Positions 1 to 64,000 of a stretch of 64,000 nt of DNA are shown in pieces (within the stretch, counting starts at the first letter, position 1; every line of letters starts with the position of its first letter). Made by a program: the position numbers and the translations under genes. The stretch comes from Mustelus asterias (Eukaryota). A model generated the notes under the pieces. The model searched no databases and was not told the DNA's origin. It worked only from the letters and a program-made list of their open reading frames with translations. Location of the stretch: the NCBI RefSeq assembly GCF_964213995.1, contig NC_135807.1, forward strand, positions 90,148,001-90,212,000, written 5' to 3'.

Positions 1-3000
1 GGGGGAATAGGAGCGACAGGAGTTGCTACGTCCCCTGCGGGCGCCAGGTCTCTAATGGAGACAGTGTCCTCTCGCCCGTCAGGATATGCCACATAGGCAT
101 ACTGAGGGTTGGCGTGGAGGAGTTGGACCGGTTCGACCAAGGGGTCGGACTTGCGAGCCCTCACATGTCGCCGCAGAAGGACGGGTCCTGGGTACGTCAA
201 CCAGGCTGGCAATGAGGTCCCCGAGGACGACTTCCGAGGGAATGAGAACATCCTCTCGTGGGGAGTAGCATTGGTTGCCGTACACAGGAGGGAGCGGATA
301 GAATGGAGCGCATTTGGAAGGACCTCCTGCCAACGGGAGACTGGAAGGCCCCTGGATTTCAGTGCCAGTAGGACAGCCTTCCAGACTGTAGCATTCTCCC
401 TTTCCACCTGTCCGTTACCCCTAGGGTTGTAGCTCGTGGTTCTACTAGAGGCAATCCCGAATGAGAGCAGGAATTGCCTCAAGTCGTTGCTCATGAACGA
501 CGAGCCCCTGTCGCTATGAATGTAGCAGGGGTACCCGAACAGGGTAAAAAGTTCACTGAAAACCTTAATGACGGTGGCAGTTGATGTGTCCGCACAGGGG
601 AAAACAAACGGAAACCGGGAATACTCGTCTATTATGTTGAGAAAATAGACATTCCGGTCCGTTGAGGGAAGGGGGCCCTTAAAATCCACACTCAGCCTCT
701 CAAAAGGGTGAGTGGCCTTGACCAATTGTGCCCGGTCTGGTCGATAAAAGTGTGGTTTGCATTCTGCGCAAATCCGACAGCTTCTAGTCACTGACCTGAC
801 ATCCTCCACCGAGTAAGGCAGGTTGCGGGCTTTGACAAAGTGGTAGAGTCTGGTGACTCCAGGATGACACAGATCATTGTGGAGAGCCTTCAAGCGGTCC
901 TCCTGCATGATGGCGCATGTTCCGCGTGAGAGGGCATCCGAGGGCTCATTGAGCTTCCCTGGACGATACATAATATCGTAATTATAGGTGGAGAGCTCAA
1001 TTCTCCACCGCAAGATCTTATCGTTCTTGATCTTGCCCCTCTGCGTGTTACTGAACATAAACGCCACGGATCGTTGATCCGTGATCAGGGTGAACCGCTT
1101 CCCTGCCAGGTAATGGCGCCAGTGTCTGACTGCCTCCACAATGGCCTGAGCCTCCTTCTCCACCGCTGAGTGCCGAATTTCTGGGCCTTGAAGGGTGCGG
1201 GAAAAGAACGCGACGGGCCTGCCTGCCTGGTTTAGTGTGGCGGCTAGGGCGAAGTCAGATGCATCACTCTCCACCTGGAAAGGGAAGGATTCATCCACCG
1301 CGTGCATCGTGGCTTTCGAGATGTTGCTCTTCAAAACCTTGAAGGCCAATTGGGCCTCCGGCGTAAGTGGAAAGGTCGTGGACTTAATGAGCGGACGAGC
1401 TTTGTCCGCGTAGTTGGGGACCCACTGTGCATAATACGAAAAAAACCCGAGGCATCTCCTCAGTGCTTTCGTGCTAGCGGGCAAGGGAAGTTCAGTGAGT
1501 GGGCGCATACGGTCTGGATCAGGGCCAATGACCCCGTTTTCCACCACGTATCCGAGGATGGCTAACCTACGCGTACGGAATACGCACTTCTCCCTGTTAT
1601 AGGTCAGATTCAGGCAAGATGCAGTGCGCAGAAAGTGTTGGAGATTCGTGTCGTGGTCCTGCTGGTCATGGCCGCAGATGGTGACGTTATCCAGGTACGG
1701 GAAGGTAGCCCGCAACCCGTTCTGGTCCACCATTCGGTCCATAGCACGCTGGAAGACCGAGACCCCATTGGTGACACCAAATGGAACCCTGAGGAATTGG
1801 TATAGACGACCATCCGCCTCAAAAGCCGTATATTGTCGGTCCTCTGGGCGGATGGGGAGTTGATGGTAGGCGGACTTAAGGTCTATGGTAGAAAACACTC
1901 GGTACTGCGCAATCTGATTGACCATATCAGAAATGCGCGGGAGAGGATACGCATCCAGCTGCGTATAACGATTAATGGTCTGACTATAGTCGATGACCAT
2001 CCGAGATTTGTTCCCGCTTTTGACTACCACGACCTGCGCTCTCCACGGACTAGCACTGGCCTGTATGATCCCTTCCTTGAGGAGCCGCTGAACCTCAGAT
2101 CTAATAAAGATCCGGTCCTCAGCGCTGTAACGCCTACTTTTAGTAGCGATGGGCTTGCAGCCAGGTACCAGATTTTTAAAAAGGGATGGTGTAGTGATTT
2201 TCAGGGTGGATAGATTGCACGCGGGGCGCTTTGGGCAATTTGGAGGCTGCGGCTGATTCCCTACTGCCAGTGAAGGGAGTGGCCCACCGTACTGTAGGAT
2301 CACACTCTTCATGTGGACCATAAAGTTTAGTCCGAGGAGAATTGGCGCGCAAAGGTGAGGTAGCACAAGGAGCCTGTATTGCTCGTAAATTGTGCCCTGT
2401 ACCTCAAGAGTTACCATACATCGTCCTTGGATCGGTACAGACCGGGACCGTGATGCCATGGAAATTGTCTGTTTGGCAGGGAGAATCCGGAGTCCACACC
2501 TTTTAGCAGTTTCAGGGTGTATGAAACTTTCGGTGCTTCCACTGTCAAACAGACAATTCACAGTTCTGCCACTAACCTTTACCTCCATCATAGAATGTTC
2601 CAGTCTGTAATGCCTGGTCTGATCCAGGGAGATCGACGCCACCGTTGGCCCCTGGGCGTCACTGCATGCTGCCGATGTGGATGCTGAGGACCCCTGCTGG
2701 TCGCTCCTAGTCGTCGTGGACCATGATGGCCGCCCCCATGAATCGCACGTGGGTGAGGGCGCCAAGCGCAGCGACTCCTGGTGGTCTTCCTCCTCCTCTG
2801 TCAGCCACGATGGCGCCGTCCTGGGATCGCACGTGGTCGGACCTCGTGGGTACTGCGACGCCGAAAGAGATTGTCTCCGTTCTGGAGGGTTACAAGCTGC
2901 ACTGCCGTTTTTAGGTTTGGACCTGCAGACTTTGCCATAGTGGCCTTTTTTACCGCACTGGCTGCAGATTGCCGTTCTTGCCGGACACTGTTGCCGTGGA

Positions 3001-3671
3001 TGCTTGGCCCCTCCACAAAAATAGCATCGCTGGCCACCTGGAGCTGCCGCCGTCATCGAATCGATCTGGGAGCGCGGGTTAGCGGGGCGAGGAGGGAGTT
3101 GAGCTTGCTCCAACCACGTTGACTGCACGTGGTCCTCGGGGTACAGCGCCAAGCTCTTCGACGCCGCCTCCAACCTCACAGCCATCTCCATTGCCTGGGT
3201 CAAGTTGAGTTTCCCCTTTTCCAGCAATTTAAGCCTGATGTACGAGGACCCTACCCCTGCTACGAACGCGTCTCGGGCGAGGTCGTACATATACTGTTCG
3301 GCGGAGACGTCCTTACAGTCGCAACCCCTGGCAAGCTGCAGGAGTTCATTGGCATAATCCTCCATGGTTTCGCCCGACTGCCGACGTCGTGTAGCGAGGA
3401 GGTAACGAGCATGTATCTCGTTGGGTGGCATAGTGTACCTTTTCTTTAGGAGCTTAGCGGCACCCTGGTAAGTGGGAGCTGCACGAATGGCTAGGTAAAT
3501 CGTGTCGCTTACCCTTGCGTGGAGGACCTGGAGTCTATCACTGTCTGTAGTGATAGCTACCGAGGCTGCCAGGTAGTCCTCAAAGCACTTCCACCAATGG
3601 TCGAATGTGTTAGCTGCACCGACCGCACGTGGGTCCAGTGTCAGACGATCTGGTTTTAGAATCTGTTCCAT
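1..3671 (-). CDS. Gag-Pol polyprotein, single open frame, 3'-partial
   Basis: ATG at 3671 (MEQILKPDRLTLDPR). Motifs read: CYFCGGAKHPRQQC and CSQCGKKGHYGKVC knuckles (~3030-2925), protease LFDSGS (~2550), RT PYLDNVT (1700-1680), RNase H ESDAS...EKEA (~1270-1150), integrase HHCC, SVDFKGP, HSDRG, NGQVER. Knuckle, RT and integrase were checked to be in frame with the ATG. It is probably absent from the ORF track because no stop is reached in the window. Confidence 0.9.
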   Translation of the reverse strand, partial: MEQILKPDRLTLDPRAVGAANTFDHWWKCFEDYLAASVAITTDSDRLQVLHARVSDTIYLAIRAAPTYQGAAKLLKKRYTMPPNEIHARYLLATRRRQSGETMEDYANELLQLARGCDCKDVSAEQYMYDLARDAFVAGVGSSYIRLKLLEKGKLNLTQAMEMAVRLEAASKSLALYPEDHVQSTWLEQAQLPPRPANPRSQIDSMTAAAPGGQRCYFCGGAKHPRQQCPARTAICSQCGKKGHYGKVCRSKPKNGSAACNPPERRQSLSASQYPRGPTTCDPRTAPSWLTEEEEDHQESLRLAPSPTCDSWGRPSWSTTTRSDQQGSSASTSAACSDAQGPTVASISLDQTRHYRLEHSMMEVKVSGRTVNCLFDSGSTESFIHPETAKRCGLRILPAKQTISMASRSRSVPIQGRCMVTLEVQGTIYEQYRLLVLPHLCAPILLGLNFMVHMKSVILQYGGPLPSLAVGNQPQPPNCPKRPACNLSTLKITTPSLFKNLVPGCKPIATKSRRYSAEDRIFIRSEVQRLLKEGIIQASASPWRAQVVVVKSGNKSRMVIDYSQTINRYTQLDAYPLPRISDMVNQIAQYRVFSTIDLKSAYHQLPIRPEDRQYTAFEADGRLYQFLRVPFGVTNGVSVFQRAMDRMVDQNGLRATFPYLDNVTICGHDQQDHDTNLQHFLRTASCLNLTYNREKCVFRTRRLAILGYVVENGVIGPDPDRMRPLTELPLPASTKALRRCLGFFSYYAQWVPNYADKARPLIKSTTFPLTPEAQLAFKVLKSNISKATMHAVDESFPFQVESDASDFALAATLNQAGRPVAFFSRTLQGPEIRHSAVEKEAQAIVEAVRHWRHYLAGKRFTLITDQRSVAFMFSNTQRGKIKNDKILRWRIELSTYNYDIMYRPGKLNEPSDALSRGTCAIMQEDRLKALHNDLCHPGVTRLYHFVKARNLPYSVEDVRSVTRSCRICAECKPHFYRPDRAQLVKATHPFERLSVDFKGPLPSTDRNVYFLNIIDEYSRFPFVFPCADTSTATVIKVFSELFTLFGYPCYIHSDRGSSFMSNDLRQFLLSFGIASSRTTSYNPRGNGQVERENATVWKAVLLALKSRGLPVSRWQEVLPNALHSIRSLLCTATNATPHERMFSFPRKSSSGTSLPAWLTYPGPVLLRRHVRARKSDPLVEPVQLLHANPQYAYVAYPDGREDTVSIRDLAPAGDVATPVAPIP

Positions 3672-3730
3672 ACTCTCTGTTTTTTTTTTCTTGTTGTACA
3701 GCTGTGAGTTTTCTGTTTACTCTATTAAAT

Positions 3731-4025
3731 TGATGCGCGTCAATAAGCACATGGAACCAAGGCTTCGGTATTGAAGGCTTTAATAGAGTAACAATGGAAC
3801 TACTAACACGAATACACCAGTTCAGACTGAAGGGGTCCTGCCGGAGCAGGGGGTCTTATACCTCGCCACCGGAGGCGGGACCCCACTGGAATGTGCCATG
3901 ATAACTCTTATAACAGGTAAACACCCTAACCCAACAACATAGTACAACCCCCACAGTAACAACACCCTAGCCCAACAGTAACATAGTAACAAACCCCAGT
4001 GGTGAACCAACGATGGTTCACCACA
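3731..4025 (-). repeat. 5' LTR (~295 bp)
   Basis: Minus strand begins TGTGGTGAAC and ends GCGCATCA. TATA-like TATAAG at ~3860 and ATTAAA at ~3784-3779. The partner LTR is outside the window. Confidence 0.7.
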
Positions 4026-4445
4026 AACCCCATGTCACACGCCAAGGCATTACAGCACACTCTCCACACGTTTACAGGCTTTATAGGAAACACTCCTCAG
4101 TCACTCCCAGTTTCTAATAGGTTCATGTCACCCCATTATGCAGAGTTGTACGGTCCCATGGCCATCAAAAGCTGCTTCCCTCAGTTTGCAGAGAATTCCA
4201 GAACTGACTGCTAGTGACATGGTCCATTCAGATGATTTTTCCTTCCCCTCCCACCAGAGCAAATCTTCTGGAGTCTTTAGTTTGCCATGGGATGCATCTC
4301 TTGGACCGGAGACCATCATCCCTTCAGCATTCTGCCTGGTGACTCGCCAGTGACTTCTCCACTGTGCTGACCGCACCAACTGCAGTCATTTTCTCCATGA
4401 GACTTCTCTCTCTCTCTTGCTGTTCAAAAACCTGGACAACAAGAA

Positions 4446-4570
4446 TGGGATTTTCTGGCTGCGCTCGCCCCAAGACTGGAAAATCCTGCCCAAGGTCAAC
4501 GGACCTCTGCATGGTCCTGTCCCACCTGCTATGATTCCCATGGTGGGCAGGACAGGAATATTCCGCCCCA
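4446..4570. mobile_element. Short MITE-like element (same family as 12343-12486)
   Basis: GGGATTTTC...GGAATATTCCGCCCC ends. Internal sequence similar to 12343-12486. Confidence 0.45.
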
Positions 4571-4781
4571 AAAGTCTGTCCACAGTCAGCCACCTTGGCT
4601 TTATTTTTGGGTGTGAATATTTTGGACCTCACTTTCAGTAAGTCTTCTGGTTGTTCTTGGACAGTATTTGAAACATATCCTCATAGTTCCTCCATTTTAT
4701 CTCGAATAAACAGACGGTCCAAGCATAATCATCTTATTAAGCCTTGTATTTATAACACTGTTAAATGTAACTTACAATTAG

Positions 4782-5092
4782 AATCATGGAATCATAGAAT
4801 CCCACAGTGCAGAAGGAGGCCATTCGGCCCATCGAGTCTGCACTGACCACAATCCCACCCAGGCCCTATTCCCATAATTCCATGCATTTACCCTAGCTAG
4901 TCCACCTGACACTAAGGGGCAATTTAGCATGGCCAATCCACCTAACCTGTGCATCTTTGGACTGTGGGAGGAAACCGGAGCACCTGGAGGAAACCCACGC
5001 AGACATGGGAAGAATGTGCAAACTCCACACAGAAAGTGACCCAAGCTGGGAATCGAACCTGAGTCCCTGCCACTGTGAGGCAGCAGTGCTAA
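4782..5092 (-). mobile_element. HE1-type V-SINE
   Basis: tRNA-like head, V-domain GGTTTCCTCC..CTCCCACAGTCCAAAGATG, (ATTCTATG)n tail. Confidence 0.9.
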
Positions 5093-5465
5093 ATTCTTCT
5101 TAAAATTCTCATGGTCAAGATGGAATCAACTCTTCCAGATATTACTGATGAGTATCAGAATCTATGATTTGCTAGTTTTTGAGATTCAGTGGAAATTAAT
5201 ACATTTTTAAAAATATTATCTGTGTTATATGAAACCAATGCTGACCATTGCATTTGAAGGGAAGAAAAGGTAGATATGAATAGCAGTTTATTTCCAGGAA
5301 CTTTGGGTCTGACCTTAGTTTTATAGACAAAGAAATTGGACATGATTTTAGATATTATTGTCCCAAATCCACACAATATTTGACAATCAGCATGTCAGGA
5401 ATCATAATTAATATTGACAAGAATTTGGATCAACAAGTAGGAATGTGATTATCTTTTACACTATA

Positions 5466-6008
5466 TGCACTTTCTCAAAAGATTAGGGAAATTTGGCATG
5501 TCAGCTATGACTCTCACCAACTTTTACAGATGTACCAGAGAAAGCATTCTTTCTGGTTGTATCACAGCTTGGTATGTCCCCTGCTCTGCCCAAGACCACA
5601 AGAAACTACAAAGGGTTGTAAATGTAGCCCAATCCATCACGCAAACCAGCCTCCCATCCATTGACTCTATCTACACTTCCCGCTGCCTTGGAAAAGCAGC
5701 CAGCATAATTAAGGATCTCTCGCTTACTCTCTTCCACCTTCTTCCACCAGGAAAAAGATACAAAAGTCTGAAGTCACGTACCAGCCGATTCAAGAACAGC
5801 TTCTTCGCTGCTGCCATCAGATTTTTGAATGGACGTACCTCGCACTAAGTTGACCTTTCTCTACACCCAGCTATGACTGTAACATTACATTCTGCACTCT
5901 CTTGTTTCCTTCTCTATGAACGGTATGCTTTGACTGCATAGCATGCAAGAAACAATACTTTTCACTGTATACTCATACATGTGACAACAAAAATCAAATC
6001 AAATCAAA
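5466..6008 (+). mobile_element. Rex1/Babar-like LINE 3' fragment
   Basis: ORF HFLKRLGKFGMSAMTLTNFYRCT..ESILSGCITAWY, typical of the Rex1 ORF C-terminus. (AAATC)n tail. Confidence 0.75.
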
Positions 6009-6764
6009 GAATGAGCATTATGTCTTAGTCACTTACTTCTTCATGATGCTGTCAGTAAAAATATTGCTTCAATTAAGATTAGGCAGTTGAGTTCTGTTTG
6101 GAAGGAATGCTGTTCGGAATTAGCATGCAAAAATTGCTAAGGGAAAAAAATAGAGTTTGGATTTGTCTGATTTTTTACTCGGTTCATCAATTTGCATTCT
6201 CGAGATTGATTCTGAAAATAAATACTTGAAAATTATTATTTACTCGGCGTCCCAAGAGCACATTTTAAGTTACCAAGCAGTTTGAAAGAAATATGGGTTA
6301 GAGATTGTATATAATTTTTTTGCACGGGGCATCGGGATCGCAATTCATGACTGGCCTGTACCTGGCCAGATCGACAATAAGTCAATTTGGAGTATCCATC
6401 TAATCTAAATGACTGCAACATTGCCCTGAATGCTTCCCGCTCTGTGCTCATCTCCTAAGCATTGCCTGCAGCCTCTGTGCTCAGCAGGGGATCCAGGCAG
6501 CAATTCGGAAGTTTTGCGGTGCAACCAGCCTTCCCTTCTTCAAACCAAGCAGCTCTTTTAAAGGGAAGCTGCACTGAAGAAAATTGCTGAAAACAAAAGT
6601 ATCGGAAAATTGAACACCCAGGGCAGAGCGAGACTTACAACATATTTGATTCAATGCTGGGAGCACTGATGGTGGAGGTAGGCAGGAGGTAGGGTAATTT
6701 TTGATCATTTCTTTTCCTTTGCAAACCTTCTGGAAGTACAGTGCAGTGTTCCCAGAGATTATAT

Positions 6765-6985
6765 CTGTCTGCGTGGGTTTCCTCCAAGTGCTCCAGTTTC
6801 CTCCCACAGTCCAAAGATGTGCGGGTTAGGTTGATTGGACATGCAAATTTGCCCCTTAATGTCAGGGGGATTAGGAAGGTAAATACATGGGGTTACGGGG
6901 GTAGGGCTTGAGAGGGATTGTTGTCGGTGCAGGCTCGCTGGGCCGAATGGGCTCCATCTGCACTGTAGGGATTCTATCTTCTATG
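6765..6985 (+). mobile_element. HE1-type V-SINE, 5'-truncated
   Basis: V-domain and tail match the other copies. Confidence 0.85.
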
Positions 6986-7499
6986 AAAGGTTGCAGCATT
7001 TATGGGACAGCCATGCCACCTTGGAAAGTGATTTTCTTCTCTCCTATGTGTTCGCCATATATTAATTTGAGGAGCACCTGCCATGAACCAGTATTGTTGG
7101 GCAGCATTTTAAGACAAAATTGCAAGAGCATTGCTGTAGATAATAGTCCTTGATATAGTTAAGGGTGATAACTTTATACAATTTGATTAATACAGTTGAA
7201 AATGGGTTTAGCAGTGAAATAAACATTTTAAATCACTGTATAACCTGTGAGTAACCCATTTTAAGTAACTGAAGATGCATTTAGAAAACATAGCAACTAA
7301 ACTTGGACAGCTAAAAGATGATCTGATCATAGTTAAATTGACCTAAGTGTGAAAGACCCCCCTCAGTGAGAGCAAGTTGGCTGAAAGTTGAGAAACTGAG
7401 GCTGAAGAAAATGATAGACATGTGTCAAAATTGGAGATGTTGTGAAACAACAGTTACAGCATACGTATGGCAGAGAGGACCAGAAGATATACAGTCATG

Positions 7500-8418
7500 C
7501 GGAATCTTGGTGGGGCCAAACCGCGAGTATTGTGTGCAGTTTTGGTCTCGTTTTCTGAGGAAGGATGTTCTTGCTCTTGAGGGAGTGCAGTGAAGGTTTA
7601 CCAGGCTGATTCCGGGGATGGCGGGACCGATGTATGAGGAGAGATTGACTAGGTTAGGATTGTTTTTGCTGGAGTTCAGACGAATTAGGGGGATCTCATA
7701 GAAACTTATAAAATTCTAACAGGACAGACAGGATAGATGCAGGGAGGATGTTCCTGATGGTGGGGGAGTCCAGAGCCGGGGGTCACAGTCTGAGGATTTG
7801 AGATAGACCATTTAGGATGGCGATGAGGAGACACTTCTTCACCAAAAGAGTGGTGAGTCTATGAAATTCATTATCACAGGAATCATAGAAACCCTACAGT
7901 GCAGAAAAAGGCCATTTGGCCCATCGAGTCTGCACCGACCACAATCCCACCCAGGCCCCACCCCATATCCCCACATATTTACCCACTAATCCCTCTAACC
8001 TACCCATTTCAGGACACTAGGGGGCAATTTTAGCATGGCCAATCAACCTAACCTGCACATCTTTGGACTGTGGGAGGAAACCGGAGCACCCGGAGGAAAC
8101 CCACGCAGACACGAGGAGAATGTGCAAACTCCACACAGACAGTGACCCAAGCCGGGAATCGAACCCAGGTCCCTAGAGCTGTGAAGCAGCAATGCTAACC
8201 ACTGTGCTACCGTGCTGCCCGAGTTGATGCCAAAACATTGAATGTATTCAAGTGGCGGCTAGATATAGCACTTGGGGTGAATGGGATCAAAGATTATGGG
8301 GAGAAAGCAGGATTAGGCTATTGAATTGGATGATCAGCCATGATCATGATAAATGGCGGAGCAGGCTCGAAGGGCCAAATGGCCTCCTCCTGCTCCTATC
8401 TTCTATATTTCTATGTTT
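7500..8418 (+). mobile_element. CR1/HER1-like LINE 3' fragment interrupted by a SINE
   Basis: EYCVQFWS..LRKDVLALEGVQ peptide and a 3' tail similar to the 18670-21248 LINE. Confidence 0.85.
7882..8220 (-). mobile_element. HE1-type V-SINE, full length
   Basis: Head, V-domain and tail all present. Confidence 0.92.
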
Positions 8419-8429
8419 CTATATTATGC

Positions 8430-10427
8430 TGAGAAGCCAAACGAGCTAAGCAATTGCAGACAAAGGACAGAATGCAAAATACTGCAGAGGACAGCATGCT
8501 TGGGAAAAGAAGGGTTCCCAGCCTCGGGAAAGCAATGTTTTAACTGCAGGAAATGAATCATTTCACCCACAAGTGCTTGACCAGTAAAAAGCAAAACAAG
8601 CTGATACAGGTGGCCACTGGAGGGATTTCAGCAGAAGAGCCTGATGAGGAACTATGCAGGATACAACAGGTTGGTTCAGTCAAGTCTATAGATGGCAAAT
8701 ATTTATGACTGTTACAACGATGACCACAGGGAGAGAGTATCAAACAAACAAGAAGTGTCAGCTAGACACACGTGCCTCATGCAATGACTTTCACAAATCT
8801 GTGTGAAGTGGCTGAACATGGTGATATAAGAATGAAGCCCTCGAAAGTAAGATTGAGGCTAAATGATAGCACGATACTCATAGCAAGAGGACAAATTAGC
8901 CAGATAGTCTAATGCAATGGCAAGAAGGAAAGTCTCAAGTTTCAGATCATATATTGAATACAACTGCCACTCATTTCAGTTGAAGCAAGTCTAAAGCTTG
9001 GACTGGTAACCCTGAATGTGTCAACACAGAAAGGGCAACAAAGGTCCCCAGAAAGAGAGCAGCTAAAGATCCCAGAGAGAGGGAAATAAAAAAAACTCCA
9101 GAACAGAGAGAGACAGAAAACCCCAGAGAGAGGGAAATAATACTCAAGTAAACCACAAGATGGTTGTTGACCACGTCAGTGCAATGAAATGCAGGAACTG
9201 AAGCTAAACTTTGTACAGGAAAATGCTCACACCAAAGCTGAACTGGAAGAGTTAAAGAGCAAGATTCCAGCTGAGTCTATACCTTTGAAAATGCACAATA
9301 AACTGAAGTCTTCAATGAACCAAGCTGTGTGGGATCTGACCAAACAAATTTAAGGGACAACACAAAGGTAGCAGGAGGAAAGAACAGCCCACAATTCCAC
9401 AGTAGGCAGCACAATGTGGGAGTTGAAAACCTGGATATACAGGCACAACTACCAGCAAATATACTCAACTGCTTCACTGCAATCAGCTGCTCAGGGAGAA
9501 ACAATCTCACCAACTGCACTGAGTACACATTACCGGCATGGTGGCACAGTGGTTAGGGGTGGCACGATGATACAGTGATTAGCGCTGCTGCCTCACAGCG
9601 CCAGGGACCCAGATTCGGTTCTGGCCTTGGGTCACTGTCTGTGTGGAGTTTGCATGTTCTTCCCATGCCTGCATGGGTTTCCTTTGGGTGCTCCAGTTTC
9701 CTCCCACAGTCCAAAGATGTGCAGTGGAGGTGGATTGGCCATGCTAAATTGTCCTTTAGTGTCCCAAGATGTTTAGGTTCGAGGGGGGAGTAGAAGGGTA
9801 TATACATGGGGTTACAGGGATAGGGTCTGGGTGGGATGCTCCATCGGAGAGTCGGTGCAGACACGATGGGCCGAATTGCCTGCTTCGGCACCATAAGGAT
9901 TTTATGATCTTATGTTTCTACCATTAATCCCAGAGATCCATGAATCCCAACAACTGCAATGGAACAACAGTCACCAAGGCAACAAGGGCCATGGGAATGA
10001 CATTCTCCAGATAAGGAACATCACTCAGATGTACAGCCAATGCCAATGCACACATGGGCTATTCTGAGATCTGCTTGACTTAAAGACTGAAGCATCTGCA
10101 GTGGTGGACTAGTAGAACAAATAATATTAATGCATGAGAACAGTGGGTGTATAGTAGGATACTTGGGTAAATCGCAATCACACAGGATTGTGCATGCAAA
10201 TGTTTTGTTCATGAGGAAAAGGGGGATCTTTATATCTTTAATTCAAATTTGAAAGGAGGATGTTTGGATTTTAAAACGCTACCAGTCTGATTGACACCTC
10301 AGGGTTTGCAAAGTCATGTGACTATGCCATGAGGCTGTCTCTTAAGCGAAGACATCAAAAAATCATTTCAATAAAGACCTCTCACAGAAACACACTAATG
10401 AAGACTACAGTCTTTATACATGAAACA
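8430..10427 (+). mobile_element. Degenerate, internally deleted gypsy-like LTR element
   Basis: PASGKQCFNCRK*NHF knuckle remnant (~8515-8565), KCQLDT.ASCN protease remnant (~8752-8785), purine tract GAAAGGAGGA followed by a TG...CA segment (10261-10427) containing AATAAA. Confidence 0.55.
9533..9915 (+). mobile_element. HE1-type V-SINE with a duplicated 5' head
   Basis: GGCATGGTGGCACAGTGGTTA precedes a second head. V-domain and tail present. Confidence 0.88.
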
Positions 10428-11414
10428 TGTCTGATCTAAGGCAGCATGCTCTGTTATTCTGTTTGCTTGGTGGATGGGTTCTTCGACGCTACATTTTTTT
10501 TCTTATTCTGTTTCTTGATTTACCTTTTCAAGTGAGCTCTTGAATTTTTGAGTGCCTTGCATTTGTCAGGTGCTGTGATGTCTGTAAAATTTAAAGTTTT
10601 ATCCATTTAGTGAGACTTGCTGTTTGAGACTTGATTCACTGAACACATGTAATATCATTCATAGCTTGTCCCTGCTTTACATTGGTATTCTCTTCAGTTT
10701 AACCCTCTTGTCAGTGCTTACTTCCAACATTAGCATTGCTGCTATCTTCAGCTTGTCTCTGTAACTGCAAGCAGCATTCAACAAGGACATTTCATTGGGT
10801 TTACCTTGACAAGAATTCTTGCACAGGGAAGAAAGATTGGTGACCGGAAAGTTAGATAACTGTCGCTTACCTACCTGTGTCGTAGGTATCATAAGACTGA
10901 GTCACAACTAGTGATATTTTTCATACTGAGGGGAATATGCTTTTACCACCTATGGTTGAACCAGAAGTTGGTCAGTCAGTTGGGTTATCTACTTAGCCTC
11001 ATTGGAATATTTATTGGGTTGGCTCCCCTTCCCCATCCTGCCTCTGTTAAACCAGACATGGGCGATTGAGAGACAGTTGTGGTTGGTTTTAATTGGGTTT
11101 TAATTTTAGCATCTCTGCCAATCGACCTCACCCATTTTTGGGTATTAAGGATTAGCCCAATTCTTTTCAGTAACATGGATTATCTACAGTCCCAACTTCT
11201 ATTTACACCATACGTTTTTAAAAAATACAATTGAGTTCAAGGTGAAAGAAATTCGCATCCTTGATTTGAAGCATCACGCAACTTTAGAAATAACTGTGTG
11301 GGGAATGTAATTTTGACAATGCTATGGTGTAAAACAAGTAATAATGTATCAGAAGCATGTTTTACAACATCTCCGATTTATTTTCATCAGCTTCAATTTG
11401 TTAACGATAGCAAC

Positions 11415-11680
11415 TTGCATTTGCATACCATTTTTAGCATATTAAATCATCTCAAGGAGCGAGTGCTATCAAACTATATTTAACACTGACCAACACAAGA
11501 TATTAGATAGATGATAAAAAGCTTGGTCAAAGGGGTAGATTGAAAGGAGTGTCTCCAGGTAGGACAGATAGGTAGAGAGGAAAAGAGGTTTAGGAAGGAA
11601 ATTTCAGCACTTTGGGCCTCAGAAGGTAGAAGTACAGCCATCAAGATTAAACAATCACCCATTTTGTCATGTTGCACAAA
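11415..11680 (-). mobile_element. Old L2-like LINE 3' fragment
   Basis: Resembles the 60740-60990 segment. Family assignment is from memory of shark repeats. Confidence 0.4.
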
Positions 11681-11831
11681 ATCAGAATTTCTTCATCTTA
11701 CCTGTATATTGGAAGGCCCAAGAACTCTCCACTCACTTACAAATCTTTGAAATAGTACTTAGACCAAATGATTACAAATTTTGATAACTGACTTCAGCTT
11801 ATCAGAATGTAAAGTCTAATGGATGCAAACT

Positions 11832-12232
11832 TTGATTTGATTTGATTTATTATTGTCACATGTATTAGTATGCAGTGAAAAGTATTGTTTCTTGCGCACT
11901 ATGCAGACAATGCATACAGTACATAGCGAAGGAAAGGAGAGAATGCAGAATGCAGTGTTACAGCCATTGCTAGGGTATAGAGAAAGATCAACTTAATGCA
12001 AGGTAGATCTATTCAAAAGTCTGATGGTAGCAGGGAAGGAACTGTTTTTGAGTTGGTTGGTACGTGACCTCAGTCTTTTGTATCTTTTTCCTGACAGAAG
12101 AAGATGGAAGAGAGTATATTCGGGGTGCGTGGGTTCCTTAATTATGCTGGCTGCTTTTCCGAGGCAGCGGGAAGTGTAGACAGTGTCAATGGATGGGAGG
12201 CTGGTTTGCGTGATGGACTGGGCTTCATTCAT
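11832..12232 (-). mobile_element. Rex1/Babar-like LINE 3' fragment
   Basis: Reverse-complement homolog of 5466-6008 (AQSITQTSLPSID..YTSRCLGKAASIIK), (GATTT)n tail. Confidence 0.8.
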
Positions 12233-12342
12233 GGAAAGTGGAGTGAAGAATGCCAGATATGGAGCATAAGTAACTGCTCATTTATTGATATATTTTAACG
12301 TAACTAAGTAATTAAAATAAAGTATAGTTAGCTGCACTCATA

Positions 12343-12486
12343 GGGCAGGAATATTCTGGCCGCACACACCCAAAGACCAGAAAACTCCACCTGAGATCAA
12401 TGGACCATTGCATGGTTCACCCCCACCCCCCTACGATTCCCGTGGCGGAGGATGGGGGGGGGGGGGGAACAGGAGAATTCACCCCA
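12343..12486. mobile_element. Short MITE-like element
   Basis: GGGCAGGAATATTC...GAGAATTCACCCC imperfect TIRs. Homologous to 4446-4570. Confidence 0.45.
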
Positions 12487-13504
12487 CGATCTTTTATTTT
12501 TATGTCGTAAAATGTATATTTTTTTAAATCATAAATCTTGCAGCTTCAATCTTTCAGCAAGTGTTTTCAGATTCTAAAAAGAACAAACACATAACTGGTT
12601 TCAATAACATTGCAGAGATTTCCAATTCACAGTAATATTAAGATTATTGTGGGAATGAATAGGGCTCTGTGACACCCTGGTATTTGGGTGTTAGTAGTTC
12701 CTAAAGTTTGAAAATGGAATCTATAATGTGCGTGCATACTCCTGATGGGAAGCAACTGGGATGTCATAATTATGAAGAGGTTGGTGCACACAAACCTCAT
12801 GACTGCCGGCGACATGCAGAACAGACTGATTAAAATGCCAATTAGCATTCAACCCTGATTTGATACCAGCTGCCATTTTCAAGCCCCACACTACAACCTG
12901 CACCATCTCTTAACCTCACAGAGCTGAACGTGACATTTAATGACATGGAGGATTCCCCCAGGAGCGCTATTTAAAGGAATCATGATATAGGCCATTTGCT
13001 GGATTATTTCCTCCAGTTGTTGATGTAATTCTACATGTTCTTGTGAGCTTTTCTATATTTGTCTGAAGTTTCAAAAGTTCTGCAGTGAGTGACTTAACTG
13101 ATGTTGAAGTATTTTTGGTGACTTAAAGGCTTGTACACAAAAATAAGGTAATTGAACTTATTCCCTTATTGCCTCTTGTGGACCTTTACCTGTTCTAGCG
13201 CTTTGACGAAGAGCTTCCCCAATGGCTACAGAATGGCTAGAAGAAAGCTCCTGCCTTTCACTGGAGAAGGCTGCAGATGACCTTGGAGAATGAGCTAAAA
13301 CAGATCTGATCCTACCTCTGACTTCATCACTTGAGACTAGGCAACAGGAATGCGGACTAGCTGGCAAGGGCATTGGTGGGCGGGCAGTGGTGGGAGTATG
13401 AATGCTATAATTCTGAGAATGGACTGCAGTCTCGCAGTCCCTGCAGCCACATCACTTTCAATACAAGACGAGATATTGGCCATCCGATTCTATTTTAATC
13501 TTTT

Positions 13505-14200
13505 TATTCATTTACGGCAGGTGGTTGTCACTGGCTAGGCCAGCATTTATTGCTCATCCCTAGTTACCCTTCAGAAGGTGATGGTGAGCTGCCTTTTTGA
13601 ACCACTCAGTCCCCAATGTGTAGGTACGCCCACAGTGTTGTTAGGGAGGGAGTTGCAGTATTTTGACCCAGTGACAGTGAAGGAAAGGTGATATATTTCC
13701 AAATCAGGATGGTGAGTGACTTGGAGGGGAAACGCCAGCTGGTGGTGCTCCCAGGTATCTGCTGCTCTTGTCCTTCTAGATGGTAGTGGTTGTGGGTTTG
13801 GAAGGTGCTGCTTAAGGAATCTTGGTGTGTTTGTGTAGTGCACCTTGTAGATGGTACATGAAAGTGGTAGTAACCAAGCGGGCTGCTTTGTCCTAGATGG
13901 TGTCAAGCTTCTTGATTGTTCCTGGAGCTGTACTCGTCCAAGCCATTGAAGAGTATTCCATCACACCCCTGGCTTGTGCCTTGTAGATGGTGGACAGGCT
14001 ATGGGGACCTCATGAGGTGAGTTACTCGCTGCAGGATTCCTAGCCTTCAATCTGCTCTGGTAGCCACAGTATTTATATGGCTAGTCCAGTTCAGTTTCTG
14101 GTCAATGGTAACCCCTAGGATGCTGATAGAGAGGGGATTCAGCAATGGTAATCCCATTAAATGTCAAAGGGCGAAGATTAGATCCTCTCTTGCTGGAGAT
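13505..14200 (-). mobile_element. Non-LTR retrotransposon 3' fragment (clade uncertain)
   Basis: CTIYKVH..PRFLKQHLPNPQPLPSRRTRAA peptide. Homologous copies at 32530-32930 and 49990-50630. Confidence 0.7.
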
Positions 14201-14599
14201 AGTCACAGCCTGGCCCATCAAATTCCTCATCTGAGTCCTCTAATCAGGACTAGTGGGCAACTTTGCCATCCGGTGAGCTGCAGGCACCTGTGCTCTCTAT
14301 TCTCCCTGTCCAGCCGCGTGCATTTGGGCCCAGTGTCACACTGCATTGTCCCTTCTCTATCCTATCCTCAAATATCTGTACCTCAGAAATCTGACTGGGG
14401 CTCCAAGTGTAAGATGGAAGTGATGCTGGCCCATAATTTTCATTGTTTCCTTCCTCTCCCCGTTTGGCTGGACAGGTTCCAGTTCTTCAGTGTCTGAAAT
14501 TAATAAGAAAAGTGGATTGTGTTCCAGCGAAGGGAGGGGAGGAAGGAACGTGTGCCAGCACACAAGTCATGCAGCTCCTTAGTTGAAAGAGAGTGAAAG

Positions 14600-15300
14600 A
14601 TGAGGTAAAAGTGGGATGAGAGTGAAAGGATTAGTTATGCTGATAACCTCATCATCAATCACTTCAGCCATGCCAGTAACCACATCCTCACTGATGTCCC
14701 TTCCAATATGGTCAGCATTGTCTTCTCCACGGGGAGTTAAAGCATGCAGATACACTTGTTCCCCTTCAGTTCTTTCCTGCTGCCTGCTGTTAAGCTTAAC
14801 TCCTTCTTACAGAAGGTGGTGTGTGTCAGTGTGTACGAGGTAATGTATTTGGGTGATGTAATTGCTATAGTTGAATTGCCAGTATTTGTGAAATGTGAGA
14901 ACATTTGTAGTTGTGAAGGTAGTCACATTAGTATGTGTGTGAGGGTGAGATACAGTATTTGAATGATAAGGTAGAGTCCTGCTTGATAAAGATTGTTAGG
15001 AGATGGGTGAGGGAGGGATAATGATTTGAACAGTCGGTAGCTAAGTGGCTCAATGACATTTGAAGATAAATTCACTAATGCTGACAGCTCAAATGAGGTC
15101 ATTAAACCTCATCAAGTACAGAATCTAGTGTTTTGCAGCTAAACACTTTAAATTGATCTCCACCCATCTCTCTTTCCATTGTCTCTTCAGCATGTGTCTG
15201 TGGGGCTTCCTGTCCCACTGAACATTAAGAATGTCTCTCCTCCATTCCATATCTTCCACTACGACCTCCAGTGCATTCTTTGAAAACTTTGGTGCATGCA
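14600..15300 (-). pseudogene. Decayed Myb/SANT-like gene of a PIF/Harbinger transposon
   Basis: 15295-15090 translates APKFSKNALEVVVEDMEWRRDIL...KRQW...VEIN...*...RFNDL, a Myb/SANT-like trihelix pattern with a stop. A second segment near 14760 reads GEQVYLHALTP. Confidence 0.6.
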
Positions 15301-16349
15301 TTCACCTATTGTCAGTGAATGAACAACTCAGGGAGTAAGCAACACAAATTAACATCTTACCTGCATTGCAATCAATGGAAAGGGTTAATCAAGTACCGTG
15401 ATCCCTGTTCCCATTTTGGGGATTTTCAATTTAACAAATTCATATGTTCGTAGACCGTGCCCGAACTGATTTTAGAGAGATTGTGGTAGGCTTGACTTTG
15501 TGCGATAATATAAGACGGTGATAACAAATTGGCAGACCGTTTCTCATCTCTCCCTTTTATTTCCATTTAAATCAGACATTGCATGGATTTAAAAAGAATA
15601 GGAAGCACAAGCTTGCATCGATATCATGCCTTTCATATACTCAGGCCCTCAATATCAATGGGCAGGATTTTTCAGATGCTGGGTTTCCTGCCCCGGGGAA
15701 AATTGAGCCCCACAGCCATTTTAGGACATTCCACTCCTTAATCAGGAAGAAGTCCCACTTCAGAGGGGAACATTTCCACTGCTGGGGATACAGGCAGGCA
15801 CCAGGTGGAGATTGGAGGGGACACTCTGGGGGGTGGAGTTGGGTAGGCAAGGCAATGTGACGAGGGAGTATCCAGGGGTCAGACCTCAGTGGAGGGCGGG
15901 GGCAGGCGGGAGGATGGTGGGTGTGGGAGTGCGATCAGTGATGGAGCCACCTACCCCCCCATTTCCCACCAAAGGCCTGAGTAATGCAATTTGCCAGGCT
16001 TATGCCTGTTGTGATATTGCTTTCGAAGAATATGTCAATGAGTAAGTAGTCAGGATTTTAATCACGTGACCAGTAGACAATGCCCAGAGGAGCTTTCAGT
16101 TTAGTTAGCTGCATATGCTGCGAAAGGATTGCAGTTGGATTTCCATGTTAACAATAGCTGTTGAATCTTTGTAGTAAGTCTGTCTGCTGAGCAATCCTGT
16201 ACTACTTTTTCAAATAGACCAAACAGAAGTTTGGTTCACAAGTCCTGTGTGAGATTGGGAAGTTTATATGAATCAAATACAGAAATACAATACTGCTACA
16301 TCTCTGACCTCCTCTCATTGATCACAAAATTGTGGTTGGGCAGAAAGCA

Positions 16350-16965
16350 GACGAACATGGGAACAAAGGGCAGGAGTAGACCATTCAGCCCCTCGAGCCT
16401 GTTCCATCATTTAATATGATCATGGCTGATCTGATAGTAACCTAAAATTAACATCCTGCTTATCTCCAATATCCTATCTTCCCTTTGCTTACCAAGAATC
16501 TATCCATCTCTGCCTTAAAATATTCAAAGACTTTGCTTCACCACCTTTTCAGGAAGAGAGTTCCAAAGACTCACGGCACTCAGAGAGAAAAAGATTCACC
16601 TCATCTCCATTTTAAATGGGTGACCCAATGAACCCTAGTTCTCGATTCTCCCACAACAGGAAATATTCTTTCCACATCCAACCTGTCAAGAAACCTCAGG
16701 ATCTTATATGTGTCAATCAAGTTGCCTCTTACCCTTCTAAACTCCAATGGATACAAGCCAAACCTGTCCACCCTTTGCTCACAAAACGACACAGCCATTC
16801 TACATGTTAATCTGGTAAACCTTCCCTGACCTTCCTCCATTGCATTTGCATCCTTCCTTAAATAAAGTGATCAATAGTGTACACACTACTCCACTAGTCT
16901 CACTAGGGCACTCTACACCGAAAGTATAACACCATTACTTTTGTATTCAAATCCCCTTGGAATAA
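16350..16965 (-). mobile_element. Old CR1-like LINE 3' part
   Basis: QGRFTRL...GLYPLEFRRVRGNLIDTYKIL peptide and a CR1 tail. Confidence 0.85.
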
Positions 16966-16969
16966 ATTA

Positions 16970-17905
16970 GAATGGGCGTGAACCTGATTTAAATACACTT
17001 TAATAGATTTTAATGTTACTAACACACCCCTTCACCATATATTGACCCCCTGCCGTATACTCATACCACGGTTTACAACAGGTTCAGCCGGACGTCAACT
17101 TGTTGGGATCCCTCTGGGGATGTAAAGGTGAGTACAGCCCCCAGGAATGAGGGACATGGTCAGGCAATGGTCTGGCAATGCCCCCTGGCACTTTCCCTGG
17201 CACAGATTGGCAGTAGCAGATTGGCACCATGCCAGCCTGGCATTGCCAACCTGTGCCAAGGGGCAGTGCCAGGGACGGATCCCAGTGGGAACCACATGGG
17301 GAGGGGGCGGGATTCAGATGTGGGAGCTAGGAACGCCAACGATGGCTATTTCAGGGGAGAGGTAGGTGTGCATTGACTGTGTGAGTTGAGGAAAAGTGGG
17401 GGAGGGGTCCGGTGTTCAGGAGGAGGGGGGGATGCTGACAGTGACTGTTGGGAATGGAGGGAGAGGTGCCGATTCTGGGGAGGGGTGGAGGCATTGCCAG
17501 CTCTGTTGAGGGGAGAAGTGCCGGTTCTGATGCGGGGGGAGCGCAGGGGAGTGTCCGTTCTGATGGGGGGAGAAATGCTGGCTCTAATTGGGGGGGTGTT
17601 TGATGGGGAGAGGTGGCAGCTCCAACACAACTCCGATCGGGGGTGGGGATGAGGGGGAGTCCTGAGACCTCTATGGTGGGTTGGAGGTGGTGGGGGGGAG
17701 GTTTATTCATGATCTGATCAGAACGCCCTTTAAACATAGTGCCCCGAACTCAGTGCAGCTGGTGTTTGCTGGTATGTGTAGGCCCCACCCCCTGCATGAC
17801 ATCATGAAACTTGCTCACCTGTGTTTTTTTGACAGAATATGGTAAGATCTGGAGAGAAACACATTGTTTTTCTCACCAGAACCAACACTTTCTGATATGA
17901 TCACC
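16970..17905 (-). mobile_element. GC-rich non-autonomous DNA element related to 25481-26628 and 30889-32026
   Basis: Shared GGCA/TGCC motif cluster and G-runs in the opposite orientation. It interrupts a CR1. Confidence 0.5.
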
Positions 17906-18587
17906 CCCATAGCCTCAGACCAACTCCACTCTCCCTCAAACTGGATGTAAAATTCAATCATATTATGATCACTGCTACCTAGGGGCTCCTTCACTAGGAG
18001 ATCATTAATTACTTCTATCTCGTTGCACAATACCAAGTCTAATATAGTCTGCTCTGACTGGCTTCAGAACATGCTGTACTAAGAAACTATCCCAAAAACA
18101 TTCAATGAACTCCTCATCTGGGTTACCTTTGTCCATCTGACTTTTCCGTCTATATATAAATTAAAATTTCCGATGATTAGCTCTGTATCTTTCTGACAAG
18201 TTCCATTATTTCTTCCTCTACACAACCCGCACAAGTGACTTCTTGGCCGAATTCCCCAATGTCATTCACTGTACCCCCACTGCCAGTAAGAACTTGATGC
18301 TCAGCCAAATCTCCATTCACACAGCAATGGGACTGGCGAATCCCAGCTCCAGGTGAGATCGGAGAGTTTTGGCCCTTGCCTTTACCGTTTCTTATCTCTA
18401 CCCACATCAGAGGGTTTCCTGAACTTAAGTCATCCTTCTCTACTGTGCTAATGCCATCAATATCTATCAGAGCCACCTGTCCACATTTTCATCACTTCCT
18501 GTCCTTCCTAAATACCATGTACCCTTCAATATTTAGGCCCCAATCCATGTTCCCCTGCAGACATGTCTCCGTAATGGCTTTCAATTC
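17906..18587 (-). mobile_element. Old CR1 endonuclease-region fragment with an internal MITE (~18245-18375)
   Basis: VLCNE..INDLLVKEPLGSSDHNMIEF and WVEIRNGKGK peptides. Confidence 0.75.
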
Positions 18588-18669
18588 ATCATAGAAATCA
18601 TAGAAACCCTACAGTGCAGAAGGAGGCCATTCGGCCCATCGAGTCTGCACCGACCACAATCCCACCCAG

Positions 18670-21248
18670 ACATAAGAACATAAGAACATAAGAAATAGGA
18701 GCAGGAGTAGGCCATCTAGCCCCTCGAGCCTGCCCCGCCATTCAATAAGATCATGGCTGATCTGACGTGGATCAGTACCACTTACCCGCCTGATCCCCAT
18801 AACCCTTAATTCCCTTACCGATCAGGAATCCATCCATCCGCGCTTTAAACATATTCAGCGAGGTAGCCTCCACCACCTCAGTGGGCAGAGAATTCCAGAG
18901 ATTCACCACCCTCTGGGAGAAGAAGTTCCTCCTCAACTCTGTCTTAAACCGACCCCCCTTTATTTTGAGGCTGTGTCCTCTAGTTTTAACTTCCTTACTA
19001 AGTGGAAAGAATCTCTCCGCCTCCACCCTATCCAGCCCCCGCATTATCTTATAAGTCTCCATAAGATCCCCCCTCATCCTTCTAAACTCCAACGAGTACA
19101 AACCCAATCTCCTCAGCCTCTCCTCATAATCCAAACCCCTCATCTCCGGTATCAACCTGGTGAACCTTCTCTGCACTCCCTCCAATGCCAATATATCCTT
19201 CCTCATATAAGGGGACCAATACTGCACACAGTATTCCAGCTGCGGCCTCACCAATGCCCTGTACAGGTGCATCAAGACATCCCTGCTTTTATATTCTATC
19301 CCCTTCGCAATATAGGCCAACATCCCATTTGCCTTCTTGATCACCTGTTGTACCTGCAGACTGGGCTTTTGCGTCTCATGCACAAGGACCCCCAGGTCCC
19401 TTTGCACGGTAGCATGTTTTAATTTGTTTCCATTGAGATAGTAATCCCATTTGTTATTATTTCCTCCAAAGTGTATAACCTCGCATTTCTCAACGTTATA
19501 CTCCATTTGCCATATCCTCGCCCACTCACTCAGCCTGTCCAAATCTCTCTGCAGATCTTCTCCGTCCTCCACACGATTCACTTTTCCACTTATCTTTGTG
19601 TCGTCTGCAAACTTCGTTACCCTACACTCCGTCCCCTCCTCCAGATCATCTATATAAATGGTAAACAGTTGCGGCCCGAGTACCGATCCCTGCGGCACGC
19701 CACTAGTTACCTTCCTCCAACCGGAAAAACACCCATTTATTCCGACTCTTTGTTTCCTGTCGGATAGCCAGTCCCCAATCCACTTTAACACACTACCCCC
19801 AACTCCGTGTGCCCTAATCTTCTTCAGCAGCCTTTTATGGGGCACCTTATCAAACGCCTTTTGGAAATCCAAAAACACCGCATCCACCGGTTCTCCTCCA
19901 TCAACCGCCCTAGTCACATCTTCATAAAAATCCAACATGTTCGTCAAGCACGACTTTCCGTTCATGAATCCATGCTGCGTCTGATTGATCGAACCATTTC
20001 TATCCTGATGCCCTGCTATCTCCTCTTTAATAATGGATTCCAGCATTTTCCCTACTACAGACGTTAAGCTGACCGGCCTATAGTTACCCGCCTTTTGTCT
20101 CCTTCCTTTTTTAAACAGCGGCGTAACATTAGCCGTTTTCCAATCAACCGGCACTACCCCAGAATGCAACGAGTTTTGATAAATAATCACTAACGCATCC
20201 ACTATTACCTCTGACATTTCTTTCAATACCCTGGGATGAATTCCATCCGGACCCGGGGACTTGTCCACCTTCAGTCCCATTAGTCTACCCAGCACTGCCT
20301 CTCTGGTAACATTAATTGTATTAAGTATTTCTCCTGCTGCCAACCCTCTATCGTTAATATTTGGCAAACTATTTGTGTCCTCCACCGTGAAGACCGACAC
20401 AAAAAACTTATTTAAAGACTCAGCCATATCCTCATTTCCCACTATTAACTCCCCCCTCTCGTCCTCCAAGGGTCCAACATTCACTCTAGCCACTCTATTC
20501 CTTTTTATATATTTATAAAAACTTTTACTATCATTTTTTATATTAATTGCTAGCCTAGCTTCATAGTCTATCCTTCCTTTCTTTATCGCTTTCTTAGTCT
20601 CTCTTTGTTGTTTCTTAAATTTTTCCCAATCACTTGTTTCTCCACTATTTTTGGCCACTCTGTACGCAGCTGTTTTTATTTTAATACTCTCCTTTATTTC
20701 CTTCGTTATCCACGGCTGGTTCTCCCTTTTCTTACAATCCTTGTTTTTTGCTGGAATATATTTTTGCTGAGAACTGAAAAGGATCTCCTTAAAAATCCTC
20801 CACTGTTCCTCAGCTATCCTACCTGCCAGCCTGCTCTCCCAGTCTACCTTAGCCAATTCATCCCTCATCCTATCATATTTCCCTCTGTTCAAACAGAGGA
20901 CACTGGTTTGAGACCAAACTTTCTCCTCTTCCATCTGAATCAGAAATTCGACCATATTGTGGTCACTAGACCCAAGAGGGTCCTTCACAATAAGATCCTT
21001 AATTCTACCTACCTCGTTACACAATACCAGATCCAAAATAGCTCGTTCCCTCGTCGGTTCCGTAACATGCTGTTCAAGGAAACTATCCCGACAGCATTCT
21101 AAGAACTCTTCCTCCATTCCACCCTTACCGACTTGAGTCTGCCAGTCAATGTGCATGTTGAAGTCCCCCATGATTATTGCCGTTCCGTTTTTACACGCAT
21201 CCCTTATCTGCTTGTTTACAGCCCTCCCTACCTCAACATTATTATTGA
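18670..21248 (-). mobile_element. Young 5'-truncated CR1/HER1-like LINE
   Basis: Uninterrupted ORF2 portion, short 3'UTR and (TTCTTATG)n tail. Confidence 0.95.
18772..21248 (-). CDS. CR1 ORF2, partial (end of AP endonuclease plus reverse transcriptase)
   Basis: MGDFN, SDHNMV, KSPGPDG, NYRPVSLTS, DFQKAFDKVPH, SGVPQGSVLGP, KFADD. The first ~16 aa of the 840-aa track ORF are read from SINE sequence. Confidence 0.9.
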
Positions 21249-21623
21249 CCCTACCCCCACATATTTTACCCGCTAATCCCTCTAACCTACGCATCCCAGG
21301 ACTCGAAGGGACAATTTTTTTAACTGGCCAATCAACCTAACCCGCACATCTTTGGACTGTGGGAGGAAACCGGAGCACCCGGAGGAAACCCACGCAGACA
21401 CGAAGAGAATGTGCAAACTCCACACAGACAGTGACCCGAGCCGGGAATCGAACCCGGGACCCTGGAGCTGTGAAGCAGCAGTGCTAACCACTGTGCTACC
21501 GTGCCCCCCTAAACATATTTACTTGTTTCTATGTGCTCTCTCAGTTCACCTGTTTTATCTTGAATGCTACATGCATCTGAATATAGTGTTTTTAGTTTTA
21601 TCTTTTTAATTCTTTTTTATGAC

Positions 21624-23725
21624 GTGGAGATGCCAGTGTTGGACTGGGGTGGGCACAGTAAGAAGTCTCACAACACCAGGTTAAAGTCCAACAGGTTTAT
21701 TTGGTAACACAAGCTTTCGGAGCGCTGCTCCTTCATCAGGTGAGTGGAGAATCGGGTTCGCTAACAGGGTATATACAGACACAGACTCAATTACAAGATA
21801 ATGGTTAGAATGTGAGTCTTAACAGGTAATCAAGTCTTTACAGGTACAGACAATGTGAGTGGAGAGAGGGTTAAGCACAGGTTAAAGAGGTGTGAATTAT
21901 CTCAAGCCAGGACAGTTAGTAAGATTTTGCAAACCCAGGCAAGTTGTGGGGGTTACAAATAGTGTGACATGAACCCAAGATCCCGGTTGACGATGTCCTC
22001 ATGTGTGCGGAACTTGGCTATCAGTTTCTGCTCAGTGATTCTGCATTGTCGTGTGTCTTCAAGGCCGCCTTGGAGAATGCTTACCCGAAAATCGGAGGCT
22101 GAATGCTCTTGACTGCTGAAGTGTTCCCCAACAGGAAGGGAACACTCCTGCCTGGTGATTGTCAAGTGGTGTCCAATCATCCGTTGCCATCGTGTCTGCA
22201 CAGTCTCCCCAATGTACCATGCCTCAGGACATCCTTTCCTGCAGCGTATCAGGTAAACAACGTTGGCCGAGTCGCATGAGTATGTATCATGTACCTGGTG
22301 ATGCTGTTCTCATGTGAGATGATAGCATCCATGTCGATGAGCCTGCATGCCTTGCAGAGGTTGCTGTGGCAGGGTTGTGTGGTGTCATGGTTGCTGTTCT
22401 CCTGAAGGCTGGGTAGTTTTGTGCGAACAATGGTCTATTTGAGGTTGCATGGTTGTTTGAAGACAAGTAGTGGGGGTGTGGGGATGACCTTGGCGAGATG
22501 TTTGTCTTCATCGATGACATGTTGAAGGCTCCAAAGAAGATGTCATGGCTTATCCGCTCCAGGGAAATACTGGATGATGAAGGGTACGCTGGTGGCCGTG
22601 TCCTGTGTTTGTCTTCTGAGGAGGTCGGTGTGGTTTTTCACTGTGGTGAGTCAGAACTGTCGATCAATGAGCCGAGCGCCATATTCTGTTCTTATGAGGG
22701 CATCTTTCAGCGTCTGGAGGTGTCTGTTGCGATCCTCCTCATCTGAGCGGATCCTGTGTATACGGAGGGCTTGTCCGTAGGAGATTTCTTCTTTAACGTG
22801 TTTAGGGTGGAAGCTGGAGAAGTGGAGCATCGTGAGGTTATCCGTGGGCTTGCGGTATAGTGAAGTGCTGAGGTGACCGTCCTTGATGGAGATGCGTGTG
22901 TCCAAGAATGCAACCGATTCTGAAGAGTAGTCCATGGTGAATCTGATGGTGGGATGGAACTTGTTGATGTCATCATGTAGTTGTTTCCGTGAGTCCAAAA
23001 GAAGAAAATGTCATCGATGTATCTAGTGTATAGCGTCGGTTGAATGTTCTATGCGGTGAATAGCCCTTATTCGAATCTGTGCATGAAGACGTTGGCATAT
23101 TGAGGTGTGAATTTGGTCCCCATGGCAGTCCCATGTGTCTGGATATTGAAGGTGAATACGTTGTAGTCCAGGATGAAGCAGGTGAGTTGTAGAATTGCAT
23201 CTGGAGATTGGCAGTTGTCGGTCTTGAGCATTGAGGCAGTTGCAGCAATGTCGTTGTCGTGGGGGATGCTGGTATAGAGTGCCGAGACATCCATTGTGAT
23301 GAGGAGTATTCCTGGTTTGACTGCTTCATGGGTGCTGGGTTTCTGCAGGAAGTCCATAGTGTTGTGACAGGAGCTAGGTGTTCTTTGTACAATGGGTTTC
23401 AGGATGCCCTCGACATAGCCAGAGACGTTCTCACACAGGGTCCCATTGTCTGATACGATAGGATGGCCGGATGTATCTTCGGGAGGCAGTAGAGATCTCC
23501 AACGTGGGAAGTACGTGGGATGAGAGCATGGAGGGCGCTCTGAAGGTCTGGATCAAAGGTCTTGATCAGTCTGTTGAGTTGGCAGGTGTGTTCTTCATTA
23601 GATCTGCGGGTAACTGTAATGTTCCTGGTTGTTCAGTTGTCGGTAAACTTCTTTGCAGTAATCTGTTCAGTATGACGGTGGCCCTTCCTTTGTCTGCTGG
23701 TTTGATGACAATGTTACGACAACCG
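21624..23725 (-). mobile_element. Penelope-like element (RT + GIY-YIG endonuclease), frameshifted and 5'-truncated, with 3' pLTR
   Basis: MDVSALYTSIPH, GTAMGTKF.PQYANVFM, RYIDDIF, FLDTRISI, LYRKPTD. NVVYLIRC..C..AWYIGET at ~22270-22200. Confidence 0.92.
21708..21742 (-). ncRNA. Minimal type I hammerhead ribozyme motif in the PLE pLTR
   Basis: CAC-CUGAUGA-A-GGAGC AGC GCUCC-GAAA-GCUU-GUG: conserved core, 5-bp stem II, palindromic stem III, CAC/GUG stem I. Confidence 0.75.
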
Positions 23726-23820
23726 TGTACCCGAACAGGTGCCAGAGTGTGGTGACTCGGGGATTTTCACAGTACCTTCATTGCAGTGTGAATGTAAGCC
23801 TACTTGTGATGAATAAACTT
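23725..23820 (+). mobile_element. SINE/LINE 3' tail fragment (same tail as the SINE at 28449-28753)
   Basis: GGGGATTTTCACA..TTCATTGCAGTG..TAAGCCTACTTGTGAT..AATAAA is shared between the two. Confidence 0.7.
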
Positions 23821-25480
23821 TGCTTTCTTTCCAACATGCTTTGGGTATAGACTGTCATCAAGGCACTGACTTCACTTTCTCTAGATGCCAGTGCCCCACG
23901 AACTGGAACCCTCTTTTCACACACCAGTCTTTGAGATCCTTCATCTGATTTGTCCTATGTCAATTTTCACGTAGCTCAGGTAAAAATCTAGAGATTGTGA
24001 CTTTGAGGATCTGCTTCTTAATTTGGTGCCAAGGTTCTCATACTAACTATGCAGACCTTCCTTCTTTGTCCTGCCTATGTTGTAGGTATCTACATGGAAC
24101 AAGACAACTGGATCTTCCCCCCACCCCTCCATCCCCCTTCTTTCACTGCAAGCTCCTCTCCAACCCCAAGCAGAAGTCCTGAACCCCTGGCACTGGGTAA
24201 AGAATAAAGCTGGCCCGACACTCGCTCTTTGCTGCAGAGAATTGGTCACTTCACATCCCCAGTGGGGAAAGGTTGGGTGAGCTGCCCTAGACCTCTTCTG
24301 CCTCAAGTAAAATTTCAAAGGCTGAAGTGACGGAAAGGCCATCCTGAAAATATTATGCCCTCCAACGCCTATCAAATCCTCACCCCATCCTGTCTGCAAA
24401 CACACTGGTGGATGCCTGTAAAATTCTGCCGAACAAATTGTTTTGAAATTGTAGTTACTCTTGTGGCAAATTACAACACAGTAATCTATGAGGTGTTTGT
24501 GTAGGTGTCTCAATCTAATTAAATTGTACAGTCAAATCTCAGAAGTGAGAATTAAATCAGTGATCTTTCACCTCAAAGCTGAATGTGCCAGCACCTCGGC
24601 ATGGCCTTGTTAGGTGGAGTGGGACATTGAAGGTTTTCATTCCCTTATAGAATTTTAAAATGATCTGGATTGACTGCTTTCTGTAAACTATTCAATGTTA
24701 ACTGCTGGGAGAAGGACTCTGTGTATTTATACACAAAACCATTCCATACAAGCTGTATAAATGAAACAGTGCTGGAAAAAAGCAACACTGCTGCTAACAT
24801 TTTCATCCCGAAGCTTTTCAAAAATTTTAGTTAGCGTATATTGTCATGTAAAGAGCATCTCAGACCAAGAAATTGTCTTCGTTATGCAATACTCAAGGAT
24901 GGAGCAAGAATGGAGTAGAATTCCAAATTTAATTGCTTTGATCTTTCAGAAAGCCTATCAGAAACTCCTTTTGTTCCGCTCCACCTTCTGCTGCTAATAT
25001 AGCATTGTTCCTGTTTCTAGGGGTGGGTGTGTAACTCTGACTCAGTACATGAAACACATGGCTTGGCTAAGGATGCAGCCAGGAGCATTGCAGCCACAGG
25101 ACTGAACTAAGCACCGGGGCTTGCTAATATCGATCGGCCAAAGATTGTGTGGCAATTGCACAAACTTGCAACATGAAACTGGGGCCGACGATGCTCATTA
25201 AATGTTCCCAAGAGGAGATGGAGTTTTCAGCAACCCACCTCGTGACGGCCGGAATCGACACGGATGTGACGGGAAAATCTGGGGTACAAATATTCCCACC
25301 CCACCTGCCACAATGCCCGCTGCAGGCAGGGCCAGAAAATACCAGCTGCTGTTTTGATTAAATCAAATGATTTGTTGGGTGGAGGGGCATGAGAGAGGGT
25401 CAAAGAGATCACAGTCTCCTAATACCTACTCATTGGCTTCACTGCTGTAAGTGATGATACAACCCAATGCAAACATAAAG

Positions 25481-26628
25481 GGTGGGATTCTCCCCCCAAA
25501 AAATTCCAAGTACCGAATTCACATAGAAACTGGAGTAAACAGTGGGACTTTCAAAATGAATCTCCCACACTCTGTGCAATGCAGAGTGCACTAGCATGCA
25601 TATCATTAAAAATCCAGGAGCGGGGCCTATTCCCACTGGAGAGGCCGGCAGCATAGGGCTGAGCGGGCCACTGCGCATGCGCCAATCTGTCATCACCGAG
25701 ATCGGCGCGTGCGCGGTAGCCCTGCATTGCCAGTTTCCTGATCGTTGGCCAGCTTGATCGCTGGCCAGCTCCATGACCCCTGCATGGCCAGTCATCTGAC
25801 CCTCCCCCGATCGTTGGCCTCTCATGTCCGGGCCAGCCCTGACCCCTACCCCCCCCCCCCCCCCGCCTGCCTCGATCTTCCCCCTGCCCCCCCCCAACCC
25901 AAGAGACCCGATCTCCCGATTTCCCCCCCACTCACCGCCGGCAGCAGGCCAACACCCCCCCCCCCCCCCCCCGCCCACCATGTTGGCCAGCCCCAATCAG
26001 CCTCTTCCATCTCTCTGTTCGCGATCCCGACCACAGAGTGGCATCGAGACCCTCCACTCACACCGATCTCCCTCCGAGAGGCCCTGCCCCAATAGGCCCC
26101 ACCCCCCCGGCCCTACCCCATTTGCACTGCCCGATGTGCTGTGGGCAGTGCCTAGGTGCCCCTGGGGCATTGCCACTTTACGCCTTGGGCAGTGCCGGAG
26201 GCCAGTCTGGCAATGCCCAGGGGACACATCTCCTTACCTAAGACCCTCTGGTGGGCCTCTATGGACCCCCCTTCACTCCTGCAGGGTTGGGCCGCCAGCT
26301 CCCCGTTAGTGGGGAGCTGTTGTAAACCCCGCTGGAGTGAACCACTCCTGCCGGGTTGGAGGGGGTTGGGTAGTGGAGAGGGGTGGGGGAAGCTAGCGGG
26401 CCCAGAGACTTCAGTCCTGTGCCCGCTAATGATATTAGAATTCAAATTTACACATTTTAATCAGCTCTGTGCTGATATTTGGCGTGGAGCTGCCGACTCC
26501 GGAATTCCGGCGGCCAGAGACACGGGGAGGCTGTAGCGCCCAGCGGGAAGCCTGCTACATGGCCTCCGCTTATGTCTCCCAGCCTGCTGCACTGCTCGAG
26601 CAGCACAGCGGGTTGGGAGAATCACTCC
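25481..26628. mobile_element. GC-rich non-autonomous TIR element (Harbinger-like)
   Basis: Ends GGTGGGATTCTCCC / GGGAGAATCACTCC with flanking AAG on both sides. C-run-rich interior homologous to 30889-32026. Confidence 0.65.
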
Positions 26629-27077
26629 AAGATTCTCAACGTGATGTGTTCCTGATATGTATTGTAAAGCAATGCATCTCTGTGTAGTGTCTCACATGAT
26701 CGGGAGATTCTCTCTCTCTTCCATCCTGGACTGTTGGCAAGTAACATCTATCTAATAAAGCCCCACTAAGGGTTAAACAACCCATTGTGTAACAACATTG
26801 TTCCTGGACTTCAGAATGAGGCAATTCAAAGATGATAGCTCATCAAAAGTTCTTTAGTACGAATATTATAGTGTCCATGGAATTAGCTGCTAAAGAAGCT
26901 TCCCAAATCAGAGTTGTGCCATAATATACAAGATGAATACTGAGAGAAGACAATCTCTCAACAGGCAAACATGCCATGGGTGTGCCAAGGTGGGACATTC
27001 TCTGTAGGAATGTTGGTGTCAAGAAACAAATGTCGTAACCATGGCAAGAAAGGTCGCCTAACCAAGGCATGTTGGAC

Positions 27078-27270
27078 CATAGAAATCATAGAAATCATAG
27101 AAACCCTACAGTACAGAAAGAGGCCATTCGGCCCATCGAGTCTGCACCGACCACAATCCCACCCAGGCCCTACCCCCATATCTACCCACTAATCCCTCCA
27201 ACCTACGCATCTCAGGACACTAAGGGCAATTTTTAGCATGGCTAATCAACCTAACCCGCACATCTTTGGA
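27078..27270 (-). mobile_element. HE1-type V-SINE 3' half
   Basis: Tail and part of the V-domain. Confidence 0.88.
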
Positions 27271-28448
27271 CCAGACAGAACTTTCAAATCTCAAGGATGG
27301 GTAAATGCAAGAAAGCACCCAAAACTACACAGGTCTCTAGAATAACCAAAGACAATGAAGATTCCTGGGAAGACACGGGTCATGATTTTCCGGCCGCGTT
27401 GCACCTGGAGCTAAGCTGGGAAAAGGGTGTGTGGGCCCAAAGATTGGTTTTGCCACGGCATCAATCAGCTTGCGATCTTCCTGGTCTGTTTCTGCTGGCA
27501 CAAAGCCGATCTCGCCCTGGAAGAGTTCGAGGCTGATTAGCATGAGATTGACGTGATTTCAATCTCATTAGCAAGTTTGGCATGCGATCATGCCCTCTCC
27601 TGGAATGCTCCCACCCCCTCAGCGAGAAATCACAAGGGCACCAGTCACTACTGGTCCCTCGAAGTGTGGTCCAGATGCCATGGGTTGTGGGGGCGAGCGA
27701 AGAGGTGGGTACCTCCAGGGTGCAAAAGGGCAAGTCAGCCGCTGCCATGGTCCTGGGAAGGGTGGGGGGCCTTCAAGGGTACAGGGGATTGGGAGGGGTG
27801 CAGATCTTGGTGCAGCTGGAGGACTTCAGGTTGGGGTAAACTGCTGGATTGGGGCTCGTGTGATGAGTATTCTCACAGACTGCTGAAGGACTGTCTTTGA
27901 TGCAAATTGCAAAGCCCGCTAATGTTGTATTGGCTGCACTGCTCTCCGTCTGCTTATAAGGCTCTGTGATTTATTTTTGACATTCCATCCCAGGCCCCAC
28001 CAACAGCTACAAGCATCATGTCTGGCAGCAGTTGCCTCAATCAAGAGAGCTTGTCAGATATTAACCAACTCATCACACTGCATAAACTTCCAACAATGTG
28101 CACCATAATGTCTAATTCTTGCATGCCAGGGGTCTGTATCTGGGTGGGAGGGACTCCCATGACTGAAACATGCCAGCTGGATGGCCGTGCGTCACTTAGA
28201 GAGAGAAGGTGCACAGACATTCTGAGGTTGGGGGAGAAGGTTAACATCTGATTCCCCATCGGGCTACACGTTATAGTGACTGCCCAGGTGAATTGAGTAT
28301 GATAGCATTACATATTCATCACTTGGATATCCCCAGGGTCTTTGATGACCACCCCAGGCTGCTGGGATGGCTGATGGGGGGCAAGGGTGACTCACTGAGG
28401 GCATTGGTTAATGATGCCAGTTCGGAGGCCTGAGCCTGGGGTGAAGAC

Positions 28449-28753
28449 GGGGCGGCACACTGGCACAGTGGTTAGCACTGCTGCCTCACAGCGCCAGGGA
28501 CCCAGGTTCGATTCCCGGCTTGGGTGCATGTCTGTGTGGAGTCTGCACGTTCCCCCTGTGTCTGTGTGGGTTTCCTCCGGATGCTCCGGTTTCCTCCCAT
28601 AGTCCAAAAGACGTGCCGGTTTGGTGCATTGGCCATGCGAAATTCTCCCTCAGTGTCCCCGAACAAGCACTGGAGTGTGGCGACGAGGGGATTTTCACAA
28701 TAACTTCATTGCAGTGTTAACATAAGCCTACTTGTGATAATAAATAAATAAAA
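28449..28753 (+). mobile_element. V-SINE with an HE1-like head and core but an alternative 3' tail
   Basis: GGGCGGCACACTGGCACAGTGGTTAGCAC head, V-domain, then a different tail ending (TAAA)n. Confidence 0.85.
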
Positions 28754-28842
28754 ACTAAACTAAGACCTGCTACAATGAGGTCCTCGCTGTCACCTGATCT
28801 GTCATTGAGCGCTGAATTGACATGCTCAATATGCGGTTGCAT

Positions 28843-29315
28843 TGCCTCTACCGCTCTGGCAGTGCTTTTCAGGCATTCAGCTTTGGGTAAGCGTTCTCCA
28901 AGGCGGCCTTCACAGCACACGACAGCGCAGAGTCGCTGAGCAGAAACTGATAGCCAAGTTCCGCACACATGAGGACGGCCTCAACCAGGATCTTGGGTTC
29001 ATGTCACACTATCGGTACCATCCCACAGCTTGCCTCCTGGATTTGCAGAATCTCACTGGCTGTCCTGTCTGGAGACAATACACATTTCTTTATCCCTCCA
29101 CTCACATTGTCTGTATCTTTAAGACTTGATTAGCTGTAAAGATTTGCATTCTAATCAGTATTCTGTAACTTGATTTTGTGTCTCTGTGTGCCTTGTTTGT
29201 GAGCAGATATCCACTCCATCTGACGAAGAAGCAGGGCTCCGAAAGCTAATGGCATTTGCTACCAAATAAACCTGTATTTGACTTTAACCTGGTGTTGTTA
29301 AAACTCTTACAGTGC
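28843..29315 (+). mobile_element. Penelope-like element 3' fragment with pLTR
   Basis: VSVLQGGL..TRQRRVAEQKLIAKFRTHEDGLN peptide, homologous to 21953-22100. Confidence 0.88.
29216..29252 (+). ncRNA. Minimal hammerhead ribozyme motif
   Basis: CCAU-CUGACGA-A-GAAGC AGG GCUCC-GAAA-GCUA-AUGG. Stem I is CCAU/AUGG. One mismatch in stem II. Confidence 0.65.
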
Positions 29316-30888
29316 TTTTCAGTTCAGTTCCCAGAGGGTCTCCCTCATCGTGGTGGTCTGCTCTACCCTCCACAACCCTGCATACCAGTGGGGTGACATT
29401 CTGGAGGAGGAGGACCATTCGTATTCCTCTGGTGAGGAGGTGGACCAGGAGGGAGCAGAGGAAAAGCCCTAAGAGGACCCAGAGGACGGAGAACAGGAGG
29501 TGGAAAGTGTCCAGTATGCCAGGAATAACAGAGAGGCCCTGTATGCTACCAGATACTCCGATTAAGTGGCTTGGCACTTCCACCTTCCCTCCTCTGAAGG
29601 TCACACTGACATTACACCAGGGTGATGGGCCTAGGTGGTTATGTCAGTGAATGAATTGTCAAGACAGGAGGGTAGCTCACTCATTATAACCAAAGTTTCA
29701 TGCTCCTATCTGAGACCACAACCAGATTAGCCATAATGACAACTTGTTAAGAGTCAAGCTGTGATGCTACTCTGGTGCTACCTAAGTCTGATGCCTGCCT
29801 GGCTTCTGACTGCTCACAGACCCCTGGGCTCATGTCTGAGTGAGGGTCAGAGGCACCATCGTTTGGCCCAATGCTTCATGGAGGGGAGGGGCGGGGGGGG
29901 GAGGTGGTGCGAGGCCTAGGATTCACTGAATGATGAGATTATCACTCCAGAATGTCTGTCTCCATGAGTCTCAATGGCCCTCACTGTTGGCATTGCTTTG
30001 AGGGCCAAGAGGAGTTTCTGAGTACAGATGGGAAGATAAAATCCCTGTGAGAAATGGGACCAAGACAGAGGAGTTTCACCTTGAGATGCATATTCGTTAA
30101 TGCTGAATATTTACAGTGCCAGTTACCCTATCCAGAACAATGATGTTTGCCTTTTCCCGTGCCCACTCGGTGCTCCTCAAGCTTCTTAATCTTGCGTGGC
30201 CTAGCGCGACATCCAGGTGACACCCCAGGATGCACATCAGAGGTGGAGGTGACCTGCTGTCTTCCGCATCCCATGACTTGTGATGCCCTCGGCAGGCATC
30301 CTCTGGAGGGTCAAGACCTGGAGGGCACTGCAAATTCCACAAATCCAATTACTAGTGGTCCCAGCACCGAGTTCTGGGTTCCTCACTCATAATAACTGAA
30401 GTTTTATGCTCCTATATAGACTACAACCAGATCAACCGTAATCTTATTCAATGGTGTAGCAGGTTCAAAGGGTCAAATGACCTACTGCTACTCCTAAATC
30501 CTAAATCCTATAACCTCGATAAGGGGTATTTCTTGTTCTCAACCAATTCTTTATTCATTTTCATGGTTCACACTGAATCCCTACAACTGTGAACTAACTC
30601 CTCCAAGTTAAGGCCATAAAGAATGTTATTATTACATGTTAGTCACATAAAAATAATACACCATTAAAAAGAGAGAAGGTTCAGGAAATAAGTAGTAAGA
30701 TGATGAACACAACCATGCAAAGGAAGTACAGGGGAGTGCAATTCTAATTTATCTTACAACACTTTACTAAACTTAGTCATGCTAAAGGACTCCAGGAATT
30801 ATCTAAAAGGAAGGAGGGAGATTAAGATGTGATCACACTAGCAATTCTATACACCTGCTTGCATATTTACAGACACTTCAGGAACACT

Positions 30889-32026
30889 GGCTGCAATTCT
30901 CCCAAAAGTGCTGAATTGGTGGGAGAACTGTTCTAAATCACGACTGTTCTATCAGTTCAGCTTCTCACCTGAATCTCCCACACTCTGTGCACTGCAGAGG
31001 TCCCAGTCGTAAATCTCATTAAAAATCCAGGGGGGCATGGCCTATTCACGCCGGAGTTAAACAGTTCTGGAGTTCTGCGCATGCGCAGTGGCCCCGATTT
31101 ATCAGACTCCCCTTTTGCTGGCCCGCCCGGGACCACCGCAGTGCTGCCCCTCCAGCCCCCCACCCATAGCCCAATCGCGGCCCCGACAGCAATTCCCAGG
31201 CCAGTCCTGACTGCCACCTCCGCAACCCCCTCCCCCCCCCCCCGGCCAACTGTCCAGGAGTGCCCAGATGTCCAGGCCCCACCCCCCAGCAGTGGCGATC
31301 CCCCCACCCCCTCACTCCGGCAGACCAGCCCCCCCCCCAACTGACCCCCCCCCCCCCGGCCAGGGTCAGACGCCCCCGAGAGGCAGGCCGCCCCGGCAGA
31401 CGCCCCCCCCCCCCCCCCCCCCCCAGCCCACCCCAATCGCTGCCCTCCCTCCATCCCAGACTGATCCTGTCTGCAGAGTGGCAACGGGACCCGCCCACCC
31501 CACTGATCACCTCTAGGCCCTTCCCTCAACAGTCCCCGTCCCTGTGGCACTGCCCGATGCCTTGTGGGCAGAGGCAAGTTGCCCCTGGGGCATGGGCTGG
31601 CACTGCCAGGGTGCCCATGCCCAGGGGGCACCCACCACCCCCCTGCCGCCAAACCCCCTGGGGGTGCCCGAATTGCCCCCCTTTTTATTCCGGCGGGGTC
31701 TCCCGCTAGTTCCCCGTGCGTGGGGAGCTAGTCTGAACCTCGCCAGAATGAAGTACTCCCTGTGGGGTGGGGGATCCAATCGGGACCTCAAAGGTCCCGA
31801 TAATGAACTAATATACATATTTAAAATATATTAAAACAAAGATTCAAATGACTTACCTCCCTTCCCGCCGGTTTCCAGCGTGGTCTGACCAGCGACTGTT
31901 CACTGGCCCAGGGAGATGTGCATGCGTTCCTGGCACACGTGCAAATCCCTGCTCAAGGCCGGAGACGCACATCACCTACTGCGACCCGACAAAAAATTTG
32001 CCAATCGCAATGGGAGAATCGCGGCC
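30889..32026. mobile_element. GC-rich non-autonomous TIR element (Harbinger-like)
   Basis: TIRs GGCTGCAATTCTCCCA / TGGGAGAATCGCGGCC (14/16 match), flanked by ACT on both sides. Confidence 0.72.
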
Positions 32027-32529
32027 ACTGTTTCCCCTTTTCTTGCCATCTGTACGAACAGATGGAATACTTTAAAAATTACCTAACACTTCTTTGAATT
32101 TTCAAAAGCTATAATACATCTTCAAAAAAACATAAAACAGGCAATCACGCTCTGAATGAAACTTGCAGCAAAGATTTATCAAGAAGATTTAGATAGTTCA
32201 TGAGAGAAATACATCACATTCTGACATAAACATATAAAAGTTGAATAATGCAGGTAATGTACCAGACAGGATGGTGTAAAATTTTGGAAATAAAAAAATG
32301 ATTAGATAAATTTATCAAAAGGCATCACAGTTTAAGTAAAGGGGAATGTTCCAGAAGTTTAACCAGAATGAGATGCATTTCAACCAAGTGCTTAGGTGGA
32401 CCATCCGCGTCAAAATTATTCAGCTATTTCCTTCATAGTTGCTCTCCTTTCTGGTGTCTAACACTGTACCCTCCATAAACTGCTTTTCTCAAAACTCTGC
32501 TACATATATCCTGCACAATGTCTTCTTCG

Positions 32530-32930
32530 TATTGCCTTCATTCTGCTGCCCTGTTTACTTGGCATCCCATCCACCAATGATGCAGAGTGACTGTTGACAA
32601 GATATACTCTCTAAGCTTCCCTTGACAACACCTTCCAAATCTCTACTACCTCTTAAACTTAAACATAAACCTCAAACAACAAGGACAGCAGACACTTGGG
32701 AACATTAACACCTGCAATTTCCCCTCCAACCTACATGTCATTCTGACTTGGAATTATATCTTCATTCCTTCACTGTTGCTGGATCTAAAACTTGGAACAC
32801 CCTTACTATAAGAACCTTGGGTGTAACTACACCAGATGGCCTGCAGCGGTTCAAGATACTGACTCAAAACTACCTTCTAAAGTGCAATCAAAAGTAGACA
32901 GCAAATGCTGGTTTTGCCAGTGACAGCCAA
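32530..32930 (+). mobile_element. Old non-LTR 3' fragment
   Basis: Homologous to 13505-14200 and 49990-50630. Confidence 0.6.
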
Positions 32931-33094
32931 TGGAGAATAAATCCAACATGTATTTCCTACTTTCTCCTCTTCCCTCACTACACCTCAGCTTTATGTCATT
33001 TTCCTTTCCAATTAACAAGAACAGCAAGCTTCCCACACAGTGAAGACAGAGTAAAAAATTATGAAGCTTAAGACATGCTGTCACCCCTTTCTCC

Positions 33095-33240
33095 CCACCC
33101 TCACTTAGAATATAAATCTCATTCTATTTTCTTTGTCTTCAGCTCTGACAAAGGATCATTCAGAATCAAAATGTTAACTCTATTCTATCTCCTCAGATGC
33201 TGTCAGATCGGGTGAGATTCCCAGCCTTTGCTGCTTTTGA
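33095..33240 (+). mobile_element. Degenerate single-arm copy of the second pLTR-like family
   Basis: TATAAAT then CAGCTCTGACAAAGGATCAT...CAGATGCTG, similar to the arms at 36.5 kb and 59.4 kb. Confidence 0.6.
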
Positions 33241-35190
33241 TCAAGACACATTGTCACTCGATTTCATGACCACAGCTCCTAGCTCAGATACTGACACTTA
33301 GAGGATAGGACAGAGGTGGGAACCTGCACATGGTAAGGGACCTGGCTGCAGTGCTCTACTACCAGAGTGGGGGATGAAGGGAACACAGCTGCTGGCTTGC
33401 TGCAGTGCGAGGTTGTAAACTATTCTGCTGCTGAGGAGTCAAATGATGGCTTTGATGGGCCAGGCTACAGGAGAAAGCTGTTGAATAAATATAACCAAAT
33501 GTTCAGTATGCTGGAAAAACTGTCAGAAAACCAGCATTCAATATCAAGGTGCATGGATAAGTCTCACACCAACTTGGCAAAGAACTTTCAAATGGATGAC
33601 CCCCACTAGCATCACATCAGTGGAGCCAACCATGATGAAGTACCGCATAGCTGTGTCTCAGTTTCAGGTTGGACTTTAACCTGGTGTTGTGAGACTCCTT
33701 ACTGTGCTCAGTTTCTATTACAACACAAGCAGCATCCACTCAACTATGGTAATAGAAGCTCTGACCCTTGGCAACTTATCTGTGCATGCTAATATGCAAA
33801 GGGTCTTCCTGAGCATCACAGCACTCATTCAAACTTTTCTTCAATAGTTCTGCTAGCTAAAGATCCTCTACAGAAATAGCCTCCCGCTGACAGTTTTATC
33901 TCCTCCTCTGCATTACTTTGCCTTTACGTTTCTCGCAGTTTGCCCTGTTCTGCATGACCATAGCTCATTCTCATGGTCAAGCTTAATGCCAGGAGGAACA
34001 TTTACTATTTCACTCATACTGGAAGCAACAGCCCTGCGCACATGCCTATAATCACTGTAAAAGTATTTCCATATCAGTCAGATCACTCCATTGAAGCTTT
34101 TAACAAGGATAGAAAAGCATAACAATGTATAGAATTGCAGCAACAAGCAAAAGAAATAATTAGGTCACTAAACTCATAAAAAGTTGATGATCCCCTAAAA
34201 TAGCACTGATGGTGGGTCCCCTTCATGGTGTTAGGTTAAGTGCTGAAGAACAGAGCTCCAAATTGATAACTCAGATGTCAAATCAATGTTGTACAACATG
34301 ATCTGCCTGTTCCATATAACCGTTGACAGATGTAAGACGCATGCTTACTTCATATTAGAGGTCTGTGTATGTGCTGCAGATGTCGTTTCGGATGCTGAAG
34401 AGACGTTGTAGCACCCAAAATTACCAAGTGAAATTTCACCCTCCTACTTCAGAGAATTTCTGGAATAAATGTAAATAGAACGTTTGTGAAATTTGGACCA
34501 AGTATTCCAGTAAGTCTCTCGATGTGTTTCAAAAGTCCCTTCAAAACCTTCGGCAGCAAGTGAACAATAAAATGTGATATTCCTTTCAGTCATGCTCAAA
34601 ATCTCTGCCTTCACTTAATTATCCCGAATCAGCTAGTCACTGTGAAGAGAAAGTGCTCATTCGGCCAAGCACTAGGCACCCAAATGCTATGCAGCATCCT
34701 TAATGAGCACTGGCACTTTAAGCGGTAATAGTCGCTTCACAATGTTCTAAGCAGCTTTTCCAATAAGAAGCTTCATCTCTTCTTTCAAGATGAAGTTTTG
34801 CATGAAATGTGAGCTAAGCTTGTGTTTCAACATATGACTCAGGCTTGGCCACTTTGGGAGGCTCTTGAGCATCTTAAAGGACACTGGAACTCAAGGAGGT
34901 ACTGTGTGAGCTGGCTAAAAAGGTCTGAAAGCCGGAAAACTGTGTGAACAGCTCAGAGACACTAAGGGGATATGTGTTTTACAAGAACTGGTCAAACTGT
35001 GAATCAGGATGCTATTGATTGATTGGTTTAAAAAGAATTCTGGAAAGCTACGGCATCAGCAATATTGTGACCGAGAGAGCAAGAGTTCACAAAAGCGTGC
35101 TCTGCTGAAGATATTCACACTCATGAAAACCTCAATAGGTGAGAGTGAATTTGTTTTTGATCTAACATTTACACCCGGGAGGAATGTATA

Positions 35191-35390
35191 NNNNNNNNNN
35201 NNNNNNNNNNNNNNNNNNNNNNNNNNNNNNNNNNNNNNNNNNNNNNNNNNNNNNNNNNNNNNNNNNNNNNNNNNNNNNNNNNNNNNNNNNNNNNNNNNNN
35301 NNNNNNNNNNNNNNNNNNNNNNNNNNNNNNNNNNNNNNNNNNNNNNNNNNNNNNNNNNNNNNNNNNNNNNNNNNNNNNNNNNNNNNNNNN
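35191..35390. other. Assembly gap (200 N)
   Basis: Run of N. Confidence 1.
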
Positions 35391-36402
35391 TGTAACACGT
35401 CCCATGCCTTCTTAAAAAAAAAGCTGCAGGTCAGACATCTCCCAATCAGTGGGAAGAAGGCCCACCCTCGAGCTGCTGACCAATCTGGCTGGCAGTACCA
35501 GAACTCAGCTGTGGTCACCGTGGTTACTGCTTGAAAATAACATGGTCAGTGGAGAGAGATAACCTGGGGGATTTGGATGGGGAGAGATTGGGAGCCTTGG
35601 GCAAGGAAAGAGGGGGAGATTGGGGAGGTGGGTTTTGGAGGCCGGAGGGGGTGGTGATACATAAAGCGAAAGGTAGCATCATATGGGGGTGTCCCGATGC
35701 GGACACAACATTCCTCGAATGATGGCCCCCATTTTCTTCAAAGCTAATTTTAAAAAGGCCATTTCACTTTTGTCTACCTGCCACTGCATAGCACATTTTG
35801 GCAGGTGGAGGCAGATTGGGAGGCTTAAGTGCCAATAGTTGGCCATTCAAGGCCCTCAATTGGCCTAAAAGGGTGGATGGGCTAGTGGGCACATCACTTA
35901 CCCCCCATTTAATTGAGACTATATCAGGGGTGGACAGGAAGGTAGTAGGCTAGCCACTTGACATATTTTACATGACCAAAAGTGGACCCCGTGGGGGCTG
36001 TTAAATGCAGTCTCTTTTTTCTTTTTTTAAAAAAAAACTTCATTGTGACATCTTTATTACGTTTTTATCCATGGCAATGCAAGGTTAAGTACGACCGTTG
36101 GCAACCGTGTTTGATAACTTAAAATATCAGATGGAAAGCTGTGATTACCAACCACCACAAAGACTTCGATACATGTATTTCTAGTATTTACGTTTCCCAA
36201 TGGTCTTGGTGGATATCCTTAAATTCTTTCTCACATCTTTCTCTGTCCTTTCGGTTTCTGAGTCAATGTTGACATGCTTAATAATGCAAATCGCCACAGT
36301 TTGTAGCCCAACTTGGCAGGAGGGCTGCCCCCTCATTATGATGAGGAGACACATGCAACTTAGAAGGAAAATAATGTCTCAGCACAGCCAGAAAGTTCAA
36401 AT

Positions 36403-36656
36403 AACAGATAAAAGCAAATGACTGTGGATGCTGGAATCTGAAACAAAAAGAAAAAATGCTGGAAAGTCTCAGCAGGTCTGGCAGCATCTGTAAGACGAGA
36501 AAAGAGCTGACGTTTCGAGCCCAGATGACCCTTTGTCAAAACTTGCTTTCAGCTTTGACAAAGGATCATCTGGACTCGAAACATCAGCTCTTTTCTCTCC
36601 TTCCAGATGCTGCCGGACTTGCTGAGATTTTCCATATTTTCTCTTTTTGCTTCAGG
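36403..36656. mobile_element. Palindromic mini-element, family B (hammerhead-like, PLE-type)
   Basis: ~100-bp imperfect inverted arms, ~13-nt spacer, one-sided extension. AAGTTCAAAT duplicated at 36393-36402 and 36657-36666. Confidence 0.8.
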
Positions 36657-39600
36657 AAGTTCAAATTTTGTGTCGTAGCAATTGCCCTGCACATTCAGAC
36701 TTTCTCACTGCACAGGTGTGTTTTCAAACTGTTCAAAAGTTCCAGTGGCCAAAGAATTTGTTAACTGCTTCAGAAATGAGAAGCTGAACATCCCGACAGA
36801 AACATGCTGATTTACCAGTTCTGCCTGGCAAGAATATCAAATTCTCAAATCTGACCTAAATGCATTCCACTTCTCAGAGAGTACGTTAATGAAGTACACA
36901 GACTGTGTAATATAGTTCCTCACCATTTTGTGTAATGATTGATGTGTACATTGAAGAGCAAAAATGTTATCTTGATGACTTTTGTGATTATGACTCTAAT
37001 TTTTGGCAAATTATAATAAATTTCTATTGTATTCAACTCTAATCACCGGAGAAAGGTAAAGAAAGGGATTATGTTGTCACAAAATGGTAATGGCCATTGG
37101 CATACAATCGATGAATGCTTCATGAGCTTTTGTGAAAGCCTTAATCTCACTTTGAAACACAATTTCTCAAACATTCTGCTTGCCAAACTTCACAATTTGC
37201 AACATGCTCAAATCTCAGCTGCTCATAATCTTCTCTACACTATATCTGACGTTACACTATCCTACATCCCTGTTCTTATTGATTGAACTGGCCACCTATC
37301 TTCAATTTAAATGTTTTAGCCTCATCTTCACACCTCTCAAGAACACACAGCTTTGCAACCTGCTTGCTCCTACATTGTGCTCACTATTGCCTTCAATCGT
37401 TCCATTCCGTAGTGCAAGACCCGTCAGCCATACTTGTAGAATACACTTAATCACTTTCCTTCAGTTTCAAAATGCTTCATTAAAAACCTGCCTCATTGAA
37501 CTTTACCTGTTCCCTTGCCCAACTCAACAATCTCACAGGTTGGAGACTGTGTCAAGGTCCCAGGAGCGGACTGTGGATGTTACAAGCAAATGGAAAGGGT
37601 GCTTGATTCCTCCCTACCCTGTGCAGATGAATTCCACCAAGCACATACACAGTTTTTCATACAAAGTGATATTAACTTTAAACAACTTCTCCTGACTCCT
37701 CCTCTGGAACTGGACGTTCATTTCCTTTGCTTATTTGTTTATGCTTCTTAAAATGTCCTGCCATGCTTTAATTACTTCAAAGAGAATCTGAATATTCAGA
37801 ATGCAGACTAGAATGATAACTAAAGGATTGCTTTTTCGCTGAGTTTGCCATGTTGATACCGCTGGAGGTATCTTCAGAATAGCTTAAAGAATTTGTTAAT
37901 GTTTGCGAAGGTATGTTAAAATTGTTTCAACCTTATTTACAGAAAATACATGATAAACACAGCTAGTAAAACATTTTGGGCAACTGCCTTCAATTCCCAC
38001 CTAAATTATAGGCATCTACATCTGACTCCCAGATAGAGCTGGGAGCTGCCAACAAAAACATTCATTTCGATGGACTGTTTAAACACAAAACTGTGTCCGA
38101 ATTGTCCAGTTAAGATCATCTGAAGCGATCCCAACAAATCGGATTCCGTACATCCAGCAGGCTCCATTTCAGGATAGGCTGGAACTTTTGCCTGATCAAG
38201 ACATTTGAGATATTTTGAGAAGATAAACATTAAGACTGCAAATCATTCAGCAAGCAGAAAACCTCCTGATACCAATTTTACTTTCCAGTTGATGTAAATG
38301 TTCTTGAATTAAGAATGTGAATTTCCTTACAAATTTAATTTCATTAACTGTGTATAAATGGTGCAGGAAATAATTTTCAGGTTAAAGAACGCATAGACCT
38401 TTTTACACCCAATTCTCCATTAATGTTTTTTAATTGTTCCATCATCTCATTGAATCCTCACTCAACTTGTTTACTTATTTCAAGTCAGAGATACAGCAGA
38501 TGTGACTTTCTTGGATTTTACATTCCCACAGCTCTTTGGGTAACAGACTAATTTCTGAGACATCCCATTGGTTTGTAAATTGAGTTTAGTTTGGTGTCTT
38601 TTTGTGTGAAAAGCTGCTTTGTGTCTGTTCTTGGTGGAATTCATCTGCATGGGGTGGAGGGGGAGGCATTAAAAACCCTTTTCGCTCACTTGTAACATCT
38701 ACACCCTGCTCCTGGGGCCCTCACACAACCTCTGATTTGTGAGATTGTTGAGTTTGGGCTTTGTGCCAAGGTTCTCTAGGCTTCCCTCATGCACCCATGT
38801 CTCAATAATCATAACTAGGGGAAAATCTGGGGCAGGGGAACAGGAACAGCCTCTCTCTCTCCTCATCACATTTACAACATTGGGCATCTTTTTCAGTTAC
38901 ACAGCACTGTTCTGCTCCGGTCTTAGTCTTTCGATATGTGATTTCATTGGAGGAAGCTGAACTTCACTCTGTATTCCAGTGCGCTAATGTAACAAAATGC
39001 TTTCAAGTTGACTTCCACATGACTAGTTTAAATGGGAAACTGAAAAGCGCAAGTGAGAAAAGAAACTGACCATCCCAAGTGGCTAAGGAAACAGATTGAT
39101 GCTGATATTGGAAACTAAAAATATTGGTTGAAACTATATAAAAGAGACAGAGCCATCAGAGCTTAGTTAATGATGAGTCCAATGGTGCAGTAACCGTTTG
39201 CCAAAGAAGATAGAGGCTAGATCCAGAAGCTGAGAAGCAAAGATATAGTTGCTGCAGCTGTTCCTATTACTTGAAAAAAACACAAGGGGATCTAGACAAT
39301 CCAGACCATCATAAACAGAGTTGAAGAAGTTCTGTAGGTGTGTGCCATTTTTGGTGAAGATTGTGCCCATGGAACTCAGGTTGTTTGTCTGCTGCTGTTG
39401 ACTGGGGCTGAGGTTAAATGATTTGTGAGGAAGACAGAGTTATGAACGGGCTTTGTGATTGAAATTGTTAATCTATATGCTGGATGCACAGCCCAGCCAA
39501 TTCATACTATTGGTCTTAATTATACCTGCCATTCAATGTATAATCTATTGTTTATAACCAAATACAATTTGTCTGTTAATTCATATTTGATTTGTGTCGA

Positions 39601-40899
39601 TTTCTGTATTTTAGAGTATCGGTGTGTTTAATGTTTGCTTTGTTTAACTCCTGTATAATAAAAAAATGTTTTAAACCATGAAAAAGAAAATCAACTGGTC
39701 AAGGTGGAAATGAGGAACTTCGGCAGCTAGAAAAGATTAATAAGTTTGAATCACAGAAAGGTGGGAAATTAATTTTCAAGTATTTGTTTTGGGCCATTTT
39801 ACCAACAAGCATCCAGATATGCCTCTCACTGTTTCTGATAGGGTCAAAACACTGCCAGATTTTTGTTCCACCTTACTCTCTACCAACAGTGCAGGCTTCT
39901 CAGGAGTATACTCTTTGTTCATACCCTCACACATACTTTGAGATTCAGTGTCAGAATAAAAGCCAAATCCAAAGCTTGAGTTTTTGTATCATGATTTTTT
40001 AAAAAAGTATCAGTGAGCAATGTAATTTAATTTGTACCCATCAAGACCAAAGGTCTCTCTCCTAAGATTAGTCAGGTTCTTGGGCTAACTTTGACTGTCC
40101 AGATGAAGTCATGTAGGGTCAGAGATCTTCGCTGTCTTCTCCCCAATCTTTGTGCAACAACACAAAATCAGAGCCAATTAGTGGATCATTGAAGAAGGGA
40201 TCTGAAATATGCTGCTTATTCATGATTGAGTCTGACACCAGATAGAGCACCACCTTTGTACTGAGGTAAATCCTCAGCTTTCCCTGCACTGAGGAACATT
40301 GAACATCAACATTTTTTGTAGCCGGGATTATTTCCCAATCAATAAATCAGTAATGTCATGCCCTTCTGCTTAGTCTGCAGCAGATTACTCTCAAAAAGGT
40401 TGAATATCAGTGGAAGGTTGGTGCTATAATTGTCAATAAGGACCCGTAGCACTCATACAAGTACAAACGCTCATTGAGGTTGGGACCCACATTGGGGCCA
40501 ACTGAATTTGGTCCAGTCAAAGTAGGATGGTAGAATATAATGCAAGTAATGTATAATTTCATAGTAAAGATGCAATTTCAAAGAAAACCTCAGGCTAAGC
40601 AACTTAGAGTTGAGAACTGGAACTAAAACTGGCGCTACGCAGACTACATTGATTCTGTAGGGACAGGCAGTATTATCTGCACAGCTCATGCAATGTTCTT
40701 CAATGATATCAATGAAATAGGTTATGCATAGCTAGCAGCCTGCATCAGTGGCTGCACCCAGGGAATCAGTTTGCATAGCAGCAAAGCAATGCATACACAA
40801 ACAATTTATTCCCCCTTACGGTGTGAATTTCTTGAAATGTTCCAGAAAATCTCCAGTGAAAGTATGTTGATAATGCATGTGGGAAAATCGAGAAGTGTA

Positions 40900-41460
40900 T
40901 ATTCAGGCAAAGACATCCTATGTGATTGTCACAATGCTAAACAATGTCACAATTCTTTTTGACCTGGTTTACAGTCTTTGACATGATTGACCATATCATG
41001 CTCCAACACCTCTCCTCTGTTACCCAACTGAATAGGACTACCTTCACCCACTTCCATTCTGATCTATCTAATCATAGCCAGAGAATCACCCACAATTGTT
41101 TCTCTTCCCACTCCTGCTCATCATTTCCAGAATGCCCCAAGGAACAGACATTAGACCCAACCTTTTCCTCACTTGCATGCTGATCCTTGACATCAACATC
41201 CAAAAACACCACTTTAGATTCTACATATATGCTGAATACAGAGATTCCAATTCATCAAAACCTTGCTCCATCCCTCTCATTGGCTGATTGGATGGGCAGA
41301 TATTTTCTCCAATTCAACATGGGAAGAACAAAGCAATTGTCCCCTGTTACATTCTCCGCTCTCTAGCAAGCAACTCAACTGCTCTCCGTGGCCACAGTCT
41401 GACGTGAAACCAGCCTGTTCACAATTTTGGAATTTTTTTTGAAGATTTAACCCCACATCC
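40900..41460 (+). mobile_element. Old L2-like LINE RT fragment
   Basis: Remnants of DL..VFD.IDH..LQHL, PQG....P.LF and YA motifs. Confidence 0.6.
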
Positions 41461-44020
41461 TCCACGACACAGTCTGAATCATTCTATCACACTTTTCCTG
41501 AAGTATTCTTAAAGTATCAGTAATGTTGCTTTACAACATTGAAGCTTTCTGAGGAAATAAAAAGCATTTCCTTCGATTGGGAAGTTTTTGTGTTCACTTG
41601 GGAAATAATGTTTAGTTGCAGACAGGTTGCTCGCTCAAGGAGCTGTAGAAGGAACAAGAAAAGCTTCTGTCAAAAACTTCTCTTTTTCTCATAACAGAAA
41701 AGAAAGTCTTTACATTGTTATGCCAACCTTCTTATCCTCAGCCTGAAGAGTTCTCCTACAGGCACAGTTCTTGTTACCATACCCAACACTCAATATGCAC
41801 ACAGCAGTTTCTCAGAAATGAGATAAATAACCAGGGGTTCTGTTTTGGTGGTGTGATTTGAGGGATGTACTTTTAACCAGGAGAAGTCCTATGTAATGTC
41901 TGTTCCAGTTCACACCATGCCATGGGCTATTTCACATCCCCCTAGTTAAATAGACAGAGCTGCAATTTAAAATTTCCTTTGAATGACATAAAATGACAGA
42001 TTTTACAGCATAGAAACAAGACATTCAGATCAAAATCAATGATGAAGCTTATGTTCCATCTGAAGCACCTCCCACCTCCTCTTCATCTAATTCCATTGGC
42101 ATAACCTTTTCCTTTCTCTCTTGTAGTCTTTATGTAATTTTTCCTTAAATGCATCTATTTAATCACCTTAATTATGCCTCATGAGAATGAGTTCCACATT
42201 CTCACCACTCTCTGCGTAAAGAAGTTCTTCTTGAATTCCCTATTGAATTTATCAATGACCATCTATTTAGACCCTCAGTTTGCCGCCCACCCCCACCCCC
42301 CCGCCCCCCCGCCCCCCGCCACCACCACCACCACCACTCCCCAGTTGGAGACACCTTCACGATGTCTGTCAGCCTTGGTTATGTGTTCAGTGAGCTGGAG
42401 TGCAGCTTGAACTGCATCCTCAAGGATGTTAGCACTGAGCCAAATTGATATTTTAACAGATGCATAACACAAAAATGCTAATTTGCTGCAGCACCTGTGA
42501 GATAGTTAAGGTCCATAGCAGTTCATATGAATCTTTTCAAATGCCACACAAACTTGTAAACTGACTTACTTTTTATATTAACAATTGAAATAGTCTGACC
42601 ATGAAATTGCGCTCTGTAACGGAAGCACCAAAGAGAAATAATGCCAGTTGAAAACATTTCCAACCATCCCCAGCATAGCCCCTGCAGTGAATTGACAGGC
42701 AGGATGTTTAGCTTGCTTGTGCTGTGTGCATGCACCTGCAACAGACAGAATAGGTGGACTGTGATGTCAAATAGCCTCTGTGGCTAGTTAGACACACTTT
42801 CTTCCAGTTTGAATCACACAGTGTAGTCAACACCCTCTCCTGACGATTTACAATTGGACATGTGTTCAGCTGCATTCGATCTCTCCTCGTCACATGCCAT
42901 CTCGAGTTGTTTAACGGACCAACTAGCCAAGTTGACAGGGGAGGCGCTTTGAGTTACTTTTGTTTTCGAAATATTTGGGAAAGTAGTGTGGTGTGTTCTT
43001 GAAGGAATTTCAATGATTTGCGAGATTTTGAAGGTAGTGTTGCTACATCCTGATAGGAAGGTCAAAGGAGTTTTCTGCCGTGTACAGAAAGCCAGTCATC
43101 CTATAGCGACAACAGCTGATCTTTTTTTCGGGTTGTGCCTTGAAGGTTTCCAGCAGAAACATTGGTCTGATGTTTTCAACAGTCTGTTGACTATCGCCAG
43201 TTTTATTACTCTTGCAAAGTGCGGGAACAAAATCCTTATTTATCACTAAGAGATTGCTTAAAGAAAGGTTTAATAAATTTCTATTCCATCCTTGGCCATC
43301 CTGTTTAAAATCTAGCACAAAGTGCTCACACTATGGGATGAAAAGTTCTGAGGAAGTGCGGGGGGGGGGGGGGGGGGGGGGGGGAGATAGGGAGGGAGAT
43401 CCCCAATCATCCGTTGTAACCTAGGCAAAAATAACTCCATTGAAATCCCAGAGAAAGAGCATATGGGCTTTTATCCTAAAGTTGCCTTATAGAAACCCAA
43501 TCATATGGCTTGAGTGCTTCTAGAAATTATTTCTCTCGGAATTTTGCTCTCACATTCCTTGGCTGGAACACTCCAGCTGTCTGTGACAATGGAGAATTTG
43601 GCACTCAGCCAAATCGCCCTTCACTTCAGCAGGACTGGAGAATCCCAGCTGCGGGCAAGATCATGATCCGGCTCCTTTTTGCTGTTGGAGTTTCTTATTT
43701 ATTAATTATATTTTTCCACTTAAATTGCCGGATACAACAAACAACAATTATATTTTATTAAAAATAATACTTGCACACTTTTGTACAAATGTAATAGAAC
43801 ATCATGTGAAACCTGTGGATAGATTGTAAATTCGCAGTGTACAACATGATTGTAGGACAGTGGGTTAGTGCTAGAGAAGTCAGAATGGTAAGGTTGCATT
43901 AGCTATAGAGTTGAATTGTTTTGTAAATGTACTGATTTATATGTAGTCACTTTCCTAACATAAGTTGATTGCTCTGTGATTAATCATCCTCAGTGACTCA
44001 TCATTGGGCCTCCAATTCCA

Positions 44021-44208
44021 AAGATGTGCGGGTTAGGTTGATTGGCCATGATTAAATTGCCCCTTAGGGCCTTGAGATGTGTAGGTTAGAGGGATTAGTG
44101 GGTAAAATATATAGGGATATGGGGGTAGGGCCTGGATGGGATTGTGGTCAGTGCAGACTCGATGGGCCGAATGGCCTCTTTCTGCACTGTAGGGTTTCTG
44201 TGATTCTG
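44021..44208 (+). mobile_element. HE1-type V-SINE 3' half
   Basis: Tail match. Confidence 0.85.
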
Positions 44209-44597
44209 TGAATTTCACCATTGCAATAGTCACCCTGCCAACTGCATACAGGTGTAATGAAAGAAAGATAAAACCTACATTTACACAGCACCTTTCATGA
44301 TGTCTCAAATTTCTTTCCAGCCAATTAGGTATTTTTTGAATTTGAGCCCCCAGTAGAATGTAGACAATGTTATCAAATAGCGGAGCACACTCAAAAGACC
44401 GAATGGCCTACACCTTCTCATCCACTTATAATGAGAAATGAACATGGATATTATGAGAGGAGCTGGGGCTAGGTGACCTTTGCCATCCATAATCATCTTG
44501 CAAACAGAGGTTAGAATCATGGCTGGATTTATTTTCTTGCTCATGAAAATTTACTTTGAGAAGGCTCTGTGGGTTCAACTGCCAGGACAGGAATGCA

Positions 44598-47500
44598 TAA
44601 TAGAAATATAGAAAATAGAAGCATGAATAGACAATTCAACACTTTCAGCCTGCACTACCATTTGTTATGATCATAGCTGATCATCCAACTCAGTAACTTG
44701 TTCCCACTGCCACCCGCCCCCCCCTCGCCCCCCCATTTTCTTTGATGCCTTTTAGCCCGAAAAGCTACATCTAACTCCTTCTTGAAAACAAACAATTTTT
44801 TGGCCTCAACTGCTTGCTGTGGTAGAGAATTCCATTGGCTCACCATCCCCTGGGTAAAGAAATTTCTCCTCCTCTCACTATCCTCACCCCTTATCCTCAG
44901 ACTTTGACCCCTGGTTCTGGTCTTCCTTCCTGAACATCCTTCCTGCATCCACTCTGCCTCATCCTGTTAGAATTTTATAGGTTTCTATGAAATTCCCCCT
45001 CATTATTTAAACTCCAACAAATATAATCCTAACCAACTCAATTTCTCCTCATACATCAGTCCCACCAATCCCATGATCAGTCTGGTAAACCTTCGCTGCA
45101 CTCCTTCCATAGGAAGAATTTCCTTTCTCAAATAAGGAGACCAAAACTGTACACAATATTCCAGGTGTGACCTCATCAAGGCCGTATATAACTATACCAA
45201 GTCATCTCTGCTTCTGTACTCAAATCTTCTCGCTATGAAGGCCAACACACCATTTGCCTTCTTCACTGCCTGCTGCACTACATGCTTACTTTCAGTGACT
45301 GGTGAACAAGGACAACCAGGTCTCATTACATTCCCCTCTTTCAATCTATAGTCATTCAGAGAGTAATCTGCCTTCCTGTTTTTGCTACCAAAGTGGATAA
45401 CTGCACATTTATCCACATTGTGCTGCATCTGCTATGCATTTACCCATTCATTCAATTTGTCCAAGTCACACTGAAGTAGCTCTGCACCATCCTTATAGCT
45501 CATCCTTCCTTTCAGCTTTGTGTCATCTGCAAATTTGGAGACCTTACATTTAACTTCCTCATTTAAATCATCAATATACATTGTAAATAGCTGGAGTCCT
45601 AGCATTGATCCCTGCAGTGCCCCATTAGTCACAGCCACCTAGAAAGACCTGTTTATTGCTATTCTTTGTTTTCTGCCAACCAATTTTTCTATCAATCTTA
45701 ATACACTACCCCCAATCCCGTGTGCTTTCATTTTACACAATAATCGATGTGGGACTTTGTCAAAATCCTTCTCAAAGTTCAAATAAACCACATCCACTGG
45801 CTTCCTCACATCAACTCTATTAGTTACATCCCCGAAGAATTCCAGCAGATTTGTCAAGCATGATTTCTTTTTCATAAATCCATGCTGACTCTATCTGATC
45901 CTGCAAATGTTTTCCAAGTGCTCTGCTATTAATCTTTTATAATGGACTCTAGCATTTTCCTCACTACTGACATCAGACTGACTGGTCAATAATTCCACCT
46001 CTATCTCCCTTTTCAAATAGAGGGGTTACATTAGCTACCCTCTAATCTGTAGAAACTGTTCCAGAGTCTATAGAATCTTGAAAGATGACCACCATTGCAT
46101 CCACTATTTCTAGGATCACTTCTTTAAACACTCAGGGATGTAGATTATCAGGTCCTGGGAATTTATCAACTGCAATCCCATCAATTTTCCCAAAAGCATC
46201 TCGTTGCTAATACTAATTTCCTTCAGTTCCTCCTTCTCACTAAACCTTTTGTTCACCAACATTTCTTGTACATTATTTGTATTCTCCTTTGTGAAGACAG
46301 AACCAAAGTATGTATTCAGTTGGTCTGCCATTTCTTTGCTTCCCATTATAAATGCCCCTGTTTCTGACTATTAGGGATGTACATTTGTCTTCACCAATCT
46401 TGTTACCTTCACATATCTATAGAAACTTTTACAGTCAGATTTCATGTCCCCCACACGCTTACTCTCGTACTCTATTTTCCCCTTCTTAATCAATCCCTTG
46501 GTCCTCTATTGCTAATTCTAAACTACTCCCAGTCCTCAGGTCTGTTGTTTTTTCTGGCCAATTTGTACAGCTCTTCCTTGTATTAAATATTATTCCTAAT
46601 TTCCCTTGTAAGCCATGGTTTGGCCACCTTTCCCATTTCATTTTGCACCAGTTAGAAATGAACAATTGTTTAAGTTCACCCATGCACTCTTTGCCATTGC
46701 TTATCAACCATCACCCTTTTAAGTAATGTTTCCTAATACATCATAGCCAACTTGTGCCTCATAGTATCGTAAGATTCAGGACAAAACAACATAAGAACTA
46801 GGAGCAGGAGTAGGCCATCTGGCTTCCCCAGCCTGCTCTGCTGTTCAATAAGATCATGGCTGATCTTTTTTGTGGACTCAGCTCCACTTACCCACCTGCT
46901 TACCATAACCCTTAATTCCTTTACTGTTCAAAAATGTATCTATCCTTGCCTTGAAAACATTCAATGTTTCAACTGGGAATTCTATAGATTCACAACCCTT
47001 TGGGTGAAGAAGTCCCTCCTCAACTCAGTCCTAAATCTGTTCCCCCTTATTTTGAGGCTATGCCCCCTAGTTCTAGTTTCACCTGCCAGTGGAAACAACC
47101 TCCCTGCTTCCATCTTATCTATTCCCTCCATAATCTTATATGTTGCTACAAGATCTCCCTTCATTTTCCTTCTTAATTACCTGCTGCACCTGCAAACCAA
47201 CTCCTTGAGATTCATGCACAAGGCCACCCAGGTCCCTTTCTGTAGCAGCATGGTGCAATTTTTTTACCATTTAAATAATAGCCCATTTGGCTGTTATTCC
47301 TACGAAAATGGATGACCTCACATTTACCAACATTGTACTCCATCTGCCGGACTCTTGCCCACTCAGACTATCTTCTTCCCTTTGCAGACTTTCAGTGTCC
47401 TCTGCACACTTTGCTCTGCCACTCATCTTAGTGTCATTGGCGAATTTTGACACTCTACACTTGGTCCCCAACTCCAAATCATTGCTGTAAATTGTAAACA

Positions 47501-49400
47501 AGACACGAGTCTCAAAATCAAGTATCTGACTCTCCATCTTGAAGAAGAATTCCTTCATGATATGGTTGTTTATCTCCAAGGGGCCTCAGACAACTAGATT
47601 AGCAATTATTCTTTTCTCATTACACATTAACCAGTCTCAGATGGCCTGTTCTCTATTTGGTTCCTCAATGTATTTATCCAGAAAACCATCCCATATATAC
47701 TCCAAGAATTCCACCTCTGTGGTGTTGTTATTAATTTGATTAGCTCAATCTACATGCAGATAAAATTCACCCATAATTACAGATGTTCCTTTATCACATG
47801 CATCTCTAGTTTCCTATTTAATGCCATTCCCAATATCACCACTACAGTTTGGAGGTCTATATACAACTCCCATGCCTCCCTTGGTATTTCTAGCTCTACC
47901 TATACAAATGCTACATTGTCAGAGCTAATATTCTTCCTCACTATTGTAATAATTTCCCTTTAAGAACAATGCAACCCCAACTCTTTTTTCCTTTTTGTCT
48001 GTGTTTCCTAAATACTCCTGAATTTTCAGTTCCCAACCTTGGTCACCCTGCTCTCTGTAATCCTGACTACATCATACCTGTTTACATCTATTTGCTTAAA
48101 TCACCCACTTGATTGCAAATGCTCCATGCATTAAGGCACAAAGCCTTAAGGCTTGTCTTTTTAACATTACTTGTCCCTTTGCTTTTATTTTTCACTGTGT
48201 AACTGTAATCTTGATTTCTCTTTATATCACGTTTTTTGTTCCCCTTTTTCTTTTCCCTTATCCTTATTATCTCCTTCTCTGACTCCTTGCATAAGTTCTC
48301 ATCCTCCTGTTATTTTAGTTTAAACCCTCCACAACCACTCTAGCAAATACTCCCCCTCGGACATCAGCCCCAGTCCTGCCCAAGTGTAACCGATTCAGTT
48401 TGTACAGGTCCCACCTAACCCAGAACTGGTCCCAATGCCCGAGGAATCTGAAACCTTACCTCTCACATAATCTCTTCAGCTACTTATTCATCTGATATAT
48501 CCTGCTATTTCTGCTCTAATACAGTAGCATGTGGCACTTGTAATAATCCAGAAATCACCACCTTCCAATCCTACTTTTCAATTTGCATCCTAACTCCTTT
48601 TACTTTGCTTGAAGGACTTCATCCTTTTTTTTAACCTATGTCATTTGTACCAATGTGTACCATGACCCCTGGCTGTTAACACTCCCCCTCCAGGATGTCC
48701 TGTGGCTGCTCTGAGACATCCTTGGCCCGAGCACCAGGAAGGCAACAAACCATCCTGGAGTCTTGTTTGCAGCCGCAGAAACACCTATCTATTCCCCTTG
48801 CAATTGAATCCCCTATCATTACTGCATTACCACACTTTTAACTCCTCCCATGCAGCAGAACTACGTTGCAATGAATTTGACTGTTGCTGCTTTCCCCTGG
48901 GAGGTCATTCCCCCCAAATAGTATCCAAAGCGCTACTTTGGCCAGAAGAGATTCCTGCACTGCCTGCCTGGTCCTCTTGTTCTGCCTGGTGGTCACCCAT
49001 TCCCTTCCTGCCTTTGGAGTCTGTGTCTGCAGTGTGACCACCTCTCTATATGTGCTATCCAGTATGATCTCCACCTCGCCAATGCTCCACAGTGTCCCCA
49101 GCTGTTGTTCCAGCTCCAAAATCTGGACTTCAAGCAGATGCAGCTGCAGACACTTCCTTCACACATGATGGCCTCGGGCACTGGATTTTGTTCCCAACTT
49201 CCCATATAGAGCAGGACCAACACACCATAGCTTTGAGCTCTCCTGTCATGACTTACTCCTTTAAATAAACCTTTTGAAATATACATAAAACCAAATAGTA
49301 TCAATTACTCTAGGACCTATCTTTCCTGGTCTTCGCTGGTACAGAATATAGCCTTGACAAGCATTAGAACACAAAATAAATCCCATACAAACTATAAGTG
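44598..49400 (-). mobile_element. Near full-length degenerate CR1 LINE (ORF1 and ORF2 remnants)
   Basis: Fragmented ORFs KSCLTNLLEFF, DKVPHRLL, KFADDTKL, VDKC.VIHFG. ORF1-like ELEQQLGTLWSI...WVTTR at ~49100-48980. Confidence 0.85.
46789..47500 (-). mobile_element. Internally deleted CR1 3' fragment nested in the larger CR1
   Basis: A second CR1 tail at 46789 and GDL..TYKIM.GIDK...RTRGHSLKIRG peptide. Confidence 0.8.
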
Positions 49401-49563
49401 ATAAAAGCAGTAAATACTTCCTTGACCATACTCATCCAATTGGCTGCCCTGCGCCACTTATGAATCCTGACATCACCTCAGGAGCTCCAAGGTGAGCACT
49501 CAAATTCCTCACTGCACCCTTGCGGCTTTTCCTGTGATGTCACACTCTGTTTTTTCACCAAGA

Positions 49564-49713
49564 ACTGACTGCAAGAACACTTTTCCCAGACTGCTTCACT
49601 GCATTACTGACTGCAAGGGCACTCTTCCCAGACTGCTTCACTGCATTACTGACTGCAAGGGCACTCTTCCCAGACTGCTTCACTGCATTACTGACTGCAA
49701 GGGCACTCTTCCA
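49564..49713. repeat. 42-bp tandem repeat, ~3.6 copies
   Basis: Unit ACTGACTGCAAGGGCACTCTTCCCAGACTGCTTCACTGCATT. Confidence 0.95.
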
Positions 49714-49989
49714 AGAAAGCTTATTGGGTCTCAATGGTCTCATGGTGAACCAATAACCTGTTTTGCAGACATCTGATTTTAAATTACTTTCAATTGACTT
49801 CAATCTCGTCCTTTTGTCTACTTACCTATTATCTCAACCTATCTTGGCGTTTTAATGGTTTCTAATGCATTGAAATTTCATGATTAAGTTGTACTGCACA
49901 GTAGACATTGAAAAGATATTGTAATGAGAATCAGTAATTGGCAAAGTCTTCAGATTTGCTGATCAAGAAAACACAGATATAATTGACCA

Positions 49990-50630
49990 CTATCCCCCAA
50001 TATCAACATTCTGGGTGTTATTATTGGCCAGAAACTGAACTGGATTAGCCAGAAACATAAAACACAAGAGCAGGTCAGAGGCTAGGAATTCTGTGGTGAT
50101 TAACTTACCCCCTGACTCCCCAAATCCTGTCCACCACCTACAAGGCACACGTCTGGAGTGTGATGGAACACTCTCCACTGTTCTGGATGAGTGCAACTCT
50201 AACAAGCTATCCAGGACAAAGCAGCTTGCTTGATTGTCATCCCTGCCACAAACATTCACTCCCTTCACCACTAACAAACAGCGGCAGCAGTGTGCAACTT
50301 CTACAAGATGCATTGCAGGAAGTCACCAAGACTCCTTAGGCAGCACTTCCAAACTCACAACTGCTACCATCTAGAAAGGTAAGGGCAGCAGACACCTGGG
50401 AACACCACCACCTGGAAGGTCACCTCCAAGTCACTCACCATCCTGACTTGGAAATATATAGCTGTCCCTTCACTGCTGTTGGATCAAAATCCTGGCCTAC
50501 TCTCCCTAACAGCACTTTCTGTGTAACTATGGTGATTCAAGAAGGCAGCTGACCACCATTTTCAAATGAGCAATTAGAGATGGGCAATAAATGCTGGCCC
50601 AGCTAGCGAAGACCACCACATCCCTTAAAT
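49990..50630 (+). mobile_element. Non-LTR retrotransposon 3' fragment
   Basis: Homologous to 13505-14200. Confidence 0.7.
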
Positions 50631-50925
50631 TATTTTATTTTAAATTGTGAATCATTCATATTTGCCCTCTGGCCCCTGAAGGGTTGTGTTGCAGAGACAC
50701 TTGAGGGCTCCGGCATCCTTACTGACAGTGAAGACACAAGTTGTTCAATAATTCCACAATGTATTGAATCTTTCCCCCAAATGTGGATTTACCATCACCG
50801 CATTCACATGGTACAATGTGCAGAACATGTTAATGAGGGCTGAGGCAGTGGCCAAAGTGAATGAGTGAATGTTATTGTCTACACAGTGTTATATATAACA
50901 AATGGGATATTTTCCTGTCAAATTG

Positions 50926-51236
50926 GGTGGCACAGTGGCTAGCACTGCTACCTCACAGTGCCAGGGACCCGGATTCGATTCCCAGCTTGGGTCACTGTCT
51001 GTGTGGTGTTTTCATGTTCTCCCCGTGTCTGCTTGGGTTTCCTCCAGATGTTCTAGTTTCAAAGATGTACAAGTTAGTTGGATTGGCCGTGCTAAATTCC
51101 CTCTTAGTGTCAGGAGGGCTAGGTAGGGTAAATGCATGGGGTTACGGGGTTAGGGCCTGGGTGGGATTGTGGTCGGTGCAGACTTGATGGACTGAATGGC
51201 CTCCTTCTGCAGTGTAGGGATTCTATGATTCTATGA
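50926..51236 (+). mobile_element. HE1-type V-SINE
   Basis: Head, V-domain and tail. Confidence 0.88.
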
Positions 51237-52034
51237 AATTAACAATATTGCATGATGCTGTTCATATAAAATAATAATGACGTCTGCTGCATATATATCA
51301 GATGATATTTGTAACCAGATGCCAACAATGGGTGTTATCATTTTACTCTGACTTTTCTGTGATTGTTAGGTGAATTGATTTTAAAAGGAGAGAAAATATA
51401 ATACATGATTGAGGGTGAGGAGAGGATTAAAGTGGGGGAGGGTATGGGGCTGAGGGTTGGCGGTGGGAAATAAGTGGCCTGGAAAAAGAAGCACCAACAC
51501 CCATTATTTCTCTCCTTCACTCTGCTCTACACAGAAAGTCAGCAACAACCTCTCTATAATGTGTGTGTCGCTCCTCCTTAAGAGGGACAGGTTAGCTGAA
51601 ACATGTACTATCCACATAGTCACACAGCTTGCTCCCCACGGCTATTGAGTGTTCAGCCAGCTGGCAGCATACTCAGCAAAGGCTGCACTCTAAAATCCTT
51701 GAAATCTGGAGACAGCACAAAAGTTTGGATGCTATCAGCCACAACTGGACGAGCCTGGATGAATTATAACCCATCTCTGAAAATGGAAATTCTGGATTTT
51801 TGAGTCCATTGGATGCAATGGACAGCAATTTACACTGTGGGAAGTACAGTGTCATTTAGGACTGTGACTTGTAGGAATTTCTTGTGACTTTCTTCTACTT
51901 GCTGTTACGAATGATGTAGAGCTCAGATAATCTGAGATTGTGACTTAAAGTCTCACTTGCTTTATTCTATAGTGGTGTATACATACATGTTTTCTTTGAG
52001 TCTCTCACAGTAACAATTACATATCTTCAACCAG

Positions 52035-52345
52035 GTGGTGGCACAGTGGTTAGCACTGCTACCTCACAGCACCAGGGACTGGGGTTCAATTCCTGACTTG
52101 GATCACTGCCTGTGCGGAGTTTGTACATTCTCCCTGTGCCTGCGTTGGTTTCCTCTGGGTGCCCGATTTCCTCCCACAGTCTAAAGGTGTGCGGGTTAGG
52201 TGGATCAGCTATGCTAAGTTGCCCCTTAGTGTCAGGGGGATTAGCTAGGGTAAATGCATGGGGTTATGGGGATAGGGCTGGGATTGTGGTCAGCGCAGAC
52301 TTGATGGGCTGAATAGCCTCCTCCTGCACTGTAGGATTCTATTCT
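52035..52345 (+). mobile_element. HE1-type V-SINE
   Basis: Head, V-domain and tail. Confidence 0.88.
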
Positions 52346-52984
52346 AAGTGCATTGGACAATGTCCCTCTGTATGAAGGCTTGATGAGAAAAAGAGTGAAC
52401 ATTTTGCACTGATTCTACCTCGTCTATTACATGATCAATTTTCAAGCAGATTATATTGTTGCTGCCTGATGTTTTCAGTACAGTTATGACTCAACAGAAC
52501 TCATGCTGTTTCTTCTGTCAAAATTGGGTTCTGACCTGCAGAGAGGTAAGAAAGAGCTTGCATGTGTTTGTGCATTTCACATCCTTAAAATATTCCGAGA
52601 GATTTATAGCAAATGAATTAGTTCAAAAGCGTGGTAACTGCTCTTCTCTGGAAAGCACAGCAGTCAATTTATGCGCAGCAAGGTCTCGAAAATAACAAAA
52701 ATAATGATGAATCAATCATTTGTACTTTTAATGGTGTCGATTGAGAGCTGTCAGAGCTCCCTTATTATTCACTGAATGGTGAAAGGATCTACCTAATCAG
52801 GCAGACAGGCCCTCAATTTAATATGTAATCTGAAAGATGGCACCTCTGATAGTGCACTGTCCTTTTAGTCCTGCACCAAGGTAGACTTCAAGATATCAGA
52901 GCAATCTAAAAAACAAAGCATTGACAATATACAGGTTTGTCGGAAAACAGAATAGCCCACATAAACAAAATGTACAAAAGCATT

Positions 52985-55001
52985 GAGCCATTTATATTTT
53001 TTACAATGTATTGAAAATTTACATCATAGATCCATACATTTTACAAATTCTTTTTTTCATAAAAATATATTTCTTTACAAAAGAAATTTTTATGCATCTA
53101 ATTATAATAAACATGATACAGAGGAGTAAGGAGGTTGTACATGAAATTTGTTTCAGGTACAATTTAAAGTTTGTTCTAATTTCAATGGATGTACTTTGTT
53201 TATTGCAGTCACTTATGGTATACAAACCTGGGTGAGCAGGAACATACGTGAGACAATTTGAGGAAAAATAATTGCCGTTAACTTTAATATAGCTTCAGAT
53301 GCATTGTAAAATTCTTATATTTGAATGTAGTCAATTCTTGTGATTAAAGGTAAATGGATCTTGAAGCCCAATGCTAGATTTCTGATTGAACAAGATACAC
53401 TCATAGGACATTTTAGGAGCAGCAACCTTGGCCTCAATTAATTTTTGGTAGGCACAGTGCATACATTACAGTTACAACATAATAATATCTCCAGTTAGTT
53501 GATAATCCTTTCAGCAAAATAAAACTGATTATCTTAGTTTGATTGTACTTCTGTTCTTAAATTTTCATGCGAATGCTTTCCTAACACAGTGGTAATAATC
53601 GTTTGTGAGTAATGAGATGAGCTTTAGAGTTGATAAGGTAGAGATGGAAGGTGGAGACTTGTTGCTACTGCAATGTATATTATGTCATGGCTCTACTCTT
53701 TAAGGCAAATGTTAAGAAGGTGATCAATAGAAAGTGTAGGGAGTCATGTGAAGTTTGGCTGCTACTAAAACAGTTGAATAAACATTTGGAGCTAAGATGA
53801 GCTCTCAGACACATTCTAGTCATTCATGTCATAGATCCATTTCTCATCTCTTGTTAGCAAACACAGTCATAATCTATGAATCTCTACTGTGGACATGTAT
53901 AATGGAAAAAAAATATGCATTTACTTAATTAGAGAATGGGCAAGAAAAGCAGCTGGCTCAGGTGATACCCCCCCATACTTGTGGTCTATATTTTTGCACT
54001 CTCCACCTTACAAAACTCCAATCAGATTTAAACAAATATGTTTGCTCTATTACAACACACACATCCATAATACTATGAGTATCAATAGTGCAAAATGCAG
54101 GACATCCACACCATAAATCACTTCATGTTGAAAGGGTCGAGATGAACTGCAGTAAGCACGTACGTAGGACCGTAACGTTATTAGACAATAAATAAAATGG
54201 TTTGCTGTAAAAAAAAACACAACTGAGTAATTAAATAATAATGAAGCATGCAACATATCATGCATATGCGTTACTCGAAAATATGAATATATAGTATAAA
54301 TATTTCTCATTTTATTCTGTGGCAAGAATTTAACATTTTGTACGAAGAATATAAATTGAAATCAAAAAAATATGGAAAAAAATTAAATAGATGAAGAGAT
54401 TTCTCTCGGCAATCAAAAAAGACTGGAAGTGTTCCATAGAAATCTGTTTAGTGAGTACCACACTGGCCACTTTACAGTCAGGTATTTAAAATCAGTTTTG
54501 CAGTTGTTCTTTATAAAGTTTCTTTTTACACCAGAAGGCAAAACCTGTAATAATCTTGACTATACAGTACTTCACAGTCATTGTTACATATTCCCAATGT
54601 GTCCCAACCTTCATTCCAAATGCTAGCCCCCGTTGTTTGTGACATTGAAAACAGAGGTTCAATGCTCCTCAAGTATCTGCAGTTGTCTTCTGAGAAAGTG
54701 TTTAACTTTTGAAAAAATTGTGGCTAAGCACTCTTAGAGTGCAGCTAAAGTTGCTGAAAAGCTCTCCAGTAACAGAATGAAGAGCAAATCTGTTTCAAAC
54801 TGGGTGAGCCATGAAAACATGTTCTTTTTTTTTCCGGTTCTTCAGATAAATCTGGTACATTAAATTCCTGAAAAGTGTGCTTTAAATAGCAATGAACCAA
54901 ATGTGCATTGTACATACGTTGGTTTAGTCAAAATCTGGATGTCCCAAGGATGCAAAGCGCTAGATGTGTATCGGGTTATGTGATCAAACAATGCCCCTGC
55001 T
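52985..55001 (-). other. CSMD3: Probable CSMD3 3'UTR (end uncertain)
   Basis: AT-rich ~2 kb with no recognisable TE following the stop codon. AATATA-type signal near 52997-52992. Confidence 0.5.
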
Positions 55002-55161
55002 TTATACCATTGTACAGACTGTGTTGAGATTGGGGTCAAATCGAACTGCCTTGCCTTCTGCTGACTTTGCATTTGTGTCATACATTGGGTTTTCAAAAGC
55101 TGCTTGACCATTATTGTTTTCATGTACAGAACAGCCAGTATACTGTGTCTTGGGTGCAGTC
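55002..55161 (-). CDS. CSMD3: CUB and Sushi multiple domains 3, last coding exon (cytoplasmic tail)
   Basis: AG acceptor at 55163-55162. Encodes (R)TAPKTQYTGCSVHENNNGQAAFENPMYDTNAKSAEGKAVRFDPNLNTVCTMV*, recognised as the CSMD3 C-terminus. Confidence 0.93.
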
Positions 55162-56887
55162 CTGTTTTTAAAAAAAAGCAAAAACGTTACAGCTTCAAAT
55201 CTAAGCTCAGTGTTCGACATCAATGAAGTCGCATTATAATGCACAGAAGGCCAATCAATCCACTGTGCCTTCATTAGGTCTCAGAGTTCTCAAGACTTCC
55301 ATTTCCCTGTTCTTTCCCCGTAGCACGGCCAAGTTTTATTTACGTTTCAATCCAGTTCTTCTTCACAAGTGATTACATCCATCACTCTTTCAGGCAATGT
55401 TCCAGATCAGAACAACTTGCTGAGAAAGGACATTTCTTTCCATGTCCCATTATCTTTTCTTTCCTGACGATTTTCTTAAACCGGGTCCTCAATTAACGAT
55501 ACTAATGTCAATGGAAAGTTTCTCCAATAATTTTCCACAATTTCTTTCAATGCAGTCTCTCAATCGAAAGTAGCATTTAGAAATGTAACATTATCAAGAT
55601 TCTTATATTAATATATTTCATCAGTTTTATTCAACTGAAAGCAACTGATATATTCAATAAATGTTATTACCAGGAGGCTGTCAGATTACAGCATTATTCT
55701 AAAAGCTTCTCTATAATTTCACCCTTATTGCTATCCAAGAGAACTGTAAGTGGTTGTGACTTTAGCCATAAGGTATTATCAATAATTAGTCTAATGTAAC
55801 AAAATTGTATGCAATTGCATCGTGGTTCTTCAGTTTTGTGAAGTTAATTCAGTTAATTAATCTTGTTAATTTAATTTATATTATTCATCTGCCTCTTATT
55901 ATTAGGCATAGTAGAGAATTTAGCTGTGTTTTAAGACACAGTATTTGATATTGTGGGTTCAATTTTTAGTTGCACTTTCAGGCACTAATGGTGCTTCAAG
56001 GTGGCCAAGATGAGGGCTTGAGCTACAACAACAGTTCAGCTTGTGTTTAGTTCAAGGAATTGGCCCTAACTTTGAGTCTCTGAATGGTTGCACACCAGGG
56101 GCACCCAGGAATATGCACTGGGGACCCCTTTGAGGCCCCAATTCAAGGAATTTGTGGAGATTGCCGAGGAAGTTTCAGCTTCCAGTGGGTAATTACCCTG
56201 TGTATGGAACCCTTCAAACTTTATGAATGGTTCTGATTTGCTTAGCAGAATAATTACCCAGGAAAAGTTAAAAGGATTAAAACTAGCCCTAACTCCTGTG
56301 TAACTATGTTACTGACTCCCTACTCCTCACAGGGCCCCCCAACTACCTGCTTCCTACTTCGAACAAGACCTCCCAACCCCCTGCTTCCTACTCCTCACAG
56401 GACCTCCCAACCCCCGAGCTACACCCTGACCTCGTATCCCTCTGAGCGCCCTGACTATACCTCTAAAAACCCCCTCCAATGCCCAGACTACCCCTAACTA
56501 TGTGACTACCCACCCAACTCTGACTAGCCCCCCGTCTCGACTGCCTGCTGACTACAGCCCAGCCCATCTTACACCCTCTCCCATTCACACATGTATTCTT
56601 CCCTCCTTTCCCTGCATTGTGTCAATATGTGCCAGACAGTGCACTCCGTAGAGGGAGTGATTGCAAGGAACCCTCAGAGAAGTTATGCCAAATCAGGTTG
56701 ATCTGGCTGATGGCTGAGTTAGGACATCAAAGCAACTTCAAAGTATTATAATGAGCACCAAAATGATGTGCCAAATTCAGACTTCCAAACAGACATGTCT
56801 CAGATACAGATTTCATCTTTGGCAATAACCCCCATTGTCTTCTGTCACGTATAATAGGAACACCCTTACTTTTGAGCATTAAAGTTA

Positions 56888-57070
<183 letters not shown>

Positions 57071-58099
57071 TTACAGAGATGAGACATAAAGCAGCAATCA
57101 CATTGTCAGAAACCTGCTGTTGCAAATTACAGCCTCCAAGCTTTCTCCACATCACTGAGAGAAATTACTTCTGCATATAATTTGATCTGCGCTTTTATTT
57201 TCAGATTGTCTAAGTAGCTATTAGAATGATTGCTGTTAAATTTAGCTGCATAACTGGTCAGTGTTCATACAATGAACATGAGCTTTCCTATTGAATTTAA
57301 TGGCTCCAAAACCAATGAACAATCATCAGCAATCACATCTTCCCTGTACACAATGGTCACTTTGAATGGTCGGTCAAAAAGTGTCCATTAAGATTATTAA
57401 AATATTTGACAAACACCTTATTTTTCAATTAGTCCTTTTCTATTCTTTGCAACAGATTGTGATAATAAGTGCTATCCCCACCAAAGAGTAATTTGTACTT
57501 ACACAATTTGGTGAGTATTTTTATATTGACGCTGTCATGGTTGACTAATTCAATAAGTTAGCTCGTAGATTAGTGAAAATGTCACAGTAATATTGTAATT
57601 CTATGTCATCCTACTTAACTGTTCCATTGGTTTTACATTAAAACTAAAACAATTTTATTTCTATCACATTAGGATAGCCTATAACACCAGCTTAGAAGAG
57701 CAAATTGCTGTTGTTTGGAACTTTATGGAAGGATCTGGAAGATATTGCAAGTAGGTAACTTAAAACACACAAACAAAAATGTCTTAAGTTATGCTAAAAA
57801 TGTTGTATGTTGATCCAATATAATAAAATAAAACAGGTTTTACCTCCATCTTAATTTTTGGAGTAATTGAATAATGCAAGTTTCACATTATGTGACAGAT
57901 GTTTCAGGTGTGAGGACCCATGAAAGAAAAATATTTTTGGAATTTGTATGCACGAGTAACAACAAACAGTTCAGACTCCAGATATAAAAGATAAGCAATG
58001 GAAATAAGCAATTAATGTGGCAATTGTAAGAGTATGAGTAAACAAATTTTAATAGTCCACTTTCATTTGCCAGTTCAGAAAATAAACAAAAAAAATCAA

Positions 58100-58185
58100 T
58101 TAGAATCATAGAATCCCTATAGTGTAGAAGGAAGCCATTCGGCCCATCGAGTCTGTAACGACTGCTATCCCACCCAGGCCCTTTT
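58100..58185 (-). mobile_element. HE1 SINE tail fragment
   Basis: Tail match. Confidence 0.8.
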
Positions 58186-59290
58186 CCCATTCTGCAACAA
58201 ATCAAGTTCAATCAAGTCACTTGTGTGCTCTGGCAAATCTGACATGAAGTTATTCACCATAAGTTTGATGATATGGTTTCATTAGAATGGGAGTTAGAAT
58301 GATGTTCTGCACATTTTCTTGATTGAACCATAGACATGGATTTATGTTTCAAAATCTGTTAACTGTTGATATTTTAAGATCATTAATGAGTTAAGAACCG
58401 AGAGAGGGACATTTGCAGATTGCCAATGGCTTGTAAAATTCCAGTGAGAGTATTATTCAAACATTACTCATCAAATTTAACCGTAATCAGATTCAGCACC
58501 GCCTTTCTTTTTTTATACCTTTAATAATTGTGGGACAAATCTGATGCTTACTAAACACACATAAAACTCTTATTGACTCTCATTTGGCGCTAGGTTGGCA
58601 ATGAGGCTTAATTCCAAAATGCTTGGGTTGGCCTGGAGAAGCTAAAATGTGTTGATATCAGCGAAGCACATGATTGGGCTCTAATGTGGGTTTGGCTGTG
58701 ATATCGCAATGGTCAGATATTTCTTATGATACTTCTTATGCAGACTTATGCATGGTGAGTGGCCACATGAGGGAGATATTGGAGTAGTGCTGGTACTCAA
58801 GTTTCGCAACGTCAGTTGCCAAAAGAATGAATTACAAAAATTAGGAGATTAGTGTTTTTACACAGAAGTTTCACAGAACAAGGGAAGCCCTACCACAGCT
58901 GCAGCAGACATCATAAATACTCTCAGATAAAATATGGCTGCAATGCTACCACCTTGTGAAATATTTTCCACTCCTATCTGAATTTACAGTACAACCAAAT
59001 ATATTTTTTAAACAATAATCTAGCAGAAGTGCACGACAAAGTGATTAAGGTGTGGGAGAAAAATCTTCCGTGCTGACCTCCCATTGTGCTAAATTACTAA
59101 GCAGAGATCAAAAGGAGGGAACAAAAATTGAGGGTTACCCCAAGGTCACATTTTTACTAATGGGTGACTATGGTGTGGGATTAAGTGGGATTTATCTGCA
59201 TATTCAGCCTCTCAGCCAGAGGTAGTGCACAGAGAAGAGGGAGAAATGAAATCTGCTTAAGTAATGCTAGTTGAAGCAGCAAGAAAAGCA

Positions 59291-59524
59291 AAAGAGAAAA
59301 CGCTGGAAAATCTCAGCAGGTCTGGCAACATCTGTAAGGAGAGAAAAGAGCTGACGTTTCGAGTCCAGATGACCCTTTGTCAAAGCTTTGACAAAGGATC
59401 ATCTGGACTCGAAACATCAGCTCTTTTCTCTCCTTACAGATGCTGCCACACTGGCTGAGATTTTCCAGCGTTTTCTCCATTGGTTTCAGATTCCAGCATC
59501 CGCAGTAATTTGCTTTTATTTAGT
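59291..59524. mobile_element. Palindromic mini-element, family B, in a CSMD3 intron
   Basis: ~92-bp arms (59294-59385 / 59386-59477) with no spacer, centred on CAAAGCTTTG, plus a one-sided extension. AAGAAAAGCA duplicated at 59281-59290 and 59525-59534. Confidence 0.85.
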
Positions 59525-59702
59525 AAGAAAAGCAGTTTAATTTCCTTAAAATATATACATGGACATTTGGAAAAAAAACAAATACAGCAATGGCACAAGA
59601 AAGTGGTTTTTGCCATATTTTCTCAATTCCCTGTTCTCAGGCTGTCTGCTTGGGGCAAATGCCTCACAAGAAGCAAAGAAACTCTCCACTGCAGGGGAAC
59701 CT

Positions 59703-59750
59703 GGGGAGAGGGGAGGAGGGGGGGGGGGGGGCGGGGGGGGGGGGGGGGGG

Positions 59751-59782
<32 letters not shown>

Positions 59783-59801
59783 CGGGGGGGGGGGGGGGGG
59801 T
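59703..59801. repeat. Poly-G tract with sparse C/A interruptions
   Basis: ~100 nt, almost entirely G. Confidence 0.9.
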
Positions 59802-60124
59802 GTCACCATCGACGGAACTGGAAAATCACGTCAGCAGAATGGCTGGAAAATCACACCCAATGCTTCTTAAACTTCCAGTTGGAGAAAGTGAAGGATGCCA
59901 TTAGTTGAGGATAATAAACAGGACTTTTATCATAATCGGAGTGGGACAAGAGAAATGACTGATCTACTTCAGAAATTTTGCTTTTGACACTGACAGCAAA
60001 ACACTAAAGCACTTGTACTTGGTCACAAACAGGAGCACTTCATACCTTCCCAAACCAATAAGGTTACACATTAAATAAAAGTATATATGATTTTGAACTC
60101 AACGTGGTCATCATCAGAATTTAC

Positions 60125-60212
60125 CTAGTCTCTGTACTCCAAACTGTCCATAATCTTCACCCTGTATAAATCCTTGAAAGACGTATGTGGCACCATCAGG
60201 CTCAGCAGAAAC
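60125..60212 (-). CDS. CSMD3: CSMD3 third-from-last exon
   Basis: 88 bp with AG/GT boundaries. Encodes VSAEPDGATYVFQGFIQGEDYGQFGVQRL(G). Its phase-1 end fits the next exon. Confidence 0.92.
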
Positions 60213-60525
60213 CTGGTAAAATAAAAAAAGTTGTAATAACGATAAATTGTGATGTTGCTGGACTTTTCAAAATTTGACAACGGAGGAAAGGAATCCGAGG
60301 GAAAAAATGCGCCCAAAAAACCTGTTTTTTGGGCAGAGAAGAATTATCATATGATGCAGTGTGTCTGTGAGTGCGATTTGAATGAGTTATTTTGGGTGCA
60401 CAACACAGAAACAGGCCATTCAGCCCAACTGGCCTATTCTCGATGTAATGCTTCACCTGAACTGCAGAATTACAGTTTTCTATTCACCAAATAATAACAA
60501 TTACAACTGCTTTCATTTATATTGT

Positions 60526-60720
60526 GGGTGGGATTTTTCCACCCCCCGTGTGGTGTTTTGCAGTGGCGGAGGTAGTCAACCATTGGCCGGCAGCAGATTT
60601 TTCAATCCCACCGTTATCAACTTTGTTCGCACCCTCTGCCACCAGGGAACCCATGGCGGAGGCTCGCTGTTGGCGGGACCAGATGATCCCGCTGACTGGG
60701 ATGTCTTAAAAATCCTGCCC
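60526..60720. mobile_element. MITE-like element
   Basis: GGGTGGGATTTT / AAAATCCTGCCC imperfect TIRs. Confidence 0.55.
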
Positions 60721-61199
60721 GGTGTCTTTAATGTAACAAAGCATGCCAAGGCACTTTCCAGCAGCGTTAGAAAGTAACAACTGATAAGATTCCACTTCAA
60801 GTGATATTAGGGTGAAAAGCTTGGTCCAAGAGGTAATTTTAAGGTGGAAAGAGCAATAAAGAGGGAGTTCCACAGTATAGGGCCCATTGAAGGCACAGCC
60901 GCCAATGGTGCAGCAATTAAAATCCGACTGGGTCACCATTAGAGAGGCACTGATACCTCAGAGTATGTGAGACTGTAAGAGATTTCTGACTGCTGCTATG
61001 CCTTCCATTCCCACTTCTGCACTTTTGCCTTTGTTGTCACCCCACCCTCCAGGATATTAATTATCAGATTATTCCAGTACTGGATTAATTAAAATTAACG
61101 GGAGGAAATTAACTAAAACATTTTTAATGGTCCTCCCTACAAACTCCATTCTTTAGCTACCAATTCCATCCTTTGCTCTGGCAGCTGTCTCAGTCTGCC

Positions 61200-62280
61200 G
61201 CTCCTTCAAATATCCCATCACCTTCAAAAACCATCCCTTGATTCCACCTTCCCTGCGACCTGCCAGACATTTTCAACCTCCTATTCTTCTCCAAAGCCCT
61301 TGAAATTGTTGTAGCCTGTCAAATCTATGCTTACCTTCCCTAGAATTCAATGGTTGAATCCCTTCAACCGGGTTTCTGCCCCTGCCATAGAATCAAAACG
61401 ATTCCTGTCAAAGTCACAAATTACATTCCAGGTGACTGTGACAAAGGTAAACATTCCCTCCTTGTCCTTCTTAACCTGTCTGCAGCCTTTGACATGATCA
61501 CACCATCTTCCTCCAACACATCTCTATTGCAGCCCAGCTTTCTTGGTTTCATTATCTATCTGATTGTAGCCAGAGAATCTCTTGCAATGGTTTCTCTTCA
61601 GACTGTTAAGTCTGATGTTACCCATAGATCTGCCCTCGGTCCCTTCAAATTTCTCACCCACATGCTGCTCCTTGACAATATCTTCCAGAAATGATAGTTT
61701 TCATATGTACCCTGACAACACACAGTTCTCCATCACCACCATCTCTCATGACTCCTTGCTAAGTTATCAGAGTGCTTATCTAACCTCCGATACAGATGAG
61801 TGGATATTTCCTTCATTTAAAATTGGGAAGACTGAAGCCATCATCTTTGGTCCCTGCTCCAAACTATGTTATTTAGCGAGTGCCCCATTGCTCTCTCTCT
61901 CACAACTACCTGAGACTAAGCTACACTGTCCGTAAACTTGATGCTATATTTGACACTGAGATGATGACCTTCTGATCATATATTCGCACTATCACTAATT
62001 CTGACTACTTCCAACTATGTAACATCATCCTTGCCTCAGTTCATTGGCTGCTGAATCCCTCATATCCATGCCTTTGTTAACTCTATATTTGGATATTCCA
62101 ACTCACTCTTGGCTGTCCTCCCATATTCCACCCTCTACAGACTTAAAAACTCCAATTCCTATATCAAACCTTGGGCTCACTGGCCAATGTTGGCTCCCAA
62201 TAAAACAATACTTTATTAAAATTCCCCTCCTTGTTTTGAAATCGATCAGTGGCCTTGACAGTCCCAATATCTACTCCAGC
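61200..62280 (+). mobile_element. Degenerate L2-like LINE RT region
   Basis: SLLVLLNLSAAFD, SALGP, FHMYPDNTQ, KIGKTEAIIFG remnants. Confidence 0.75.
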
Positions 62281-62349
62281 ATTCAAGGCTGCGGGCCAAG
62301 TGCTGGTAAATGGAATTAGGTAGGTAGGTTAGGTGGTCTCATGTATTGA

Positions 62350-62589
62350 CAGTAAGAAGTTTAACAACACCAGGTTAAAGTCCAACAGGTTTATTTGGTA
62401 GCAAAAGCCACACAAGCTTTCGGAGCTCCAAGCCCCTTCTTCAGGTGAGAATTGCCACTCACCTGAAGAAGGGGCTTGGAGCTCCGAAAGCTTGTGTGGC
62501 TTTTGCTATCAAATAAACCTGTTGGACTTTAACCTGGTGTTGTTAAACTTCTTACTGTATTTACCCCAGTCCAACGCCGGCATCTCCAC
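62350..62589. mobile_element. Palindromic mini-element, family A (inverted PLE pLTR ends, hammerhead motif on each strand), in a CSMD3 intron
   Basis: 101-bp arms (62349-62449 / 62458-62558) with 1 mismatch, an 8-nt spacer and a 31-nt extension matching the PLE terminus at 21624. CTCATGTATTGA duplicated at 62338-62349 and 62590-62601. Confidence 0.9.
62460..62496 (+). ncRNA. Minimal hammerhead ribozyme motif (mirror copy on the minus strand at 62411-62447)
   Basis: CAC-CUGAAGA-A-GGGGCU UGG AGCUCC-GAAA-GCUU-GUG. Confidence 0.75.
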
Positions 62590-64000
62590 CTCATGTATTG
62601 ATGCAGACTCGATGGACCGAAGGGCCTCTTCTACACTGTATGATTCTATGTCATCCCTCTGAGATATCTGTGCTTATGTAATCCAGGCCTATTGAGCCTC
62701 TTAGGTTCTAATTACTACACTATTGTGGCTCTGCGTTCAGTTGTTGAATTCATTCCCCAAATATCTGTGATTCTCCATTTCTCTTTCTTCATTTGTAACA
62801 GATCCCAGTTAACCTCAGGCCTCCTATGCAAACACAAGCTGGAGAATAGCCACACATGTGCAGTTTGGGGTTTTTCCTTACGGTCTTTGGGATGGAAAGG
62901 GCTGCATATGCACAGATAATCCGATTTCACATCTTCAGACTGGAAACTGGCCCCGTGCACATGCACAGAAGGAAAATCAAAAGAGTGAAACAGCATGAAA
63001 TTGCAGGTCAGGTCACATTCAGAGGCGTGCCATTGCAGAGAAGATGTCCCATGGAGCAGAAGATGGAGAGGTTCCAAACCAAGAAGGTAGTGTCAAACCA
63101 GAATGTGGGATAGAATGAGGTCCCAGTAGACCCAGCTAAGAGAAAAGGTCAGAGATCAAAAACAGATCCTGTTAAGTAAAGTTGAAGTAAAGAAAGGGCA
63201 AAGATAAAGGATCCAAGTTAAACACAGAGTTGCGAGGGGCACTCTTCAAGTGAAGTGCATTTAAGAGAAGCCCTGAAGATATGCGAAGGCAGCTGAAGGT
63301 TGGTGACTCCATGCCAAAGGCTGGAAGGGCAAAGATATCCTTCTGGAGCATGGTTTTCTGCTTGGCACAGCTGAAGATCTGAAAATGTGCTTGGAGGGTG
63401 AAGTGTGAGAGTACATGGTGATCCAAGGAAAGGAATCGCAGAAGGTCGAGATTGAAATGCGAGAGGCAGATCCCTGTGGAAATCATCTGGGGAATGATGT
63501 CTGAAGAGAATTCTAAGAAAAGTTCTTCAAATGTGGAGATTGGAAAGCTCTGTCAGAAAGAGTCGATTGGCTCACAGGGTGACAAGTATCAGTGGGTTTT
63601 GAAGAAATCCATAGAATCTGCTTTGGTTGCATCTTTTGTTCACTTTGTAATGCAATGTGCCTGAACACAGTTGTTTCACATGTACTGTATACCTACCCTG
63701 AATATTAGAATATCAGATAGTTACTACAAACTATTTATCTGTCTGAATTTGTATGAGTCTGCAAAGATATTGCTAGAGTAAAGGAAATTCACCCTCGCAA
63801 TATCTAAAGAAATTCCTATAAATTTGTTTCGGAACTTACCTCCATGGTTTCTAAAAAGAAAGTTAGGATCTATCAAGTCAGGTTTTACTCTGGGATTGGA
63901 CTACTCCAGTAGTAACATTGGCAGAGATTGCAACACTCTCAAAACACTCTTAAAAGTTATCTTTGACCAATCATTTGGTCATCTGGCCTAACATCACCCT

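Follow-up and report, generated by a model that had tools for sequence, protein, structure and literature searches.

A Penelope-like element family whose predicted minimal hammerhead motif carries a U3-A8 core pair

The insertion analysed here lies in a stretch of DNA of 64 kb (hereafter the window) and consists of two inverted arms with a hammerhead-like core that reads UUGACAA instead of CUGANGA. This raises the question of whether the deviating core reflects decay of a single copy, belongs to a small element that moves on its own, or characterizes a larger family with a variant ribozyme. The reading that we prefer, with a probability of roughly 80%, is that the feature consists of head-to-head, 5'-truncated pLTRs of a Neptune-type Penelope-like element (PLE), and that its predicted minimal hammerhead motif is U3-A8 throughout the family, a state likely acquired once, in the source element, from a C3-G8 ancestor. 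The coordinates are collected in Table 1.

Table 1. Parts of the insertion and related copies (window positions; for L091, positions within that locus)
Feature	Position	Strand	Remarks
Whole insertion	59281-59534		two pLTR fragments of a PLE, head-to-head, between 10-bp target-site duplications (TSD)
Left TSD, AAGAAAAGCA	59281..59290	none	final bases also belong to the end of the left arm
Right TSD, AAGAAAAGCA	59525..59534	none	
Short pLTR arm, ~100 nt, without tail	59289..59387	minus	begins at the common central AGCT
Minimal type I hammerhead motif, best-kept arm	59349..59387	minus	stem I AGCU/AGCU, 5-bp stem II, GAAA, ACGU
Central self-complementary AGCT, common to both arms	59384..59387		modal 5' end of family copies
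Long pLTR arm, ~135 nt	59384..59520	plus	U3 = 59388, A8 = 59393; stem II and ACGU damaged
Second head-to-head insertion, same family	36393..36666	long arm minus, short arm plus	7 nt between arms; both cores U3-A8
Older relative	33141..33224	plus	69% identity with the arm at 36.5 kb; TATA-like site upstream; C3-A8 core
L091, natural full-length copy	inverted pLTR 5733-5858; 5' pLTR 5863-6072; 3' pLTR 9113-9322		broken ORF from ~6108

The span given for the palindrome in a preliminary description of this DNA extends from one TSD through to the other, and the minus-arm reading proposed there (AGCU, UUGACAA, an extra A, GGGUC-AUCUG-GACUC, GAAA-CG-UC, AGCU) agrees base for base with the motif in Table 1. 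The arms (59285-59385 and 59386-59486) are 91% complementary, and the final ~35 nt of the long plus arm represent the optional PLE tail. In the minus arm U3 is found at 59383, A8 at 59378 and C17 at 59353, an extra A follows A9, and the cut is predicted to fall between 59353 and 59352. The insertion at 36.5 kb is flanked by the 10-bp TSD AAGTTCAAAT (at 36393 and 36657), with arms (36446-36543 and 36551-36648) that are 84% complementary. As had been noticed before, TTTGACAAAGG is common to all four arms of the two insertions: there are exactly four exact matches in the window, one per arm, and allowing one mismatch raises the count to ten, compared with a mean of 2.7 in shuffles.

A strict hammerhead descriptor is passed by just two of these four U3-A8 arms, those on the minus strand; in the plus arms of both insertions stem II is interrupted by an A.C mismatch and the palindromic ACGU is replaced by ACAU. 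The ACGU which had been described as a palindromic stem III is indeed present in the minus arm, but it cannot pair within one molecule and requires a second copy. The plus arms (regions 36564 and 59398) have two changes in common, GGGTC to GGATC and ACGTC to ACATC, which are absent from both minus arms; the former was seen in 3 of 42 family arms compared. A G run of ~100 nt adjoins the insertion (window 59700-59800), and a 42-nt tandem repeat lies at 49564-49722.

No hammerhead family reached the gathering threshold in an Rfam scan of the 64-kb window, which returned 0 matches. As three canonical C3-G8 minimal hammerheads of the window likewise escape the scan, this blank is not due to U3-A8. 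The C3-A8 core of the older relative is read as a CpG-decayed C3-G8. Two further PLE sequences were noted in the window. A palindrome of a distant PLE family at 62334-62573 is arranged head-to-head, its arms are 93% complementary with a canonical C3-G8 minimal hammerhead in each, and its class has 96,570 pattern matches genome-wide. A 5'-truncated PLE occupies 21745-22297 on the minus strand; it comprises a GIY-YIG-like fragment (22019-22297) and, after it, a C3-G8 minimal hammerhead near 21745.

The parent element was found in the genome (3.68 Gb searched), where the family has at least 9,689 arms. Of the 30 loci in the first genome set, six have a common upstream sequence in which a TATA box precedes AGCT by 30 nt; the longer of these include a UTR of ~440 nt and the terminal part of an endonuclease frame, and further upstream lie RT motifs (GVAMGTRMGP, YIDD), a CX4CxxC linker (seen in the translations of L035, L034, L043 and L067) and a GIY-YIG-type domain. 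Pfam matches were obtained for RVT_1 on L070 (E 1.1e-06) and for GIY-YIG on L067 (E 7.7e-04), both slightly under the curated cut-off. The full order is pLTR - ORF (RT, CX4CxxC linker, GIY-YIG) - pLTR. In L091 an ORF with RT and C-terminal GIY-YIG lies between direct pLTRs, the 3' one being 94% identical to the 5' one, and this ORF is broken as in all copies seen, none of which has an intact one (longest open stretch 567 aa). The inverted 5' pLTR, the optional tail of 30-40 bp and the short TSD, as known for EN+ PLEs, are likewise present. Thus L091 and the upstream copies bearing RT and EN confirm that the linked PLE ORF which the preliminary description had called for exists, and that the pLTR of the feature is the end of such an element.

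The linker places the parent among Neptune-type PLEs if CX2-5CxxC, a mark of Neptune/Nematis (PMC8557442), is taken as the criterion, the same linker being common to Nematis as well. The family resembles Neptune-clade EN+ PLEs (PMC8557442) in having RT followed by a C-terminal GIY-YIG, the linker, pLTRs, an inverted 5' copy and a tail of 30-40 bp, and differs from them in that it is assigned by this linker and that the copies seen have no intact ORF.

With the family at hand, it can be asked how UUGACAA arose. It could represent random post-insertion decay of CUGACGA in single copies, by CpG deamination and a C-to-T change, and the C7-G8 CpG has indeed become CA in 22 of the 100 listed copies of a sister subfamily (B, see below). 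However, when copies of the family (A) were counted genome-wide by an exact 30-mer demanding that two other CpGs be intact, 3271 of 3570 (91.6%) were U3-A8; 78 had U3 with another base at 8 (47 G, 19 C, 12 T) and 221 had another base at 3. Among the matches listed (100 of these 221), a hand count gave 48 C-A, 13 C-G, 17 A-A, 18 G-A and 4 other, and two C-G loci that were fetched had sister-type sequence downstream. A sample of 100 arms, chosen solely by the sequence downstream of the cut site and confined to the initial 13 Mb of contig C1, contained 78 scorable arms (71 U-A, 3 C-A, 3 U-U, 1 U-C, 0 C-G). Among the copies selected by EN/RT (L031-L093), U3 and A8 were found in 32/32 of those reaching the tail.

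Distant families served as control, with U3-A8 in 49 of 96,570 matches (0.05%); with these 96,570 matches, C3-G8 families outnumber the U3-A8 family in the genome. In 770 kb of evenly spaced stretches the strict descriptor had 41 matches (36 C-G, 3 U-G, 1 A-G, 1 U-A), and 0 in the reversed control. The family is also present in six (organisms A-F) of 24 public sequencing runs, which consist of contigs throughout; at the 8% level no other letter occurs at 3 or 8 for organisms A-D, nor among the rows listed for the rest. Since the genome-wide, control-family and ORF-linked counts exclude random decay of individual copies, an explanation to which we attach practically no probability, U3-A8 is a change of the source element and, as suggested earlier, a family trait. 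Within the stem II classes covered by the search pattern, a second U3-A8 subfamily was not found, counts being at decay level only.

The palindromes themselves might be taken for an independent non-autonomous element, MITE-like or a tandem retrozyme, that moves as a unit. There are, after all, two similar palindromes in one window, 47 of the 100 sampled arms stand in head-to-head pairs, and one contig contains a head-to-tail joint of 137 nt. Against this, junctions and arm lengths differ from copy to copy, each palindrome has its own junction and TSD, more than half of the arms are solo or ORF-linked, the ends fit the PLE tail pattern and a full PLE has this sequence as its pLTR, which makes an independent element very improbable. 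A non-LTR retrozyme in the strict sense (tandem, with a canonical type I hammerhead) was rejected, as copies are solo, head-to-head or ORF-linked and not head-to-tail.

The ends of the sampled arms are informative as to how the PLE copies insert. Of 100 5' ends, 35 coincide with the A of AGCT and 56 lie no more than 3 nt from it, while 2 arms start at the cut site; the 3' ends form two clusters, at about 64-72 and 98-107 nt beyond that site. TSD-like flank repeats of at least 8 nt were present in 26 of 36 inverted pairs as against 218 of 1260 mismatched flanks. The cut-site AGCT is the start of 9,689 exact genome matches, 41 of which are preceded by three bases other than GTC. Inspection of 30 of these 41 candidates by eye revealed ~18 lopsided palindromes, 11 internal deletions or small indels and one copy (L272) with element-like sequence upstream, and none of the 30 clearly joins plain flank as a genomic footprint of cleaved RNA would. 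In the lopsided palindromes (among L251-L280) a full inverted arm is joined to one arm beginning exactly at the predicted cut-site AGCT; these give cleavage no support, since AGCT microhomology explains them equally well. The scarcity of arms starting at the cut site, together with the nature of the candidates inspected, argues for uncut RNA as the template.

These ends would fit the following course of events. RNA would start with stem I, given the TATA box situated 30 nt ahead of the motif's first base. The endonuclease of the element would nick both strands ~10 bp apart, leaving the TSDs observed, and RT would copy the uncut RNA from two internal starts ~35 nt apart, which would yield arms of the two lengths observed. 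Those cDNAs that reach the 5' end of the RNA would finish in the self-complementary AGCT and may join there to form the palindromes. This two-cDNA junction model is our own; self-priming on an antisense template is favoured in PMC3846280, in which head-to-head pLTRs with TSDs of 8-10 bp and a 31-bp tail are standard. In the anole, the PLE nicks and extends both strands, has two internal RT start sites with a spacing equal to the tail, and inserts uncut RNA, its ribozyme cutting only with protein present (PMC11167929). The present family is like this element (Poseidon PAc of Anolis carolinensis) in the two 3' ends about one tail length apart, insertion on both strands, the uncut RNA template and the position of the hammerhead at the pLTR-ORF boundary. 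In contrast, PAc is C3-G8 with an ORF that starts from stem II, whereas here the first ATG of the long ORF is found ~170 nt after the start of the motif (L091).

Sister subfamily B, with 1231 exact matches, allows the direction of the change to be considered. Among the matches listed (100), a hand count gave 68 C-G, 23 C-A, 4 U-G, 1 U-A and 4 other; in the same 100, positions 7-8 read CA in 22 and TG in 27, the symmetric mark of CpG decay of C7-G8. The majorities of A and B (32 and 14 copies) differ in 14 of 135 columns. Six of these differences lie inside the 39-nt motif, at positions 3 and 8, at two loop-2 bases, at 17 (U to C in A, giving GUC) and at 1.1 (G to A, by which U.G becomes U-A), the columns 17 and 1.1 having also been used for sorting copies into A and B. 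None of the six touches an invariant base or breaks a pair.

C3-G8 is the state in subfamily B, in the older relative as read above and in the distant families, and A is less diverged from its column majority than B (3.6% versus 5.8%, the latter being if anything low because B was chosen by exact match), hence U3-A8 is likely the derived state, with G8A arising by CpG deamination. In this course the source element likely lost G8, which is part of a CpG, by a change to A, and C3 to U would then have restored the 3-8 pair. A U3.G8 intermediate subfamily could not be established: this combination occurs in 4 of the 100 listed B matches, two of which nearly duplicate each other, and in 47 of the 3570 matches of A type. 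A tree of EN proteins, built from 30 of 60 rows with family A reduced to 16 and made noisy by frameshifts, did not separate A and B, and a DNA tree of 124 columns clustered them with no branch at 95. As the trees are poorly resolved, the direction of change rests on outgroup states and divergence. The covariation of positions 3 and 8 that the preliminary description had anticipated is borne out in that both differ together between the sister subfamilies, but this amounts to one evolutionary switch, with no repeats in the families counted.

The motif otherwise follows the hammerhead consensus. The invariant core (U4 G5 A6, A9, G12 A13 A14, A15.1-U16.1, H17) is complete in the minus arm and in the family majorities, positions 3 and 8 are Watson-Crick complementary as U3-A8 in the family and C3-G8 in the sister, and the 4-bp stem I, the 5-bp stem II, the extra base after A9, G10.1-C11.1 and the palindromic 15.1-16.1 (ACGU) are all present. 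In a 41-nt monomer a competing GAC/GUC pairing (-9.9 kcal/mol) is predicted to be more stable than the hammerhead-like form (-8.4 kcal/mol), and a hammerhead dimer (-15.1 kcal/mol) is possible, although the cofold optimum is -23.4 kcal/mol. Folding z-scores are unremarkable (-1.4 to +1.4), and since the C3-G8 sister folds alike the result does not single out U3-A8. If active, the predicted ribozyme would be a weak one that cleaves after GUC in a dimer paired through ACGU, probably assisted by protein, and cleavage would act at a step other than the making of the RT template.

The variant as such has been described before. A U3-A8 minimal hammerhead with about 1,300 matches is known from Cercyon PLEs of Schistosoma (Cervera and De la Pena 2014, PMC4209133), the only paper returned for the term 'U3-A8'. 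Of the novelty claimed in the preliminary description, it holds that a CUGANGA descriptor misses the motif, the core of which reads UUGACAA, and with it the family; indeed, scans for CUGANGA only miss thousands of such motifs in the genome. The variant itself, however, had already been published. The motif of Schistosoma mansoni Cercyon (PMC4209133) is alike in its pLTR location, 4-bp stem I, unpaired base between 9 and 10.1, G10.1-C11.1, palindromic 15.2-16.2 without stem III, opposite-strand pairs and U3-A8 core, whereas its stem II has 7-8 bp compared to 5 bp here. Moreover, the host is of vertebrate type here, with shark-like repeats, and where Schistosoma has about 1,300 heterogeneous matches, the present family is homogeneous, numbers at least 9,689 arms and can be compared with a close C3-G8 sister.

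An identical compensatory core pair had been reported even earlier in natural hammerheads (Perreault et al. 2011, PMC3088659), as several scattered examples which, in the available part of that paper, are not linked to a high-copy retroelement family. A preprint (bioRxiv 10.64898/2026.07.22.740005) covers one cartilaginous fish and does not name the U3-A8 variant in its available part. No vertebrate U3-A8 family was found in the literature covered; as subscription journals and Repbase/Dfam were outside its scope, a cartilaginous-fish example may be in print. U3-A8 was likely fixed once here in a vertebrate lineage, the variant being known previously from blood-fluke elements.

Whether the family-wide pair belongs to a working ribozyme is a separate matter. 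We tentatively suggest, at odds somewhat short of even, that a vertebrate PLE lost G8 by CpG mutation, was rescued by C3U together with a better cut triplet and stem I, and then produced more than ten thousand copies, in which case it would carry a live U3-A8 ribozyme under selection next to a C3-G8 sister that is 90% identical. Alternatively, the element and its family-wide U3-A8 are real while the ribozyme is dead or dispensable, both changes being neutral transitions (one of them a CpG decay) that are complementary by chance. This would agree with the origin of inserted copies from uncut RNA, with the single 3-8 switch seen, which at ~10% divergence of the masters could be chance (about 5% in a rough estimate), and with the loop-2 differences between A and B, which also resemble fixed CpG decay. 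Moreover, hammerhead mutants did not impair insertion of the anole PLE in vitro (PMC11167929), and in a mutational scan of a type III construct double mutants of the U3-A8 type were poorly active, only a G-C swap rescuing the 3-8 pair (PMC9901934). On the other hand, each of the six A/B differences within the 39-nt motif leaves the fit to the hammerhead consensus unchanged or better, and the invariant core, the extra A, G10.1-C11.1 and the TATA spacing persist in distant families with different stems. In addition, U3-A8 arose separately in the Schistosoma PLEs (PMC4209133) and was active in vitro according to a study cited in PMC3088659. We regard a dead or dispensable ribozyme as rather unlikely.

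For the preferred family-wide U3-A8 motif, the replacement of the 3-8 pair as a pair, in a high-copy family beside a close C3-G8 sister, represents comparative evidence for selection on this tertiary pair, and the natural sister pair provides two sequences for a side-by-side assay. The gain is incremental because the variant was already published. PLE hammerheads are poor cutters, cleavage of a standard PLE minimal motif being weak and dimer-dependent (PMC4209133), and they are dispensable for insertion in vitro (PMC11167929). If the U3-A8 ribozyme is live, the purpose of PLE hammerheads would become directly testable with the A/B pair, since the RNA would begin at stem I and yet only uncut RNA is inserted.

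A TATA-like box ~34-35 nt before position 3 was observed in distant PLE families too (L091, L161, L164, L170, L192 and others), which suggests that transcripts may begin at the hammerhead stem I as a general rule in PLEs. The joints listed for the contigs include none that would support splicing of a 5' intron. An intron like that of Drosophila Penelope is possible in L091-type elements, and several sites consisting of a pyrimidine tract plus AG are located in or after the pLTR of L091 (5930-6150), one of them just ahead of the first ATG of the ORF.

Follow-up and report, generated by a model that had tools for sequence, protein, structure and literature searches.

Head-to-head pLTR palindromes of a Penelope-like element in the Mustelus asterias genome as probable products of two target-strand-primed cDNAs

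Insertions of Penelope-like elements (PLEs) typically comprise an inverted, 5'-truncated copy together with a tail on one side only, and in the accounts of Arkhipova et al. 2013 (PMC3846280) and Craig et al. 2021 (PMC8557442) this inverted structure is credited to self-priming or to endonuclease resolution; for rotifer Penelopes, the former proposed self-priming on an antisense template. Minimal hammerhead motifs of PLEs were described by Cervera and De la Pena 2014 (PMC4209133), who reported that the PLE monomer assayed did not cleave and that dimers cleaved weakly, and that pairs of Schistosoma hammerheads lie on opposite strands, 100-700 bp apart. For the Poseidon element of Anolis carolinensis (PAc), Frangieh et al. 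2024 (PMC11167929) reported that the lizard protein cuts and extends both target strands in vitro. Reverse transcription began at two neighbouring internal sites, which delimit the tail, with no difference in start site seen between strands; the initial 172 nt of the ORF were required, and the template was uncleaved RNA. The main text of that paper contains no match to "palindrom", nor does it tie two-strand extension to inverted arms. Also related are the non-LTR retrozymes (Li, Clavereau, Pollet, bioRxiv 10.64898/2026.07.22.740005), described as non-coding and pLTR-derived, with type I hammerheads, and organized as head-to-tail tandems carrying at least two hammerheads on the same strand.

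Within a 64,000-nt stretch of the genome of Mustelus asterias (hereafter the window), we examined a 240-bp palindrome whose two 101-bp arms pair with a single mismatch (G62398/T62509). The palindrome carries a 31-nt extension on one side only, and is flanked by an exact 12-bp duplication, CTCATGTATTGA (Table 1). An apparent 8-nt "spacer" at its centre was found to be right-arm sequence extended by 8 nt rather than separate sequence, and at the centre junction this extension contains one substitution (62454) and shares 2 nt (AG) with the left arm. The start of the left arm, at family position -31, would correspond to the inner RT start site. Arms, tail and duplication were thus recovered exactly as claimed in a first-pass annotation of this DNA, as was a hammerhead core on each strand, read from the sequence. 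Its description of the insertion as recent holds in a relative sense only: a single mismatch over 101 bp is just the median divergence between arms (1.0%) at 110 loci, a set that is itself enriched for young copies.

Table 1. Coordinates of the palindrome, its parts and a related Penelope-like copy (positions in the window).
Feature	Position	Strand	Remarks
Target-site duplication, left copy, 12 bp	62338..62349		Last base (62349) counted in both duplication and left arm
Left arm, inverted pLTR segment	62349..62449	-	Family position -31 to -131; minus-strand minimal hammerhead
Centre junction	62448..62457	+	Right arm runs on to about -141
Minimal type I hammerhead motif	62455..62499	+	Helix I 3-4 bp, CUGAAGA, extra A, 5-bp helix II, GAAA, palindromic AGCU
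Right arm, sense pLTR segment	62458..62558	+	
One-sided tail	62559..62589	+	Between two inferred RT start sites; stops just 5' of the ORF first codon position
Target-site duplication, right copy	62590..62601		Bases 2-6 (TCATG) also fit the element's natural continuation
Penelope-like copy, older, 5'-truncated, broken	21619..23718	-	Sister subfamily, 85% to intact unit

Chimeric reads can create palindromes, and an assembly artefact or a chance inverted duplication was therefore weighed, an explanation that we regard as negligible in view of three observations. First, the exact duplication is matched by an empty site, the flanks being joined with a single duplication copy at L055, a homologous repeat of greater age and the one flank pair that was recovered. 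Second, short-read contigs span both the left junction (runs X15 and X16) and the right junction (X16) with zero differences, these two runs representing one sample that is possibly the assembly's own. Third, like anatomy occurs at hundreds of loci with different flanks. Among the matches listed in short-read contigs of three samples, no joint skipping the palindrome was seen. As in the EN+ PLE insertions of PMC3846280 and PMC8557442, the window element possesses head-to-head inverted pLTR sequence, a tail on one side (30-40 bp in those reports, 31 nt here), a palindrome at the junction and a target-site duplication (9-14 bp there, 12 bp here). Unlike those insertions, its arms are only about 100-140 nt long, with no coding sequence between them.

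Closer examination of the plus-strand hammerhead identified a core (C62463-A62469), an extra A62470, a helix II formed by G62471-C62475 with G62481-C62485, GAAA at 62486-62489, and a predicted cut after U62493. All features of the PLE minimal hammerhead were found, namely the CUGANGA/GAAA/UH core, helices I and II, the extra base, G10.1-C11.1 and a palindromic stem III. In sharing the short helix I, the extra nucleotide before helix II, G10.1-C11.1 and the palindromic 15.2-16.2, the motif presents no essential difference from the PLE hammerheads described in PMC4209133. Across an alignment of 62 family copies, 90.5% of cells pair, compared to 37-47% at one-column slides, and one helix I pair changes from C-G to U-A in 21 rows, with the reservation that rows were picked by their core and that related copies inflate the pairing counts. 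At the gathering score, Rfam gave no match in the window, and the hammerhead fold was absent from the MFE prediction for isolated arms. Judged by its sequence, the motif is a genuine PLE minimal hammerhead. The entire palindrome is predicted to fold as a hairpin of -194 kcal/mol (z = -30), a stability reached by 0/200 shuffles. Since the two hammerheads lie on opposite strands, and a transcript of either strand is predicted to fold into one 101-bp hairpin that locks both motifs, self-cleavage in the palindrome is unlikely, and the hammerheads in such stubs are likely to be passengers.

The arms had also been matched in the first-pass annotation to the pLTR of a Penelope-like element within the window. 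A relative is indeed present there (21619-21747), at an identity of only 82-83%, and the copy to which it belongs is, on this divergence, a relative of the palindrome and not its source; no Pfam match was obtained from the three broken frames in the window. A much closer match (96% over 148 bp) was found between the right arm plus tail and the pLTR of an intact copy elsewhere in the genome (L145). This copy and L146 were two of five loci fetched at length from 20 whose tail continues into the ORF start, and both possess intact 892-aa ORFs. A search of the 892-aa ORF identified Pfam RVT_1 (E=1e-8) but no endonuclease domain. Near the C-terminus a VYLIRC...WYIGET motif pair is visible that may represent a GIY-YIG endonuclease; this putative endonuclease region alone gave no Pfam match, and a PDB sequence search was empty. 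The family thus has intact pLTR-ORF-pLTR copies, and L145 is itself also flanked by an inverted truncated copy in head-to-head orientation. An ORF with RT plus a C-terminal endonuclease (putative here) and a pLTR minimal hammerhead are shared with PAc (PMC11167929), a clade likeness drawn here by architecture only; the PAc ORF begins inside the hammerhead, whereas the first ATG of the intact ORF here lies just beyond the tail. Exact matches to a 26-nt motif of the tail number 67,692 in the 3.68-Gb genome (control, 0). Further fragments of the same Penelope superfamily occur in the window at 28882-29317 (81% to the intact unit) and 33668-33706 (92%). Contigs from other sources (organisms A, B and C, and a fish metagenome; runs X1-X4) also contain relatives of the pLTR at 90% identity or more, indicating that the family is not confined to the Mustelus asterias genome.

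With the 240-bp element as query against the genome, the best 40 of 1712 candidates cover nearly its full length at 92-100% identity. This pattern would suit a self-propagating non-autonomous palindrome, retrozyme- or MITE-like, in which a 240-bp unit is moved in trans. These 40 matches are ranked by query likeness, yet in the 30 that were fetched the centres differ. We also assembled a position-ordered sample, which avoids the bias of ranking by query likeness, from the tail sites on contig C1, taking the first 100 in order (99 recovered, all within one 4.4-Mb stretch). At 70 of these 99 sites an inverted arm starts 15-49 nt inside the tail end, one further site (L121+1752) having been dropped from 71 as its arm was borrowed from a neighbour; the arm is absent within 1.5 kb at the other 29 (25 with none, 3 running off the stretch end, and the 1 dropped row). 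Duplications of at least 9 bp flank 58/70 palindromes, compared to 15/4830 mismatched flank pairs. The usual insertion form of the family is accordingly a palindrome that bears a tail on one side and is flanked by a duplication of 10-14 bp. Such palindromes being the majority class, and their arm ends clustering 5' of the hammerhead, sets the family apart from the EN+ PLEs reported in PMC3846280 and PMC8557442.

The sample also bears on whether the 240-bp unit copies itself. Total palindrome length in this sample extends continuously from 72 to 1478 bp, and 18/70 fall at 200-260 bp, as a self-propagating unit might predict, yet the continuum exhibits no fixed size. Centres were compared at 872 loci that carry a centre pattern near the centre position of the window element, and in the 50 matches listed 32 junction types were counted by eye. 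The commonest, found in 15 of these 50, is the one exact junction that could be read as a mark of common descent, yet it is centred on the GAATTC word intrinsic to the pLTR and sits on five hammerhead-loop variants across six complete loci, one of them the variant of the intact copy L145. The arms match in each locus, and this junction therefore recurs on different source variants and is not inherited. The junction type of the window element is found in only 1 of the 50 matches listed (L002), on a different loop variant. As transcripts of these palindromes would moreover form one long hairpin, with no head-to-tail hammerheads on the same strand, propagation as a unit is highly improbable, and it is likely that each stub is built anew at insertion rather than self-copied.

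Of the two readings that the first-pass annotation had offered, the minimal PLE insertion product therefore stands, and the non-autonomous retrozyme-like family falls: junctions that differ from copy to copy had been named beforehand as evidence against a self-propagating family, and this is what their tabulation revealed. The non-LTR retrozyme was likewise rejected as a class for the element, which is non-coding, pLTR-derived and equipped with a type I hammerhead in common with those of the bioRxiv account, but is arranged head to head with one hammerhead per strand in place of a head-to-tail tandem. Nor does its family have a fixed unit, given the range of lengths and of junction types in the loci listed.

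What, then, generates two mirrored arms and a single tail? Both arms, read from the outside in, are antisense to the RNA, as expected of two first-strand cDNAs. At 30 scorable loci, the starts of left arms fall within -28 to -38 and those of right arms within 0 to +11. Of 15 loci chosen irrespective of a tail, 14 are informative, and in all 14 one side, and one only, bears the tail. A single source type explains both arms at 80/86 loci, compared to 1120/4158 random pairs (27%), which suggests that the two cDNAs usually share one RNA or source locus. That two templates are used as a rule was rejected: a clear gain was found at only 1/86 loci, and a gain of one difference at 5. One locus, L096 (G000:C1:3169500-3172500), combines arms of two subfamilies with an internal piece of the ORF end inside one 13-bp duplication, and could represent a two-template insertion, with gene conversion as the alternative. 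From these end products, the copies as inserted, we consider it probable that the window element is a short pLTR palindrome derived from a Penelope-like element in one event, through the head-to-head joining of two target-strand-primed cDNAs. One target strand would prime at the inner RT start site (-28 to -36) and the other at the outer (0 to +11). Both cDNAs would then extend 5'-ward over one pLTR, usually on the same source RNA or on sibling RNAs, before end joining or a template jump connects the two, in many cases at a short self-complementary word (GAATTC, for example). At the insertion ends, microhomology of at least 1 nt was found at 22/30 loci for each end, an uncontrolled count from the 30/70 loci that were scorable.

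The principal competing explanation is a one-off PLE insertion in which one strand folds back or primes itself to generate the mirror arm, a second, short cDNA possibly giving the tail only. Near-identical arms of one source are expected under this explanation also, as is the correlation of arm lengths, which lie within 15 nt of each other in 36/70 palindromes (11 expected) and in 18/41 outside the length peak (3.6 expected). Either arm may be the longer, however: by more than 15 nt, the tail-less arm exceeds the tailed arm in 21/70 and the tailed arm exceeds the tail-less in 13/70, whereas one fold-back direction yields only one of these outcomes. The version with a second cDNA for the tail would permit a longer tail-less arm. 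Furthermore, a separation of 0-1 nt between arms is common and leaves no space for a loop, the arms of L096 come from two subfamilies, and both target strands are extended in vitro by the lizard protein (PMC11167929). Fold-back is consequently an unlikely origin, if a less remote one than propagation as a unit.

Sequence foreign to the pLTR was observed at several joints. In L053 a SINE 5' piece, adjoining a right arm that consists of the tail only, lies between the arms, and in L043 unrelated DNA (426 nt) that includes short tandem repeats separates the arms; both cases suggest template switching or capture at the joint. In L131 a tail-only right arm is joined to the inverted 5' part of the ORF instead of to pLTR sequence. 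Several centres in the junction listing contain short copies of nearby arm sequence, which we take to resemble the inserts of polymerase-theta templated end joining.

A length preference is also evident. The density of right-arm ends reaches 0.0197 per nt in the bin -120..-140 (29 of 70 at risk), compared to 0.002-0.006 in other bins, a roughly four-fold pile-up located just 5' of the hammerhead core. Hammerhead cleavage was considered as the origin of arm ends and rejected: at the cut site (-96) the rate of right-arm ends is near background level, with 5/83 ending at -90..-99. Because 7/25 non-palindromic copies also end in the -120..-140 zone, the stop appears to be independent of palindromic joining. 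The zone corresponds to the helix I 5' strand and core, which the RT would meet after the helices are unwound, and a structural stall therefore fits less well than an RNA 5' end. In the subfamily of the window element, position -132 is flanked by a TATA-like and an initiator-like word, the former 29 nt before the candidate start; the sister subfamily is without the TATA-like word. A cap-derived extra G at arm ends was sought by eye, a comparison confounded by the G-rich opposite arm. In the Drosophila Penelope element, transcription starts within the pLTR (PMC8557442). For the ~240-bp class of palindromes, the sequence features leave it evenly balanced in our judgement whether both cDNAs would have run off the 5' end of a transcript starting in the pLTR just upstream of the hammerhead.

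In PAc (PMC11167929) two RT start sites bound the tail, as putative start sites do in the present family, and in neither does hammerhead cleavage shape the products. The strict one-sidedness of the tail here would require coupled use of the start sites, unlike the strand-independent starts reported in vitro for the lizard protein. The stub is also without ORF-start sequence past its tail, and is likely to be dead on arrival, since the ORF-start region that the lizard protein needs is absent.

For comparison, L1 twin priming employs the two target strands as primers on the RNA, and its cDNAs, linked at microhomology, form non-overlapping inverted segments. Here, two cDNAs would copy one segment and so produce a palindrome. 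With less than even confidence, we tentatively extend the two-cDNA reading to a scheme of "overlapping twin priming", in which each RT start site would be used once, one per target strand, such that the same RNA leader is copied twice, with the ~240-bp class representing run-off at the mRNA 5' end. If true, overlapping twin priming with run-off would account in a single model for three features: the tail, the inverted pLTR, and the requirement for partial tandems. No published statement of a head-to-head, two-cDNA run-off model was found; the Penelope papers of 2005-2008, or supplements (including Fig. S2 of PMC11167929), may state it.

A single 240-bp element is ordinary in itself, and the contribution of the present analysis is the mechanistic counts taken over its family. 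With tens of thousands of end products, the family provides a resource for investigating how PLEs build inverted repeats and tails. The one-sided tail, the capacity of either arm to be the longer, the single source per event and the stop 5' of the hammerhead supply predictions for an existing in vitro system. In repeat libraries, such stubs may meanwhile be filed as a family of MITEs or retrozymes.

The window also contains members of a second family of palindromes, unrelated to the first (59290-59514 and 36438-36655), with ~100-bp arms and a ~35-nt one-sided tail. Its duplication is 10 bp in the window and at least 9 bp in 17/20 loci, and the best 40 of its 1837 candidates are nearly full length. 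Its variable centres immediately precede, on the 5' side, a hammerhead-like motif whose core is of the U3-A8 type (UUGACAA...GAAA), and it is likely to represent another PLE family. Elsewhere in the window, a tandem repeat with a unit of ~42 bp occupies positions 49564-49722.
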